Shown piece after piece: positions 1 through 64,000 of a stretch of 64,000 bases of DNA. Position numbers and translations under genes: made by a program. This stretch comes from a virus. Each line of letters starts with the position of its first letter. Within the stretch, counting starts at the first letter, position 1. The stretch spans positions 1 to 64,000 of the IMG/VR virus record IMGVR_UViG_3300020596_000014. One strand, 5' to 3'. The notes beneath the pieces were generated by a model, which saw nothing but the letters and a program-made list of their open reading frames with translations, was not told where the DNA came from and made no database searches.

Positions 1-1250
1 ATGCGCGATTGCGCATTACGAAGCAGCGGGATGAGCTCCTTGAGATCATCAGGCAATGGCGCATCGAGGCCGCCGATCGCCTTCTTCTTGTTTCTTACGC
101 TCACCGAGCTACGCACAGCTGTGGCAATCGGTGCAGATGGCGTCACAGGGAAACGCATGACCAAGGAACTGATCACACGAATCGTGTTTGGCTCGACATT
201 GTGCGACGACCCGCCGCCGTAGCGGTACGAGATTGTGACAACAGCATCGGTCGCAGTCACGCCAAGCGTCTTAGTGTCAAGCAGCTTTTGCGGGTTCAAC
301 GTTGTACGTGAGAAGGTCGTTTTGCCGTAAAGTGGTAACGCGAACAGCGAGGGGTCAGGTACTGCGTCATCTTCCAGTGTGTCAGCCGAGCCGCCGCCGA
401 ATACAAGCGTAGTAGCGCGACTGTCTAGAGACACTCGAGTGGTGTAGCGGTACGGCGCCGGCATCAGTTGCATCACAGACGAGACGCGATCTGAGTCGTA
501 ACCGACGTTCGCATGTGCCTTATAAACGACGTCCTCAGCGAGGTTACCCACGCCGTAATAAACGTTCCCGAGCGAGTCGGTCACGGCGGCGAGTGACGTC
601 ACATTGATATTCCCGAGCGTCACGCGTCGGAAGGGCACGAAACCGCTGAAGGTAAACGACTCCGATGTCGAGAAGCCAGACACCGCGAGAGCCTCACCTC
701 GCAAGGTGAACGTAAGCGGGACCCCGTTAGAGTTTGTCTCACCCACCTGGTACTCGGTCGTAAGGTTACCGTCAGAATCTACCTTTGTGTAATCGATGTC
801 CTGCACGAGTTCGAACTTGATACCGTTCTCGGCGGTACACACACTGCCAGCCTCGATGACAGGAAGCGCCGCAGGTAGTGGACGCAACACGCCGTTGACG
901 CTGGTTGCAGGTGTCTCGATGAAGATTGAGAGATACACAACGGCCGGCGAGGCGCCGATGATGTCCACACCCGCACGTCGGAGCTGTCGCTCGATGTTCT
1001 CGGTTTCGACCGCCGTCTCCGGGTCGAGCTCACTGAACTGGTGATCAAGATAGAACGAGAGCGAGTCGCCGATGTAGGCCGGCATGTCCATGAGCAATCC
1101 GCCCATGCTCGCCTCGGAGAGATCAACGATCTTGTCGCCGTAATATGAGCGCGCGTACTCCACTAGGTCCTGTCGGAAACCGTCGAACTCCTTGTTCAGG
1201 TATCGACGCTGCCGAACTGATTTGATGGCTTCTCGTTTTGTATCTGACAT
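1..1250 (-). CDS. Baseplate wedge subunit (T4 gp6 / baseplate J-like), 3' end truncated by the window edge
   Basis: Not in the ORF track, consistent with an open frame running off the edge. Manual translation from ATG 1250 gives MSDTKREAIKSVRQRRYLNKEFDGFRQDLVEYARSYYGDKIVDLSEASMGGLLMDMPAYIGDSLSFYLDHQFSE, a typical gp6-like N-terminus. Directly follows the gp25-like gene. Confidence 0.85.
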   Translation of the reverse strand, partial: MSDTKREAIKSVRQRRYLNKEFDGFRQDLVEYARSYYGDKIVDLSEASMGGLLMDMPAYIGDSLSFYLDHQFSELDPETAVETENIERQLRRAGVDIIGASPAVVYLSIFIETPATSVNGVLRPLPAALPVIEAGSVCTAENGIKFELVQDIDYTKVDSDGNLTTEYQVGETNSNGVPLTFTLRGEALAVSGFSTSESFTFSGFVPFRRVTLGNINVTSLAAVTDSLGNVYYGVGNLAEDVVYKAHANVGYDSDRVSSVMQLMPAPYRYTTRVSLDSRATTLVFGGGSADTLEDDAVPDPSLFALPLYGKTTFSRTTLNPQKLLDTKTLGVTATDAVVTISYRYGGGSSHNVEPNTIRVISSLVMRFPVTPSAPIATAVRSSVSVRNKKKAIGGLDAPLPDDLKELIPLLRNAQSR

Positions 1251-1261
1251 TCAGCTTTCCC

Positions 1262-1753
1262 TCAGGTGAGACCCACGACCACTTCAAGCGATTGTTTTGG
1301 AGAATTAATCGAGGGAACATCATAAGTGAGGAGATAACGTCGAAGCGCCACACGAGTCACGTTCGAGCGAATCTCGGCATCCTCAGCCGAATCTAGCGGA
1401 ACCATCTCCTGCAAGACCACGTAAGGCATCCACTTCTCGACGGCTGCCCTGATGCGGAATGCAATCTCTTGGTCGTAATCTTCGCGTGCGAGCCGTTCGG
1501 CTGCTAGCTCGAAGAGATTAGCCCCGAAGTCGTACTGCCCCAGTCGCTCACCCCAGTTCGTGAGAATGAGGTTCCGAAGGTTGTCTCTGATCTGATCAAA
1601 CAAGTCTGTGTGCATCTCAAACAATGCTGCGTTCCCGTATCGGATCGGGGTCTTGATGCCGATAGGAATGACCGAGCGCGCAGTCTCAACCTCAGAACGC
1701 ACGACGATCGTGCTCTTCCCAACTGACTTGAACGAGATAGCCGACGCTGTCAC
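1262..1753 (-). CDS. Baseplate wedge gp25/GPW-like protein
   Basis: DQIRDNLRNLILTNWGERLGQYDFGANL...IRAAVEKWMPYV is the GPW_gp25 pattern; next to the wedge gene. Confidence 0.88.
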   Translation of the reverse strand: MTASAISFKSVGKSTIVVRSEVETARSVIPIGIKTPIRYGNAALFEMHTDLFDQIRDNLRNLILTNWGERLGQYDFGANLFELAAERLAREDYDQEIAFRIRAAVEKWMPYVVLQEMVPLDSAEDAEIRSNVTRVALRRYLLTYDVPSINSPKQSLEVVVGLT

Positions 1754-1758
1754 GACTC

Positions 1759-1764
1759 TAACTA
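1759..1764 (-). promoter_or_regulatory. Candidate late promoter TANNTA (representative of about 9 copies)
   Basis: TAGTTA 5 nt before the gp25-like start; similar hexamers at 10548, 14103, 16997, 41132, 43843, 47591, 57332, 60140. Confidence 0.55.
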
Positions 1765-1769
1765 GACTT

Positions 1770-2702
1770 TCACGCGAGACCCAGCGCCGAGCCGATCGTC
1801 TTCACGACGAGACCTGTGCCGATGATCTGACTCACGACCATACAAAGTAACGCGATGACCATGTTTTGGATCATCACAATGAATGTAGCGACGAGAAGCT
1901 TGGGTAGAATGGCGAGCAGACCAACCTTCGCTAAGATGTCAAGGATCAGAGGAAACACGATCTTGAGCACAAGATTAAAAAGATCCGGCGGGGATGGGAC
2001 GAGCAACCCTGGGATGTCAACCGATAGTTCTCCGATCAAGTCAGGCAGTAACGTGATCGGTAACGTCAGTAAAAGCTCAAATAACGCGGGGAAAATAACG
2101 AAGTCAAAGGCCGGGATGGGGATGCTAGGGAGGCTAGGGATAGATGGAAACGCCGGCAAAAGGGCCACGATATCCGCTGCTATCGAGATATCAATATTGA
2201 ACTTTGCTTTGAGAGCCGGAGGTGTTGGGAGTAAGGCAAGTATTTTTGGCAAGTCGGGGAGTGTGACTGAGATGCTGGGAGGCAAGAAGCCGGTGTAATC
2301 AAGGATCGGCGGCGCGGCCGCGGCCCCGGGAACGTTCATCATCTTCATGAGCGGCGCATAGAGATTGTCGACAATGATCTTCTGGTAATCACCTTCCGGG
2401 TCACGTAGCGTGTCAAAGGTGAGAGGTGCGAACGGCGACGGGTCGAACCAGAAGAGATCACCGAGTAGATTGGTTGGGTTAGTGAGCAGCCTATCTGGGT
2501 CGAACAGTTTGATCCCTGACGGAGGCGGGAATGGAATGTCGAGCAGGCTTGAGATTTTGGCTCCTTTTCCGTCGGCATTCCCGCTCGTGAGCAGTGTGAC
2601 AACCTGTAATGTGAACGAATCACGAGCAGCGACAGTCAGTTTCTCGTCCGACGTGAGAACGCCGACACCAACAGGTCCAAGACATTTTTCGGTGTGCGGC
2701 AT
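1770..2702 (-). CDS. Pro/Leu/Ile-rich protein with hydrophobic C-terminus, baseplate region
   Basis: 310 aa ORF with PxLPxIP repeats and 2-3 hydrophobic segments; function unknown. Confidence 0.65.
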   Translation of the reverse strand: MPHTEKCLGPVGVGVLTSDEKLTVAARDSFTLQVVTLLTSGNADGKGAKISSLLDIPFPPPSGIKLFDPDRLLTNPTNLLGDLFWFDPSPFAPLTFDTLRDPEGDYQKIIVDNLYAPLMKMMNVPGAAAAPPILDYTGFLPPSISVTLPDLPKILALLPTPPALKAKFNIDISIAADIVALLPAFPSIPSLPSIPIPAFDFVIFPALFELLLTLPITLLPDLIGELSVDIPGLLVPSPPDLFNLVLKIVFPLILDILAKVGLLAILPKLLVATFIVMIQNMVIALLCMVVSQIIGTGLVVKTIGSALGLA

Positions 2703-2986
2703 TACACAGAAACTTTCATGTACGATCTACGCCTGTAAAAATCTGTCGGCAACGAAGTGATATGACCACGCTCTAAAATTCTAGAGATCACGGTTCGTAG
2801 CGTTCGATAATATTTTTCAAATCCGTCATTGACCATTCGAATGATGCCGACATGCAACCCATCAAGCGTTTTTTCACTGATCGTTCGAACGTGATGTTTC
2901 CAATGTTCTTTCATATTCGTCTGTGTGTAATCGATGTACATCAAATTAGTAACGGCGGATTTGTGACAATAAATCGCGAATAACAT
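2702..2986 (-). pseudogene. Degenerate GIY-YIG homing endonuclease remnant
   Basis: AT-rich. MLFAIYCHKSAVTNLMYIDYTQTNMKEHWKHHV aligns with the N-terminus of the intact GIY-YIG at 61880 (FIIYLITCTVNGKKYVGQSEVPLEERWQKHV), but YIG is YID and the catalytic Arg is His. Confidence 0.6.
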
Positions 2987-2990
2987 TCAA

Positions 2991-4364
2991 TTATTCAACG
3001 AGGACTTTTCGAGCGTACTCCCCATTTTCGCCACCCTTGCCATGTTGTGAACCAATAGTTGACGTGATCGGCAGAGCCTTGACTGTGCCACCGGCCGGCG
3101 TTGCCGCGGGATTCGTCAAAATGGCCTTCGTCGCGTTCTTTCCGAGCTTGATGTAACCCTTCTTAGAGGGGATGAAGATGACGTCACCGTCCTTGATGAG
3201 CACTCCTGCACATTCGGACTCGGGCGCGTCAGCCTCTGGCTGCACGAGCATCTTGACGGTCTTCCGCGCGATCAGACGAATGTGGTCGGTTTTGACGACG
3301 GTAGCTGGTCCAGGGCTCTCTTTACTGGCGAAGTTGATCGCGAAGTTACCATCAGCATCGGTGCTCATAGAAACGTATACGCGAGACAGGTCGAGCGCGA
3401 AATCTGGGTCACCCTCCTCTTTGTTTTCGTCGGCCTTCCGTTTCGAGACTTCCTTGCGACCGAGTGAATTGTCGATCTCCTTAGGGGCCGTTTTCTTCGA
3501 TCGACCGCGCCCCGCGACGATGTCGATGGTTCCGGCGAGACCCTTCTTGTCTTTGACCGGCTTGCCCTTCACACGTTTTCCCTTGGGAGTGGACTCGAAC
3601 TCAGCTGACCGACCTGTGCGATCCGTGCCGAGCATGATGAGTGTGTTGTTGGAGCCCTGAAAAGCTGTGTCGCCCGGCCGCTTACGATAGCGTGGTACCG
3701 ACTCGTACTCAGCCGCCTTCGAGGAGTCGGTCTCCTTTAGCAACTTTTCGTAGGCCTTCGCGTCGGGGTCACTTGAGCTAGCGGAAGATGCAGCTGTGAC
3801 AACTTCGCCGTTAGTCACGTACGTGGGGCCGTTGTCAAACCCGGGCGTTGGGTTCACGGCCTTTTCGTGCTTATCAGCTGAATCCTGCGCACGCTCTTGC
3901 ACATGGTACTTGCGATCAGCATGAGTGTGATTGAGATCGTCGACGTGACGAGGCTCCGAGATCCTGCACATCCAGAACCCGTGATCCACTAACTTTCCTT
4001 GTTCAAAGAATGTCCAAACATGCTCACCAGCCTGGACCGGCAACTGAATGTGCGGAGGCAGCAGCGGGAACAAGTAATGGTGTCTTGCATGCCCTGAGGC
4101 CGTCTCGTTCACTACTCGCCCGATGAGCGTCATCGGCGGCATTTGTTTGAGAAACGCGGCCTCGGTGAGACCGTACTTGGCCTGGATGTCCTTGATACGA
4201 TCGTCGTCAAGCTCCATTGGGTCGAAGATGACCTCTTCTACTAAGAAACGACTGAGGAACCTATCGCCACCTTGTGTCGCCCCCGCGAGCGCGACGGCAG
4301 CGATGGCTTCGCCCATACGGCCTTCAGCGGCTGCAGACGAAGCATTATTCCCGTCGTGACTCAT
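2991..4364 (-). CDS. Baseplate hub/spike protein (gp5-like OB fold plus beta-helix)
   Basis: FPLLPPHIQLPVQAGEHVW..GFW resembles a gp5 OB fold; PGDTAFQGSNNTLIMLG and beta-strand repeats follow; baseplate gene context. Confidence 0.6.
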   Translation of the reverse strand: MSHDGNNASSAAAEGRMGEAIAAVALAGATQGGDRFLSRFLVEEVIFDPMELDDDRIKDIQAKYGLTEAAFLKQMPPMTLIGRVVNETASGHARHHYLFPLLPPHIQLPVQAGEHVWTFFEQGKLVDHGFWMCRISEPRHVDDLNHTHADRKYHVQERAQDSADKHEKAVNPTPGFDNGPTYVTNGEVVTAASSASSSDPDAKAYEKLLKETDSSKAAEYESVPRYRKRPGDTAFQGSNNTLIMLGTDRTGRSAEFESTPKGKRVKGKPVKDKKGLAGTIDIVAGRGRSKKTAPKEIDNSLGRKEVSKRKADENKEEGDPDFALDLSRVYVSMSTDADGNFAINFASKESPGPATVVKTDHIRLIARKTVKMLVQPEADAPESECAGVLIKDGDVIFIPSKKGYIKLGKNATKAILTNPAATPAGGTVKALPITSTIGSQHGKGGENGEYARKVLVE

Positions 4365-4747
4365 TGACGCTTGCCGACTTTTTTGGGTTCTTCAGCAAAC
4401 TTCGCGTAGAGAACATCGGTCGTCATGCTTTCTTCGCCGTCACCTTGTTTTTCAAGCGCAACCGCCACGAGCTCGGCGAGCTTGAGCAGTTGGTCGTTGG
4501 CCTTGCTCATGCGCTCGATGTATTTTGCAATGTTTGGGCCGTGCAGCGCGTGCTGTTGAGCGTCCGCGGCGACGAACCCCGATAAATGTGTATACATCTG
4601 CAGCGAGTAATCGCGATCCTGTAACGCGTTTGTGTAGATGTCTTGCCAGAGGACTTTACGCTTGTCCTTCATGGTCGTAATCGTGTCGAGAAGATCCTTG
4701 AAATCGGCGATCTTCTTGTTGATATCCTCGTTGATTGTAGTTCCCAC
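4361..4747 (-). CDS. Helical phage hypothetical protein
   Basis: 128 aa, coupled to the spike-like gene; IYTNALQDR...HGPNIAKYIERMSKANDQLLKLAEL. Confidence 0.7.
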   Translation of the reverse strand: MGTTINEDINKKIADFKDLLDTITTMKDKRKVLWQDIYTNALQDRDYSLQMYTHLSGFVAADAQQHALHGPNIAKYIERMSKANDQLLKLAELVAVALEKQGDGEESMTTDVLYAKFAEEPKKVGKRQ

Positions 4748-4768
4748 GAGTCTAAGATAACACTCTTA

Positions 4769-5539
4769 TCAGAGATCGAGAATACCAACGCGCTCGAGTC
4801 GATAGCGTCGCTTGATAGATTGCAGCGCCGTCGTCAATTGTTTTGAGGTCAACCCCGACAGCTCACGCAAGTAGAGAAGAATACCGCTCTTGTTAAGGAT
4901 ATCAGGCGCGTTGTGTCCGTTCACCAGCTCAAACAGTCTTGAGATCGAGTCAATACAGAGAGACTCATTCGGGTTCGTCGTCTCGTGACGAAGCTCACTC
5001 AACATGGCTACAATTTTCCTAGAGATGAGCCCATCAGGCCTGTTCTCGTCGTCGAACGCGCGTTGCGAGTCCTCCATGATCTGGTTCTCGAAAGGCGCGA
5101 TCTGGTCTTCGTCATCAATAGAGACAAGCTTGCGTGCCTTCGTGTTCTTCTGCTTCGTGCGGATGATGAGCCAGTTCTTGGCCACCACATTGAAGTAAGA
5201 GAACGCGTTCGTACCCCTGGTTGAATCGAACTTGTGGATCGTCTCGAACAAGAAGTGAACGCAATCAAACTTGAGCTCTTCTGACGTCTCGTTCGCGGCT
5301 GTGAAGCGGTGTATGTTGACGAGGTTGCCAACTAGTGCGGTAAAGGCTGGCGATATCCTCGTAATATAGACGTTGTCTTTCGATTTCTTGTCATCACCCA
5401 GCCCTTGATACTCGACAATGGCCGCCTGAGTATCGGCGTTGAAGTACATGCGAGATGGATCTGTCTTACCAGGTTTTCGCTTGATCTTTCGACGCGGCTT
5501 GCTGTTCGTGTTGTTTATGTTATTTTTAAGAATCGTCAC
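4769..5539 (-). CDS. Phage late-transcription sigma factor (T4 gp55-like)
   Basis: YFN...AIVEY and DCVHFLFETIHKFDSTRGTNAFSYFNVVAKN resemble the gp55/sigma region 2 pattern FD..K..N.FAYF. Start reassigned to GTG 5539. Confidence 0.7.
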   Translation of the reverse strand: MTILKNNINNTNSKPRRKIKRKPGKTDPSRMYFNADTQAAIVEYQGLGDDKKSKDNVYITRISPAFTALVGNLVNIHRFTAANETSEELKFDCVHFLFETIHKFDSTRGTNAFSYFNVVAKNWLIIRTKQKNTKARKLVSIDDEDQIAPFENQIMEDSQRAFDDENRPDGLISRKIVAMLSELRHETTNPNESLCIDSISRLFELVNGHNAPDILNKSGILLYLRELSGLTSKQLTTALQSIKRRYRLERVGILDL

Positions 5540-5852
5540 TGACTGGAGCTTTCTTTTCTTCTTCGTGGTTCCAGGCCGAGGTAAGACGAGCTGCCACAAC
5601 CAAGAGGTTGGCGTGGATTCGTTTGAGCTCCTTGTGGATCTGGATGATCTGATTGTCGTTTGAAGCGAGTGACATCTGGAGGATATTGCCGACAATGCCG
5701 TACGATGTGTTCAATAGGTCCAAGAACTCCTCGACTGTGCTCGCCCCTGTGGTCAGCACGCGATCAATCTTGAGCGCACGCTGCGTGACAAGCACACTGT
5801 AAGTGAGACTCGCTACCAATAGAACCGACAAGATGATGACAGCGATGATCAT
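5526..5852 (-). CDS. Membrane-anchored hypothetical protein
   Basis: MIIAVIILSVLLVASLTYSVLV transmembrane segment; ATGA overlap with the upstream glycosyltransferase. Confidence 0.65.
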   Translation of the reverse strand: MIIAVIILSVLLVASLTYSVLVTQRALKIDRVLTTGASTVEEFLDLLNTSYGIVGNILQMSLASNDNQIIQIHKELKRIHANLLVVAARLTSAWNHEEEKKAPVSDDS

Positions 5853-7045
5853 CCGCTTACCTTGCGAAGCATGTTCTCGAACGTTGCTGACCAGGCTGCA
5901 GCGATCGCGTCTTGACTGTAATTCGCTCGGATCTTTACGCCTAGGTCGCGCGCCCACTCGCGCGGGATGCTGCTTGACGTGTGAAACTTGCGCACTCGAC
6001 GCTTGAAGTCATCTTCGGAAACCTCAGCCCACTTTGCGCCGGCAGGGAAGATGTTGTCGACGCGTTCCTTTGGGATAGGTTGAAGTGTACAAGGGAGGTC
6101 AACGTAGCGGCCGAGACCAAGGAACTCAGTGTGCGCCGACCAGCCGGTGGCAATGACAGGTAGGTCGCAGGCCGCCGCCTCGAGCAACGGGAGGCCAAAT
6201 CCTTCGCCTCGAGTCGCGCTGACAAGCGCCTTTACGTTCGAGTGTCGGTAGAGAGCAGCAACATCGTCGTCATTGAGATCGCCATGCACGAGCTGCAATT
6301 CAGGAAGTTTTCTCGAGGTCTTTGCGGCTACGCTCTTCACGATCAGTCGAACGATGTTCTCGGTGTGATAGGTGTCGAACACCGTTGACCGACCTTGATT
6401 CGTCTTCAGCAGAATGCCAACATCCTCGTCGCCCGCAAACTCCTCAAGCATCCAACGGATCGTGTTATGAAGGTTCTTACGGTCGACTCGGGCATTGTCC
6501 TGCCCTGTCATTTGGCCGAACAAAAGAAAGGTGAACGGGCGGAGTGGGTCGAGCGCTGTCGTGGTAACGTTGGCATTCAACAACGCATTTGGGAAACTTT
6601 CGCCAATCACATGCGCCGCGCCGTCGCGCGGCTTCCAGCCGGCTGCGAGCAAGCTCTTCATTGAATGTTGCGATGGGACGACGACATGATTCATTGCGTC
6701 GCACGATTTTGCCCACTCAGACACAGCGCGATCGGTCTCCACGGCCGCGGTCACGCCAACGTTCACCGTCGCCAGCTGAGGGTCCCACTCGTTGGGTAGT
6801 TGTAGCTGAAAGCTCACGTCGGGCTGTCGAGGCACCTTCTTGCAACGCATCATGAGCGCGTTCACGAGCGGGTCGCGGTCAATGTTCGTGATCCACGTCG
6901 TGATTCCCCATTGGAGGGGCTCACAGTAGAGCTCGATTGAGTCGGCGTTAACTAGTCGCATCAGCCACTCGCCGATCTGGCGAGCATGAGTACCGTAGCC
7001 GGAGAGTGTCAAGATGGGCGCTCGAAGCAGGACGAGCGGTTTCAC
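5849..7045 (-). CDS. Glycosyltransferase, GT4-like (GT-B fold)
   Basis: SGYG N-terminal motif, RKN, and EGFGLPLLEAAAC (EX7E). Confidence 0.9.
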   Translation of the reverse strand: MKPLVLLRAPILTLSGYGTHARQIGEWLMRLVNADSIELYCEPLQWGITTWITNIDRDPLVNALMMRCKKVPRQPDVSFQLQLPNEWDPQLATVNVGVTAAVETDRAVSEWAKSCDAMNHVVVPSQHSMKSLLAAGWKPRDGAAHVIGESFPNALLNANVTTTALDPLRPFTFLLFGQMTGQDNARVDRKNLHNTIRWMLEEFAGDEDVGILLKTNQGRSTVFDTYHTENIVRLIVKSVAAKTSRKLPELQLVHGDLNDDDVAALYRHSNVKALVSATRGEGFGLPLLEAAACDLPVIATGWSAHTEFLGLGRYVDLPCTLQPIPKERVDNIFPAGAKWAEVSEDDFKRRVRKFHTSSSIPREWARDLGVKIRANYSQDAIAAAWSATFENMLRKVSG

Positions 7046-8304
7046 TTGATCACCTTCTTTGTCCAGCGAGGCCTGCGTGAGCGCCAGTTAGTGATCACAT
7101 CTTCTAGTCCTTCGTCCCACGTCTTGATGAGGTTCTCCAAGTTGAACTCCTGATGTGCGTAACGCATGGCCTTGAGACCGAGCTCCTTACGAGCGTCATT
7201 TCCGAGCTTGTACATGTCCCAGTAGGCTTCGGCGACTCTCTCTGGCTTGACGATGTCTTCGACGATATACGGCGTCGCCTGACTGCCGACTAACTTTTTA
7301 CAATCGACGTCGAGCGGGATGCCGTTGAACGTGCCGTCACGGTGGTCGATGACCTGTCGCGTCATGCCACCGGTCTTGACAGCGATGATTGGCTTGCCGC
7401 ACATCATCGCCTCGAGCGTGCCTAGACCGAACCCTTCGGCGTACGAGATGTTGACAACCGCGTCCGTGATACCATAGAGCATGCGCATGTCGTCGAGATT
7501 GAGTTGCTCGCGCGAGAAAACGACGTTGTCATTAAGCTTGAGAATATCGAGCACGTGGAGAAGATTCGGGCCTTCGACATCGTTTGGATCCGTGTGCATC
7601 AACAGCGTGGCCTTTTGGTGACCTTCTTCAGCCTTGAGCTTGTCTAGAAACATCTTGAACGCCCACATCACGTCGGCGGGTCGCTTTCGATGTGCGTTGC
7701 GATTGACCCATGAGACGAGGAAATGATCAACGCGACCAGGGATGAGCTGATTGCGCTTCATTTGTCGCTCGCCATCGCTGATCGGATAGAAAACTTCCTT
7801 GGGGAGGGCGTGCGGCGCCCACTTGACCTTTGCGTCGCCATAAATCGGCTGCAGGAACTCGTACGTCGGCCGATTGATGCAGAAGAACATGTCTACGGTG
7901 TCGTACACGTTCTTGTTGTAGAGCGGCGGGTACTCACACTGGTCCCACAAATGATTGTACACAATGGGGCACACCTGATGGACCTCGTCATGCACCTCAA
8001 ACAGGTTCATAAAGAATCTTGGATCGTTGAATATGACAATTGCGTCAGGTTTCTCGGATGTAATAAGTTGACGGTATAGATTTTTATCTCCAAACCCATC
8101 GATAGGCTTCACGATGATGTCAAAGCCAGGTACCTCGACATTGTCGTATTTGTCATGCTTGATAGCGGCGCCAAGTTGACAGATCTTGTACTTGTTTGTC
8201 ATTGCCAGACCGCATGCCAAATATCTTGATTGCGTTCCGACCCCAGAACATGCCAACAAATTGTCTGAAATAAGAACGATTTTTCGCTTACTCAAGGCGT
8301 TCAA
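7042..8304 (-). CDS. Glycosyltransferase, GT4-like
   Basis: SGVGTQ, NRNAHRKR, EGFGLGTLEAMMCGKPII. Confidence 0.9.
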   Translation of the reverse strand: MNALSKRKIVLISDNLLACSGVGTQSRYLACGLAMTNKYKICQLGAAIKHDKYDNVEVPGFDIIVKPIDGFGDKNLYRQLITSEKPDAIVIFNDPRFFMNLFEVHDEVHQVCPIVYNHLWDQCEYPPLYNKNVYDTVDMFFCINRPTYEFLQPIYGDAKVKWAPHALPKEVFYPISDGERQMKRNQLIPGRVDHFLVSWVNRNAHRKRPADVMWAFKMFLDKLKAEEGHQKATLLMHTDPNDVEGPNLLHVLDILKLNDNVVFSREQLNLDDMRMLYGITDAVVNISYAEGFGLGTLEAMMCGKPIIAVKTGGMTRQVIDHRDGTFNGIPLDVDCKKLVGSQATPYIVEDIVKPERVAEAYWDMYKLGNDARKELGLKAMRYAHQEFNLENLIKTWDEGLEDVITNWRSRRPRWTKKVIK

Positions 8305-9409
8305 GCTCCATCTTGATGGATTCTAGCTGCTCTACTGGGTTCTGTTTCCAATCGCGTTCCCAAACGATATGAACTCTATATCCAGCAGCCTCTAATTCTG
8401 ATTGACGTTTGGCGTCCGAACGCCATTTGTCTTCGACTACCGTCGAATAATCCGAGCCGATCAGATCGTTAAAGTCATATATTTCGGGATTTCCATGCCA
8501 CCAATCTCCATAATATTCAACAACTAGTTTTTGTTCTGGGAACAGACAATCCACGCGACATTTTCGATGACCAAGATTAATAGTTTGCTCCGGAGGTAGT
8601 AAAGTGTAACCAAATTTTGACATTGCTTCGTGAAGTTCTAATTGTCCCTTCGAAGGCCCATTGTGGTACGGACAACCGTAACGTTTGACAATAAGATTGT
8701 TGAACGTTTTGGAAAAAACTCGTTCACAACTCGTACACTTAAACTCTTCGTGTTGGTGAACGTTTCTGATCTTTCGCGGGTTGAGCCACGTTATCTCGTC
8801 ACCGTGAATCTCTTTTATTCGTTTGAGATATTCGAAAGCGTCTACTGACACGTTGTTTAGAAAACATGTTCGACAGCCTCCGCTAGTGGTATGGAGATGA
8901 ACGTAAGGCGTTGTTCTGAACGACAACACACATACCCTACAAGTCAACATCACAGGTCGATGACTAGATTCATACGTTATGATGACGTCGTCGAGCGCAA
9001 AACGTTCGACTCCAAATCGATTTCTTGATCTTTCCACAAAAGATTCAGCTCGTCGCAATCTCGTGGATACATGCGGGTTATTTTTAGACGTTTGCGCAAT
9101 AGTCGCATCTTGAACAATCACTGCGTTCTTGGTTTGCCGCGTCCAATGTGCGTCTCCTTGTGGGACGGGGTTATGTGAATGGATGTAAGTTGCGTAACCG
9201 TATCGCCACCCATTCCACGATGTTTGAGTACCACATCCACAAGCACATGATGGTCGGCTGACGCTGAACAGCAAATCAAAAGCATCTTGCGAAGACAAAT
9301 CATGCGTGATAAGCATGTGTCTCTCGACATTGCTTATTCTTTTTAAACGATCGTCGCAGAAAGAACACAAAGGACAACACAAATTTGGGATGTATTTTAG
9401 TCGTTTCAT
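8288..9409 (-). mobile_element. Free-standing endonuclease with zinc-finger repeats and a C-terminal Vsr/DUF559-like nuclease domain
   Basis: C2H2 finger, CACGCG, several CxxC pairs, then SKGQLEL...VDCL...VVEYYGDWWHG...D.KR...GYRVHIVWE; AT-rich relative to flanks. Confidence 0.8.
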
Positions 9410-9648
9410 GCCAGTCTTCGACGGTCACGAAAATTTTCGTACGGGAGCGCGTCGAGCTCCCACCACGTGGAGACCGTGCCGTTTTCAGTGTTGAGAAAAC
9501 TGTGAGCGCTTCCAGGCGTGTCATAAGTCTCATGCGTCTCGGAGCGCACCGACGGTTGAATCACGATGTACACGACGCGATGCGGGTTTTCCGGGTCGAA
9601 TATCCTAGTCAGGTCAAACTCCCACACCTGTCCGATGCGGTCGATCAC
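9406..9648 (-). CDS. Hypothetical protein
   Basis: 80 aa, 4-nt overlaps on both sides. Confidence 0.6.
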   Translation of the reverse strand: MIDRIGQVWEFDLTRIFDPENPHRVVYIVIQPSVRSETHETYDTPGSAHSFLNTENGTVSTWWELDALPYENFRDRRRLA

Positions 9649-10469
9649 GGGCAGTACTTTGTGGCCTTGTATTCACACCACATGCAACTCTTTTGACTCT
9701 TGTTCTTGATGGCCATCCCACGCTTGATGCTGCCGACGAAGTTGTTGAGCACCGTAAGCGTGCGATGTGAAGTCGTTGGCCCGACTGAGACAGGAATGAA
9801 ACTGCACAGCTTGCCAGGCTTCGCCGATTTCACCACGACGATGTACGCGCATCGGATGCGATCGAGCGGAATGTCCGTCTTCTTCGCCCAGAAGTTCTTA
9901 TAGAGAGAGAGCTGATACGTGACTTTCGGGTCCATCAGTTTGTCTTTTCCCCAAGGACGTGAGGCCGTCTTCCAGTCGATGATCCAGAAGATCGTCCCCT
10001 GCTTCTTATCAGGCACCTCGATGATGAGATCGATGAAGCCTTTGAACGCGTGGTCAGGGTGATTCGCGGGCCCGAGCTCGATTTTTTCATAGAGGTCTTG
10101 CTCAGTTTTCACAAGCTTCCACTTCGGGAATTTCGTGTTGAGAAACTGCATCGCCTCGACAGACATGACGATCGCGCGCTCGACGTTCGCTTCAGGGTCG
10201 AACTTGTTTCGCTCTTCTAGATCCGTGACGAGCGTCAACTCTTGTTTGACGACACTCAAGATCTTCGTGCGATCCGGTTCGAGACCGTTGACGCGCGCTT
10301 CGACACAGCTGTGGAAAGCTTTGCCGATGATCGTCGCAACGCCTCTTTTGTCGAGATCGATCTTCTGGATATGTTTCAGCTTGTGACGCCAGGAGCATTG
10401 CATCCAATCAGACTTTTCTGAATACGAGACGTGTGGCTTGCCATTAGGAAGAAGTTTGTATTCGCTCAC
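9645..10469 (-). CDS. PD-(D/E)XK exonuclease, Cas4/RecB-like
   Basis: SYS...C N-terminus, KGFIDL...IIDWKT, QLSLY, and a C-terminal CxxC-x7-C; four Cys typical of the Fe-S staple. Confidence 0.85.
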   Translation of the reverse strand: MSEYKLLPNGKPHVSYSEKSDWMQCSWRHKLKHIQKIDLDKRGVATIIGKAFHSCVEARVNGLEPDRTKILSVVKQELTLVTDLEERNKFDPEANVERAIVMSVEAMQFLNTKFPKWKLVKTEQDLYEKIELGPANHPDHAFKGFIDLIIEVPDKKQGTIFWIIDWKTASRPWGKDKLMDPKVTYQLSLYKNFWAKKTDIPLDRIRCAYIVVVKSAKPGKLCSFIPVSVGPTTSHRTLTVLNNFVGSIKRGMAIKNKSQKSCMWCEYKATKYCP

Positions 10470-10558
10470 GGTCTGAAGCTAACGCTCTGAGGCGAAAAGA
10501 GCCGTAGGTATGATCTCGAAAGGCTCTCGCCTCGATGGAAGTTCGAATAGCTAAGATC

Positions 10559-11047
10559 ATGAACAACCGTCAGAAGGTGAACGCTTTGGTTGAAGCTGTT
10601 GCGCGCCGTCTCGTGGAAGCCCAGCCGGCTCCTACAGCCAAGACAGGAAATTTCCGCTACAACAACGACGGCACCTCGACGAGCGAACGTCCGGACGGGA
10701 CAACCCCCACGTCAGGCACAGCGAACACGCAGATGCCTCCGACACAACATCCGCCGACTGTGGCTGCGAGCGCGAGCGCGGCCGAGGCTGGCGCGACCGC
10801 AGACGGCGCCGGGAAGGGTTCGCACATCAACCAGAACCCGAACCGAATCGGGGCGGCGCCTTCTCAGAAGAACATCAAGGTCAACTCCATCAAGAAGGCG
10901 TTGGACACGCAAGGTTACTCGAAAAACCCTGCCGGCGCGAAACGCATGAACACTGCGCTCACCGGTTGGTACGATCAGCTCGATCCCGCGGACGCTTTGG
11001 TCGCGACCGCTGATGAACTCGCACTCCGCTTCGCCGGCGAAGGATGA
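10559..11047 (+). CDS. Putative head-associated low-complexity protein
   Basis: TAGCTA 5 nt before ATG 10559; N-terminal LVEAVARRLVEA; Thr/Pro/Ala-rich. Confidence 0.65.
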   Translation: MNNRQKVNALVEAVARRLVEAQPAPTAKTGNFRYNNDGTSTSERPDGTTPTSGTANTQMPPTQHPPTVAASASAAEAGATADGAGKGSHINQNPNRIGAAPSQKNIKVNSIKKALDTQGYSKNPAGAKRMNTALTGWYDQLDPADALVATADELALRFAGEG

Positions 11048-12024
11048 GTTCACTCCGGGCTCTCATTCGAGCTGTCCTTCTCGAAGACGACGAGAAGCTC
11101 AAGAAGTGGGTTCTTGCTGACGGGAATCCGGTTGAGCGTGAGCTTGTGAAGATCGGCATCGTTCCTCTACGTCGAGGCGCAGAACAGATCTCAAAGCTCG
11201 GTGAAGGACAAAACAACGTTGTTCTTGACGTCGTTTATAATGGCAAACGCGCTGCCGCTCGCATCTCAGAAGAGATGGAGGAGCTTGACTCGCTTACGAC
11301 CTTCGTAGCTCATGTGAAGGCGATGCCGACAAAGTACCACAAACACTTCCCAAATATCTACAAAACTTTTGAGATCAAAACTAGGTCTAGGTGGGATAAT
11401 CAGTACTACTACGGTGCCGTTGTTGAGATGCTTGATCCTTTGCCGCCCGGTCTCGAGTTCGACCTCGACTTTCAGAGCATAAATGGGAACCTGCAGCGCG
11501 CGCGCGTCGCAGCATTGATGGCCGACAACTGGGTGCTTGAAGGCATCATTCAAGACTCTACAGAACAACGTGACGTGCAAGCGGAGCTTCTTCACTTGTA
11601 TGAAGAGAACATTCGTTCTCAGCTGTTGTCGTGGGTGAACAAGCCGCTGAGTGATTTCGACGAGTGGCTGAACAACGTGATCGACAAGCACACCGTAGGC
11701 ATGACGCAAAACGAGTCAAAGCCTTATTACATCTTCAACAAGGGATTGCTAACAGCATTGAAGGGCGCTGTCATCCCGACCGAACCAACTCAATCGCGAC
11801 AACAATCCCGCATGCCGGACAATCACGTTTCTGCAAAGGTTAGGGAATTCTACGAATTCCTTCAAGCACTTGAAGAGTCCGGCATGAAGCACGGAGACCT
11901 TCACACCGGAAACTTCATGGTGCGTCGTAGCACAGGCGACTTTGTGATCGTTGATCCTGGCTATTTCGATTCAAGCAACGACGAATCAGGCTCTAGAAGC
12001 TTCTACCCATCTAGCGGATCGTAG
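11044..12024 (+). CDS. Atypical protein-kinase-fold enzyme
   Basis: LGEGQNNVV (Gly loop), HGDLHTGNFM (catalytic loop), IVDPG (DFG equivalent); the beta3 Lys appears to be Arg (AAARI). Confidence 0.8.
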   Translation: MSSLRALIRAVLLEDDEKLKKWVLADGNPVERELVKIGIVPLRRGAEQISKLGEGQNNVVLDVVYNGKRAAARISEEMEELDSLTTFVAHVKAMPTKYHKHFPNIYKTFEIKTRSRWDNQYYYGAVVEMLDPLPPGLEFDLDFQSINGNLQRARVAALMADNWVLEGIIQDSTEQRDVQAELLHLYEENIRSQLLSWVNKPLSDFDEWLNNVIDKHTVGMTQNESKPYYIFNKGLLTALKGAVIPTEPTQSRQQSRMPDNHVSAKVREFYEFLQALEESGMKHGDLHTGNFMVRRSTGDFVIVDPGYFDSSNDESGSRSFYPSSGS

Positions 12025-12205
12025 CCTTCGAGACCTTACCATTCTCGATCTCGATACAGACACGATCCGTGCACTCGTCTTCCGGGTAAGAGAGGAACGG
12101 GTCGCCGTCGATGCTGATGAGTCGAAAGATCAGATTCTTGAGCTCGGCCACGTCCTGCGCGCGCTTCTTCGTCATACCAATAAAGTCGATGATCGGTGCG
12201 GTCAT
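12011..12205 (-). CDS. Small protein resembling peptidase inhibitor I78 / potato inhibitor I fold
   Basis: FIGM...A...R....DG...D...DRV.IEI.NG.V..A pattern. Confidence 0.45.
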   Translation of the reverse strand: MTAPIIDFIGMTKKRAQDVAELKNLIFRLISIDGDPFLSYPEDECTDRVCIEIENGKVSKATIR

Positions 12206-12687
12206 GCACTCGACTCTACGTCGAGAATAGGCAACATGGGACTTTCAGATTCTTTCAAGTTGTCGATGAGCCATTTGGCGAAGGTTTCGTTGTACAACGC
12301 CATCTGACGCTTGCTTTGGATGTGCGCAACGCACTTCTCGCCGGACCACCCGGTGTGCAAATACAGAGCCATCGCTGTGACCATACCAGACCGATTGAGA
12401 CCCGCCATGCACGTGACGAGCACCTTTTTTCCCGTTTCGAGTAGTTGGGCAACACGTTGAGCTGCGAGCATCCACGTTGGCAGGTATCGCATCATGCGAT
12501 TCACACACGCGTCATCCTTGCCAGGGGCGAGGATGACCTGTATGTTTGTGTAGAGTTCGTCATGTTGGTTCTCGTCCGCGCAGAGCACGAGGACTTCGAA
12601 CCCACGTTTGGCGAGCTCGTCTCCGAATGGTGGTAAGGATCCCTGATACAATCTCTCGCAAATCTGGTTAACGTCGAGTGAAGGCAT
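12202..12687 (-). CDS. Dual-specificity (CX5R) phosphatase
   Basis: LYQGS; KVLVTCMAGLNRSG. Confidence 0.88.
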   Translation of the reverse strand: MPSLDVNQICERLYQGSLPPFGDELAKRGFEVLVLCADENQHDELYTNIQVILAPGKDDACVNRMMRYLPTWMLAAQRVAQLLETGKKVLVTCMAGLNRSGMVTAMALYLHTGWSGEKCVAHIQSKRQMALYNETFAKWLIDNLKESESPMLPILDVESSA

Positions 12688-12700
12688 GGTTCCAAACTAG

Positions 12701-13051
12701 TCAGCGGCAGGCCAACGGAAGACCTGCACAAAGTTCTTGCAACTGCGTAACGTCCGGCTCAAGAACAACACATGTCAACGCATCATTCCAATCAGGCTCG
12801 CGAAACGATGAGACAGCCAAACCGTTCTCGGACTTATTGCTGATGCGCTCAGCATCCCAGAACAGCTTGTAGAGCGCGTCTTCGTCGGGCACCGTGAGGC
12901 ACACGACGAAGTTCGATTCACGCTCCCAACTAGCGAACGTGCACGGGTAATCCTTGGCGAACGTCGCCATCCCGTGGACGAGCTGCACAGCCTGCGAGCC
13001 GTGTCGTAGGTCCGCTCGAGTGACTAGGTAAAGTTTTGCGGTCGAGTTCAC
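12701..13051 (-). CDS. pth2: Peptidyl-tRNA hydrolase, Pth2 family
   Basis: KLYLVTRADL..G.QAVQLVH...W....VVCL.V..E..L...FREPD...ALTC; GTG start overlaps the upstream stop. Confidence 0.8.
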   Translation of the reverse strand: MNSTAKLYLVTRADLRHGSQAVQLVHGMATFAKDYPCTFASWERESNFVVCLTVPDEDALYKLFWDAERISNKSENGLAVSSFREPDWNDALTCVVLEPDVTQLQELCAGLPLACR

Positions 13052-13665
13052 GAATCCACCTCGGCAAAATGCTCTTCGCAGTACGTTGTTAGCCAAGCGT
13101 GCGCCATTTTACCCTCTTCTATCCAGCGAGGAACGTGAACGACCCATTGATCATACGCCCACCCTGAATTGGGATCGTGTATGAGTTGATAAGTCTCTAA
13201 CCAAAGTATCGCCTCTTTGATGTTACTTAAATTCGCAAAGGCTGCATTGATCTTTGTAGCGGCATGTTTTTCAAGACCTTTAAGTGTGTTGATACCAAGT
13301 AAATTTTCTGTATAGCATTTCGCACAGCTACACGCGACACAGATACAATCGCCTACATGTGGATTTAGAAGATCTTGTACAAGAAGAGCGGCGCGCTCGT
13401 CTAACTGTTCGCATAACGACTTGCCGTTGTGTTTCACATCGTCCAACAAATAGTCAATGTCTAGCGTTCGCAAAGCTGCCGCAATGCGCTCTTCGGGAGT
13501 CTTGGATTGGTTGGGAAGCGATAGTTTTGCGTCTAGATCACAACAAGCAGACACAATACAATCTTCGAGATACTGGGACTTAAGACGTTCTTTCAACAAT
13601 GTCAAGTCAGCAGTGTCTAGCTCGACACGAGTGGACAACGGGTTCTCTGCCCATACAATTTTCAT
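13048..13665 (-). CDS. Hypothetical protein with Cys cluster
   Basis: 205 aa, H.GDC.C..CSC.KC motif; coupled at both ends. Confidence 0.65.
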   Translation of the reverse strand: MKIVWAENPLSTRVELDTADLTLLKERLKSQYLEDCIVSACCDLDAKLSLPNQSKTPEERIAAALRTLDIDYLLDDVKHNGKSLCEQLDERAALLVQDLLNPHVGDCICVACSCAKCYTENLLGINTLKGLEKHAATKINAAFANLSNIKEAILWLETYQLIHDPNSGWAYDQWVVHVPRWIEEGKMAHAWLTTYCEEHFAEVDS

Positions 13666-14000
13666 TCGTTCACCTCAACTTTGTCTTTCTTGACACGCGG
13701 AGTCTTCTTTATCCAAACGACGAGAGCATTCACAGCGTCGTAGATCTCATGCGGGACGCAACGGAACTCTCCGTTCTCTACCGACTTCGGGTGCTCAGAA
13801 AACGCCCCAAGGGCCCACAAACAGGCCTCCACTCCCATACAGAGCGGGTTGTCGTTACAGCAACGCTCCATACGCTCGTAGGGCACACCTCGCACAAGCC
13901 CGTAGGCAAGATGTTCCGCTCGGCCCCACGTGTTCCACGGGCCGAACAACTTCGTCATTTTCGCAAACGCTTCGTACTTTTTCATCTTCAACATGGTCAT
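13662..14000 (-). CDS. Phage hypothetical protein (R..HLAYGLVRGVPY motif)
   Basis: AAGGA Shine-Dalgarno before ATG 14000; first long ORF of the Pth2 operon. Confidence 0.7.
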   Translation of the reverse strand: MTMLKMKKYEAFAKMTKLFGPWNTWGRAEHLAYGLVRGVPYERMERCCNDNPLCMGVEACLWALGAFSEHPKSVENGEFRCVPHEIYDAVNALVVWIKKTPRVKKDKVEVNE

Positions 14001-14122
14001 ATTCCTTTTCAAGTCACATCGTCACACGCGTTTTCACACGGACGGGACAGGGAGGATCACGAGGTGAATGGTTATAGTGATAGCTGGATGTTCATGATAT
14101 CTTAGATAGTAGTCGGAAGTTG

Positions 14123-14198
14123 CGATCCCGGCGGGATTCGAACCCGCGATCTTCCAGTTCTATCGGCTGTTTGCTCTAGACCACTGAGCTACGGGATC
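14123..14198 (-). tRNA. tRNA-like gene with aberrant anticodon arm (identity undetermined)
   Basis: GATCCCG TA GCTC AGTGGTCTA GAGC A AACAG CCGATAGAA CTGGA AGATC GCGGG TTCGAAT CCCGC CGGGATC G. Acceptor, D and T arms are perfect; the anticodon stem has 3 bp and a 9-nt loop; no encoded CCA. Confidence 0.8.
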
Positions 14199-14214
14199 AG
14201 GTCAACGAATCGGC

Positions 14215-14493
14215 TTACGGGTTTGCTTCGAGCCAGAGCTCGTCGCGACGTGTCTTGACATGAGTGTAGACGTCTCTATCGATCTTTCCTGCGTAGACGG
14301 TAAGCCAATCATCGATCTGACGATGATCACGTGAACGTAAAGCTTCGCACAAATCGTGTTGCATGAGATCTTCGTTGAGATGTTTGCGCGTGATCTCAAC
14401 GCCAGTTCGTTTCACCATACTAACGAACATGGAAGTGCCTAGACCAATGGTAACGAGCCCTGCGCATATAACAATGAATTCGGCGATAATCAT
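14215..14493 (-). CDS. Small membrane-anchored hypothetical protein
   Basis: 92 aa with an N-terminal hydrophobic helix. Confidence 0.6.
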   Translation of the reverse strand: MIIAEFIVICAGLVTIGLGTSMFVSMVKRTGVEITRKHLNEDLMQHDLCEALRSRDHRQIDDWLTVYAGKIDRDVYTHVKTRRDELWLEANP

Positions 14494-14783
14494 AGCTTCT
14501 TGGGTGTCATCTGAAGAATGACGTTTGGGTTGGGAGGAAGTATCAGTCTATTTCTTCATGAGTCGGATAGTACGACTCTAAATGTTGAGTGCTTACTCTT
14601 TCGGCGTAGCAAGTGTGTCATCGTCCCATTCCAACACTCGAAGTTGCGTTGGCAAAACAAAACCCTCGATGACCAACGCAACACCTTTTGTGGGAGTCGG
14701 CATCTCGCTAAACATCTTGAAAAGTGCTTCAGGATCGCGCAAAAGCCCTGCCTTCACCCAATTAAATAAAGCTGACAAGTAAA

Positions 14784-15764
14784 TTACTGTCCCGTATTTG
14801 TCTTTTTTGTTACCGCGCGACCGATCATTTTCTCCCAATCTTTGCCCGATCTGACTTCCAGGTTCTTCTTCCAAGTCGCTTCGAGCATCGTTGGCTCCAA
14901 CCCGAGTTCTTTTTCCTTGTGGATCAAGGCGTTAAGGTCCTTCGGGAAACAACTTAAAGAGAACCCAAACAGGGGCTTCCCGGCTTCGTCGGTTTCGAAC
15001 GAAGGGACGCGCCAATGGCTTTTCCCTAGCCTGTCATCAAGTGTCGCGCATTCGACAACACGGTCATAATCGACGTCGCAACCGGACTTGCTGAGGGCTT
15101 CACACAGGAAGTACATCTCATTCGCGAACGAGACCTTCATTGAGAGGAAGCAATTCGTGATGTATTTGCACAGTTCGGCGTTCGTGCTGCTTGTCTTGAT
15201 GATCGGGACCTGCGGGAAGGCGGACTGGAAAACTTGTTTCACGCGATTGATATGAGGACGCGGGCCTCCGAGTACGATGCGGTTTTGATTCCGCATGTCA
15301 TCGAGCGCAGATGCTTCGCGCAGAAACTCCGGCGAGAACACGACGCGTAAAGGCGTCCCTTCGTATTTCTTGTTCCACCGCTCCGTCGAGCCGGGTGGCA
15401 CGGTTGACTTAACGACAGCAATGCGATGCTGCCCGCTAGCGCCGGTTGTGCCTGTGATCGGCAAACTTGCAAGTTCATCGAGCACTCCCTCGACGATACT
15501 CAGATCAGCCGAGCCGTCCTCATACATTGGTGTAGGGAGACAGACGAAGTAGACGCCTGTGAAGGTCTTCGCCACAGTCTCGTACTGTTCGCAGTAGTCG
15601 ACTAGACCACTTATACCAGGAAAAGTCGGTGGAATTTGTTTACCGCCGACAGCAACCTTTCCCGTCTTGTCGTAAATGTACACGTCGAAACCGCGTTCGC
15701 TAAAACAAGTTGTGAGAGAGCCGCCGACAAAACCATTTCCAATTACACCAATCGACTGCTTCAA
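14784..15764 (-). CDS. ugd: UDP-glucose/GDP-mannose 6-dehydrogenase (short form)
   Basis: GVIGNGFVG, CLPTP, KSTVPPG, SPEFLRE, ELCKY..N, CFPKD. Confidence 0.88.
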   Translation of the reverse strand: MKQSIGVIGNGFVGGSLTTCFSERGFDVYIYDKTGKVAVGGKQIPPTFPGISGLVDYCEQYETVAKTFTGVYFVCLPTPMYEDGSADLSIVEGVLDELASLPITGTTGASGQHRIAVVKSTVPPGSTERWNKKYEGTPLRVVFSPEFLREASALDDMRNQNRIVLGGPRPHINRVKQVFQSAFPQVPIIKTSSTNAELCKYITNCFLSMKVSFANEMYFLCEALSKSGCDVDYDRVVECATLDDRLGKSHWRVPSFETDEAGKPLFGFSLSCFPKDLNALIHKEKELGLEPTMLEATWKKNLEVRSGKDWEKMIGRAVTKKTNTGQ

Positions 15765-16093
15765 GCTGATTTGATCCTTTCAACCAACGTGTCAAATGGT
15801 AGCGTGTCAAACTCAATGTCAGTAATCCTGACGAGTTTCAAGTTTTTACTCTTAAACCAAGAGTCTTGCACTCTATCGTTGTGCCATCGTTGAACGATTT
15901 CTTGATCATGTGAATTTGTTCCAAGTGCAATCTCATCAATTGGTCGATCAAGGCCGTGCCAATAAACACCGTCAAATTGAACGTACACGTCAAGATCTAC
16001 GAGCCAGAAATCGATGGGACGTCTATGGCCTTTTGCTCTCTTTTGTCGTTTTACACCATCGCCAAAAACTTCAACAAGACGCTCGCAGAACAA
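15761..16093 (-). mobile_element. Truncated Vsr/DUF559-like endonuclease
   Basis: IDFWL...VQFDGVYWHG...D..QD.W....LVRI; AT-rich; lacks N-terminal DNA-binding repeats. Confidence 0.7.
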
Positions 16094-16133
16094 ATTCTCG
16101 GCTTTTGAAACCCCACAATCGCAATGCTCTTCT

Positions 16134-16991
16134 TCACGCCTCGTAATTTAGCTTATCGAGGGCTGGTTGAACTATTCTGCCCCAATCTTTCATGTTAGGG
16201 TGGGACTTAACAAGAAGTTCGTACACGTCTTCTTCGTGATCGGTCAACCAGGTCAACGCCTTCATCTGCGCTTCGCCGCCTTTTTGAACAGCTTTCACGA
16301 GCTCCGACAACAATTCTACAGGCGCGGGCTCGTTGAGCAGGTCATCGAGTGAATGCCGCGTCTTACTGATGTCGGCATGAGCGCGCTGGAAGCCGTTCTC
16401 GGCGGCGTCTCTTATCATGTCGACGACGTCGTCGCGTGTCCACTCATTCGAAGAAGCCGCTGCCTTGTTGATCACTCGATCTCCTTCTTTTAAGGCTGTC
16501 TCAATGTCGAACCCAACAGGGCCAAGATAGGCAGCCCTGAGGAAGTCGGGGGCATGCTTATCTCTATTAACATCAGCGTCTCGTTCGATCAGTGCGCGGT
16601 TATCCTTGTTTTGCTCAAAGTAGCGTTTGATGACTTGTTGTGCAGCCGGACTAACATTGTTATCGGCGAACACAGACTTCCAATGTTCCAGCGCGCCAGC
16701 TAGCAAAACAACAGAGACGACAGCATTGTCACCGTATAAGAGTTTAAGTCTGTAGTTCCCGTCGTACTCGTGTTTGACCTGTGCGTACCCCAACACCAGT
16801 GGTATCGGCGTTCCCTCATGTACAACGATCTTCGACGTGGAAAGCGCAATCAAGGATACTCTGCCGCTACTACTGCTCTTTAGGAGTGTGAACGCGATGT
16901 GACCAAGCTGTCGGTTCGCGAGTCCAATAACATTAGCCTCTTGAATGAGCTGCGACCGAACGTATTGGCGCAGTTCTTTGAGAGTGACCAT
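16134..16991 (-). CDS. Putative head-packaged protein, possibly with a degenerate GNAT-like domain
   Basis: TACTTA 5 nt upstream; MVTLKELRQYVRSQLIQEA leader; AD..VS.AAQ.V..RY segment. Confidence 0.6.
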   Translation of the reverse strand: MVTLKELRQYVRSQLIQEANVIGLANRQLGHIAFTLLKSSSSGRVSLIALSTSKIVVHEGTPIPLVLGYAQVKHEYDGNYRLKLLYGDNAVVSVVLLAGALEHWKSVFADNNVSPAAQQVIKRYFEQNKDNRALIERDADVNRDKHAPDFLRAAYLGPVGFDIETALKEGDRVINKAAASSNEWTRDDVVDMIRDAAENGFQRAHADISKTRHSLDDLLNEPAPVELLSELVKAVQKGGEAQMKALTWLTDHEEDVYELLVKSHPNMKDWGRIVQPALDKLNYEA

Positions 16992-17009
16992 TGCTCTAAG
17001 TAGAAACGC

Positions 17010-18020
17010 TCACTCGTACACTGTTCTTCTGTTATCGATTGTGCCGTCTAAACAGGCATCAACGAATCCGTCGAGTGTTTTGATGACATATTCCCCAACG
17101 GCCTCGTGAGTCATGAACGGTCGAAGCTTGGCTGCACGTCGTCCGATGTCGGCGCGAATGCCACTGTGAGCGAGAAGATGGTCGATGTTCTTCTCGAGTT
17201 CAACGTAGTTGTAGTCCGGCCTGTAGTCGATCGTCCTGAGAGAAGCGTAATGTTCCCACTCCTTGAGATGCCAACAACAGTTGTTCTGTGGTAGCGCGAG
17301 CACGCACTTTCCAAGCACAATAAACTCGTAGAATTTACGACTCGACACACCGATGCCCGGGAAGTCAAGACACAATTTCGTGCGATTAATGACGTCGTAA
17401 TACTCGTTCGCCGGCATGAGCCCGTCGTACGTGATGATGTTGAGATCCTTGCGACGCTCCTTTATCTCGAGAAGCTTCGCATATCCGATGCGACGGTTGG
17501 TAGGCCAATGTTGGTTAGTGTTGCGGTTCTTGGGCCAGCAGTACGGGTAGTTGTGGTCATGCACCCGACCGCCAACGAAGAGCACGTCGATGTCCTGCTC
17601 GACACTCGGAAGCGAGTCAGCGATCTTGACGATATGGTCAGGATCGTTGGTCATCAACGCAAGTGGGTAAACATCCCGTTTGAATGGATAGAACATGCGC
17701 TGTTCGGAGATAGAAGCGAATTGGATCTTGAAAACCATGTAATCATCCACTTTGTAGTGGTTGATCAGGTTCTGGAAGCGCGTCCAGTTCAACTTACAGT
17801 CAGAAGGCGTGCCGCCAGACCCGTCATCACCATCAAAGAAGCAAAGAAACTTCTTCGCGTCGCGCTCGTACAGGAAACACGACCAATTCTTCCCGAGCGT
17901 CTGCGGCGTCATGTGCTCGTCACGCACGCCGACCGACGCGTTCTTCTTGTATAACTTCTCGAGAAAGTGGACGAGGTGGTCGCGATCGTCGACGCCGTAT
18001 CTTGAGATGGTGCCTTTCAT
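17010..18020 (-). CDS. Glycosyltransferase (Glyco_trans_1_2/CgeB-like)
   Basis: DIDVLFVG...Y..VINRTKLCL..PG.G..S.KFYE....GK. Confidence 0.75.
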   Translation of the reverse strand: MKGTISRYGVDDRDHLVHFLEKLYKKNASVGVRDEHMTPQTLGKNWSCFLYERDAKKFLCFFDGDDGSGGTPSDCKLNWTRFQNLINHYKVDDYMVFKIQFASISEQRMFYPFKRDVYPLALMTNDPDHIVKIADSLPSVEQDIDVLFVGGRVHDHNYPYCWPKNRNTNQHWPTNRRIGYAKLLEIKERRKDLNIITYDGLMPANEYYDVINRTKLCLDFPGIGVSSRKFYEFIVLGKCVLALPQNNCCWHLKEWEHYASLRTIDYRPDYNYVELEKNIDHLLAHSGIRADIGRRAAKLRPFMTHEAVGEYVIKTLDGFVDACLDGTIDNRRTVYE

Positions 18021-18835
18021 ATGTGTTCTGCGATGAGATAGACTTGGTTGACGTGCTTACTGCGGAATTTCCCGTGTTCGATCAAAGTGAATGGGCCAAG
18101 ACGACTCATCACTTGGTCAACATTTGGCTGTCGAACGTGCCCAAACGGCTCAACATCAGGCACACCTCCGCGAGTGAGAGCAACCTCAGGAAAGGTGATC
18201 AGCACCTTACATTCTTTTGCGGTTATATCCTTAAAACCAGACAAGAGTCTTTCTTCTTCGCTGTCACGCAAATGTTCGAGAAACTCTGTACACGTCACGA
18301 GGTCAAAGTTAGACTCAACATACAGAGCCGCAATCGAGTCATGCGTGGCATTGAAGTACTCAACCTCGATCCCGCTAAGCGCGAGTAACTTGTTGTAACA
18401 TGGAAGCATGTCACATGAGTGATATTGTAACGGGATCTTGAATATGTCACGAAAAAGCAATAATCCATGATGTCCGTGAGCTGGTGCAATGTCTAGTAAT
18501 TTCGTTCCCGTGAAACGAGTAAAGAAATTGTCTTTTGCCCAATCAGGACGCGGAAAACTAGTGCCTTCTCGACTCCATACGGTTCGCGCAAAACTGTTCA
18601 TCGTGTGATCGCGAAGGAGTTTTCTATCTGTTTCATCAAGATCTGAAAGCTTTCGTTTGAACTCATCGATCTCAGCCTTCAGATGCGCTGAGTCGTTTGA
18701 TGTCGTCTTTGATAAACGTTCCATGTCTTCGTTTGTGTACGCAAACGAATGATGCGGATAACCCCAACCGATGATGCCGTTCGTGAACTCCGAGCCACCA
18801 ATCATTTCCAACAGAAGTTTTACTTGGTTATTCAT
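18017..18835 (-). CDS. Class I SAM-dependent methyltransferase
   Basis: LLDIAPAHG; FDLVTCTEFLEHL. Confidence 0.8.
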   Translation of the reverse strand: MNNQVKLLLEMIGGSEFTNGIIGWGYPHHSFAYTNEDMERLSKTTSNDSAHLKAEIDEFKRKLSDLDETDRKLLRDHTMNSFARTVWSREGTSFPRPDWAKDNFFTRFTGTKLLDIAPAHGHHGLLLFRDIFKIPLQYHSCDMLPCYNKLLALSGIEVEYFNATHDSIAALYVESNFDLVTCTEFLEHLRDSEEERLLSGFKDITAKECKVLITFPEVALTRGGVPDVEPFGHVRQPNVDQVMSRLGPFTLIEHGKFRSKHVNQVYLIAEHI

Positions 18836-18859
18836 TTTGATGTACGCAAACCGTGTGAA

Positions 18860-19588
18860 TCATTCGTTAGTCCAAATTAATTCTTTAGAATGATGATGCT
18901 GATTCGCCTTGCGACGGCTAGTCACTACGCAATGGGAATCAACGAATGGTAACCAAGGAGGAATCTCATTAGTCACGGGGCATCTCGCTTCACATACAAT
19001 GACTTGTCCTAACAGGTTGCGAACCGTAGTACCCAACTTTGTATAATCGAGTAAATCTTGTCGATATTTGTAATTGCTAAAATATGGCGGGTCAACGAAC
19101 CAGGTTGCCGGTTCAAGATGGTTCTTCATCAAAGCAAGACCATCATCGACAACCGTCCAATGTTTGACTAAGTGGATCTCACTTGCGACACGACTTCGTG
19201 TGTTCTCTGTCCATTGTCCTGACAGGTTCCCCCATGACGAGATTGTCCAACACGAGCCGACATTGTTGGTTCGCTGCCACGTCTTGAGTAGCAATGCCTG
19301 TCCGTCGCTCAACCCAATCTCACGAATGTCAGTCCCTATCGGTAACCCAAGTGGGATAGCACGCACATCAGTCTCAGTTGCTTCCGTGACGATCCACTTC
19401 CATAACTGCGAAATATGCGGATCCGTTTCAGCGATGGTAACTTTTGTGGCAAAGTGACGTAGCGAGTAACCAGCTCCGCCTGCGAACGGTTCGATAACAC
19501 TCTCATATTTCGGTGTAGGGTAATGCTTGGACGCCGTCCATTTTGAGCCAAACCACTTAAAAAGCGGACCAGTGATTTTGTCACTCAT
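18860..19588 (-). CDS. DNA adenine methyltransferase, Dam/D12-like (short)
   Basis: PLFKWFGSKW, EPFAGGAG, FVDPPY. Confidence 0.85.
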   Translation of the reverse strand: MSDKITGPLFKWFGSKWTASKHYPTPKYESVIEPFAGGAGYSLRHFATKVTIAETDPHISQLWKWIVTEATETDVRAIPLGLPIGTDIREIGLSDGQALLLKTWQRTNNVGSCWTISSWGNLSGQWTENTRSRVASEIHLVKHWTVVDDGLALMKNHLEPATWFVDPPYFSNYKYRQDLLDYTKLGTTVRNLLGQVIVCEARCPVTNEIPPWLPFVDSHCVVTSRRKANQHHHSKELIWTNE

Positions 19589-20487
19589 TGTAAAATATCC
19601 ATGAACATCTGGCGATAAGCACTCATGCCTCCAGGCAGTTTCATGTCTTCTACATCAGGAATGGCGGGTGTGGCGAGCGTCACGTCATCGTTGATGGCGT
19701 AGGCAGGCAGAACTTGCTCAGCAATACCAACAGGGGTGGAGACCATAGGCAAGCCGACGAGGCCGGCTTCAAGCAATGATTGTGGACCGCCTTCTTCTCT
19801 TGCTGTCACGACGTAGAGATCGGCACATTGATAGAGCTCGTTGAGCGTCTCCTGCGGAGGTCGCTCGATGTAAGTGAAAGGCACGCCGGCGGACGTCAGA
19901 CGTCGGACAACATATTGTCTACGCCACCCACCTAAGAGAATGTGAACGTTTGGGTCTTGACGAAAGAACTCGATAAACGCGTCCGCGAGTCTGTCGGCCC
20001 CTTTTTCAAGTTTGGGAGACATGAGATCATTCCCTTCAGTGTCACGTTGTGCCGACATCAGAATACGTGCGCTAGCAGGTAGCTTGTATTTCTCTCTTAA
20101 CGTAACCTTCTCGCCAGTGGCGCGCCAACGGTGCTGATTAGCCCAATACGGAACGAGGTGAATTGGTTTCACGGTCAACTGTCGAACAAAATCGAGAGTG
20201 CGACTGTTGTAGACATGGTACGCATTCGTGATCTCGTCACGCTCAGCAAAATCACGACGCGCAGTCTCGTCGAACTTGTCCTTGACAATGTGGTGGACGG
20301 TCGTCAAAACCATCTTCTCACGAAGCTGTTGAATACTTACAGAACGCCATCGCCAGTCGCTGAGAAGCCACAGCAATGTTGCGTCGCGTGGTGTATGAGC
20401 AACAATGTCACGGCACATAAATTGGAAATCCTCGACCAACAGGTCACATATCCAGTTTTCTTCGGCTGGCAAAACCCACACCTTCAT
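19585..20487 (-). CDS. Glycosyltransferase, GT4-like
   Basis: EKG.D; LYQCADLYVV..REEGGPQSLLEA...P.VST.VG. Confidence 0.85.
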   Translation of the reverse strand: MKVWVLPAEENWICDLLVEDFQFMCRDIVAHTPRDATLLWLLSDWRWRSVSIQQLREKMVLTTVHHIVKDKFDETARRDFAERDEITNAYHVYNSRTLDFVRQLTVKPIHLVPYWANQHRWRATGEKVTLREKYKLPASARILMSAQRDTEGNDLMSPKLEKGADRLADAFIEFFRQDPNVHILLGGWRRQYVVRRLTSAGVPFTYIERPPQETLNELYQCADLYVVTAREEGGPQSLLEAGLVGLPMVSTPVGIAEQVLPAYAINDDVTLATPAIPDVEDMKLPGGMSAYRQMFMDILQ

Positions 20488-20510
20488 GTCAGGAAGTCTA
20501 GATTGTCTAC

Positions 20511-21044
20511 ATGAACTTTTCCGGGAAATATGCTTTACTGTGTCGTCTTATCCGCGATCATAACTGTCAGAGTTTCGTGGAAACTGGCACATACGAGGCG
20601 CGGATGAGTCTTGCCATCTCTGACATCCTTCCGAACGTGCGTACGATCGAGTTGAGCGAGACACTACATCGAGACAACGTTGAACGTATCGCGAAGGCGA
20701 AGAAGGAGAATACCATCATGCTCATTTGTGATCACAGCGTAAAGGGTCTGCCAACGGCTCTACACGACGCCGTACGACCACTTGTCTGGCTCGACGCTCA
20801 CTGGTCAGCGGGGAAGACCGCGCGCGACGACAGTGGCAGTGACACGCCGGTTGTTGCGGAACTTCAGTCTCTAAGAGCACTGCTCACTGTCGATGGAGTT
20901 GTCGCGATCGACGACATCTGGTGTTTCGATGGACAGAATGGGTACCCGACGGTCGCTGCCTTGACAGAGCTCATCGTCACACAGTGGCCTGAGGCCGTGC
21001 CAACTCGTGAAGACGACGTCATTTGGTTTATCACCAAAGTGTGA
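20511..21044 (+). CDS. SAM-dependent methyltransferase-like protein
   Basis: FVETGT, TIELS, WLDAHWS, IDD; the only plus-strand gene in the island. Confidence 0.75.
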   Translation: MNFSGKYALLCRLIRDHNCQSFVETGTYEARMSLAISDILPNVRTIELSETLHRDNVERIAKAKKENTIMLICDHSVKGLPTALHDAVRPLVWLDAHWSAGKTARDDSGSDTPVVAELQSLRALLTVDGVVAIDDIWCFDGQNGYPTVAALTELIVTQWPEAVPTREDDVIWFITKV

Positions 21045-21089
21045 CGTCGTAACTCTCGAGACTATCAAGTAGCTTCTTACGTTAGAGTC

Positions 21090-21863
21090 TCACGTGATCT
21101 TGTCAGCGACGCGACCCTTGTTCCTCTTCATACGAAGCTCGTTGATTTCTACACTGTCCGGGTCTTCCGGACGCTTCTTGAATTGCGTAGACTTGTACTC
21201 ATGCCGATCCCATTCTTCGGGTGACATAGGAACGTAAAAATACAACGCAAGTGATTTTCGTGTCATTCCCTCAGGGCATGCGAGCGGATCGGGATGACCA
21301 TGGTTTGACTTCATATCTGTTCGGAAGATGACAACGCGGTTGAACACCGGCGACACCTTCTTCATACAACATGTCATGTCAGCGTTCCACAACTGAAGCT
21401 CTCCGCCGTAGCTGTCATCCCAGTTCTCGTTGACATAGACGATCATGTTGACCTTGCGAAAGGCTTTCATGGGACGGTGAATGTTGTAGTCTTCGTGCAC
21501 ATCGAGCTTACCGCCAGGCTTGATCTGGTGAAGTCCGCCGCCGTTCAACGTATGGTCAGGGACGAGATTCTCGAGACCTGTGAGACGTCCAAGCTGACCT
21601 ACCACGTCAGACGAGTTCGCCTCGTCGAAGAACTCACGAAAGTCTACATCGAGCTGTGACAGGTCGTTGAACGCAAACTTGCGCTCAAGCGGGTTGTCGT
21701 ACTGCCACCACTTTTTCTCCTCGACACTCGGGTACTTCGGGATAAGCCCACGAAGTGCTTCTGAATCGAGCAGGTTATCGATGACGACATACGGGAACGG
21801 CTGCGCCGAGTTGAAGATCTCGATAGTCGCGGCGGTGTCAATGCGTTTGGTGAAGAACTTCAT
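21090..21863 (-). CDS. 2OG-Fe(II) oxygenase (prolyl-hydroxylase-like)
   Basis: PFPYVVIDN, GGGLH, HED (HxD), GGEL.LW, FNR, HGH, RKS. Internal ATG at 21863; in frame with an upstream 69-codon segment. Confidence 0.85.
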   Translation of the reverse strand: MKFFTKRIDTAATIEIFNSAQPFPYVVIDNLLDSEALRGLIPKYPSVEEKKWWQYDNPLERKFAFNDLSQLDVDFREFFDEANSSDVVGQLGRLTGLENLVPDHTLNGGGLHQIKPGGKLDVHEDYNIHRPMKAFRKVNMIVYVNENWDDSYGGELQLWNADMTCCMKKVSPVFNRVVIFRTDMKSNHGHPDPLACPEGMTRKSLALYFYVPMSPEEWDRHEYKSTQFKKRPEDPDSVEINELRMKRNKGRVADKIT

Positions 21864-22070
21864 TTTTTTGTTCATCAAGCGATGAACGTATTTTTTCGCG
21901 AATCCAAACGTCAGCTCTCTTCCGACGATTCGAACGCGCGCTGAGGGTGTAGCAGGAATACGATACACCGTGAACCTTTTCCGGCGGCCGGCAGCGTGAT
22001 CGGGGACGATGACGAAGTAACAACCATAATAACCCACGCGTTTCTCTGTCGTGATCGTTGTGTGCTTCAC
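21864..22070 (-). CDS. Small basic hypothetical segment, fused in frame to the oxygenase through an A7 run
   Basis: GTG 22070 overlaps the phosphatase stop; sequence is unrelated to the oxygenase fold. Confidence 0.5.
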
Positions 22071-22504
22071 GGTTTGTACTTCTCGTGCCAGGCGTTGAGA
22101 ACGTGTCGGTAGACCAACATGTTCGGTCGGTAACGTGGGTTGCCGAAGATTGGCTTGTCACTGCCGTTGAGAACAAGGTGAAGCGCTGCAGCGACTGCCG
22201 CCGAACGACTCTTACCAGCGGTGCAATGGATCACAATTCGTTGAGCGTCGGGATGAGCAAGAACGAGATCAACAACCCTTTCGCCATCACTTGGTTGAGC
22301 GAGCGGACAGCTCTCTTGAGTCTGTCCTGCGGAGTGAGTGTCCAGATCCCAAAAGAAAAGGTTGAGCCGGCCAAGGGTATGCTCATTCACTTTGATGTTA
22401 GCCGGGTCTTCGCCCGGGCAATTGATAGAAATGAAGATGTGCGGCACATCGTGAGGCTCCATGGCCTCGATGAGCGGGCGACTGAAGACTTGGATATCGA
22501 TCAC
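22067..22504 (-). CDS. Predicted protein-tyrosine (CX5R) phosphatase
   Basis: ISI..P, FWD, IHCTAGKSRSAAVA, PN.LV. Confidence 0.85.
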   Translation of the reverse strand: MIDIQVFSRPLIEAMEPHDVPHIFISINCPGEDPANIKVNEHTLGRLNLFFWDLDTHSAGQTQESCPLAQPSDGERVVDLVLAHPDAQRIVIHCTAGKSRSAAVAAALHLVLNGSDKPIFGNPRYRPNMLVYRHVLNAWHEKYKP

Positions 22505-23469
22505 GGGTTCACCATGTTGTTGATCCAGAGGTAGGTTTCAGACATGTGATCAACCAGTTTTATGGTGGGTTCCCACCCAAGCTTCTCTTTGATCAATTTG
22601 TTACAAGAAACACGCCCATTGACACCAACGGGTCCTGTGATGTGATTGAGCGTAAGTTTCTTTCCAGAGATGGTAATGATCATGTTCGCCAACTCGTCGA
22701 TCGTGACCATCTCCGTCGATCCAATGTTCACAGGACCCTGGAAGTCCGAACGCATCAAACGAAGCGTTCCCTCAACACATTCACTGACGTGGAGAAAGCT
22801 TCGCGTTTGCTGTCCGGTCCCCCAGATGTCGATCGAAGTGCCGTCGTTGGCTAGCGCAACTTTACGACACAGAGCCGCCGGTGCCTTTTCACGACCACCT
22901 TGATACGTTCCCATTTTTCCGTAAATGTTGTGGTACCTGGCAATCCTGACGGTTAGTCCCTTGTTACGAGCAAACGCGTCATACAGTCGCTCGCTGAAGA
23001 TCTTCTCGAGTCCGTAAGGCGAATCAGGCGAAGCAGGCCAAGCAGAACTTTCTTCGCAGTTCGGGTTGAGCGAGTCTTTCTGATTCTCCTCAGCGTAGAC
23101 GCATGCACTTGAGCTCCAGAAGATCCTGGATTGCGGGCAATGCTTCGCGATCGCGTTCAGTGTGTTCACGTTGATCGCGACGCTGTTGCTCATGATCTCA
23201 GCGTCATGTTGCCCAGAAAATATATGGAGAGCTCCTCCCATGTCGGCCGCCAGAGCGTACCACTCGGTTATGCCTTGCTTTGCGAGGTTATCGGCGACGT
23301 ACGGATCACGGAGGTCGCCTTGCGCGAAGGTCTCGCCAGGAAGCAAGTCACGGAACTCCGGCTTCTTGACATCAACAATAATGGTCTCGTATCCTTCAGA
23401 GATAAGATGCTCAGAAAGATGAGAACCGATAAACCCGCCGCCGCCCGTGATGATCGCTCGCTTAGTCAT
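22501..23469 (-). CDS. NAD-dependent epimerase, GDP-mannose 3,5-epimerase-like
   Basis: GGGGFIG, LAADMGG, SSSACVY, YGLEK, GGREKAPAALCRK. Confidence 0.85.
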   Translation of the reverse strand: MTKRAIITGGGGFIGSHLSEHLISEGYETIIVDVKKPEFRDLLPGETFAQGDLRDPYVADNLAKQGITEWYALAADMGGALHIFSGQHDAEIMSNSVAINVNTLNAIAKHCPQSRIFWSSSACVYAEENQKDSLNPNCEESSAWPASPDSPYGLEKIFSERLYDAFARNKGLTVRIARYHNIYGKMGTYQGGREKAPAALCRKVALANDGTSIDIWGTGQQTRSFLHVSECVEGTLRLMRSDFQGPVNIGSTEMVTIDELANMIITISGKKLTLNHITGPVGVNGRVSCNKLIKEKLGWEPTIKLVDHMSETYLWINNMVNP

Positions 23470-23471
23470 TG

Positions 23472-24263
23472 TTACCGCAGAAGATAAGCCGCCTCGGTGA
23501 GAACCCGATCTTTGGTCTTCTCATAACAGTGATGCATCACCCATGGATAACTCTCTAAGATCGGCACCTTGTTGACACACATGAAGTAGTTGACTGCCGT
23601 TTGCTCTGATGCATTCCACACCTTCGCCTTCGTGCCTGGCGAATCTGGAAAGTGTGACACATCTGAGATGTCAACAGCGATAAGCTTCTCGCAATACCCC
23701 ACAATGTCAGTCGCCGCGGCGTGATACTCCGTGCTTAAGCCAAGCGTACCCATGTTGAAGATGGGGAAATCCTCGGTCCCGAGACCGACACGCGCTGCCT
23801 TGCGCTCGCCCCAATACTCTCGCCCTCCAGAGCACAGACGTTCACGCTTCCAGGCGATACCGCCTTTATGCTGCAATAGGTCAACGATCGGCTTGAGACA
23901 GGTGAGATCGTTGTCGAGCTTCAGCGAAGTGCCCTTGCCGTCATTGTTCATCTGCACGATCTTGACGAGCGGCCAGAATGAGTACCAGTGTGATTGCCAC
24001 TCCTTGATCTCTTTTGAGAGATCGACGGTATCAACGAAGTCCAGCGACACGTTGTACCGATCAAGCTTGTCGAGAATGAGCGCGCAGTCATCAGTGAAGA
24101 CGCGGTACAACATCTTGGGGTTGTGATGTAAGAAGGTCGCGATAGAGGCTGCTGTATACGAGAAGATGTAGTCCTTCGACTTGTAGACGTCTTTTGCCCA
24201 ATGCCGGCCCGAGTCGGTCACAGTCTTGAGATCGTAATCAAAAACAAGAGAATAAACGCTCAC
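23472..24263 (-). CDS. Putative GT-A-fold glycosyltransferase
   Basis: S..TF, VFTD, LKLDND (DxD), FNMG, EQ; start moved to GTG 24263. Confidence 0.55.
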   Translation of the reverse strand: MSVYSLVFDYDLKTVTDSGRHWAKDVYKSKDYIFSYTAASIATFLHHNPKMLYRVFTDDCALILDKLDRYNVSLDFVDTVDLSKEIKEWQSHWYSFWPLVKIVQMNNDGKGTSLKLDNDLTCLKPIVDLLQHKGGIAWKRERLCSGGREYWGERKAARVGLGTEDFPIFNMGTLGLSTEYHAAATDIVGYCEKLIAVDISDVSHFPDSPGTKAKVWNASEQTAVNYFMCVNKVPILESYPWVMHHCYEKTKDRVLTEAAYLLR

Positions 24264-24370
24264 TTTAGCCACCTCTTCACACGCGCCAATGCTACGTCGC
24301 CCCAGGCAATGATCACCACGAGAGCAGAGATGGCTCCGATGACGCTGCAGGTCGCTTGCAAGTAGATCAC
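24260..24370 (-). CDS. 36-aa membrane microprotein, copy 1
   Basis: MIYLQATCSVIGAISALVVIIAWGDVALARVKRWLK; GTGA overlaps at both ends; paralog at 25819-25983. Confidence 0.7.
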   Translation of the reverse strand: MIYLQATCSVIGAISALVVIIAWGDVALARVKRWLK

Positions 24371-25128
24371 GACGTTGAGCTCCACACAAGTACTTGAAAT
24401 TCACTCTTCTTCACGTCTTCTTGTTGAATGCGTGATTCGCCAGAAACACTGTCTTGAAGCTCAGCGAGTGAGTATTGATTGTCGGCGTTTCGTGGCTGCG
24501 AGTTGAAGGTTACGTACCCGCTCGACGCACGCTTCATCAGTCTGTTGACGTACTGATCTTGTACGTCACGCGTGAGCTCGGTCAGCGCATAGTTGCTGAT
24601 GAACGTATCGACAGACAACACGTCGTACTCGAAGCAGCTCATGTAGTTGACGTTCGTGATGCCGTACGACTCTAGAAAACGCTTCGTGAGCGCTAACGCC
24701 TCAGGTAGATCGACGATCGTGTAGCTCTTCGGCGTGTGGAAAGCATGAATCATGCGACAAAGACCGCCGTATCCGCCTCCAACCTCCACGACGTCAGCGA
24801 AATCGAGCTGTACGCCATTCTGGCGCATGTCGAGCACGTTCCAGGTGTAACGCAGTGTAGTAGACGTCCAAGCTTGACCTTCAATGAGAAACAAACGTGG
24901 CCCACCAATCTTATCGTTCAGCTGGATCTTCTCGAGATTCTCCTTGAAAAACTCGGTGTTCTTTAGCTTCACATGATAGCCGAAGCCGACGCAGTCCGGC
25001 ACTCCTTCCACAATCTCGCGAACACCCGGTTCGCGACGAAAGAAGTTGAAGACGACATCGTCTTCAGCAGCTCTCTTGAGTGAGTCGATGTATCGATTAA
25101 TACAATCCACGGGTGCGAGCCAAGTCAT
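24367..25128 (-). CDS. Putative sugar O-methyltransferase
   Basis: ND.IG.P, TTLRY, VVEVGGGYGG, IVDLPE, FISNYALTEL. Confidence 0.8.
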   Translation of the reverse strand: MTWLAPVDCINRYIDSLKRAAEDDVVFNFFRREPGVREIVEGVPDCVGFGYHVKLKNTEFFKENLEKIQLNDKIGGPRLFLIEGQAWTSTTLRYTWNVLDMRQNGVQLDFADVVEVGGGYGGLCRMIHAFHTPKSYTIVDLPEALALTKRFLESYGITNVNYMSCFEYDVLSVDTFISNYALTELTRDVQDQYVNRLMKRASSGYVTFNSQPRNADNQYSLAELQDSVSGESRIQQEDVKKSEFQVLVWSSTS

Positions 25129-25150
25129 ATGTTGAGCTTCTGAATGATCG

Positions 25151-25828
25151 TCACGTGTCTCTCACCGCATCCAGGTCATGTTTTCTTTTTGTCACATATA
25201 ACGCATCACCCCATTCACGGTTAGTCATTGTGATATGCTCGCGTTTAAAATTGAAATTTTCCAGATATTGATCTAGCTCAGAAAGCTGGACACATTCGCT
25301 GTATAATTCAGCTGTGTTTACTTCTATCATAAGATAATCAAAATTGCTAAGCAATTCACCTATCCCTTGAAGAACAAGCAATTCGGCTCCTTGAACGTCG
25401 ATGTTGAGAAAGTTAAAATCTGACATTGTCAAGTTATTTTTGGACGCAAAAGAATCAAATCTAGTAGTTTTTAGACTAATTTGCTCGCGAACTTTCACAT
25501 GTGGGTAATAAACCAAGTGTTTGTTAAGTTTGAGCATCGACGAAGAGCCTGTGTTACCTCTGCCATTATCAGTTACTTGAAATTCTACTTTAGAATCATC
25601 TTTATCGGCTAAAAGTAAACAATGGGCTTCATGTCCATGATACGAATCAATATTCTCACAGAGTGATTTGTATGTTTGCGGGTTTGCTTCAAACCATACA
25701 ACACGTGTGATACCGTGATCGCGATATTCATCACGCTCACAGCCAACGTATGCACCAATGTGTATCACACCTTTTATAGGGAGAATTGAGTTATACTGTT
25801 TGTGAATATCGTTAAAATTTAATAGCAT
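25151..25828 (-). CDS. FkbM-family methyltransferase
   Basis: VIHIGA, WFEANP, SSSML, NIDVQGAELLVLQG; AT-rich. Confidence 0.88.
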   Translation of the reverse strand: MLLNFNDIHKQYNSILPIKGVIHIGAYVGCERDEYRDHGITRVVWFEANPQTYKSLCENIDSYHGHEAHCLLLADKDDSKVEFQVTDNGRGNTGSSSMLKLNKHLVYYPHVKVREQISLKTTRFDSFASKNNLTMSDFNFLNIDVQGAELLVLQGIGELLSNFDYLMIEVNTAELYSECVQLSELDQYLENFNFKREHITMTNREWGDALYVTKRKHDLDAVRDT

Positions 25829-25983
25829 TTGACTCCGTCTTCTAAGCCGTACTCGTAAGTCTGTCGTATAACATCTGCCACCCATGCCTTTGCTTTCATC
25901 CACGCTACGTCGCCCCATGTAATGATCACGATGAGTGACGAGATGCCGCCGAGGATGTTACAGGCGAGCTGCACGTAGATCAT
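25819..25983 (-). CDS. 54-aa membrane microprotein, copy 2
   Basis: MIYVQLACNILGGISSLIVIITWGDVAWMKAKAWVADVIRQTYEYGLEDGVKCY; ATGA overlap upstream. Confidence 0.7.
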   Translation of the reverse strand: MIYVQLACNILGGISSLIVIITWGDVAWMKAKAWVADVIRQTYEYGLEDGVKCY

Positions 25984-26678
25984 TGTGTGTACGAGAAATC
26001 AACGCGGGATGCAAGATAGTTCTTGTACTCGTAATCCTCGGGGAAGGACGTGGTGTGATTCAATCCATCTTTCTCGATGGTGTAGAAATGTTCGAACCCG
26101 CATGTGCGAAGATAGTTGACAACGGTCTCGAGTGTGATGTTCGCGTCGATGTAGGTCCCGCCATACTCAAACTGGATGTACTTGGCTGACGTGAGTAGAG
26201 CGGGCGCGCCTAAGAGCACGTTGAGCTCGTAGCCTTCAACGTCGATCTTGATGAAGTCGACAACATGTTGAACAAGGTTGTCAAGTCGATCGTGACCAAC
26301 TTGGATTGACGTTGCGTTGATCTCGCGCGGCACCGATTTGCGCCACAATATCGATTCAGACGTCGCGTAGTACGGGACCGTGCCATCAGAAGAGATGTCA
26401 GCTGCCACGCAATGGATCGTGACGTTTGATCGATCACGATACACAGTGTTCAGCGTGTTGTAGTGAGATGGGTTTGGCTCAACCAAGTCAAAGCGACACG
26501 CATCTTGTTCAGCTTTTGTTAAGTGATCGATCAACGTCGACGCGTTGCACGCTCCCACGTCGATTGCGATGCAAGCGTTATACTCACGATGAAGCCATAG
26601 CCATGTTGCCACTTCACCGTTTTGCAACGGATCACACTGTTTATGCGCCAAAAGCGGTCGTTCGTAGATTTCCATCAA
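25980..26678 (-). CDS. FkbM-family methyltransferase
   Basis: IDVGA, VEPNP, IKIDVEGYELNVLLGA, IQFEY. Confidence 0.88.
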   Translation of the reverse strand: MMEIYERPLLAHKQCDPLQNGEVATWLWLHREYNACIAIDVGACNASTLIDHLTKAEQDACRFDLVEPNPSHYNTLNTVYRDRSNVTIHCVAADISSDGTVPYYATSESILWRKSVPREINATSIQVGHDRLDNLVQHVVDFIKIDVEGYELNVLLGAPALLTSAKYIQFEYGGTYIDANITLETVVNYLRTCGFEHFYTIEKDGLNHTTSFPEDYEYKNYLASRVDFSYTQ

Positions 26679-27583
26679 GAATCCCTCAACGCGTCCAAAT
26701 TTAGAACAATATTCTTGTAGAGTTTCACGATGTGATCGATGTGAAACAGCTCGCCTACGGCGAGCGCGCTCGCGCTTTCGGTTACAGAGAGAGAACTACC
26801 TCCAATGAGGTACTCCAAGCTTTCCATCATGCCGTCACGAGTGTCCTCAAAGCGTGTTGCTTTGCCGCCGAACTCGAGATAGCTCTCGTAGGGTGTACAC
26901 ACTGTTCGAATCCCGAATGACTGAAAGTTGGACAGCTTTGTATTCGGCTTGTGACGTCTCATCAGCTCAGCGAACCGCGGCTTGAGATGCCCATCAGCCT
27001 CAGCGAATACAACACCGACGTCAATGGACTTCATGACTTCGACGCATTCTTCACGCGTGTTCGGATGGATAGAAACGAACTCGACTCTCATGTCCGCACA
27101 AAGCTTCTCGATGTTATCTTTCGCCGAAAGCTGCTCAGGCAGACCGACGTAACCGACGCGCTCGACCCGCTTCACTGTATTGATGTGTTTGTCGTAGTTG
27201 ACTGTGTGATGCGGGATCACGTAGATCGGCTTATCGTTCGCGTACGGTTCAAGATCATTCAACGTCACTGTGTTGTTAACAATGTAGAAGTCGCACTCGG
27301 CGTGAGCGTACGCGGAGAGGTTCTCAACTTTTGCGTCACGAAAGAAAGCGTCTCCGCACATAGAATCAGCAATGTCGTAACCGATTTTGTGACCCATTGA
27401 CTTGAGCTGGCGCGCGACGTTCGCGTCATACGTGCGAACAAAGAGTGACACAGAGTTGATGGCTTGTGAGTAATCCATATTGTGGATGTCGAGTGCTCGA
27501 GCGTCGCTGCCTAACGCAGTTGCGACTTGACGACCACGAATTTCTCCGCTTGTGCGAGAAACCATACACACGAAGTTGATCAT
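26675..27583 (-). CDS. Putative GT-B-fold glycosyltransferase
   Basis: SGEIRG.Q, VGYVG, DVG, KPNTKL.N..S.G; start at ATG 27583. Confidence 0.65.
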   Translation of the reverse strand: MINFVCMVSRTSGEIRGRQVATALGSDARALDIHNMDYSQAINSVSLFVRTYDANVARQLKSMGHKIGYDIADSMCGDAFFRDAKVENLSAYAHAECDFYIVNNTVTLNDLEPYANDKPIYVIPHHTVNYDKHINTVKRVERVGYVGLPEQLSAKDNIEKLCADMRVEFVSIHPNTREECVEVMKSIDVGVVFAEADGHLKPRFAELMRRHKPNTKLSNFQSFGIRTVCTPYESYLEFGGKATRFEDTRDGMMESLEYLIGGSSLSVTESASALAVGELFHIDHIVKLYKNIVLNLDALRDS

Positions 27584-28359
27584 CGACGACGTATTCCTCG
27601 GATGCTCGTGTCGATATTGTACCGCGTCATGAGCTCCTTCATGATCTCCGGATACTCGTCCATGGCCCACTGCCCTTTACAAACCGCCGTACAGACATAT
27701 GGAAATACTTTAGAATCATGATGGAATTTGCCGATTTGCGGCTCCCCATGCCAGACGAAAGCACCCTTGATCCCAAGCTCACGGCATCCGACGTTCCAAT
27801 GTTCACCCTCGAGCCATTTCACCGATTTGACGTGGTTGTACAGCTTGATGAACTCAGATTTTTTCCAGAGGGTGGCTTGCTGCGAAAAAGCATCGTTCGT
27901 GTCCATGTGAACACCAAAGATGTTGTCGCGCACGTGAAGATCAAGCGGTGTTTGATACCCGCAACGGATGAGCCTCGTGTACGAGTAATCGGTTTCAACG
28001 AGGAAATCTCGATACTTCGCAACGAGCTCGTGATTGACGTCGTCGTACAAAAAGAAGTCGTCTTGGAGGTAGATGATGTACTCCTCCTTCACACTCTTCA
28101 ACCCGTCGAGCCACTGCGTGTAGTACGGAGCGCTGTCGTCGTGCTCGATCAGTTCGTGCTCTTTGAAGTCGAACTTCTGGCTCGATCCCTTGTCAGAGAA
28201 CACGTAGGACTTGATGCCACCTAGGTGCTTCGTCAGCTGACCGAAGTGGACGGGCCAGAGGTCGGCGTACTTGGAGGTCGTGTAGGTGACTACAGCGACG
28301 TTGGAGAGTGAATTATTCAACAGGTCCTCACATATCCTTCGTCTCGAAGTTTCGTCCAT
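27580..28359 (-). CDS. Putative GT-A-fold glycosyltransferase
   Basis: Y.DLW, YIIYLQDDFFL, QATLWKK; glycan-cluster context. Confidence 0.65.
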   Translation of the reverse strand: MDETSRRRICEDLLNNSLSNVAVVTYTTSKYADLWPVHFGQLTKHLGGIKSYVFSDKGSSQKFDFKEHELIEHDDSAPYYTQWLDGLKSVKEEYIIYLQDDFFLYDDVNHELVAKYRDFLVETDYSYTRLIRCGYQTPLDLHVRDNIFGVHMDTNDAFSQQATLWKKSEFIKLYNHVKSVKWLEGEHWNVGCRELGIKGAFVWHGEPQIGKFHHDSKVFPYVCTAVCKGQWAMDEYPEIMKELMTRYNIDTSIRGIRRR

Positions 28360-28535
28360 CTGCCCTCACCCGCGTAGAAAAGCGCAGGATGATTCGATTC
28401 AAGACACAAGACGAAATGTGAATTTCCGTCAACTTCGAGAACCAGATGTTCTATGCCAAGAAATTCCCATTCCCAGATCTGGTCAGATTCGATCGGGTCA
28501 CTTTGAGAAAACAGAGTCGAGGATTCGTTGAGCAC
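28317..28535 (-). CDS. Small hypothetical protein
   Basis: 72 aa ORF bridging two glycosyltransferase genes. Confidence 0.4.
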   Translation of the reverse strand: MLNESSTLFSQSDPIESDQIWEWEFLGIEHLVLEVDGNSHFVLCLESNHPALFYAGEGRWTKLRDEGYVRTC

Positions 28536-29439
28536 GGTGCTGAGCCGTATGATAGCGCAACGCGTGCTCTAGACCTCGTTTGCCAATCTCAGCAACGCGC
28601 TCTACATCTAGCTCCTGGATTGCTGCGCGCAGCTCCCACGAGGTCGTGAATGAGACCGCGTGGACGTCGTCGATAAACGGGTCAGACATCACAATGTTGT
28701 ACCGCTGATACAAAACACAAGCTCCGGAACCTACAGCGTCCCAGAAACGGTCACAGATGTCGCCGCCACCCCAGCAATCGATGACGAAACGCGAGCGTGT
28801 TAGAGTGTCACGGTACTCACTTTCCGACATCCCTGTTTTCACGACAACGTTGAGCTCACCAGCCAGCGATTGTGCCACTTCAATGGCTTCTTTTCGCAGA
28901 CCAGTCTTGGTGTGACTGAACGAGCAAAGCACATCAATGTCACGTGGAGCATTGGATCGCAGAATGTGCTTCTCGCGCAACGCAAACGGGAGCGGAATGA
29001 CTCCGCGTGTCAGATCATCCGGGTAACACTCGCGCTTGAAGTAGAAGCCACACTCTTTTCGCATGTCTTCGTTGAGCCACGGCTCACCGCGTCGAAGTCG
29101 CGGATCGACAAGCGAACCAGCAACTTGTTCTGGCGTATCCCAACCGTCAGCACGCCATTCAGAACCACAGATGTAAGCCTTGCGCTCGCGAGACTGGTGG
29201 ATCTGCGAAAGCAGGTAGTGACGCGGAGGCGCGTTGTTGCGCACCTTGCCAAAGCAGGCGATGACGAGATCACATCTGTTCGCGGCCTCGACGAACGTGT
29301 CGTCCGTCATGCGAGCATCGCAGAAGCCATTGCCTGGGTCTGACACGATGAGCTCGTGACCGAGTTGATGGAAGCCTTCTAGAACGGTCTCGACCAAGTA
29401 ATCGCGTTTACCTTGCGGCGTGATGAAGGCGATCTTCAT
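28498..29439 (-). CDS. Glycosyltransferase (Glyco_trans_1_2-like)
   Basis: YFKRE, RDIDV, Y...L.RSRF.I...GGG..CDRFWD; start MKIAF at 29439. Confidence 0.78.
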   Translation of the reverse strand: MKIAFITPQGKRDYLVETVLEGFHQLGHELIVSDPGNGFCDARMTDDTFVEAANRCDLVIACFGKVRNNAPPRHYLLSQIHQSRERKAYICGSEWRADGWDTPEQVAGSLVDPRLRRGEPWLNEDMRKECGFYFKRECYPDDLTRGVIPLPFALREKHILRSNAPRDIDVLCSFSHTKTGLRKEAIEVAQSLAGELNVVVKTGMSESEYRDTLTRSRFVIDCWGGGDICDRFWDAVGSGACVLYQRYNIVMSDPFIDDVHAVSFTTSWELRAAIQELDVERVAEIGKRGLEHALRYHTAQHRAQRILDSVFSK

Positions 29440-30371
29440 CACATCCTCATCAACACATCGAGGTACTTCGCACACATCGTTTCGGAGCTCAGATCGGCCG
29501 ACTCCGCCGACGCTGCGTAGTTTCGGTAGTGGTTTCTGATCTTTGTCAACGCCGCTTTGAGCTCGGACACGTCGCTGATGCCCTCGCCGTAACGCTTGCA
29601 GAGCTCCACAACTCCTCCGCCGTCGTTGTGATAAACAATCGGAAGCCCCGATGCCGCTCCTTCGACGTGGTGTGAGCCACATGCTTCCCAACGCGCGGCC
29701 GTGACGTACACGTCATGCTTGCGCAGCTCATTGCCGAGCGCCTCCCCGTAGAGAGGTGCGATGATCTTGGTGTGACGTGCCATAGTCACGAAATCTTTTG
29801 GGTATCGTCCAACATATGTGAACTCGATGGGGGCGCCAACATCAATGAGTTTGTCGATGTGCCTGTATAGGTCTAAGCCCTTGGAAACGTTATCAGACCA
29901 ATGGTGTGTGACAAGCTTAAGCGTGTTGCTCAACTCGCGTTGTTGTTTGGGATAAAAGAACTTCTTCTCACAACCGTTGGTGATGACGGTCGATTTGCTC
30001 GACGTCAGACCTTTCGTCACGAAGTAGTCAGCGACCCACTTAGAGATGAACACGGTGGCGTCAGCGACCATTCGATTGGCATTGATGATGATGTTATCGA
30101 GTACATCACCGCCACGAGTTTTTCCTGTGTCGTTGACTCGATGAAGAACCTGCGTGACCGGGAAGTTCCGCTTGTATGAGTCAATATTATGAACGTCGAA
30201 CCCGCCTTCCTCCTGTCGTGGATCAAGCATGATGATGACATCGATGTCGTTCTCAAGACGATGCACGACCTCGTGTCCGCGCGCGGTCAGGTAGTCCGCA
30301 AACGTAGTCGCAAAGTGGGCGCCGCCGCCCCAAGGTGAACGTCGGATCGCGCGGTTGAACGCGATCTTCAT
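29439..30371 (-). CDS. Glycosyltransferase, GT4-like
   Basis: PWGGG, NG, KG.D, EACGSHHVEGAASGLP. Confidence 0.85.
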   Translation of the reverse strand: MKIAFNRAIRRSPWGGGAHFATTFADYLTARGHEVVHRLENDIDVIIMLDPRQEEGGFDVHNIDSYKRNFPVTQVLHRVNDTGKTRGGDVLDNIIINANRMVADATVFISKWVADYFVTKGLTSSKSTVITNGCEKKFFYPKQQRELSNTLKLVTHHWSDNVSKGLDLYRHIDKLIDVGAPIEFTYVGRYPKDFVTMARHTKIIAPLYGEALGNELRKHDVYVTAARWEACGSHHVEGAASGLPIVYHNDGGGVVELCKRYGEGISDVSELKAALTKIRNHYRNYAASAESADLSSETMCAKYLDVLMRM

Positions 30372-30550
30372 CCGCTAATCATTCTCACGACGAGTGCGTT
30401 AAACAGCTCAACCTGCTGCTCGTGTGTGATATCGTCTAATTTACTCATGAACGCCGCAAATATGGAGTCAGTAATCCGCTTTCGGTGCGATGTCAACGCG
30501 TCGTACATTTGACTTTCCAAATTGAAGGCGGAGTTCTCGATGTCATTCAT
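30368..30550 (-). CDS. Small hypothetical protein
   Basis: 60 aa, coupled at both ends. Confidence 0.55.
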   Translation of the reverse strand: MNDIENSAFNLESQMYDALTSHRKRITDSIFAAFMSKLDDITHEQQVELFNALVVRMISG

Positions 30551-31491
30551 GCGAACCTCTGATAATAATGGTCGATCGTCTTCTTGAGAGCCACGTCGAA
30601 CGGGGTGAAAGCGTTGGTCGGGATGTCACTTTCGATCCAGTACCGCCGATCGTGGCCGAGCCGATCTTCGACGTGCTTGATGCGCTCCGGGTTGGCCATG
30701 TAACCGCGTTCGTCGAGTACATCTACAACACGTCTGATTGTCTCGATATTTTCCAGCGAGAACCCGCTCGAGATATTCAGGATGCGGTTGCGTTCGCCGG
30801 TCACAATCGTGTCGCGGATCGCTTTGACGGTGTCGCCGGCGTACGTCCACTCGCGGACCTGGCGACCATCTCCGTAAAGAGGAAAGATTGCTTTCGCATC
30901 ATACGAGATGAGCGTCTCAACAAGCTTGGGCAAGAATTTCTCAGCGTGCTGACGCGGCCCGAAGTTGTTCGATGGTCGGAAAATGAGATATGACTGCTTG
31001 AATGTGTTGTGATACGAGAGTAACATCATGTCGGCCGCGGCCTTCGTGACCGAGTACGGGTTGCGAGGTCGGAGAGGGTCCGTTGTCTCGAATCCGATGT
31101 CGGAGTCGACCGCGTCGCCGTAGACCTCGTCAGTCGACAGTTGACAGAAGAGCGTCTCGTATTCGCGCGCGAGATCCATTAAAACTGTCGCGCCAGCAAG
31201 ATTGGTTTGGACGAACGGAGCGCTATCTCGAATTGAATTGTCAACATGAGTTTCCGCGGCAAAATTGACGACAACATCAAAGCGGTTCTCGCGGAAAACC
31301 GCACGCATTGTTGAGACGTCGCAGATGTCGGCATTCTCAAATGTGAACGGACGCGGCATATCGTCAAGGTTCTCGAGCTTGCCGGCATATGTGAGCTTGT
31401 CGACGATGAACACATCGTCGTCGCAGGAGAGGAAATGATGGACGGCGTGACTACCGATGAAGCCGGCTCCGCCGGTAATGAGAACTTTCAC
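30547..31491 (-). CDS. rmlB: dTDP-glucose 4,6-dehydratase
   Basis: GGAGFIG, DKLTYAG, FAAETHVD, STDEVYG, PYSVTKA, GHDRRY. Confidence 0.93.
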   Translation of the reverse strand: MKVLITGGAGFIGSHAVHHFLSCDDDVFIVDKLTYAGKLENLDDMPRPFTFENADICDVSTMRAVFRENRFDVVVNFAAETHVDNSIRDSAPFVQTNLAGATVLMDLAREYETLFCQLSTDEVYGDAVDSDIGFETTDPLRPRNPYSVTKAAADMMLLSYHNTFKQSYLIFRPSNNFGPRQHAEKFLPKLVETLISYDAKAIFPLYGDGRQVREWTYAGDTVKAIRDTIVTGERNRILNISSGFSLENIETIRRVVDVLDERGYMANPERIKHVEDRLGHDRRYWIESDIPTNAFTPFDVALKKTIDHYYQRFA

Positions 31492-32408
31492 GACGTCTTC
31501 CCGTAGTTCTCTACACACCAATCGATGACCTCGGCTGCTGTGCGAGGATGGTACCCAGTCGACTTGAGCTTGTCAATGTTAAGCACGGTGTTCACACGTT
31601 TCACGTCGATGGAATCAAGATATTCCTGGTAATCGACAGGCTGCGGATTGAGTGTGGGGTTGAGTTTGGTTAGCTTGACCGCGATCTCGTAAGGCGAGAT
31701 TGTACCTTCGTTTGCACAGTTGAAGATGCCGGTCGCGTCGCACGTGAGCAGGTGATCGATCATCTCGGCGAAGTTTTCGATACATGTGATGCTGTTCGCC
31801 GACTCAATGAAACGCGCTGGCTGAGGCACACTGAGAAACTTCGTGAGAAGGTTTGTCTTGTACGGGACCGCGCTGACAAGCTGTCGCGGACGCAAGATGA
31901 GAACTGGGATGTCAAGCTTCGCGCCGAGAATGAAGTTGTCAGCCTCAGCTTTTGAGTTCGCGTAGAAGCTCGCAGGTGTGGGCACGTCCTTCTCGGTGTA
32001 GGCCTTGCCAGTGCCCATGCCATCAAAAATGCAACCGCTCGAGATGTGGACAAGCTTGAATCCAAGCACATTACACGCTAGAGCTACGTTGAGCGCGCCG
32101 CCGGTGTTGACAGCCCAACATTGCTCTTTATTTTGATCGCACCACTCGAGATTGATCATGGCGGCCGTATTGATGACAACTGGTGCAATCTCGGGTAAGT
32201 GCCATACATTTCCCATACGATTAGGATTCGCATTGTGAATCGCGACATGATCACGTGCACTTGAATTTCCGCGATCACAAGCTTCGCGTAGAACTTTGGC
32301 TAGTTTAAGCGGCTCATCACAGATCTCGATATCTTTGTGACCGAGGACAACGTCTCCTGGTTTTTTGATCTGCTGCGCAACCTTACCGTTGCCGATGATA
32401 ATTCTCAT
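31488..32408 (-). CDS. rmlD: NDP-4-keto-6-deoxyhexose reductase (RmlD-like, possibly bifunctional 3,5-epimerase/4-reductase)
   Basis: VINTAA, HISSGCIF, SFYANSK, NLLTK, GIFN..NEG. Confidence 0.75.
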   Translation of the reverse strand: MRIIIGNGKVAQQIKKPGDVVLGHKDIEICDEPLKLAKVLREACDRGNSSARDHVAIHNANPNRMGNVWHLPEIAPVVINTAAMINLEWCDQNKEQCWAVNTGGALNVALACNVLGFKLVHISSGCIFDGMGTGKAYTEKDVPTPASFYANSKAEADNFILGAKLDIPVLILRPRQLVSAVPYKTNLLTKFLSVPQPARFIESANSITCIENFAEMIDHLLTCDATGIFNCANEGTISPYEIAVKLTKLNPTLNPQPVDYQEYLDSIDVKRVNTVLNIDKLKSTGYHPRTAAEVIDWCVENYGKTS

Positions 32409-33127
32409 TGTTTACTCCAAATCATCTTACAAGCTCTTTCGTAAGAATCGTGAGTGCCAGCGTCGATCCAGCCGCCCGCGACGCGATGCACAACACCATT
32501 TTGATTCTTGACGACGTAGCGATTCACGTCGCTGATCTCGTACTCGCCACGGGCTGACGGTTTCAGCTTCTTGATAATGTCGAAGACCGAAAAGTTATAG
32601 AGATACAAGCCGAGAACAGCGTCATTGCTTGGCGGGTTGATCGGCTTCTCGACGACGTCGTCCACGAAGTTGTCTCTGTCGTACGACACGACGCCGAACC
32701 GTTGAGGGTCTGGTACTTCCTTGACAAACAAGCCATATGTGTGGTCAGAACTATCGAACGCAGCGATGTCGGCACTAACTGTGTCAAGATCCTCAAAGAT
32801 GTTATCTCCTAGGATGACAGCGAACTTGTCATGACCCACGAAAGCCTCACACATGCCGAGCGCCGCGGCGATTCCGTTTGCTTCCTCTTGAACTCTGTAA
32901 GTCATCTGGCAACCGTATTCCTTACCAGAGCCAAGTGAGGCCACAATCGCGCCCATGTGTTCTGACCCCGTGATCAGCATCACATCAGTGATACCAGCCT
33001 TCAGCAACACATCGAGCACATGAACGATGATGGGACGACGACCCATCGGAAGCAACGACTTGTTGACTGCGCGTGTCAGAGGTGCAAGGCGAGAACCGGT
33101 GCCGCCGGCGAGGATAATGCCCTTCAT
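32405..33127 (-). CDS. rmlA: Glucose-1-phosphate thymidylyltransferase (short form)
   Basis: MKGIILAGGTGSRLAPLT...K.LLP, LGDNIF, SARGEYEISD, WIDAGT. Confidence 0.92.
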   Translation of the reverse strand: MKGIILAGGTGSRLAPLTRAVNKSLLPMGRRPIIVHVLDVLLKAGITDVMLITGSEHMGAIVASLGSGKEYGCQMTYRVQEEANGIAAALGMCEAFVGHDKFAVILGDNIFEDLDTVSADIAAFDSSDHTYGLFVKEVPDPQRFGVVSYDRDNFVDDVVEKPINPPSNDAVLGLYLYNFSVFDIIKKLKPSARGEYEISDVNRYVVKNQNGVVHRVAGGWIDAGTHDSYERACKMIWSKQ

Positions 33128-34191
33128 TAGCGCGAAATATAGCGCTTATTTTGGGAACAGTTCCTGATTGCCATCAAGAGATTGAAGTCGGTCCAGCCTT
33201 GCTGTGCGTTGTATAGAAGCTTCATGTCTCCGCTGGAGCTGACGTGATCAGCAAAGTTGTCGACAATGACCTTAAGAGCTTCTTGTTGATCAGTCAGGTC
33301 GAGCGTCGATGAGTGCCAGTTACACAACAGCTTCCCATTCTTTTCGTAAGCTTCGATCGAACGCGTCTTGCCAGCAAGGTTGAGATGACAATCCACCTTG
33401 ATCTCACGTGAATTTGCGTCTTCCGTGGCGACACGCACCTCGAAGTCGTTGTCGTCGTTCGAAATGGTGGCGCGGTCTGTGTAGATCCGAAGCGATCGCG
33501 GCTTGCGATACGGACACCGATTGTACAGAGAGCTAAAGTTGTAGACGACCATCGCGCCGTTGGCGAAACGGACCTGGCCATTGTCCCAGTTCTCAGTGTG
33601 ACCACGTTGTTCAACTCCATTGCCATCCTTGAAAGGGGCGAGAGGAGAGGAGTGCGACATGCCGCAGATGTCGATGGCGGGAACATCGAAGCCGATGTAG
33701 CGACGCAGCTGCGCGAAGCCATGATACTCGAACGTGCGATTGTCGTTCACAACTGTGTGCGGCACGCCGAACATCAGCGGATGAGCGGCGAGCATCTTCA
33801 TTTTGATCTGCTCGCTTGGCAGGTAAGGGGTCTGCTCGGCGATGGCGAGAGAGACATTGGAACGTGTAGCTTCCTCCACAACTTGTTTGGTCCACACTGG
33901 CGTTTCGGCCAAAATTGGCTTGCGGTAGCCGATGCACTGCATCGTCACCTCGGTGAGCACCGAGGAGTTGACAGCAATGATGAGAGCATCGCAAGCGTTC
34001 GACAGTTTGTCGAGCTCGGAGTAGCGTGTGTAGCCAAACGCGTCGGTTAGCTTCTGACCCTTCGCGGCATCACGGTTCCAGAAGCCGACAACGTCGATGT
34101 TAGAGTTCGACTTCAGCACCGGCGCATACATGTCATGAACACGTCGACCTGCGCCGACGATCCCGACACGAAGCTTGCCTTCATTCACCAT
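33127..34191 (-). CDS. Gfo/Idh/MocA-family oxidoreductase
   Basis: VGIVGAG; LAETP (variant of EKP); YHG. Confidence 0.8.
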   Translation of the reverse strand: MVNEGKLRVGIVGAGRRVHDMYAPVLKSNSNIDVVGFWNRDAAKGQKLTDAFGYTRYSELDKLSNACDALIIAVNSSVLTEVTMQCIGYRKPILAETPVWTKQVVEEATRSNVSLAIAEQTPYLPSEQIKMKMLAAHPLMFGVPHTVVNDNRTFEYHGFAQLRRYIGFDVPAIDICGMSHSSPLAPFKDGNGVEQRGHTENWDNGQVRFANGAMVVYNFSSLYNRCPYRKPRSLRIYTDRATISNDDNDFEVRVATEDANSREIKVDCHLNLAGKTRSIEAYEKNGKLLCNWHSSTLDLTDQQEALKVIVDNFADHVSSSGDMKLLYNAQQGWTDFNLLMAIRNCSQNKRYISR

Positions 34192-35089
34192 TTTTCTTCT
34201 CCTTGATGTATTTGATGTGGCTCAACACGTCTTTCCAAGCGTCAACTCGGCCATCGTACTTGAGCTCAGCCTCCAGATCGTTGACGTACGGGTTGCCACC
34301 GTAGCCGTCACTGAGACGCTTCTTCACGTACTCATTTATGTTCTCGAGCAATGTGTCAGACTTGCTCTCACGACCACGCAGGTACTGATCGTGTAGCCTT
34401 CGGTGATGATCTTTTGAGGCGAACCTCTTCTCATACTCGTGTTCCAACGCGAACGAGTACATCACACGGATCGAACCCTTCGGGTTCACGTCTGGAACAA
34501 CGCCATGTAGCATCGACGACTCAAAGAGAAGTGCGCTCTCATTTGATGACTCGATGATCTCGTTTTCGTATTTTCCAACAAGCATCGCGTCGAAACGTGC
34601 GTCGTTCACCATGCAACGATGTGAGCCTCGAATGAACTTCAAGCGTGGCTCAGTGTCTTCGAACTTCGGGTAGAAGTTGAGCTTCACTGCAGCTGGGAAA
34701 GCGCCAACGATAGGGTCTGATGCGTATTGATAAGCGTCACGGTGCCAATCCTGGTAGGACGGCCCGGGAAGGGTTTTGACGACCTGGATGTGATAGAGGC
34801 ACAGGCGACGACCTGTGAGCTCCTCGAGCCTCTCGGGCACGCGGTTCCCCCACAAGAAGTACAAAAAGTGTGGGCTGTACTCGAACGCCGACGGTCGTAA
34901 GTGAAAGGAGTTTTGACCCTTCTGTTCCCACGTGAAGTCAGCACGCGTTTGACCATCCCATAGTTCACGTAGATCTTCAAGCAGACGAGGGTTGTACCCT
35001 GTGGTGCCAACCGGGATCGATTCCAGTCCGTTGGCGAAGAACCTCTCGGCTGGGAGGAGGGTAGACTGATTAAAGTCGACGAGCTTCAT
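34181..35089 (-). CDS. PhyH-like 2OG-Fe(II) dioxygenase
   Basis: WHRD, FIRGSH, LHG, R; start at ATG 35089. Confidence 0.8.
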   Translation of the reverse strand: MKLVDFNQSTLLPAERFFANGLESIPVGTTGYNPRLLEDLRELWDGQTRADFTWEQKGQNSFHLRPSAFEYSPHFLYFLWGNRVPERLEELTGRRLCLYHIQVVKTLPGPSYQDWHRDAYQYASDPIVGAFPAAVKLNFYPKFEDTEPRLKFIRGSHRCMVNDARFDAMLVGKYENEIIESSNESALLFESSMLHGVVPDVNPKGSIRVMYSFALEHEYEKRFASKDHHRRLHDQYLRGRESKSDTLLENINEYVKKRLSDGYGGNPYVNDLEAELKYDGRVDAWKDVLSHIKYIKEKKNGE

Positions 35090-36018
35090 TTCAATGCAGA
35101 CCGTAACACGTCTGCATATGCTTCCGAGCACTTCATAATGTCTACGGTAGCAGGATCGACACTAAACATCATCTCGGAGAGATTAGGGACGTTTAGTGGA
35201 ACTCTTGGTGGGTTGTCGTAATCGACGAGCTCGTAATCGTATGAGTCTTTGTCGGCGATGACGATGCCGTTGTTTGGAAGCACAAGCTCTTTCGTACCGC
35301 CCTCGCTGGAGCAGATAATGGGGCATCCTTGCCCGATGGCCTCAACCACAACGTTCGGGCAATGGTCGAGCCACGCCAAATGGATCATCCAGTCGGCCAT
35401 TGAGTAGACCTCGGCACACAAGTCGTGACGGATGCTGCCCGTGTAAAAGATACCCTTATCAGCAACCTGGTAGTCCGGATTGTTTCCCAGAACTATGAGA
35501 CACGAGTTGGGGTATTGTGTGGATCGGATGTGACGGAACATCTCAACGTTGTCGCATAGACGTTTCTGCGGATGCCAATTCGCCGAACAGACGAATACTT
35601 TGTCGAAGCGATTTCGGATCTCGATCAACACCTCACTCCGTAGTGTGACTTGTTTGATCTCCACGCCGTTCGAGATGACTGATCCCTTCCGCTCACCAAA
35701 CCACTTAGAGCTCATCGTGCGGTCGAACTCGCTCTGCCAAACGACGCTAGCGGCAGCATCGTAAGCAGCATGGATGCCACGATTCATTCCGCCGTGCATC
35801 TGCTCGGGAGCAAACCAAATTCCGTCAAGTCGTTGAATAAACGGTTTTCGCATATTCAGCTGTGTCGTCGGCTCTATGAATACTAAGGCGACGTCGTAGT
35901 CGTCTGAGTCCGCTACCGAGATATCCAGATGAGCAAGCTGCATAGCTAGCCGCTTCGCAAAACAGTTAGGGCCGGTGTGCTCGGCTTCGAAGTTGACGCC
36001 GTCGAAAAAAACCTTCAT
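35086..36018 (-). CDS. Glycosyltransferase, GT4-like
   Basis: RLDG, QS.F, NG, KR, DHCPNVVVEA...GCP...GG..E. Confidence 0.85.
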   Translation of the reverse strand: MKVFFDGVNFEAEHTGPNCFAKRLAMQLAHLDISVADSDDYDVALVFIEPTTQLNMRKPFIQRLDGIWFAPEQMHGGMNRGIHAAYDAAASVVWQSEFDRTMSSKWFGERKGSVISNGVEIKQVTLRSEVLIEIRNRFDKVFVCSANWHPQKRLCDNVEMFRHIRSTQYPNSCLIVLGNNPDYQVADKGIFYTGSIRHDLCAEVYSMADWMIHLAWLDHCPNVVVEAIGQGCPIICSSEGGTKELVLPNNGIVIADKDSYDYELVDYDNPPRVPLNVPNLSEMMFSVDPATVDIMKCSEAYADVLRSALK

Positions 36019-36039
36019 GCATCATCAATTTAGTCGCTC

Positions 36040-36168
36040 TCACCAGGTGTTGGTGAGAACTGCTTTTGTTAGGCGATATACAAGCGTCGCGTCAGTCGAG
36101 ACGATCGGCAACATCAGCAACGTGAAGCAAAACGGATGGGTGTTCGCGAAGATCCAGACATCACTCAC
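36040..36168 (-). CDS. Small hydrophobic protein
   Basis: MSDVWIFANTHPFCFTLLMLPIV...; GTGA overlap upstream. Confidence 0.45.
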   Translation of the reverse strand: MSDVWIFANTHPFCFTLLMLPIVSTDATLVYRLTKAVLTNTW

Positions 36169-36461
36169 AGTTTGAGCTTCAGTTTGCGCGTCAACGGCAT
36201 CGACCAACCTGCCTCGAGTGCTTTCTTTTCCCACGCCTGCAAACCTTTTGGTTTTACAGGAAAGGTTCCACCCCAACCGCAATGGTAGCAGTTTGCCTCT
36301 GGGCAAGGCTTAGCAAAGGATGTTCCATGATCTTGACCGGTATCGTCAGAGCAATCACAGATGAAACCAGAACAATCATCACTATTAAAATTAAGACACA
36401 TGCCTTTGCCGTGCTCGTTCGCATCGGCATCGCACTTCGGGCATGCCCAATCGAACTTCAT
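36165..36461 (-). CDS. Cys-rich zinc-binding hypothetical protein
   Basis: CPKC, CxC, CYHC. Confidence 0.65.
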   Translation of the reverse strand: MKFDWACPKCDADANEHGKGMCLNFNSDDCSGFICDCSDDTGQDHGTSFAKPCPEANCYHCGWGGTFPVKPKGLQAWEKKALEAGWSMPLTRKLKLKL

Positions 36462-36664
36462 GCGAGCACCGTCGGAGTAGAAAGTTTGCGTTTATAGAAC
36501 GCGCGGACATGCGCCGAGGACGGCTCATCGACAACCGACACAAGCTCCCAACCCTCTGCGCCAGGACCGTCAAGCTCGATCTGGATTCGCGCATCGGTTA
36601 CGACGTCGTCGGTGTCTAGCATGACAGAGATCTTCTTAGTCTTGTACTCCCACTTTGTGATCAC
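36458..36664 (-). CDS. DUF4177-like small protein
   Basis: KWEYKT...L...GAEGWELVSV...YKR. Confidence 0.7.
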   Translation of the reverse strand: MITKWEYKTKKISVMLDTDDVVTDARIQIELDGPGAEGWELVSVVDEPSSAHVRAFYKRKLSTPTVLA

Positions 36665-37122
36665 CGTGCGCCTCGCCTCTTCAGCTCGTCGAGAATCTCA
36701 CTCGCGAAACTTGCCTCGCTGAACAACCCAGCAATGAGTCGAAGATCTTGTAGCGGAACGTGATCGAGCTTACACTTCAAGTAGACCGGATGCACGTCAT
36801 GCTTCCATGTGTCTTCCTCGCGCGTGATGATTGGACTGTCGCCGACTTTGATCGTCTCATACATTTTCTGGGCGATCCAGCAGCGAGCGTCCTCGCTGAT
36901 GTTCTGCGAACCTTTTGCGAAGACGTTGTGAATGGTCTCGGAGACGCAATCAAACATCTCCTCCATTGAATCCTTCGTGAGCGTCTTGCCAACAAACTTC
37001 TGGAGCTTGATGCCGAGGTGGTAGCAGAGGACGTCGACGAACCGCGGACCACCGGGCTTGCCAACGTTCTTGGGGATCTGGACAGGATACGGGTTGGTCG
37101 GAGGGTTGTCTTGATCGTTCAT
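36661..37122 (-). CDS. Hypothetical protein
   Basis: Start reassigned to ATG 37122; 153 aa. Confidence 0.6.
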   Translation of the reverse strand: MNDQDNPPTNPYPVQIPKNVGKPGGPRFVDVLCYHLGIKLQKFVGKTLTKDSMEEMFDCVSETIHNVFAKGSQNISEDARCWIAQKMYETIKVGDSPIITREEDTWKHDVHPVYLKCKLDHVPLQDLRLIAGLFSEASFASEILDELKRRGAR

Positions 37123-37142
37123 GACTATCGTAGATTCTTGAT

Positions 37143-38039
37143 CTATTTCAGCGTTTCGAGCGTCTTGAGTGACAACTGTTCGTGTTTTGGTAGCAAAAAC
37201 TTCAAACGATCGTTCAGGTTGTCGAGTTCGACCCACTCGTCGGAGGTCATGCCGTCGTTTCGCATCTTCTTACCAGCTAGCATGTCACGACGCTCAATTT
37301 CGTCCATCGACATGTTAAGCAACCCACGCTTGCGCAAGAAATCGGCTTCCTCTTTCTGAAACTTGGCATCGTCCGTCTGAAATGTCTCCGGGTTCATGTC
37401 ACAACGATAGGCGTACATCGTGACTGGCACGTGAACGCGTCGCTTCGCGAGGGCAAGCACCGGCAGATAGATCGCTTGATCGCCGGCGCGTTTGATGTAC
37501 TCATCGTCGACGCCTCGATAGTTTGCGTCGAACACCTGCTTCGAGACGCTTTTTTTCCAAGTCTTGAAGTGACTGGAGACCCAGGAGTGTTTGTATGGAT
37601 CAGCTCCGTTGGGGAGTGCGGCCGAGATGTTCTGATTCGTAACGCCATTAGCGTCGTACCACCTGTGATTACTCCAAGCGGCCTCAAGATCCGGTATTTT
37701 CTCATATGCGCGAGCCATGATCTCAAGCGCGTTGAGGTCGCAGAGATAGTCATCGAGGTCGAGGCGACAGACAATCTCTTCATCACCCATCCATGACATG
37801 GCCTCGAGTACGTTGGAGACTTCCCAGCGTCGCTCATCATTACGTACAACGCGAATCTTGTCAGCGATCCCAAGCGATAATGCGACCGTCTCAACGTAGT
37901 CGGGTGTGCCATCGGTCGAGCAATCATCAACGATGACGGCGTGCCAATCTTTGTAACTCTGCCCGGCTAACGACACTAGCGCTTGCCAAGCGGTCTTGCT
38001 ACTGTTTCTGGTCGGGATCGCAAAGGCGAAGATGTTCAC
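37143..38039 (-). CDS. Glycosyltransferase family 2
   Basis: IP..N, Q.Y, VDDCSTDGT, LDLDDYL. Confidence 0.88.
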   Translation of the reverse strand: MNIFAFAIPTRNSSKTAWQALVSLAGQSYKDWHAVIVDDCSTDGTPDYVETVALSLGIADKIRVVRNDERRWEVSNVLEAMSWMGDEEIVCRLDLDDYLCDLNALEIMARAYEKIPDLEAAWSNHRWYDANGVTNQNISAALPNGADPYKHSWVSSHFKTWKKSVSKQVFDANYRGVDDEYIKRAGDQAIYLPVLALAKRRVHVPVTMYAYRCDMNPETFQTDDAKFQKEEADFLRKRGLLNMSMDEIERRDMLAGKKMRNDGMTSDEWVELDNLNDRLKFLLPKHEQLSLKTLETLK

Positions 38040-38812
38040 CAGTCCCAAGTTTCTGCGACAACGCTCTTCTTCGCCTTTGCCTCAACGGCCCCAACACGAG
38101 TTAACAGCAACTGTCCGTAACGGATCTTCTCGTCCGACCAGCGACGGTCGTCGATGAAGATGCGACGATCCATGATCACGAGCTCAGCCTTGACGCCTTC
38201 CGGTAGATCGCAATTAGCAAGAGCCTCATGTACCTGGATCGCGACGTCGTTGCCCGTGTCCATGTGCCAGTCGTCGAACAAACAGAAGCAGTCCCAAAGG
38301 TCCTTAACTCCCTCCCAGTCACCACGAACTGCGGCAGATGTGTGATCACCGTCAATATAGACAAGGTCGTACTTGTCGGTCATCTTCGGCAGTACGTCAT
38401 GTGACGTGCCGCGCGCGATCTGGATGCGACTAGTCCACTCGGGCGGAAACATCTGTCCGAGCATCTGCATGTGGTTGTCATCGAGATGAGGCTCGATGAC
38501 CATCACCTGACCGTCGTTGCCGAGCTCAGCGAAGGCCTTGGCTGCACACAAGGCTGAGTAACCGCGACCAAAGCCGACCTCAAGATACGACTCCAACTTG
38601 TACTTCTTGATGAGCGAGTAGATCAAAATACCTCGTTCGACGTTCGGCACAAAGAACGCGCCGGCGGTTCTCCATAATTCCGAATTAGGATCGCGCATCT
38701 TTTTAGCAGTTGGCTCAGCAATGTATGAAAAATCACCTAATGAAAGTGTCTCAACTGGCATACCAATCTCGACGAGCTTGTCGTTGATGTTGACGTTCTT
38801 CTCTGGTTTCAT
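38036..38812 (-). CDS. Class I SAM methyltransferase (Methyltransf_24-like)
   Basis: YLEVGFGRGYS, DLVYIDGDH, FDD. Confidence 0.85.
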   Translation of the reverse strand: MKPEKNVNINDKLVEIGMPVETLSLGDFSYIAEPTAKKMRDPNSELWRTAGAFFVPNVERGILIYSLIKKYKLESYLEVGFGRGYSALCAAKAFAELGNDGQVMVIEPHLDDNHMQMLGQMFPPEWTSRIQIARGTSHDVLPKMTDKYDLVYIDGDHTSAAVRGDWEGVKDLWDCFCLFDDWHMDTGNDVAIQVHEALANCDLPEGVKAELVIMDRRIFIDDRRWSDEKIRYGQLLLTRVGAVEAKAKKSVVAETWDW

Positions 38813-38815
38813 GTG

Positions 38816-40807
38816 CTACTCGCGACGATAGAGCGTCTGCAGCTCCGCAGGCGGGCTTACCTGCGACAGTGTCATGTGGGGAGTCGCCTGACCCTTCCAC
38901 TTCGAGTGCCACACATGGCCACCCGTCTTCTCGGCGAGCTCCTTCGCTCGAGACTTGATGTCGACGTCTGATACATCCTTCCATTTTTTGTCGAAGAACA
39001 TGTTCGTCTCGGCAGTGTCGACGTACTCCTTGCCGTTCAGGACGGTCCAATGACGCGTCCAGAAGTCGCGGTAGAGGCGGATCTTGCGCTCGATATCGAG
39101 CCAGCTAGCGTGATACACGGTCGGAACGTTCTGCACGACGCGTGTCAGCCAACCTTCGTAGGCGACGAGAGCTTTTGCATCACCGGCCAGTGCCTGGTTT
39201 CGCGCCTGCTCCATCTCGTTCGTCAGGAAGCCAAGAAACACGATCGGCTCACCGCTAGCGACGTCGACCGGGTCGCAACCATCGGTACCGAGCAAAGCGA
39301 TGTCGCGACCCTCAGAGTCCTTTGAGCGGAGCTGAGTCGGCACGCCGTGGGTGATCCGCGGCGAATTGCGACTCATGCGCCACTTCCACGGCGTGACGTC
39401 GAGACGGATCTTATCGAACCCGCCCCAGTACTCGACAACTGGGAGCGAAAGCATGGGGACACCCTTAGGGAAGTTCTGCACAATCTCACGGATCTTCGAG
39501 CAATCCTCGGCCCGCACAACTTCGTCGACGTCCATCTGCCAGACGAAATCGCCCGTGCATCGTCGTCGAGCCTCAGCCTTTTGCATGCCGTCGAAGAGGG
39601 CAGATCGAGGGTTAGTCCAGTCACGTTCGACAACGTACACCTTTAGTCTCGAGTGCTGATTCATATCGTTGAACGCGGCTTCGTGAGACGAGTACGACGT
39701 TATGTGTCCATCACCATGCTCGACCTGTAATGTTCCGAGCTTTGCGAGCGTGTTGTCGATTGAGCCGGCGTCGACAACGACAACCTCGTCGCAGAACGCG
39801 AGCATGGACGTGATGCATTCCTCGAACGGGTACTCCTGCTTGACACAGTTGTACGTGGTAGCGTACCCTGAGAGGGTGTACGCCCGTCGCATGTGCTTCG
39901 CGACGTCGCGCCAAAAGACGCTTGGCGAGGCTCGCAAGTAATCTTCCATGACTGTGATATCATCGGTGTCGAACCAAGCCTCGCAGGCGTGCTGAACGTT
40001 ATCGTTCAGGATCAACTCGCAACCGAGCAGCTTCGCCTCGATGACCAGACGAGGGCAGGTGTCGCCGCCGACCGGGGTGTACACAAGGCCTTTCGCTGTG
40101 GCCAAAGCTTTGAGCATGACGTCGTACGAGACATCGCCGAGCGAGTCATAGGCGAGCTCGCGCTCGTCAGCGAGTTTCCTCGCAGTCTCTGAGCCTTTGA
40201 TCCAAGACTGAGCATCAAGCACAAGCCAGCGATCTCCCTTAGTCACTTCAGATCGAAGCTTCGCAATCGACTCGAAGAACTCGTCATTGAAGACGCTAGA
40301 GAGCACGCTTTGCGGGTAATCTGCCAAGTAAGGAAATCTCATGAGATACAGATCACGCTGCTTCTCGCTCATCCACCAGATATGTTCTGCAGCGGACATG
40401 AAGCCCGAAACTGCGCTGCCGATCGGGCCTTTGTCACAGTCGCAAGAAACGCCTTCGATTTCGAGATGCTTCTCTACGGATCGGTGCTTACAAAATTTGT
40501 AATCACATTCGACGATCGAGAAGCGACAGTTCGCCGCGATCATCGCGAATAGTCTCGGGTCGAGCGAAGCGTAGTTCCCGAAAACCCAGAACTTTTGGGT
40601 CCCTTGCTTCAGATGCTCGATCGTGAGTTGAGAGGCCAGCACCTTGTGTGTCTTAACAGGTGCGGTGTCGATCAGTGCTTGAAGTGTGAGTTCAGCACCC
40701 CCGATCAACTGTTCGGGGAACGCGTCTGAGACGAAGATCACCTCGGCGTCTTTCGGGACGAGAAGGTTTGAGATCGGCTTTGAGAATAGAGAAACGTCTT
40801 GACGCAT
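38816..40807 (-). CDS. Two-domain glycosyltransferase (GT-B N-terminal, GT2-like C-terminal)
   Basis: GGAEL...KG...DTCPRLVIEAKLLGC, then CDEVVVVDAGSIDNT...WQMDVDE. Confidence 0.85.
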   Translation of the reverse strand: MRQDVSLFSKPISNLLVPKDAEVIFVSDAFPEQLIGGAELTLQALIDTAPVKTHKVLASQLTIEHLKQGTQKFWVFGNYASLDPRLFAMIAANCRFSIVECDYKFCKHRSVEKHLEIEGVSCDCDKGPIGSAVSGFMSAAEHIWWMSEKQRDLYLMRFPYLADYPQSVLSSVFNDEFFESIAKLRSEVTKGDRWLVLDAQSWIKGSETARKLADERELAYDSLGDVSYDVMLKALATAKGLVYTPVGGDTCPRLVIEAKLLGCELILNDNVQHACEAWFDTDDITVMEDYLRASPSVFWRDVAKHMRRAYTLSGYATTYNCVKQEYPFEECITSMLAFCDEVVVVDAGSIDNTLAKLGTLQVEHGDGHITSYSSHEAAFNDMNQHSRLKVYVVERDWTNPRSALFDGMQKAEARRRCTGDFVWQMDVDEVVRAEDCSKIREIVQNFPKGVPMLSLPVVEYWGGFDKIRLDVTPWKWRMSRNSPRITHGVPTQLRSKDSEGRDIALLGTDGCDPVDVASGEPIVFLGFLTNEMEQARNQALAGDAKALVAYEGWLTRVVQNVPTVYHASWLDIERKIRLYRDFWTRHWTVLNGKEYVDTAETNMFFDKKWKDVSDVDIKSRAKELAEKTGGHVWHSKWKGQATPHMTLSQVSPPAELQTLYRRE

Positions 40808-41142
40808 CGATCTGTCACTCTAGCTGCTGATCGGCTCTGTAGCAGCCGGAATCCTTCGGATTCGTGTGGCTACGCCCACTCGACTCTTATTTGTTAAGAG
40901 ATCGAAAACTCTTAAACAATTGTGCTTCTTCTTTATTACAATCAAGGTTGGTTGGGGCGGGGATGGAGGTTGAGATTAAGATCCTTTGTGATTGCTCGAG
41001 ATGCCTAGCGCGCCTATCATTCGGGGTCGTGAGTCGTTTACTCGAAATCCAAACTCTTGTTGAAATTCTTCGTGAACGCGTCATTTGAGAGAGTGACCGA
41101 GTATCTCAACCGTCGATGAAGTCTTGTTCGCTACTTACCCAC

Positions 41143-41610
41143 ATGCCTCGACGCTCTTTAAATGACGAGAGTCTTGAGCTTCTTATCTCAGAGATCCATT
41201 CCAAGCTCGACGGTGTTGTCTTCAACGGTGGGTTCGAGACCCTTGTCTCGAACGTTCAGAACATCCAAAAGACGCAACAGGAGATGTTAATCAAAATGGA
41301 GGATGTTCACAAGGTCATCTACGAGCCGGACGACGGTCTCTTTGCCCGTGTCAAGAAAGTCGAGACGATTCACAATCGCGAGCTCGAGCCGCTTCGTCGC
41401 GAGCTTGCTGATATCAGCGAGTGGAAGGACATCTTGACCGCGAAGGAGGGCCCGTTGGCTCAGGCCGTGAAGGACCACGACAGCGTCGACGAGCTCAACG
41501 CTTGGAAAAAGCGCATCATCGCGCTTGTCATCACTGCCGCCGGCAGCACGTTCTTGATGGCTGTGAAGACGTTATACGACGTTCTGAAAGACCATGTTTC
41601 ACTGCGCTAA
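41143..41610 (+). CDS. Coiled-coil protein with C-terminal transmembrane helix
   Basis: TACTTA 5 nt before ATG 41143; hydrophobic IIALVITAAGSTFLMAV. Confidence 0.65.
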   Translation: MPRRSLNDESLELLISEIHSKLDGVVFNGGFETLVSNVQNIQKTQQEMLIKMEDVHKVIYEPDDGLFARVKKVETIHNRELEPLRRELADISEWKDILTAKEGPLAQAVKDHDSVDELNAWKKRIIALVITAAGSTFLMAVKTLYDVLKDHVSLR

Positions 41611-41619
41611 CATCGTGAC

Positions 41620-42825
41620 GTGAAACTGGGAAAGACGTCAGTCGTCAAAGCGATATCGGCCGCGAAGACCCACCTACGAGGCAATCTCGCCGCCCTCGGT
41701 CGTGAATCCCTCGATCGTATCGCTGTTGTGGGTCCGCTTGGGTTACTACTGAACACGCGAGCACCTGTTGACCTCGACACAGACGCAGTCCATCCGTTCT
41801 TGATAACGTTGGAGCACGCGCGTGCCAGTGAAACTCTAGGGCCTGGCTCGATGCGCGCCGTCATCGCTTACGCTGACAGGATCCTTCGAGGCGGCCCTCA
41901 GACGCCGCATTCGCTGTCCGGGCGGGCGTTCACCCGTTCTGATGTCTCGCGCATCGCCCGGGGCATCCTGGAAGAAGACGACATTGAGGCCATGACCGCA
42001 TTCGTGGCCGAGGCCGGCGCTAGCCGCTACGTTGTTGAGCGCACTCCATCACGAGTTGATAATGTCGAATTTGTCGACAGCTACGAGTTCAAGCACGGTT
42101 CCATGCCTATCGACGGCACCGTCTCAATGGACGGGGCTCGCGTGCTCGTCGCCGACGGATATGTTGAGACGGTTGCTGAGATCCACGGCATCCTCGACCG
42201 ATGCGGTCGCGACAGGGAGAGGCTACTCATCTGTGGTCGAGGCTTCTCGGATGAGGTGATGTACACGCTAGCAGTTAATCGTCAGCGCGGCACGCTGGTT
42301 GCTTACGCTTTGACGTTCCCGTTCGATGACGTGGACGCCAACGCTTTGGTCGATATCGCCACAATCGTTGGCGGCGACGTGCTCTCATCACTCAAGGGAC
42401 AGCTCTTCACTAATGTAATGGTTTCAACGCTACCTCGCGTACCGTATGCTCGCTTGAGAGGCAACACGCTCGACTTTCGCGGCGAGGGCACAAGGGATCG
42501 CGTGGCGCTCGTGATGTTAGGCGTTCAGAGTAAGGCTGCTGAGGCCGAGGAACCCGCGCGCTCCATCTTAGATAAACGTGTGCGTCGGCTCGCTGGCGCG
42601 TGCATGATCATCCGCTTAGGTGACAGCATCGGTCACCTCGCTCGAATAGAGGCTTGGGACTTAATGATGCGCAGCCTTCGTCAGTCTACGTGCGGTGTGA
42701 TTGACGTGACAGACAATGAAGCTTGGCCCGATCGAGACGTCGTTCCACTTTCGTCGATGGCAACGGCACATGACATGGCGCGCAAGCTTGTCTCAGCACT
42801 AGAGTCGCTGGACTCCTACGTGTGA
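41620..42825 (+). CDS. Divergent chaperonin (GroEL/Cpn60-like)
   Basis: Apical-domain-like VLVADGYVETVAEI..IL...LLICGRGFSDEV..TLAVNRQRG...LVDIATIVGG...KRVRRLAG; no GDGTT motif. Confidence 0.7.
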   Translation: MKLGKTSVVKAISAAKTHLRGNLAALGRESLDRIAVVGPLGLLLNTRAPVDLDTDAVHPFLITLEHARASETLGPGSMRAVIAYADRILRGGPQTPHSLSGRAFTRSDVSRIARGILEEDDIEAMTAFVAEAGASRYVVERTPSRVDNVEFVDSYEFKHGSMPIDGTVSMDGARVLVADGYVETVAEIHGILDRCGRDRERLLICGRGFSDEVMYTLAVNRQRGTLVAYALTFPFDDVDANALVDIATIVGGDVLSSLKGQLFTNVMVSTLPRVPYARLRGNTLDFRGEGTRDRVALVMLGVQSKAAEAEEPARSILDKRVRRLAGACMIIRLGDSIGHLARIEAWDLMMRSLRQSTCGVIDVTDNEAWPDRDVVPLSSMATAHDMARKLVSALESLDSYV

Positions 42826-43836
42826 TTACTTGACAGGAGCGGCCGCCGGCGCCGCCGGAGCACCAGCTGCGAGTTTCGGCGAGGGCTTCGCGGGGACTGG
42901 GATGTCATTGAGACCATTTGCTTTTGCGAGTGCCTGAATGATCTTCGTCGCAGTCTCCTTGTCAACGCCGGATTGACTAGCAAGGAAGTACGCGATGTCG
43001 TTGATCTTCTGAGCGTCAGCCGCGGGGTCAAGCTTCTTGTTGGCGGCCGCCGCCGCTGCAGGCGCTGCCACCTTGGAAGCCGTCGGCGGAATCGCTGCTT
43101 TCGCGCCTTGAGTCGGCGCTGCTGCCGTAGTTCCAGCCGTCGGAGTGGGTGCTGCTTGGCCGGCGGTGGCGGGCGCTGCTGCTTGCCCTGCTGCAGGCGT
43201 TGCCGCGGCCGGATCGGCTTGAGCTGCCGCAGGGTCAGCAGGCTCGGGTGCTGCAACCTGAATAGTGGCTGCTTGCTGTCCAAGCTTGTACGCGCCGTTC
43301 GGCGCGACGTTCTGCATGAGCTCCTGAATGGCAGCCTTGAGGTTCGAGATGTAAGGCATGTTGTTGTTAGTGAACAACCCCTTGATGTCTCCGCCGAGCG
43401 TTCCAGAACCGAGTGCCGGCGCGAAAGCCTTCTGCATAGTAGCAAGGAACTCTTCTTGAGTCTCTTGCGGAACGAGTTCAAGACACGACTTCTGTCCTTC
43501 GTTCTCCATCCCCTTGGGAAGGTTCAACTTGAGAATGCCAGGCAGCGCGACGAATCCGGCTTTCACTGCTCCAAGCATCGCGTCGGTCTTCACTAGCGGA
43601 TTGACAAGAACGTTCTTGAGACCCTGAAGTACACCACCTCTTGCATACTTCTGCAAATCAGCCTTGGCAGCCTTTAAAGCAGCCTGAAACATGGCCGCCC
43701 CATCAGGTAAAAGCCCTGTCAGCTTGTCTACCGTTGCCGCTGCTGCGTTGACCTTCGTCATGTCGATAGCCTCAGTCACTACGCGCCGCTCGCGTTGCTC
43801 GTAAACGTTCTTGAGGGTGCGATCTTTGAGTCTCAT
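42826..43836 (-). CDS. Putative head-associated protein with Ala/Pro/Thr-rich linker
   Basis: TAGTTA 6 nt upstream; leader ending VVTEA; long PAAA/AGQAAAP repeats. Confidence 0.7.
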   Translation of the reverse strand: MRLKDRTLKNVYEQRERRVVTEAIDMTKVNAAAATVDKLTGLLPDGAAMFQAALKAAKADLQKYARGGVLQGLKNVLVNPLVKTDAMLGAVKAGFVALPGILKLNLPKGMENEGQKSCLELVPQETQEEFLATMQKAFAPALGSGTLGGDIKGLFTNNNMPYISNLKAAIQELMQNVAPNGAYKLGQQAATIQVAAPEPADPAAAQADPAAATPAAGQAAAPATAGQAAPTPTAGTTAAAPTQGAKAAIPPTASKVAAPAAAAAANKKLDPAADAQKINDIAYFLASQSGVDKETATKIIQALAKANGLNDIPVPAKPSPKLAAGAPAAPAAAPVK

Positions 43837-43876
43837 TGACAGTAACTAGACGTTTGGTGACTTACTATACATCATC

Positions 43877-44140
43877 ATGCAGAAGCAACGAAACGCAGTG
43901 GAGAAGTCTTATCTTGGGCTCTCGGACAGCATTAAGACGATCGTCACCCAGCGCCTTTATGGCGCCTTGGGTGAGATCAAGGTCGAACGGCAGCAGGCGC
44001 ACAAGATCCTCGCTGTCGTCATTGCCGCGATCGACGAGACGTACGGGCGCTCGTCGAAACATTTCGACAAGTCCATTGATGCGCTCGTGTCGGCTGTCAA
44101 GGAGGACAGCCGGCTCAAGAGCACCAAAAGTGCGGAGTGA
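43877..44140 (+). CDS. Hypothetical protein
   Basis: 87 aa; TACTAT upstream. Confidence 0.6.
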   Translation: MQKQRNAVEKSYLGLSDSIKTIVTQRLYGALGEIKVERQQAHKILAVVIAAIDETYGRSSKHFDKSIDALVSAVKEDSRLKSTKSAE

Positions 44141-44155
44141 AGGCTGGTTGACCCG

Positions 44156-44629
44156 ATGGCGAAACAGGGTGTCAAGCATCTTGTTGCGTGCAGCTGTGTA
44201 CTGCCGCAGCTCAGCAAGCTAAAGAAACCTCCTTCACACGAGTTTGTCGTGTTCTCAACCTTCGATGATGAAGCCAAGACATTTGAGTCGACTTTCGTTC
44301 AGTGCGACAACTGTGGTGTGGTTCACAAGATCACTGACGTTTGCGCCTCTTCTATTCTTCACGGTCGCGACGAGCTCAAGACTATCGTCACTCTCGATGA
44401 TGTCAAACCGTCAGTGCCGTCGAAGCTCGCTGACGTGCTGGAGCAGCACAAGGTCGATCTCCCAACGTGGCAGCAGGTCGCTTGGATAATCGAAGAAAAC
44501 CGATGGGGCACGCCGGTTATCCTGACTTCGGAGTACGTTGACGGCGCTCGGCAAGGAAAAACAATGATCATCTTGGGAGAAACGCTCTATAAGATTAGCA
44601 ACTTCATGAACGAAACGGTGGCAGGATGA
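44156..44629 (+). CDS. Zinc-binding phage hypothetical protein
   Basis: HLV.CSC and QCDNCG..H. Confidence 0.7.
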   Translation: MAKQGVKHLVACSCVLPQLSKLKKPPSHEFVVFSTFDDEAKTFESTFVQCDNCGVVHKITDVCASSILHGRDELKTIVTLDDVKPSVPSKLADVLEQHKVDLPTWQQVAWIIEENRWGTPVILTSEYVDGARQGKTMIILGETLYKISNFMNETVAG

Positions 44630-44877
44630 ACGAGAACTACGCGAACGTGAGCATTGGCGAGTCAGACGCTGACAAGAAGACAAAAGACATCCAACTCTGT
44701 CGCGATGTAATCTTGGAGATCATGAATCTTAACCCGTCTCAGAATCAGATCCTCATGATGATCCAGCTCCTTGGTTGCGAACTCGTCCATCACGAACAGA
44801 TGGTCGAAGTGGTCACGATGACTAAAGAGTTTATGAAGGGTCAGAACATGCTTCTCGTCCCTGACGAAGAGTCGTGA
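44626..44877 (+). CDS. Hypothetical protein
   Basis: 83 aa, ATGA overlap. Confidence 0.6.
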   Translation: MNENYANVSIGESDADKKTKDIQLCRDVILEIMNLNPSQNQILMMIQLLGCELVHHEQMVEVVTMTKEFMKGQNMLLVPDEES

Positions 44878-44895
44878 GCGTACCAGCTTGTCAAC

Positions 44896-45486
44896 ATGGG
44901 ACGATCAACAGTTCTCAACGGCAACGCCACGCTCGGCTCGGGCGACGAATCGACAGCTTTTCAACTAGCAGAACGCATCGTCTATCTGGCAGGTGAAGTG
45001 AGCGAGCAATCGATCGCTCATGTGACAGCAACGATCATCGCACTAGCGAACATCGACAAGTCCACGCCTATCAAGCTCATAATCAGTACGTACGGAGGCT
45101 CTGTCGACGAGATGTTCAGTCTCTACGACGTCATAAAGTACGTTCCGTGCCCGGTTCACACCATTGCTATCGGCAAGGTGATGTCGGCCGGTGTGCTGCT
45201 CGTTGCCTCAGGTTCGCGTGGGAATAGGCTTATCGGTCGCTCCACACGTTTGATGATCCACCCGATCTCAGCAGGTCAAGAAGGCACAGTCTTCCAGATG
45301 AAGAACGAGCTAGCCGAGACGACGCGCATGCAGGCTCTGATGGAAGAATTGCTGGTTGCAAACACCAAGATGACCAAGACGCAGGTCGCAACCCTCATGA
45401 AAAAAGGTCACGACTCGTATCTTACTGCAAAAGAAGCAGTCAAACTAGGCATCGTTGATGCTATCTTTGAAGCACGGGAGAAATGA
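44896..45486 (+). CDS. clpP: Clp protease proteolytic subunit
   Basis: RIVYL.GEV, ISTYGGSV, G.VMSAG (Ser), MIHP (His), DSYL.A.EA..LGIVD (Asp). Confidence 0.92.
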   Translation: MGRSTVLNGNATLGSGDESTAFQLAERIVYLAGEVSEQSIAHVTATIIALANIDKSTPIKLIISTYGGSVDEMFSLYDVIKYVPCPVHTIAIGKVMSAGVLLVASGSRGNRLIGRSTRLMIHPISAGQEGTVFQMKNELAETTRMQALMEELLVANTKMTKTQVATLMKKGHDSYLTAKEAVKLGIVDAIFEAREK

Positions 45487-45722
45487 CAATGGAAGACACT
45501 CTGAAGGAAAAGGTCGACGCGCTCAAGACGCTTCTCGACTCGATGGATGAAGATATCACGAAGAGCGACGAAGGCACCATCGCTGCCGGCGGACGTGTTC
45601 GCAAGGATCTGCAGGAGCTCAAGCGGCTCGCCCAAGTGGCGCGCGTCTTTTGTCTCAAGCGTGATCACGAACGTAAGACCGTCGCGAAGGTGAAGCGAAC
45701 ACCCACGCAAGTGGGTAGTTAA
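45483..45722 (+). CDS. Histone H1-like Hc1-family small protein
   Basis: D..K...G..AAG.RVRK.LQELK..A...R pattern. Confidence 0.7.
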   Translation: MTMEDTLKEKVDALKTLLDSMDEDITKSDEGTIAAGGRVRKDLQELKRLAQVARVFCLKRDHERKTVAKVKRTPTQVGS

Positions 45723-45729
45723 CTGCAAC

Positions 45730-46086
45730 ATGCCTTCTTCTAAAGCCATCCTCCGTGACATCGCCGATTTTAAGCTCGATCCCAAAGTGGCACACACCAA
45801 GGCTGGAGCAGATGGTCGCGTCCATGGTAAGGAAGCGCCTCTTCCCAAGAAGGAAGCTCTCAAGGTGAAGGCAAAAGAAGATGTTGTGTTGGAAACGAAG
45901 ACGCCGGCGGAGGAAAAGAAGTCTAAGCAAACCCCGCCGGCGCCTATCCAGTCTACATCCAAGAACAACAAGAAGGCAGTCAACGCGAATGACAGTGTCG
46001 AGAGCAGTGCCCCCGCGGGCAAGCAAGAAGCAGTCGAAGTCTCGGAACCTGCAACGGTCACCGACATCGACCCCGTCGTCGTCTAA
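45730..46086 (+). CDS. Lys/Glu-rich low-complexity protein
   Basis: 118 aa; overlaps the 5' end of phoH. Confidence 0.55.
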   Translation: MPSSKAILRDIADFKLDPKVAHTKAGADGRVHGKEAPLPKKEALKVKAKEDVVLETKTPAEEKKSKQTPPAPIQSTSKNNKKAVNANDSVESSAPAGKQEAVEVSEPATVTDIDPVVV

Positions 46087-47413
46087 GACTTTTGTTCTCG
46101 ATACAAACGTATTGCTTAGCGACGTTGACGCGATCGACTCGTTTGGTGATAACGATGTAGTCATCCCGCTGGCTGTTTTGGAGGAGCTCGACTCCAACAA
46201 GAAGCGTATGGACGAAGTCGGACGCAACGCGCGTATGGCGTGTCGTAAGCTCGACTCGCTCCGCGAGGTTGGGAGTCTACACGATTGGGTACCGCTAGCC
46301 AACGGTGGTCGCATCTGCGTGCGCTCCAACAAGGCGAGCGCAAAGGATGTTCTGCCGTCTGAGCTACTGCATGACAAGAACGATAACTTGATCATCGCTT
46401 GTGCTCTCCAACTAAAGGACAAGCGCGCGATCGTCGTGTCGAAAGACATCAACGTCCGTGTGAAGTGCGATGCTCTTGGAGTGCTTGCGCAAGACTATCT
46501 GAAGCAGCGCGCGGCCGACCAGGCTGAAGACCTGTACACCGGTGTGCTCGTAACTCAGCTAGAAGATGATCTCGTCGCCGCCGTGTGGGCCACTCGTCAG
46601 CTTGAGTTGGGCGACATTCCACACGATACACACCCTAACCAGATCATCGTCATCCCACGAAGTGACGACAGCGGTTCGACAACCATCCTCCGACATGTCA
46701 AGGATCGCTATCGTGTCGTCAAGGAACATCGCGACGTGTTTGGGCTTGAACCTCGCAACAAGGAGCAGAATTTCGCTCTTGACTTGCTTCTCGACCCTAA
46801 CGTGAAGCTTGTCACTTTGGTTGGCGCCGCGGGCTGCGGTAAGACTCTCATTTCGCTTGCCGCCGGTCTCGCCCAGACACTTGGTGTTCAACCTTTGTAC
46901 GACAAACTGGTCGTTACTCGACCCATCGAGCCGCTCGGCCGTGACATCGGGTTTCTGCCCGGCACGTTTGAGGAGAAGATGGCTCCTTGGATTGCTCCTA
47001 TCAGGGATAATCTCGGTTTCTTGCTCTCACACAAGAGCAAGAACGGCAAAAAATCATCTAAGGACCTCGACGGCGACCCGTACATCAATCTCTTATTCGA
47101 GCAGAAGAAGATCGAGATCGAGGCGGTCGCGTACATTCGCGGTCGCTCCATCCCTAACTCTTTCATCATCATTGATGAAGCACAGAACTTGACAGTTCAT
47201 CAACTGAAGACGATTATCACGCGATCAGGCGAAAACACGAAAATCGTGCTCTGTGGTGACATTCATCAGATCGACGCAAGTCACATGGACGCGGTTTCGA
47301 ACGGGCTCTCGTATGTTGTCGAAGCGTTCAAGAACGAAGATATGGCAGGACACGTCACGTTGATTAAAGGTGAAAGATCATCTCTTGCAACGCGTGCTGC
47401 TGAACTTTTATAA
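45989..47413 (+). CDS. phoH: PIN-domain PhoH-family ATPase (PhoH2/YlaK type)
   Basis: FVLDTNVLL PIN domain; GAAGCGKT, GFLPG, RGRS, IIDEAQN, GD..QID, ERS.LA. Confidence 0.93.
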   Translation: MTVSRAVPPRASKKQSKSRNLQRSPTSTPSSSKTFVLDTNVLLSDVDAIDSFGDNDVVIPLAVLEELDSNKKRMDEVGRNARMACRKLDSLREVGSLHDWVPLANGGRICVRSNKASAKDVLPSELLHDKNDNLIIACALQLKDKRAIVVSKDINVRVKCDALGVLAQDYLKQRAADQAEDLYTGVLVTQLEDDLVAAVWATRQLELGDIPHDTHPNQIIVIPRSDDSGSTTILRHVKDRYRVVKEHRDVFGLEPRNKEQNFALDLLLDPNVKLVTLVGAAGCGKTLISLAAGLAQTLGVQPLYDKLVVTRPIEPLGRDIGFLPGTFEEKMAPWIAPIRDNLGFLLSHKSKNGKKSSKDLDGDPYINLLFEQKKIEIEAVAYIRGRSIPNSFIIIDEAQNLTVHQLKTIITRSGENTKIVLCGDIHQIDASHMDAVSNGLSYVVEAFKNEDMAGHVTLIKGERSSLATRAAELL

Positions 47414-47468
47414 TAAAGTTCAATGTTAGCGTAGATTACACGACCAAATCGCTTTGACCAAATCTTCT

Positions 47469-47597
47469 ATGAGAGACAAAACTCATTCACTCAAAGTCAA
47501 GGAAAAGATGCAACAGGCTCGATTATGGAAGACGTCGTGGAACAAGCGCGGTGACATTGCTCTTCTGGAGCCTGAATCCGACAGCCTTGTTACCTAG
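47469..47597 (+). pseudogene. Isolated NUMOD3-like homing-endonuclease fragment
   Basis: MRDKTHSLKVKEKMQQARLWKTSWNK resembles NUMOD3 (GKKHS.E.K.KMS.A..G...WNKG); compare MRGRKHTAASKALMRMAKL in the 61880 gene. Confidence 0.55.
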
Positions 47598-47608
47598 AGT
47601 CATCTCCA

Positions 47609-48565
47609 ATGGGGCTGCTCGATCCGAAATCACGTGTTCTCGACGTTGTGCTGACCGAACAGGGTCGCGAGGCCTTGGCGCGCTCGGCGCTAAAGATCGC
47701 GTACTACAGCCTCACCGACTCCACCATGTTTTACGAGACCGACGTCAGCGGGTCGTCTGACGTCACGCAACGAGTGTACGCTGAGGTGGCCTCTAACCTG
47801 CCTCAGAACGTCATCAGCCTGCTCGCGAACGATGCCGGCCAGATCACGCGCGTGCGCTCTACAGCTATTCCTGACGTGCAGGTGTTCGGTGGCCAGGTCC
47901 TGTCTGGCTCTTACCAAAATGAGACAGTGTTGACGGGCGCTGCTTTCGCTTCGATGGCCGGGCAGATTCTGTCGTCGTCGTTGGATAATCTCAAGAACAA
48001 CTTCGTCCTCGGAACTGTTGATGAATTCTTTGAGGACGAGGAATTCAAGCTTGGACCTGCTCGCGTCGAGTTCGCGTTGACTTCACATGACGATCAGCAC
48101 TCTGTAGGGTCTACCGCCGTAATGAATATGGGCACTGTCAACGTCACGACACTAGAGAGCTTTTTCCAGGATCCGCTGTTGAGTCACATCCCTAACTTCC
48201 AGTTCATGCCTCCGGTGAACAAGCAACGATCCAGCGATCAAAATCAAGTGCCACTCGGGGAATACAAGTCAATTAGTGCCGGCGCTCGTATGAGCTACGA
48301 AGATGTCAAGCAGGAATTGTCAGACGCTCGTAGAATAGGCAATCTACGCACGTTCAAGTTTGACCCGGCCCCACGCACCAACAACGTTCATTTGCAGTTC
48401 TTCGAGCAAACCAACACAGGGATGACAAAGCTAGACACCATTGATTTCGGCACGTACCGCGGCGAAGGCGGAGCCCCTGTCCGCGTCGTGTTCGTCGGTA
48501 AAGTGTACTGGGACGACTACGACACCGAAACGTTCGTTAGACTCTTCACGGTTACGTTGGAATAA
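47609..48565 (+). CDS. Putative virion structural protein
   Basis: MGLLD....LDVVLTEQGREALAR, shared with the 62792 gene; TACCTA upstream. Confidence 0.7.
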   Translation: MGLLDPKSRVLDVVLTEQGREALARSALKIAYYSLTDSTMFYETDVSGSSDVTQRVYAEVASNLPQNVISLLANDAGQITRVRSTAIPDVQVFGGQVLSGSYQNETVLTGAAFASMAGQILSSSLDNLKNNFVLGTVDEFFEDEEFKLGPARVEFALTSHDDQHSVGSTAVMNMGTVNVTTLESFFQDPLLSHIPNFQFMPPVNKQRSSDQNQVPLGEYKSISAGARMSYEDVKQELSDARRIGNLRTFKFDPAPRTNNVHLQFFEQTNTGMTKLDTIDFGTYRGEGGAPVRVVFVGKVYWDDYDTETFVRLFTVTLE

Positions 48566-48566
48566 C

Positions 48567-50975
48567 ATGTACATTCAACTTCAATCCTCGTACCAGATCG
48601 TGTCCTTGCCAGACGATTACCTCACATTGAAGGAAGTCGATGGCGAGAATCTTACGTTTGAATTGAAGTACATGTTCGACCAAGAAATAGGGATCAAACA
48701 GAACATCACAAATGTACACATCGAGATCGCAAAGAAGTCACCTCCGAAGCTTGCGATCGTGAATGACTCTCGAAACCTCGTCGCTGACATTCAGCGTCAG
48801 AAGAATGCGCATATACAACTCATCAAGTCATACGTCAAGAACGATCTGCTCGCGACGGTCGCTAGCGATCCAACGAAGAGCATAAGCAACGAGGTCGTCC
48901 CGCTCTTCAAAAGAGGTTACACCGCAAGCCAGTTACCGCAACTCTTAAAGCGTGTTCTGATGCCAGTGCGTATCGCGGACGCTCGCAATTACCTGCCGCC
49001 GGTGAACGCACAGCACGACGTTGGCAACCCCGGCTCGGCGCAGCAGCTCGCGGAACAGCTTCTGCTTCTGGGGCACGACCCTTCGTCCGCGTACAAGATC
49101 AACAATCTGGGTCTTTCTCAGGCCGAGGCTCATCGTGGTATTCGACAGAACAGTCCCTCGGTCTTCAATAGTCTCGCCGAAAAAATCTTATACAAGTACA
49201 AGATTTTACCTTATCTCAAGCCAATCAATCAGCATTCAGCCGGTGATCCAGGCATTGTTCTCAATGGTGAGGACGACCCTGTTGATCAGTACACACTCGA
49301 ACGTGTGACAGTAGAGAGTCGACATGTGTCAGTGTTGGACATTCTCAAATTCAATTTACCATCGACAAGCGACAGACTCACGCTCGTTGTGAAGGTGAAA
49401 AACAACGCGGGCGTGACCGTACAGGTCTTGGAACGCATCTTTTCACCTCGTGAGTATATCAAGTACTACAGCATCCCAACCCAACCCCCTATTGTTTTGG
49501 TGAACAATCAAGCAAATAAGACACATGTGATGCTTGCCATCAAACAAGTTGATCCTGCAGCGACCGGTGTCCGCATCTATAAACGTTTGTATGATCACAA
49601 TACCTTCACGGACGAGCCCTATGTGTTCGTGAACGCGCTGACTGTCAGTCCGACGAGCGGCTGGGTATACATCCCAGTTGACGTGTCGCTTGGGAACACA
49701 AACATCTATAGGGTTATTCCGACTAGCGCTCTCGGCACCTACGGGTGTGACTTCGCTACTGCCGTTGTTCGACCAAAGATGCGAAACGCAACTATTAAGC
49801 GAGTTGTCATCACGACTAAGCCTCAGCTTAAAGGTGTTTTGCTTGAGATCTCGAAGTTGCCGTCCGACTGCGTGTCGTTCCAGATTATTCGCGAGGATGT
49901 CACGATCGACAAGGGCACGAAGGAGTTCGTGCAGACACCCGTCAGGGTAGAGTCAAACGATGCGAATCGTGTGTACACGTTCACTGACATAGGTGTGAAA
50001 CCAAACCACTTATACATGTATTACTGCCGCATCTTCCGCAAAACCGGCAGTCACGAAGATCGTCTTGCGGCAAATTATGAGCACATTCCGCTCGTGGAAA
50101 ACATTGTTGAGACAAAGATCAAAAACTCTTCGTTGCATCTCACCGACCGCGGATTTGACGTTCAGTTTACCATCGAGACAACAGTTGTGAGTACCAACGT
50201 GGACCTGGTGAAGCAGCTGTTGGAGCGACAGGGTCTCTATGAGATCTTCAAGTCTGACATCGCCGACGTGCGTGATCAGCTTGAGAAATTGATCGCTCAC
50301 AACGTGAAGCGTGTCGACCTCACGACCGGCGCAGTGGAGGACTTTGGAACAGTGCAAACCGTCACCTTTTCCGACCTTGAAGCGAGGAATGTCGCCGGCG
50401 TCTCCGATCTCCGCATCGGGCACAAGTATCGTTACATTGTGACTGCATTACTTCGCGCTCCGGAAACATTGTTAGAGTCTTACGTCAAAACGTCACGTGA
50501 CGTTTTGACGAATCGTGAGTACTCATACAAACCTTTCAAGTTCTTGCATCCTGTTGTTGCCAAGTACGGGAACATTGTGACGCCGAGCTCGATCCGAGCA
50601 AATTATTCTAAGAATCCCATGACCTTCGGTGAGATCGGAAGTTACACCATTATCGAGGTTGCGCTAGACAAGCAGAAGTCTATTATCACCACCGCGATAC
50701 GCGAGAAGAAGGGCAGCAACATCGACGTTCTACAGTGGGTTCTTAACGGCACATCAAAGGATGTTGATCACTTTCAAGTGATCGTCGAACACGGTGGAAA
50801 GAAGAATATTGTGGGAAAAGTCGCTTGCGTCCCTGAAACTGATAATTTTGTATATGTGCGTAAACTTGACTCAACGGAGGTTGGCCTTGATTTGCGATAC
50901 TCGGTTTGTCCTGTCTATCACGACTTCACACGTGGATTAGAAGTGCTTGTCTCTAACACGGAGTACAACTCGTGA
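48567..50975 (+). CDS. Large putative virion protein with Ig/Fn3-like repeats
   Basis: FTD..VKP...Y.YY and FSD....HKYRYIV motifs; start at ATG 48567. Confidence 0.7.
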   Translation: MYIQLQSSYQIVSLPDDYLTLKEVDGENLTFELKYMFDQEIGIKQNITNVHIEIAKKSPPKLAIVNDSRNLVADIQRQKNAHIQLIKSYVKNDLLATVASDPTKSISNEVVPLFKRGYTASQLPQLLKRVLMPVRIADARNYLPPVNAQHDVGNPGSAQQLAEQLLLLGHDPSSAYKINNLGLSQAEAHRGIRQNSPSVFNSLAEKILYKYKILPYLKPINQHSAGDPGIVLNGEDDPVDQYTLERVTVESRHVSVLDILKFNLPSTSDRLTLVVKVKNNAGVTVQVLERIFSPREYIKYYSIPTQPPIVLVNNQANKTHVMLAIKQVDPAATGVRIYKRLYDHNTFTDEPYVFVNALTVSPTSGWVYIPVDVSLGNTNIYRVIPTSALGTYGCDFATAVVRPKMRNATIKRVVITTKPQLKGVLLEISKLPSDCVSFQIIREDVTIDKGTKEFVQTPVRVESNDANRVYTFTDIGVKPNHLYMYYCRIFRKTGSHEDRLAANYEHIPLVENIVETKIKNSSLHLTDRGFDVQFTIETTVVSTNVDLVKQLLERQGLYEIFKSDIADVRDQLEKLIAHNVKRVDLTTGAVEDFGTVQTVTFSDLEARNVAGVSDLRIGHKYRYIVTALLRAPETLLESYVKTSRDVLTNREYSYKPFKFLHPVVAKYGNIVTPSSIRANYSKNPMTFGEIGSYTIIEVALDKQKSIITTAIREKKGSNIDVLQWVLNGTSKDVDHFQVIVEHGGKKNIVGKVACVPETDNFVYVRKLDSTEVGLDLRYSVCPVYHDFTRGLEVLVSNTEYNS

Positions 50976-53900
50976 GCGGACTGCCTGTAAGAAAATCGTT
51001 TGCTAACTTCGCTAGATTGGCGATACAGCCAAAAACACGTGGAACTCTCAATTTTGCGAAGTATGATACAGGAGTCATACGTGAGCTTCTTTATATAACG
51101 ACGCCTAGAGACACACGATATAATGACGAGCTCCCTGCATCAACCGCAAAGTTCAGCCCCTTTGAGGAGCTGAGCGGTATCCCGTCGACTCGGCCTGAGA
51201 TCATCAGTGTCGCTGAGTTTAAGCCATTATTCAACGCTAACAATCAGAGCTATACGCCGGCTGGTGAATTCCTTGACGCACAGGTCAAACTTATGAACCT
51301 ACGTCACGAAGCTGTTAGCAAGCTTGTCAATGACCTCAAGAAGAACCCCGACCTAGCTGAAAAACTGGACCAGATCGAGGGTAACTTCTTGAAGCACGTG
51401 AATAACCTGAAGTCACACGCCGATTTTCTTGGAATTCTGCAACAGTACATCGAACGTATTAGCAAGCTTTTTGACTTGCGAGACTCTGGTACGCGGATCG
51501 ATGCTGCATCTCTGTTAGGCCAGTACTACACTTCAGTTTACAGCAACATTGTCGATGCGAAGCTTTCGCTTCCTGTTTACACGTACACTGATCTATTGGG
51601 GCAACATGGGTACAACAAGACGAACGTACTGGGCTTCAGCAGCACGAAGATTTTTATTCAAACCCTTTTTGAGGCTCGTAAAATGTTGCGAGCTGGCAGT
51701 GATGATCTCATTGGTGTCGATCCTTCTCTGACCTTACGTGACAAGGATGCCTCAACCATCAATCGACGTAAATATAAAGATTTACACGTAATTCTTGGCA
51801 AATTAGATGGGTTTCCGACATTCGCTAATCTGGCAGAACGGCGTATATACGAGTCTGACAATCAGCTCACTTCATATCTGCAAGAGCTTGAAACCGCTTT
51901 CCGTGACATCGATGAGGCATACGCCGGAGTATCGTCCGATGAAATCGCGTACACACTGAAAATTCGAACGTTAACTCGTGAGTGTGTGTATTCTAACGCT
52001 TTGGCTGATCCTGCTGTATTAAGCTTGCTTAGCCAGTACGGATACCCTGTAAATGCTACACTTGGTAATCAACAACTCTTTGATGCTGTCTACGGACAGC
52101 TTGGTAATCGAATTACTGACGATCGTTCAAACACAAACACAAATTCGCTCAGCTCAATTGCGTCACGTTTAACGAAGGACACAGCGGTGTTGACATACGA
52201 GGTAGACTACCTGGAAGATGATCAGGGCAGTGTGTTCACTCCAGGAGCACCTTTCTATGTCGCTTCAACTGTTCGCCCAGGAGACAACGGATTCTCTATT
52301 GAGAACGCCAGTGAACTCATCACTAGGATGACAAACGTGGTCGAAAAATATGTCGATTTCGTTGGAAAATTCAATATCTTACCAAAGACTGGTAACGTTC
52401 TTGTGTCACAAGACGCACGTGTTCGTCTAGCATTTGACGCTTCTACGATGACGGAGACCCTGTATGGAATCTTCGTTAACCCCGCAAATGGGCTTTTGAA
52501 AGATGACGTGAATGGCTCTCCGATTGTGGATCTACTCGCAGAAGCAGCCACTCATCCTCAGTTGCGTGCGAATCTCTATGCATTCATGTGCATTGCCTCT
52601 GACACAGCTGCAGATAACAAGGGTAGTAATAAAACTGATCAAGTAAATCTAGATTTGAAAAAAGAAGCTGGTCGGTTGCCAGGAAGAGCTGGTGTCACGA
52701 TCGATAAACTTGCCAAGAATTGTGCAAATTATTATAGACAGATCACTGGTGACAGCGCAGCTGCAATTCAGGTTGAAAATAATCTCAAGAACTATGAAAG
52801 TCAAGGGCCACTTCCTCGATGTATTGCGTACGTGCGCATATTGAAGAATGTGTACAAGCAGACGTTGGTTGAAAATAAAACCCGTTATTCGCACTTATCT
52901 GACAACATGATGATTGCGCTCGCCGTTCAAAGCATTTTCGACTCGGCTCGTCGATACGCGTACACGTCAATTCGCAAGAACACAGCTGTGATGATCAACA
53001 CGAATTTTGCAAAATACGGCGACGCGTCGTCAGCGTTCATTCAACACATCGTACCAGTCGCGAATACGACTTCCAGAGAGGTAAGTGTAAAGTCTTCAGT
53101 AAAATCGTCTGGTAGAGTTAATATTGTCTCACCGATAGCAAAGAACATCTTTACTGGAAACTTCATTTCAAAATCGCCATTAAAGCAAGCTATCATAACA
53201 CGTCTGACGCGCGAGGACGATCTTACCATTCGAACAGCACTTGCGCCTTTGAACGCGATCCGTGTGCTGCGAGATAGTCTGAAGGATTACATCGTCTTTC
53301 TTCAGCGCCCTGCGAGCACGAAGGTTATCAATGCAGTGCTCGAGATTGTTGGAGATCGAAAGCTTGTCGAGTTACTCAGCGATCGCGGTCAAGTTCAACT
53401 TCTCATCAATACTGTGGATTCGATTCTCGATCGGGTGAATCCCGATCGTGCGGCAAACACGGGGACCGATCTGAGTGACGAGGTGTCATTGACACGCTCG
53501 GCCAGTGCTGATGATGATCTCAAGATCTTCGATGACTCATTTATCACAAGCCGAACGGCAAACGTTCTCAAAGCGGTGTTCTCGAACGCGAAATTCAGTA
53601 TCGCTCGTGGCTCTAACATCCGTGTGTTGACGTTTGGTCTTCCGCATGGTTTCAGTTCCAGACTGAAGAACAAGTTTAAGATCAGTAGCTTCGCTGAGCA
53701 AGTACAGAAGAAATTGAAACAGAACGACGTCGTGATTGCGGATGTGTATCGCATCGACGTTCGTTACCCCGATCTCATTTTCAAGCCGGTGCCCAAGATC
53801 TTTGAACTGAGTCGTTTCCCCAACCGAGACGAGAAGACGTTCGCTCGCGCGAGCGTTGGCACGAAGCTGAGTGATGCGCTCGATTCTGTTGGAACACGCG

Positions 53901-54706
53901 ATTACTCTAACTTTGATCCAGAACCGATCTCGTTTCAAAACCGTCAAAATAAGTCTTCTAAGAAGCCAGCATACTCCTTCATGTCAGACGTTGATTACGT
54001 TGAGATGCAACGCAATCATGTGATGAGCTACATGCTCGAGCTCTACTTTCGGTTGTTAACCGGCATTCCGTTGAACGAGCGTGAGCTGTACGTTGAAGAT
54101 CCGAACGAGAAGGATCAGCCGATTCCGTTTGTCTCGCGTGCCATTCTCGCGAACACTGCAGAGAAGATCTTCAAGGTTCCTACGCCGCCCCCGCCGCCTC
54201 CTGCTCCTCCTACGACTCTATCTGGAATATTCGGGTCGATGACCTCACAGCTGTCCGAGATGACTGATGAGGTCTTTGCTACGCTGGTTTTTGTGCCGAA
54301 TGAGGCGCAACAGGCTGCACGTGCAAAGGCAAAAGCAATAGCAGCCGCAGCAGCCGCAGCAGCCGCAGCGGCGGATTTAGCCAAGAAGAAGACCGTCTAT
54401 GTCGACCATACTGTCGCTGGCAAATACATGATGTCTCCAAAACTCTTCGAGCGTGTTTTCTTTGTTCATGTGGATCCAGATGAATTCGAGATTGATCATG
54501 TCGAGACATTCAAGTCTGAGACTGGTCGATCGACGTTTGCTCAACTGCAGCAGGCTGGTGAGATCGTTACCGTCTCCGAACGCGTTGGAAATTCAACTCG
54601 TGACAGTTTCAAGCTTCGTGATCACACGACTGAGAAACAGATGATCTTTGAGAAGTTCTTCATCGTCGTGAGATCCTACTCACCACTCTCCACAAGGTCA
54701 ACGTGA
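50972..54706 (+). CDS. 1244-aa putative virion protein
   Basis: Long coupled ORF with poly-Pro and poly-Ala tracts near the C-terminus. Confidence 0.7.
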   Translation: MSGLPVRKSFANFARLAIQPKTRGTLNFAKYDTGVIRELLYITTPRDTRYNDELPASTAKFSPFEELSGIPSTRPEIISVAEFKPLFNANNQSYTPAGEFLDAQVKLMNLRHEAVSKLVNDLKKNPDLAEKLDQIEGNFLKHVNNLKSHADFLGILQQYIERISKLFDLRDSGTRIDAASLLGQYYTSVYSNIVDAKLSLPVYTYTDLLGQHGYNKTNVLGFSSTKIFIQTLFEARKMLRAGSDDLIGVDPSLTLRDKDASTINRRKYKDLHVILGKLDGFPTFANLAERRIYESDNQLTSYLQELETAFRDIDEAYAGVSSDEIAYTLKIRTLTRECVYSNALADPAVLSLLSQYGYPVNATLGNQQLFDAVYGQLGNRITDDRSNTNTNSLSSIASRLTKDTAVLTYEVDYLEDDQGSVFTPGAPFYVASTVRPGDNGFSIENASELITRMTNVVEKYVDFVGKFNILPKTGNVLVSQDARVRLAFDASTMTETLYGIFVNPANGLLKDDVNGSPIVDLLAEAATHPQLRANLYAFMCIASDTAADNKGSNKTDQVNLDLKKEAGRLPGRAGVTIDKLAKNCANYYRQITGDSAAAIQVENNLKNYESQGPLPRCIAYVRILKNVYKQTLVENKTRYSHLSDNMMIALAVQSIFDSARRYAYTSIRKNTAVMINTNFAKYGDASSAFIQHIVPVANTTSREVSVKSSVKSSGRVNIVSPIAKNIFTGNFISKSPLKQAIITRLTREDDLTIRTALAPLNAIRVLRDSLKDYIVFLQRPASTKVINAVLEIVGDRKLVELLSDRGQVQLLINTVDSILDRVNPDRAANTGTDLSDEVSLTRSASADDDLKIFDDSFITSRTANVLKAVFSNAKFSIARGSNIRVLTFGLPHGFSSRLKNKFKISSFAEQVQKKLKQNDVVIADVYRIDVRYPDLIFKPVPKIFELSRFPNRDEKTFARASVGTKLSDALDSVGTRDYSNFDPEPISFQNRQNKSSKKPAYSFMSDVDYVEMQRNHVMSYMLELYFRLLTGIPLNERELYVEDPNEKDQPIPFVSRAILANTAEKIFKVPTPPPPPPAPPTTLSGIFGSMTSQLSEMTDEVFATLVFVPNEAQQAARAKAKAIAAAAAAAAAAADLAKKKTVYVDHTVAGKYMMSPKLFERVFFVHVDPDEFEIDHVETFKSETGRSTFAQLQQAGEIVTVSERVGNSTRDSFKLRDHTTEKQMIFEKFFIVVRSYSPLSTRST
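54340..54373 (+). repeat. GCAGCCGCA tandem repeat encoding poly-Ala
   Basis: Three 9-nt units followed by GCGGCG. Confidence 0.75.
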
Positions 54707-56565
54707 GTTCTTCCAAACCTTCTCGTGAAGTTCATGTTATCGACGTTCCCGACGCTGGTGGGTTCACTGCTCGATTCGTGTACAATTACCACTCGAAAGA
54801 CGAGGGTACGAAGGCCGACGCCGGTGTGACAAATACCCTTCTCACGAAGTCAGGAGAGTACTTCGACGCGCGTATTATCGATTATTTGGGTTCAGCTCGA
54901 GCACCACGCTACGTGGTACTGACCTGGAAGTCCACAAGCTACCGTGACCGTCTATATGGGCAATCCCCATATTTTCAAGACGACAACGTCCCCAAAAACT
55001 ATATCCGTAATAACTTGTCGAAGATCCTGAGCGAAGAACACTTCAGCTCGGAACAGTTTACAAGCTTCAATATTAGCGATCAAAGTATTGATCGAAAGTT
55101 GTTTACCTATATCTCGGCCTCAGCAAACATCCTGAACGCGCAACGTCAGAATGCTTCAACACAGCACGGACTCGCGCTTCAGACCGCCGCTCTTACCTCA
55201 AATGAGATTGATTTCGATTTCCTGTCCAAATACCTCGTGCAACCCGCTGAGGATGGAGTCTTCTTTTACACACGTGACTCAAATCGTATTCGCAACGAAG
55301 TCGTTAACAAGCTAAAGGGATTCAATATCCAAGTTCAACTTAACAACAGCGTCATCCATACGCTTATCAAGCGAGCCGTTGCGTTCCCGGAATCAACGTT
55401 CGACAGCGTGCACGCGTCAATGTACGAGGTCTCGCGAAAGTTACAAGGGAAGGCGCAGACACGTGGCATGAGAGAACTACGAGCGGACGACTATCGCACC
55501 GTTGCCCCCGAATATGTCAGTCTTCAGACGATGAAGTCTGTCGATCCCGGTCTAGCAACGCGAGCTCGCATCGTAGGGTACATCGTCAATCGCTACGAGA
55601 TGCTCTCGACAGGAGAGAGCGTAGCTCTTGACCCAATCACAGTGGAAAACCCTACAGCTTCGACGACTGTCGATCTCAACGTAAAGTACTACGCACATTA
55701 TCAGTACACGATTCGCTCGGTCGCTGAATTCAGTATTCCTTCAATTGTAGAAGACACTGGTGAACTTGTCGTCTCCAAGTTTCTCATCGCCTCACGCCCA
55801 AGCGCACCGCAATTTGTCTCGTGTGTTGAGATTGTCCCTCCGCCGCCTCCGGCCGACGTGCGTTTCACCTGGGACTGGGACAACGACAAGCTATTCATCA
55901 GCTGGGCCTTCCCCCCGAACTCGCAACGTGACGTCAAGCAATTTCAAGTCTTTCGTCGTCGCACCATAAACGAACCGTTCGAGCTCGTTAAGCAGATCAT
56001 GTTCGACGATTCAACGACCTCGTCACCTTATGCGGAGAAGCCCGATCCTCGTCTGGTCGAGACCGTCGTGAACCCCAAGCTCTATTGGGTGGACGATGAG
56101 TTCACTCGCGAGACCAGCTTTATCTACGCGCTCGGGACGATAGACGCGCACGGGATCGTGTCTGCGTACGGCCCGCAGTCGCAGGTCGTGTATCAGAAGT
56201 ACAAGAACAAGCTCACCGTGACGCGTCTGTCTCCTGGTGGAGCTCCCAAGCCATACCCGAACCTCTATCTCAGCACCGACACGTTTGTCGACAGCGTCGT
56301 TGATTCAAAGAAGCACACGATGAAGATTGCCTTCCAACCGGAGTATGATCGACTCGTCGACAAGCATAACAATGATCTCAACTTCATCGCGACGGAAGAC
56401 AAGGGCGGACGTTACAAGGTGTTGGCGATGAATACCGACCTTGCTGCAGCGCAGACCGTGGAGATCGTGATCAAAGATCGTCGACCAGCCTCGATCGCGC
56501 AGAAGCCGGCTAGCGCCCTTTCTATCCCTGACTACGGTGACAGAGTGTCGAAGCAATCGAAGTGA
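54703..56565 (+). CDS. Putative virion protein with Fn3-like domains
   Basis: D.NVKY...YQY.IR, PPPP.D....W....ISW, IDAHG..S.Y. Confidence 0.7.
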   Translation: MSSSKPSREVHVIDVPDAGGFTARFVYNYHSKDEGTKADAGVTNTLLTKSGEYFDARIIDYLGSARAPRYVVLTWKSTSYRDRLYGQSPYFQDDNVPKNYIRNNLSKILSEEHFSSEQFTSFNISDQSIDRKLFTYISASANILNAQRQNASTQHGLALQTAALTSNEIDFDFLSKYLVQPAEDGVFFYTRDSNRIRNEVVNKLKGFNIQVQLNNSVIHTLIKRAVAFPESTFDSVHASMYEVSRKLQGKAQTRGMRELRADDYRTVAPEYVSLQTMKSVDPGLATRARIVGYIVNRYEMLSTGESVALDPITVENPTASTTVDLNVKYYAHYQYTIRSVAEFSIPSIVEDTGELVVSKFLIASRPSAPQFVSCVEIVPPPPPADVRFTWDWDNDKLFISWAFPPNSQRDVKQFQVFRRRTINEPFELVKQIMFDDSTTSSPYAEKPDPRLVETVVNPKLYWVDDEFTRETSFIYALGTIDAHGIVSAYGPQSQVVYQKYKNKLTVTRLSPGGAPKPYPNLYLSTDTFVDSVVDSKKHTMKIAFQPEYDRLVDKHNNDLNFIATEDKGGRYKVLAMNTDLAAAQTVEIVIKDRRPASIAQKPASALSIPDYGDRVSKQSK

Positions 56566-56840
56566 ACTACAGTGACGAAAATATGAGTCTTCCTATCCCT
56601 ATGTGTCACGCGACCGGCAAAATATGCATCGCCGACAATATCGGTCGGCGCTTGGATGTTGACCTAGAGATGTTCGTTTGTCAACGTTGCGGTCAAGGCT
56701 GGGTGCAGGACACGAGCTCGTGCGCAAGACTGCAGGAATCACTAAAGCGCTTCGAGATCGCGATCAAGAATGTTAACGTGGCACAGGTGAAGATGACAAA
56801 AGCCTTCCAAAAGCTTTCCGACTCGCTTGCAAAGATTTAG
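56562..56840 (+). CDS. Small Cys-containing hypothetical protein
   Basis: 92 aa, CQRC, coupled. Confidence 0.55.
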   Translation: MNYSDENMSLPIPMCHATGKICIADNIGRRLDVDLEMFVCQRCGQGWVQDTSSCARLQESLKRFEIAIKNVNVAQVKMTKAFQKLSDSLAKI

Positions 56841-56842
56841 CG

Positions 56843-57334
56843 ATGAGTGTCATCCTTGATACGGAAGGACGTGGCGCCATCGCTGAGATTTTCGCTGACC
56901 TCAAAATGAAATGTGAGGTGCCGGAAAACAGTGAAGAATGGTTAGCTGCTCTCGTGGCATGGATGGTTGACGACCTAGTCACGTCGCATCATAACGAGGC
57001 CACTTTCGCCGATGCTTTGCAATTAACATGGGTGGTTGGCTCGCGCTTGGAGTCTGAACTCTGTGGACGTTTCAAGAAGATCGTCCCCGTAGTAGCGAAC
57101 GTTTTCCCCTTCGAAGGTCCAAACGGAGAACTCTCAGCCGGCATTACAGATACAGTGATACTTGATCCGATAAACGAAGATCCAAGAGAAATAACGTGCA
57201 CTTTAGCTGCCGAGATCAAGAAGGCTGATCCTAATCATGATACACTTTTCATTTTATCGTTGATCAGGAAGACCATCTTGCTAAACGGCAATTACCGTTA
57301 TGACACGCGCTTCGCGACAGCCAAGACTGTGTAA
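56843..57334 (+). CDS. Hypothetical protein ending Y.TRFAT
   Basis: 163 aa; C-terminus resembles that of the 58820 gene. Confidence 0.6.
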   Translation: MSVILDTEGRGAIAEIFADLKMKCEVPENSEEWLAALVAWMVDDLVTSHHNEATFADALQLTWVVGSRLESELCGRFKKIVPVVANVFPFEGPNGELSAGITDTVILDPINEDPREITCTLAAEIKKADPNHDTLFILSLIRKTILLNGNYRYDTRFATAKTV

Positions 57335-57343
57335 TTACCGTTC

Positions 57344-57745
57344 ATGAACGAACTGGCTATTCGGAAGTATGTGCGACTTGTACTAGAGCGCGCAATAACG
57401 GTCTCTCCCGACCAACTACTCTTGAAGATCAACGCGAGGAATGGTGGATCGATCCCCGCCGACGAGCTCACGTCCGAGGAAACCACCGTGGCTATGTCAC
57501 TTGTCAAGTGTGACTTGCTCCATCACGTCCCGGCCGGTCATGGCATATCAAATGTTGGTGGCATGCGAGGATTCTACGGCGACAACATGACCGTGACTGG
57601 TGGTCGCAATGAGCCAACGCCTGTCGATCCAAAAGTCGCGCATCGATACCCGGAACGCTACGTCGTCACGTCCGGCGGCAGTCACTCGACAGACACTTTC
57701 AAGAGCGACACGCTGCGAGATGAGCTCCCGCGTCGTCGTCGTTAA
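57344..57745 (+). CDS. Putative head-packaged small protein
   Basis: TAATTA upstream; MNELAIRKYVRLVLERA leader. Confidence 0.6.
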   Translation: MNELAIRKYVRLVLERAITVSPDQLLLKINARNGGSIPADELTSEETTVAMSLVKCDLLHHVPAGHGISNVGGMRGFYGDNMTVTGGRNEPTPVDPKVAHRYPERYVVTSGGSHSTDTFKSDTLRDELPRRRR

Positions 57746-57766
57746 GACAGCTATATTGTCGGCAGA

Positions 57767-58525
57767 ATGCACTTCCATTGGCAGAACCTGACCGACGAAC
57801 GCAAGCAACGAACAAAGACCTGGCCATATCACGGGAGAGCGTGGCTTCATCCCGATTCGGGCGCCGTGGATTCCTTCTGTTTCTCATGGAATCTGTGGTC
57901 GCGCTTCTGCGGCGTTTCTTTCTTCGCGTCGTCTGACCGCGAAGACAGTCTCGCAGTCTCGCTCGCTTTCCCACCATTTGCATTCTGGTTCACGATCGAC
58001 GCGCGCAGTTGGTTGCTGCGTTTCGTCACGTGGATAGTCGCTCTTCAACCGTCTGACATGGGGAACAAGTGGTCGGGTCGCGAGTTATCGATCCGCGTGC
58101 ACGACTGGGCGATCTGGTGGAGCGTCTGGGTCGACGACTCTGGTTGGACTAGTTCGCGCTCTAAGTGGCGCGACGGATGCTTTCACTTACTGGGGCACAA
58201 CTGTCGTCAAGGTGACGTAGAGGAGATCCTGACACGCATGGATTACATCCAGATGCCTGAGCGGAAGTACGAATGCAAGGTCACGCTCGAGCGCGTGAGA
58301 TTCGGCTGGGATCGACTTCCTCGCTTCTTCGACAAGATCATCACACGTGGTCATGTCGATATGCTCGACGGCGAACATATCCCGTTCCCGGGTAAGGGGA
58401 CTTGCTCACACAACTGTGACGCCGACGCGATGTACAGTTGGAACGGGCTAGTCGATTCTATCCCAGATGCGCTCGAGAAGGCGGCGGCTAGTGTCACGTG
58501 TGATAGAAAACGGTACCCGCTGTGA
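57767..58525 (+). CDS. Trp-rich hypothetical protein
   Basis: 252 aa; TATATT upstream. Confidence 0.65.
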   Translation: MHFHWQNLTDERKQRTKTWPYHGRAWLHPDSGAVDSFCFSWNLWSRFCGVSFFASSDREDSLAVSLAFPPFAFWFTIDARSWLLRFVTWIVALQPSDMGNKWSGRELSIRVHDWAIWWSVWVDDSGWTSSRSKWRDGCFHLLGHNCRQGDVEEILTRMDYIQMPERKYECKVTLERVRFGWDRLPRFFDKIITRGHVDMLDGEHIPFPGKGTCSHNCDADAMYSWNGLVDSIPDALEKAAASVTCDRKRYPL

Positions 58526-58743
58526 ATCACGAGAACCGCCCTGACTTGCAGATGCTAGCTTTGCTGTTTCTCCTTAGTAAGCAGTCGCCGATGACGCTTG
58601 AGAACCGCACCTGGTTTGTCGAGCTCGGCACAACCATTCTCGACCCTAACGACTTCACACCGCGTGCCACATTGCTCATCAATGGTGTCAAGGTCGACAT
58701 GGTAAACATGATGCAGCTGCAGAACTATCTGATCTGCGCGTGA
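58522..58743 (+). CDS. Hypothetical protein
   Basis: 73 aa, GTGA overlap. Confidence 0.5.
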   Translation: MNHENRPDLQMLALLFLLSKQSPMTLENRTWFVELGTTILDPNDFTPRATLLINGVKVDMVNMMQLQNYLICA

Positions 58744-58819
58744 CGTGAAGACTGATCGTGAAGTTTGATACGACGAGAGTCACGACCGGGCGAGAACTCG
58801 ACTGGGCTAGCCTGTAAAC

Positions 58820-59221
58820 ATGAGCGAAAGCAAGGATTGGGTCATGATTCTGATCAAGAACTGCGTCGACAGTCACTACAAAAACACATTGGGTGTGGAC
58901 AAGCAGCAGGAACTGGCGCAGTTAACGGCTGACGTGTCTGTCGCCGTGAAAGAACTGCTACCTGTCACATTCACGCACGTCGAGACTGTCACGTCGTCTG
59001 AGTTCCAGTACGCTAACGCGCGGGTGTTCGTGAACACCTACGCGGTCTCCGTGACCACCTCAGACTCGCGTGCAAAGAAGGTCGTGGACTTAGCAGAGCA
59101 AGTCGTGCGCATCGCGATGGCAAAAGGCGGCACGCGCTTCTTCCCGTACGTGCTGCTGACGCCGGTCGCCGAGTCGTCGTCTGACCGTGAGTGGTACCAT
59201 ACTAGGTTTGCGACGTCGTGA
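58820..59221 (+). CDS. Small protein with a T4 gp23 (major capsid) C-terminal-like motif
   Basis: FFPYVLLTP...YHTRFA versus T4 gp23 YAPYVALTP...FKTRYG (reference recalled, not searched). Confidence 0.6.
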   Translation: MSESKDWVMILIKNCVDSHYKNTLGVDKQQELAQLTADVSVAVKELLPVTFTHVETVTSSEFQYANARVFVNTYAVSVTTSDSRAKKVVDLAEQVVRIAMAKGGTRFFPYVLLTPVAESSSDREWYHTRFATS

Positions 59222-59532
59222 GAAAGACCAAACTACAGCAACTTCGCATGTCGAAGCGGGAGAACAAGATCTTCTCGTGCCCGGTCTCCAAGCTCAGCGA
59301 ACACGTCGAGGAGCTTAATATGTTGTTCGCCGATGGGTGGCTAGCGGAAGACACAATGGTCACGCACGATCAGTATGTCGTCCTTCTAAAGAAGGAACAT
59401 GAGGGTAAGAAAGTGTTCTACGTTGACGTGACCGGGCTTGCGCAGGATAAAATCAACGAATACATGCTGCGCGTCAAGGAGCTGGTATCCAACCCGGACC
59501 CGGACAGCGATTTCTTCATCCCGTGCAGGTGA
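59218..59532 (+). CDS. Small protein with a T4 gp20 (portal) clip-region-like motif
   Basis: KKVFYVDVTGLAQDKINEYMLRV...DFFIPCR versus gp20 [23 protein letters not shown]...DYWLQRR (reference recalled). Confidence 0.65.
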   Translation: MRKTKLQQLRMSKRENKIFSCPVSKLSEHVEELNMLFADGWLAEDTMVTHDQYVVLLKKEHEGKKVFYVDVTGLAQDKINEYMLRVKELVSNPDPDSDFFIPCR

Positions 59533-59551
59533 GAGACCTAGATTACCGCGC

Positions 59552-59905
59552 ATGAACCTCGACGACCTGGTGGGCGAGACTGTGGACTTCTACGGCGTGG
59601 ACTGCAACGTCTTCTGTGTGCAGACCGAAGACGGCGAGCGCCTCGCGTTCGAAGCCGTTGAGGATGAGAGCGACGGCTACCGCTCAATGCTCGAGGAGGT
59701 GAAACAGGCCCCGCTAGATGGCAACATCTTCTTCGACGCGCCGCTCGCGAGAGTGACGATTAGCGAGGTCAGCGAACCAGGCGGGTTCTCGGGTTACGAG
59801 CTCATGAGCGACGACGGCCACGTGTGGCTGCGCGTTGGCACAAGAAATCACGACGACTGGTACCCGTGCTTCACGTTCAGCTACGATCCGCCGAGAGACT
59901 CGTGA
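59552..59905 (+). CDS. Acidic phage hypothetical protein
   Basis: EAVEDESDGYRSML...GT.N.DDWYPCF; TAGATT upstream. Confidence 0.7.
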   Translation: MNLDDLVGETVDFYGVDCNVFCVQTEDGERLAFEAVEDESDGYRSMLEEVKQAPLDGNIFFDAPLARVTISEVSEPGGFSGYELMSDDGHVWLRVGTRNHDDWYPCFTFSYDPPRDS

Positions 59906-60114
59906 CGAACGCGTATCTGCTGCTGGCGCTCGTCGAGTTGCCGTCGGCGAACTCAACGGTGAAGCTGGAGATCAGTCGCACGTACTATGAACTCGAAGAC
60001 TTCTGTTCTCGCAAAAGTGTTCGAGTCAACGACTCTCAAGTCTTTACGGTCACGCAGGCGGAGCTTGACGCCGCGCAGGTAAGCTCCGAGTCGTACAGCA
60101 AGTACGTGGTCTAA
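59902..60114 (+). CDS. Hypothetical protein
   Basis: GTGA-coupled, 70 aa. Confidence 0.5.
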   Translation: MTNAYLLLALVELPSANSTVKLEISRTYYELEDFCSRKSVRVNDSQVFTVTQAELDAAQVSSESYSKYVV

Positions 60115-60151
60115 TAGTTCGCTGGTTGTGGTGGAAGCCTAATTACATCAT

Positions 60152-60700
60152 GTGCGCATCCTCAAGAAGCCATTAGCGCCGTCAGGCGATCTCTGGTTCC
60201 AACACAAGAGCCCGCACGGACCGTTCAACAGACTTGAGTCGCAGACGTACGAGACGCTGATCGATCAGCGCTCGGAGGACATGGACCCTGAGAACGCCGT
60301 TTACTACGTCGAAGAACGTGAAGAACACGAGATGCTTTACCACGAGCTGCTCGGCAGCGACGCGAGTCATAGCTTCACATATGCTACCATCGTAGGCTTT
60401 GAACTTATGGAGTCACCTGAGGATTACCCGGGCAACACACATTACTTTAAGCTGACAATACAACAGCTCAATGAATGTGTATTTGAACTCATTGCGGGAA
60501 AAGATCACGCGTTGGACGTTGAACCGTCTGTTGGTATGAAAGGTTTGCTAGCGTGCACCACAGCCTGGTCGGCTCATTCCGAAGAGTACGAGCCGTACCA
60601 GGACGATGTTGTGGGAGGAACAATTGACCCGCGCATCGAAGTCATCATCCCGTTTACAGTGGGGGTGCTAGCTGTGTACCCTGAGAAAGAGCTCCGCTAG
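60152..60700 (+). CDS. Acidic hypothetical protein
   Basis: TAATTA 6 nt before GTG; 182 aa. Confidence 0.6.
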   Translation: MRILKKPLAPSGDLWFQHKSPHGPFNRLESQTYETLIDQRSEDMDPENAVYYVEEREEHEMLYHELLGSDASHSFTYATIVGFELMESPEDYPGNTHYFKLTIQQLNECVFELIAGKDHALDVEPSVGMKGLLACTTAWSAHSEEYEPYQDDVVGGTIDPRIEVIIPFTVGVLAVYPEKELR

Positions 60701-60755
60701 TCGTTGACAGTCATATATGACCGCTAGCGAGTAGCCTCGATGCGTGCCGCTCGAC

Positions 60756-61094
60756 TCAGAGCGGGTCGCCCTCGCGTGCCGCTTCCTCGTCCCATACCTC
60801 CAAGAGGATCTCGTCAAACCTATCGCGGTATTGCATTTCTAGTTCCCCGGCCCGTTCGAGGCGATCCATCGCGTCGTCCATAATCTTGTCGGGCATATCA
60901 TCAGGATCCGGGTATCTGTCGGTGAGCGCTGCTACCTGCGCGTCCCAATCGTGGTTGAGCAATTGTGAGTCAGGCTGTTCCTTCAGCCAAGCGCGCGCCC
61001 GCCTTCTAGCCTCGATATACGAGGGACAAAAGAAATGTCCTGCGTCTGACTGATCGGTCCCCTCGATACGGTTGCAGCCACGTTCACGCGTCAT
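60756..61094 (-). CDS. Hypothetical protein
   Basis: 112 aa, ATGA-coupled. Confidence 0.55.
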   Translation of the reverse strand: MTRERGCNRIEGTDQSDAGHFFCPSYIEARRRARAWLKEQPDSQLLNHDWDAQVAALTDRYPDPDDMPDKIMDDAMDRLERAGELEMQYRDRFDEILLEVWDEEAAREGDPL

Positions 61095-61792
61095 CGCTTC
61101 GTACTTCTAGAGAGCGAACGCTTCTTCGTTGTCGGAGGCGATGACCTTCGGGCTACCCAGGTATCCACGCGAGACTGTTCCGCTGCTTTTTCATGTGTCA
61201 CAGCGTCTGTTGCGGCTTTTTTCTGCGCGGCTTCTGCCGCCTCCACCGCGATCTGCAATGCCGGGGTGATGACGTTAATGATCTCTGCCCACCACGGACC
61301 ATCCTCAAAGTGCCACGGAGCGTTCATGTAGACCTGCTTCCAGTGACGGGGCTCGTCACAATTACTATTGGGATACCCTCCAACAGGTACCGGGCCGCCA
61401 AGAACGACATGTATCTCGCCGCCAATCGTTAGATTGCCAGGATCATCGTGATACGGGACATAGGCAATATCTCGGTGCTCCCCTAGAACTATAGCCGTCG
61501 CGCGATAGCCAATGTTGATGCGCTCTCCAACTCTGCCATCGGCTCGATACAGCCGAGCCATGAGAGTGCACAGGGCATTACCCGGTGCGCGTTGCAGCTC
61601 TCCGTCCGCGTAGGCTTTCACTAGCGCAGCTTGGCTCGCCAGCCACTCCGCGCTAGGGACATAGATCGGTTCCGGATGCGCCAAGGCGTACGCGCGATTC
61701 TTTGCGATTGCTTTTTTCCATCGTTCACTACATGCCATCTGATTCGTCCTCAGTGTTGATTCGTCAACGCCTTTAGGAGCTAAGAGCAACAT
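61091..61792 (-). CDS. Hypothetical protein
   Basis: 233 aa ORF. Confidence 0.55.
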   Translation of the reverse strand: MLLLAPKGVDESTLRTNQMACSERWKKAIAKNRAYALAHPEPIYVPSAEWLASQAALVKAYADGELQRAPGNALCTLMARLYRADGRVGERINIGYRATAIVLGEHRDIAYVPYHDDPGNLTIGGEIHVVLGGPVPVGGYPNSNCDEPRHWKQVYMNAPWHFEDGPWWAEIINVITPALQIAVEAAEAAQKKAATDAVTHEKAAEQSRVDTWVARRSSPPTTKKRSLSRSTKR

Positions 61793-61841
61793 GCCCCGTT
61801 TCCACGCGCTAGCGTGGCCTCAACCTCTAGCTGTAAAGCCT

Positions 61842-61873
61842 AGAGTAACACGTCGTCGAGACTGTGTTACTCT
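61842..61873 (+). promoter_or_regulatory. Hairpin immediately upstream of the GIY-YIG start
   Basis: Perfect 10-bp inverted repeat AGAGTAACAC / GTGTTACTCT ending 6 nt before GTG 61880. Confidence 0.55.
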
Positions 61874-61879
61874 TATAAA

Positions 61880-62782
61880 GTGACATCTTTCATCATCTAC
61901 CTGATCACATGCACCGTCAACGGCAAAAAGTACGTTGGCCAGTCCGAGGTGCCTCTCGAAGAACGTTGGCAGAAGCATGTTGCAAGCTCGCGTTGCCCCA
62001 CATCGAAGGCTTACAAGAAGATGTCGATCGTTCGAGCGATCGCGAAGCATGGTTCTGAGAACTTCATTAGAGAAGTGATCGAGAAGTGTTCCTCTTACGA
62101 CGCGATGGACGTCGCCGAGATCGACTGGATTGCGAAGCTTGAGCTGACGAACCCGGACGTTGGTTACAACATCGCGAAGGGAGGCAACGCTCCGATGCGC
62201 GGTCGAAAGCACACGGCGGCCTCAAAGGCTCTGATGCGTATGGCGAAGCTCAATCCGACGGACGAGACTCGAGCGTCGTTGAAGGCTGGGCAGGCGAGAG
62301 CTAATGCCGATCCAGAGACAATACAGAGGAAGGTCGAAGCCGCGAAGCGGCGCGGTGTGCACTCGAAGCTTCTGGAAGGTCATGCTCGCTTCTTTGAGAA
62401 CGGTATGCCGGAAGAGACGAAGCAGAAGTTGAGCGTCGCGATGTCAGGTGAGAAGAACGCGAACTACGGGAAGCCGGTACCTGCCGAGCGAAAGAAGAAG
62501 CTTTCGGCTGCCCATCAAGGTAAAATCTTGTCAACTGAACACAAAGCAGCCATTGCTCGCGGAGTCGTCGGGAAGTGTTCGTCGCGCGGTCTCAACCGTC
62601 GCCCTGTGCACGTTTACGAGAACGATGAGCACGTTGCTAGCTACCTCAGGCTAGAGTTCGTAGCTGAAGACATGGGCGTCAGCGTCAAAACGTTGCGAGC
62701 TTGGTTGTGCTCTGGGAAGAAATTCGGCAACCGTCGCTACGTACAAGACGAAAGTACGATCAGCGCATTGCGCTCTAAGTAA
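61880..62782 (+). mobile_element. GIY-YIG homing endonuclease with NUMOD3 repeats and C-terminal HTH
   Basis: IIY...YVG, RW..H, E..WI, GYN...GG; repeats of ETKQKLS and EHKAAI; RPV C-terminal domain. Confidence 0.9.
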
Positions 62783-62791
62783 AGGATATCA

Positions 62792-63508
62792 ATGGGTTTC
62801 TTGGATTCAAGCACGAACAATATTTTAGTTGACTGCGTTCTAACCGACTCTGGAAGACAATTCCTCGCCCGCAACGACGGGAGCTTCTCTCTCGTCAAGT
62901 TTGCCCTTGGCGACGACGAGGTCGACTACTCGAACATCAAGAAGTACGGTCGCACGGTTGGCAAGGAGCGCATCGAGAAGCTCACGCCAGTGCTCGAGGC
63001 CCTGACCAACCAGTCATACGCGATGAAGTACAAACTTATCAGCGTGTCTAATCCAAACCTCGTCCGACTCCCGCGTCTGACCCTGTCCGGCGACTCTAGC
63101 GTCTCTAGCTCCACCAGCCTTGTCACGCTCGGTCGCACGACTCAGAAGACGTCCGTTGTCTCCATCGAGCAGACGATCCAGGGCGAGTCGACCATCGATG
63201 TTGAGCTGCGCGACCAGGTGTTTCAGGTCGAGATGAGTAATCTATTCCTGCAGATTCTGCAGGGCACGCCGGACGCCGTCGATGGACAGTCGCGCGCGAC
63301 CTATCTGATCCCGCGCTCGTCTAGCGAGAACAGTCAGGGAGGCTCTACCCTGCAGTTCACGCTCGCCGCCAAGTCGATCCCGGATGCACAGTTCACTGTC
63401 TACGGGTCGACTTCTAACAAGAACATCATCTCGACGTACGTACGCGTGACCGGTCTGCAGTCGGGCGCCGTCCTCGAGTACCGTGTTAACATCAACAAGA
63501 GTCTGTGA
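62792..63508 (+). CDS. Putative virion structural (tail/baseplate-associated) protein
   Basis: MGFLD.....VD.VLTD.GR..LAR.DGSF...KFALGDDEVDY; AAGGA Shine-Dalgarno. Confidence 0.75.
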   Translation: MGFLDSSTNNILVDCVLTDSGRQFLARNDGSFSLVKFALGDDEVDYSNIKKYGRTVGKERIEKLTPVLEALTNQSYAMKYKLISVSNPNLVRLPRLTLSGDSSVSSSTSLVTLGRTTQKTSVVSIEQTIQGESTIDVELRDQVFQVEMSNLFLQILQGTPDAVDGQSRATYLIPRSSSENSQGGSTLQFTLAAKSIPDAQFTVYGSTSNKNIISTYVRVTGLQSGAVLEYRVNINKSL

Positions 63509-63589
63509 CACCATCTCGGTTGCTTTCGACGGCCGGGCGGTGAGACGTGGCCTTTGCTCTTCAAGCCGGGACGTCTAGCTTCTTGCTGT

Positions 63590-63867
63590 GTGATCTACCG
63601 AGTCGACAACAGGGAGGCGGGCTTGACCTACGTCGGGCAGACCGTCCTGCCGCTCGAGGATCGTTGGAAGGCACACCGATGAAACGAAGAAAAGCTAGCA
63701 AACCGGTGAGACAACTCACGTCGCTTGGCGACGTTGTTGCTATCTTCGAGTCGTTGACAGCCGCGGCAAAGGCGAACGGGTACTCGAAAGGTGCCGTATG
63801 TAACAACATTCGGGACTCAGAGCGATGACCGCTCAAGGACGTCAAGTTCGAGCACGTTACTACGTAA
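63590..63867 (+). pseudogene. Internally deleted GIY-YIG / NUMOD1 endonuclease
   Basis: VIYRVDNREAGLTYVGQTVLPLEDRWKAHR* followed in another frame by KPVRQLTSLGDVVAIFESLTAAAKANG.., with an internal TGA. Confidence 0.75.
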
Positions 63868-63878
63868 GGAACAAGTAA

Positions 63879-64000
63879 ATGGCAATCTACAAAGAGCTCA
63901 GCTCGGATAACTTAAAAACGGCACGCTCGTTTTTGTCACAGCTCGTTGAAGTCTTGCAGCAAGACATCTCTGGCTCCTCCACACGACGCAAGTATCAGCA
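63879..64000 (+). CDS. 5' end of a probable structural gene (truncated by window)
   Basis: AAGGA Shine-Dalgarno; MAIYKELSSDNLKTARSFLSQLVEVLQQDISGSSTRRKYQ open to the edge. Confidence 0.65.
   Translation, partial: MAIYKELSSDNLKTARSFLSQLVEVLQQDISGSSTRRKYQ

Follow-up and report, generated by a model that had tools for sequence, protein, structure and literature searches.

The satellite proteins Ppi (SaPI) and Rpp (PICI) are small proteins that have been proposed or shown to bind the packaging machinery and to redirect or block packaging, with the small terminase as their target; they are satellite-encoded and have no portal origin. In phage T4, the clip domain of the portal protein gp20 is described as spanning residues 279-358, with three strands and helix alpha6 and with a sheet to which one subunit contributes a single strand and the adjacent subunit two (PMC4493910). 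The same structural account has the clip protruding outside the capsid as the attachment place of gp17 and later of the neck, puts gp17 contacts at the clip tip on N291, M292, R295 and K296, and reports that a 24-residue gp20 peptide, 288-311, binds gp17 and inhibits packaging (PMC4493910, citing Lin, Rao & Black 1999). Bacterial defences have been described at portals as well: SpbK of ICEBs1 is reported to bind the clip domain of the SPbeta portal YonE, with an escape mutation in the clip; oligomerisation is proposed as a condition for its activation, which also seems to depend on clustering at the portal ring (PMC11984713). Avs4 and Avs11 are reported to sense portals, and Avs sensors are described as reading whole folds across extended interfaces (bioRxiv 10.64898/2026.01.04.697583).

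We analysed a window of 64,000 nucleotides from the start of an IMG/VR virus record (132,549 bp, rated 36% complete), in which the original prediction had placed two small GTGA-overlapping genes, for proteins of 133 and 104 amino acids (aa), outside any head gene cluster. Both ORFs are present, as are the C-terminal strings quoted for their products, and no head genes were found within the 64-kb window. Full-length portal and capsid genes were expected elsewhere in the genome, and both are located further along the same record, as is the TerL gene, with the portal and capsid genes 21-31 kb downstream of the 104-aa ORF. We refer to the 104-aa protein as the mini-portal.

58820-59221, + strand: 133-aa ORF, ATG start, the "mini-capsid" of the original prediction
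59218-59532, + strand: 104-aa ORF, GTG start, the mini-portal
59218-59221, + strand: GTGA overlap of the 133-aa ORF stop with the 104-aa ORF start
59218-59391, + strand: mini-portal residues 1-58, with a basic N-terminus and a predicted beta-alpha-beta-beta unit
59392-59529, + strand: mini-portal residues 59-104, the clip-derived module (from hhalign, Pfam Portal_T4 and the T4 gp20 alignment)
77966-79660, same record, beyond the window: TerL gene
80178-82760, same record, beyond the window: T4-type portal, 860 aa (PF07230 at 1e-63), with an intein (PF14890) inside
88622-90532, same record, beyond the window: gp23-type major capsid protein (MCP), 636 aa (PF07068 at 4e-76)

Judged by its capsid protein, the virus is a deep-branching T4-like virus. 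The best GenBank match of the MCP was Microcystis phage Mel-JY01 at 34% identity, followed by very large metagenomic phages. A blastn search of GenBank phages with positions 56500-61000 gave no match, and from four DNA sequencing runs came nothing but short contigs of low depth, each identical to some part of the stretch, and no joints.

The proposed resemblance of the 104-aa protein to portals was borne out by pairwise and profile comparisons. BLASTP matched mini-portal residues 64-87 to residues 246-269 of the portal of the same genome with 13/24 identities (E 9e-6), and hhalign of the mini-portal family against a three-portal alignment gave 97.3% probability over 46 columns (E 2.3e-11), placing residues 59-104 on portal residues 241-303 with one 16-residue deletion, the clip hairpin. 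It follows from the hhalign alignment that the homology comprises 46 residues and ends exactly at the invariant last Arg of the family. The module contains the clip strand, helix alpha6 and a return segment ending at this conserved Arg. When the family HMM was run unfiltered against 2212 stop-to-stop frames drawn from this genome and four related loci, only two portals were recovered beyond the family itself, that of locus L010 (6.3e-8) and the genome's own (1.6e-5), and the next match had an E-value of 2.1. The L010 portal, which is full-length at 650 aa, matched mini-portal residues 42-104 at 35% identity. Across a 28-residue core, mini-portals and portals were 43-64% identical, each mini-portal sharing 12-16 of the 28 residues with the portal of its own lineage, and the 44-residue block added only 0-4 identities over that core; resemblance to portals fades N-terminal of mini-portal residue 59.

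All seven mini-portal homologues matched Pfam Portal_T4 at one place (E 5.5e-6 to 0.027), with residues 61/64-90/92 on profile positions 203/206-232/234, or about 29 of the 433 profile positions. The gathering score was exceeded by only one of the seven, and the window's own mini-portal did not reach E<=1 against this profile. In a profile search of PDB sequences, the family aligned ungapped over residues 49-92 to T4 gp20 267-310, a weak match (E 0.16-0.19, with an unrelated protein ranked above it) that is consistent with the other alignments.

These comparisons describe a novel architecture containing a portal-derived module. The mini-portal has no wing, stem, crown or tunnel loop and, because none of the ring architecture is present, it is not a functional member of the portal family and cannot be a portal. 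Its N-terminal 58 residues are new, with no portal counterpart. The proposal that intact head-protein pieces had been placed on new N-termini at this locus stands for the 104-aa protein, with its portal piece at residues 59-104, and does not extend to the 133-aa protein, in which we found no gp23 similarity.

The portal intein (PF14890, ~171 residues; L004:17060-17572, about 81060-81572 in G000) interrupts the portal clip domain directly ahead of the return segment, a conserved acidic-aromatic stretch. We considered and rejected a connection of the mini-portal to this intein, since the relative G002 has a mini-portal together with an intein-less portal, which is 86% and 77% identical to the window genome's own portal on the two sides of the intein site.

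A word-index search returned the seven mini-portal homologues, which were 61-73% identical to the window's protein and 103-104 aa long where complete, two entries of 94 aa being called from Met11. Two of them (L008 and L011) have ATG at the codon equivalent to the window's GTG start. Conservation within the family is 88-94% in each of four segments (the first 13 residues, the strand, the helix and the C-terminus), and the majority fraction reaches 0.94 in the strand and 0.89 in the helix compared to 0.51 in residues 72-81, the most variable part. No match to the mini-portal was obtained from GenBank phages by tblastn at E<=0.01, and the family was not found in genome_contigs. One PHROG family of unassigned function, phrog_23805 (72 positions), matched residues 58-102 of the window's mini-portal (E 2e-4), and because this match falls on the portal-like module, isolated phages may hold similar small clip-like proteins.

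Structure prediction added little to this picture. The AF2 model of the mini-portal was poor (pLDDT 57), with low-confidence strands at residues 15-22, 41-49 and 52-59 and a helix at 23-38. Foldseek with this model gave 0 matches in the PDB at E<=0.001. A wide VIA-align search reached a best Z of 5.3; its matches were of a generic beta-alpha-beta-beta kind and confined to residues 6-63, with no portal prominent, and the ESM Atlas gave only sub-0.9 matches to small viral clusters and DUF4177/DUF2510-like N-terminal matches (TM <0.5). These structure searches hardly probe the portal-like part of the protein, where model confidence is low.

In T4 numbering, the copied stretch corresponds to about gp20 282-310 plus the return segment and overlaps the 288-311 peptide, and the hairpin absent from the mini-portal is the one that pairs with the neighbouring subunit in the portal ring. 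Read from the family alignment, the equivalent of M292 is Met or Leu in 8/8 mini-portals and that of N291 is Asn in 3/8, while the equivalents of R295 and K296 are mostly acidic or neutral, positions at which own-lineage portals also differ from T4.

As the leading explanation, held tentatively, we suggest that the mini-portal is a domesticated T4-type portal fragment acting as a soluble mimic of the clip tip. As the alignments show, a new N-terminal part of some 58 residues precedes 46 residues copied from the clip, which comprise its strand, helix alpha6 and return segment and have the hairpin deleted. We infer that the clip of these phages is, as in T4, the portal's exposed docking site, used by the large terminase and afterwards by the neck, so that a soluble, non-ring-forming mimic of the docking tip could compete for a clip-binding partner, with the large terminase as the leading candidate ahead of a clip-sensing host defence. 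The outcome would be that DNA packaging is delayed or blocked, be it the phage's own, as a form of timing control, or that of a co-infecting relative. Clip-tip mimicry appears the most likely of the readings considered because the clip is a docking site and the copied stretch overlaps the gp17-binding peptide.

A conserved contact with the phage's own TerL fits poorly with the variability of the tip: residues 72-81, where the T4 gp17-contact positions fall, vary more than any other part of the family, yet the TerL of relatives is 70-86% identical (and mostly 60-86% identical to this genome's TerL across a 38-row alignment that includes the closest relatives). The absence of the T4 basic contact residues from the mini-portals likewise counts against such a contact. 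A variable target, such as the TerL of competitors or a host sensor, would be easier to reconcile with a tip that evolves fast while its scaffold is conserved. A complex prediction for TerL (with the 38-row alignment) and the mini-portal family, run without controls, scored 0.00 and counts neither way on binding.

Alternatively, the mini-portal could act as an immune decoy, a soluble monomeric clip mimic that would occupy a portal-clip sensor and thereby prevent its clustering on the 12-fold ring and its firing. Portals are known triggers of host defences, the reports on SpbK, Avs4 and Avs11 provide portal-sensing precedents, and SpbK is reported to read the clip itself. The fast-evolving tip would fit an arms race, and the location of the gene in a shuffled block of small accessory genes is also consistent with such a role. 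However, a 46-residue piece could not offer the extended interface that Avs sensors are described as reading, and with only 12-16/28 identity to the portal core of its own lineage the mini-portal would be a poor decoy copy. We regard immune decoy as unlikely.

A further explanation, to which we give slightly less credence, is that the mini-portal modulates portal or neck assembly, its strand complementing the clip hairpin of unassembled portal subunits, or neck proteins, by beta-sheet pairing. It might then help the phage's own portal to assemble, as a chaperone, or poison the portals of co-infecting relatives by terminating the growing chain. The T4 clip sheet is described as mixing strands of two subunits (PMC4493910), and of these elements the mini-portal retains one strand, conserved at 94%, but not the hairpin of 16 residues, with conservation falling on the structural core and not on the exposed tip. 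The family is also at least as near to the L010-type portal as to its own (HMM 6.3e-8 vs 1.6e-5), and its C-terminal motif agrees at 4-6/8 positions with the L010-type portal compared to 2-5/8 with its own. Against pairing of this kind, the N-terminal hairpin predicted at low confidence by AF2 could satisfy the strand in cis, and there are no wing or crown contacts that would hold the mini-portal in a ring.

The mini-portal was intact and frameshift-free in eight sequence clusters, and its frame, length, start position and non-portal N-terminus are all kept among homologues. At the codon level, comparison of the window's gene with four homologues (L008, L009, L011 and L014) gave pN of 0.19-0.24 vs pS of 0.57-0.70, or dN/dS of about 0.14-0.22 with dS near saturation. 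The 28-codon core and the corresponding part of the genome's own portal were identical at 43/84 nucleotides (51% at the DNA level) and used the same codon at only 7 of the 13 identical residues, which shows the duplication to be old. Purifying selection thus preserves the intact mini-portal gene in eight or more sequence clusters within one clade of uncultivated T4-like phages, and its module is very probably both portal-derived and functional. For this gene the selection envisaged in the original prediction was seen, and neither a lack of profile similarity nor neutral decay, which that prediction had named as evidence against itself, was found. Recombination debris, that is, a leftover portal fragment without a function of its own, would agree with the shortness of the homologous stretch and with the rearranged region near GIY-YIG homing endonuclease genes, but pN lies far below pS and all eight clusters hold an intact gene with conserved length, start position and non-portal N-terminus, which makes debris very improbable.

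Genes are gained and lost frequently in the mini-portal region, which has the following features in the window and in two related loci.

57767-58525, 59552-59905, 60152-60700 and 60756-61792 (the last on the - strand): ORFs in the window, missing from the L008/L009 lineage
58522-58743 and 59824-60114 in the window; 5710-5991 and 6333-6614 in L008; 1386-1712 and 2267-2509 in L011: small flanking ORFs
61880-62782, + strand: GIY-YIG homing endonuclease gene in the window (phrog_314, 5.6e-35)
7640-8413 and 6479-6709 in L008: GIY-YIG-related sites

The GIY-YIG gene of L008 is at a different spot from that of the window and L009 is without it, and both L008 and L009 carry what appears by eye to be a short GIY-YIG N-terminal remnant. 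Small, paralogous-looking ORFs (~70-110 aa, by eye) flank the mini-portal on both sides in every context; they have in common an N-terminal hydrophobic helix and an acidic Glu-Asp-Phe (or Asp-Asp-Phe) stretch, and their order varies. Two of the window's ORFs, of 252 and 117 aa, have homologues in L011 in changed order, and a weak match of the 252-aa ORF to phrog_20814 was the sole family hint among the ORFs missing from L008 and L009.

The 133-aa ORF had been read as a miniature of the capsid protein, on account of its C-terminal end, and this resemblance proved to be at chance level. BLASTP of the 133-aa protein against the genome's own MCP gave a best E-value of 0.2, in a stretch other than the claimed motif, and the Gp23 profile (PF07068) matched 0/3 members of the 133-aa family at E<=10. 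The family HMM, run unfiltered (--max), did not match the MCP at E<=10, and hhalign against a six-MCP alignment gave a probability of 0.35% (E 0.17) over 13 columns on the claimed motif. A PDB profile search with the family returned nothing relevant. An exhaustive HMMER search identified two true homologues, P0010 (147 aa, 46% identical) and P0011 (145 aa, 41% identical), which share the N-terminal start and a hydrophobic Pro-Tyr motif with the 133-aa protein and do not keep the C-terminal motif likened to gp23. The family was not found in viral_contigs or genome_contigs. Structure prediction was poor (AF2 pLDDT 45), and the ESM Atlas (pLDDT 0.44) gave only generic ferredoxin-like neighbours at TM of about 0.5 and no usable feature match. 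The 133-aa ORF thus appears, from its sequence relatives, to be a real, lineage-restricted small accessory gene that is not capsid-derived.

Two further candidates for relatedness were rejected. P0012 and P0013, both rich in repeats, owed their scores to several separate stretches and were discarded as artefacts of the homologue search with the 133-aa protein. A C-terminal motif in common with the 163-aa ORF at 56843-57334 was at chance level (E 0.064; the family HMM gave E 1.2 against the L008 homologue of that ORF).

The coupling of the two genes did not hold up across relatives. The gene upstream of the mini-portal differs in all three readable contexts, namely the window, L011 and the lineage of L008, L009, L012, L013 and L014, and the order of the small genes around it is shuffled between them. 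In L011 the mini-portal has an ATGA overlap with a different gene, and in L008 it follows its upstream neighbour after a 9-nt gap. Because the mini-portal abuts or overlaps whatever gene precedes it, the GTGA overlap is best understood as ordinary tight packing and not as a dedicated operon, and because none of the related loci holds the 133-aa gene (no homologue in 7 loci by tblastn at E<=10), its pairing with the mini-portal is incidental; the coupling would be an accident of gene order in one genome. The promoter suggested for the pair fared no better. The -10-like hexamer TAGCCT at about 58809-58814 matches TATAAT at 3/6 positions, a sigma-70 scan of the + strand of 56400-61000 found 0 sites, and the consensus T4 late-promoter octamer had 0 occurrences in the window. 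The full original model, in which both genes encode miniature head proteins in a coupled decoy operon, can draw on the GTGA overlap in this genome and on the short MCP C-terminal motif being hhalign's best, though insignificant, alignment, but is hardly credible given a 133-aa protein without significant capsid similarity whose gene is missing beside every other mini-portal examined. The functions put forward in that model, sensor decoy or dominant-negative inhibitor, may still apply to the mini-portal, and to it alone.

A capsid-derived small gene does exist in relatives of this virus. Searching them with the capsid protein revealed an ORF of 232 aa in G001 and G002.

L021:1348-2046 (G002), - strand: 232-aa capsid-derived gene, also in G001 (L020/L030)
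L031:2492-3190, on another viral contig: relative of the 232-aa gene, 33% identical

Over MCP residues 448-562 the L021 protein shows 49% identity (E 2e-33), and its end resembles the C-terminal end of the MCP. Its gene neighbourhood in the relatives is a glycan-gene island. The gene is absent from the syntenic site in the window (16991-17010), where homologues of its flanking genes abut (16137-16991 and 17025-18020), and from the rest of the record. The general idea of head-protein pieces grafted onto new N-termini thus holds in the clade, in the form of the mini-portal here and of the 232-aa gene in relatives.

Returning to clip-tip mimicry, we offer a broader reading that joins the two proteins, as a speculation with only a small chance of being right as a whole. 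This T4-like clade would make small effectors from pieces of its own head genes, the docking tip of the portal and, in relatives, a C-terminal piece of the capsid protein. The mini-portal would then be a natural counterpart of the inhibitory gp20 peptide, jamming either the docking of terminase on portal in competing phages or a host defence that senses the clip, while its fast-evolving tip tracks the target.

A full-text literature search with partial coverage found no paper describing a clip protein that occurs naturally by itself. The clip is the docking place of the packaging motor and neck of tailed phages and is sensed by at least one bacterial defence. A free-standing clip tip shaped by natural selection would serve directly as a probe of how portal and terminase recognise each other, at an interface whose structure in T4-like phages is so far poorly resolved. 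If the mini-portal were active on other phages or on host sensors, it would represent a new class of phage weapon made from a phage's own structural gene.

Among described systems, the mini-portal is close to T4 gp20 (PF07230), with residues 59-104 aligning to the clip strand, helix alpha6 and the return segment up to the inner-clip Arg; T4-type portals are 520-860 aa long, whereas the mini-portal has 104 aa and the clip hairpin deleted. Like the gp20 peptide 288-311, whose mode of action it would share, it spans this same clip stretch and has Met or Leu at the Met292-equivalent position throughout (8/8), and unlike that synthetic peptide it is natural, genome-encoded, selected and joined to an added domain, and the basic contacts of T4 are not conserved in it. 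The 232-aa capsid-derived protein resembles it in combining a new N-terminus with a head-protein piece in the same phage clade, and differs in its gp23 origin, its place in a glycan-gene island and its absence from the window's record. Finally, the mini-portal is both portal-derived and phage-encoded, whereas Ppi and Rpp are neither.
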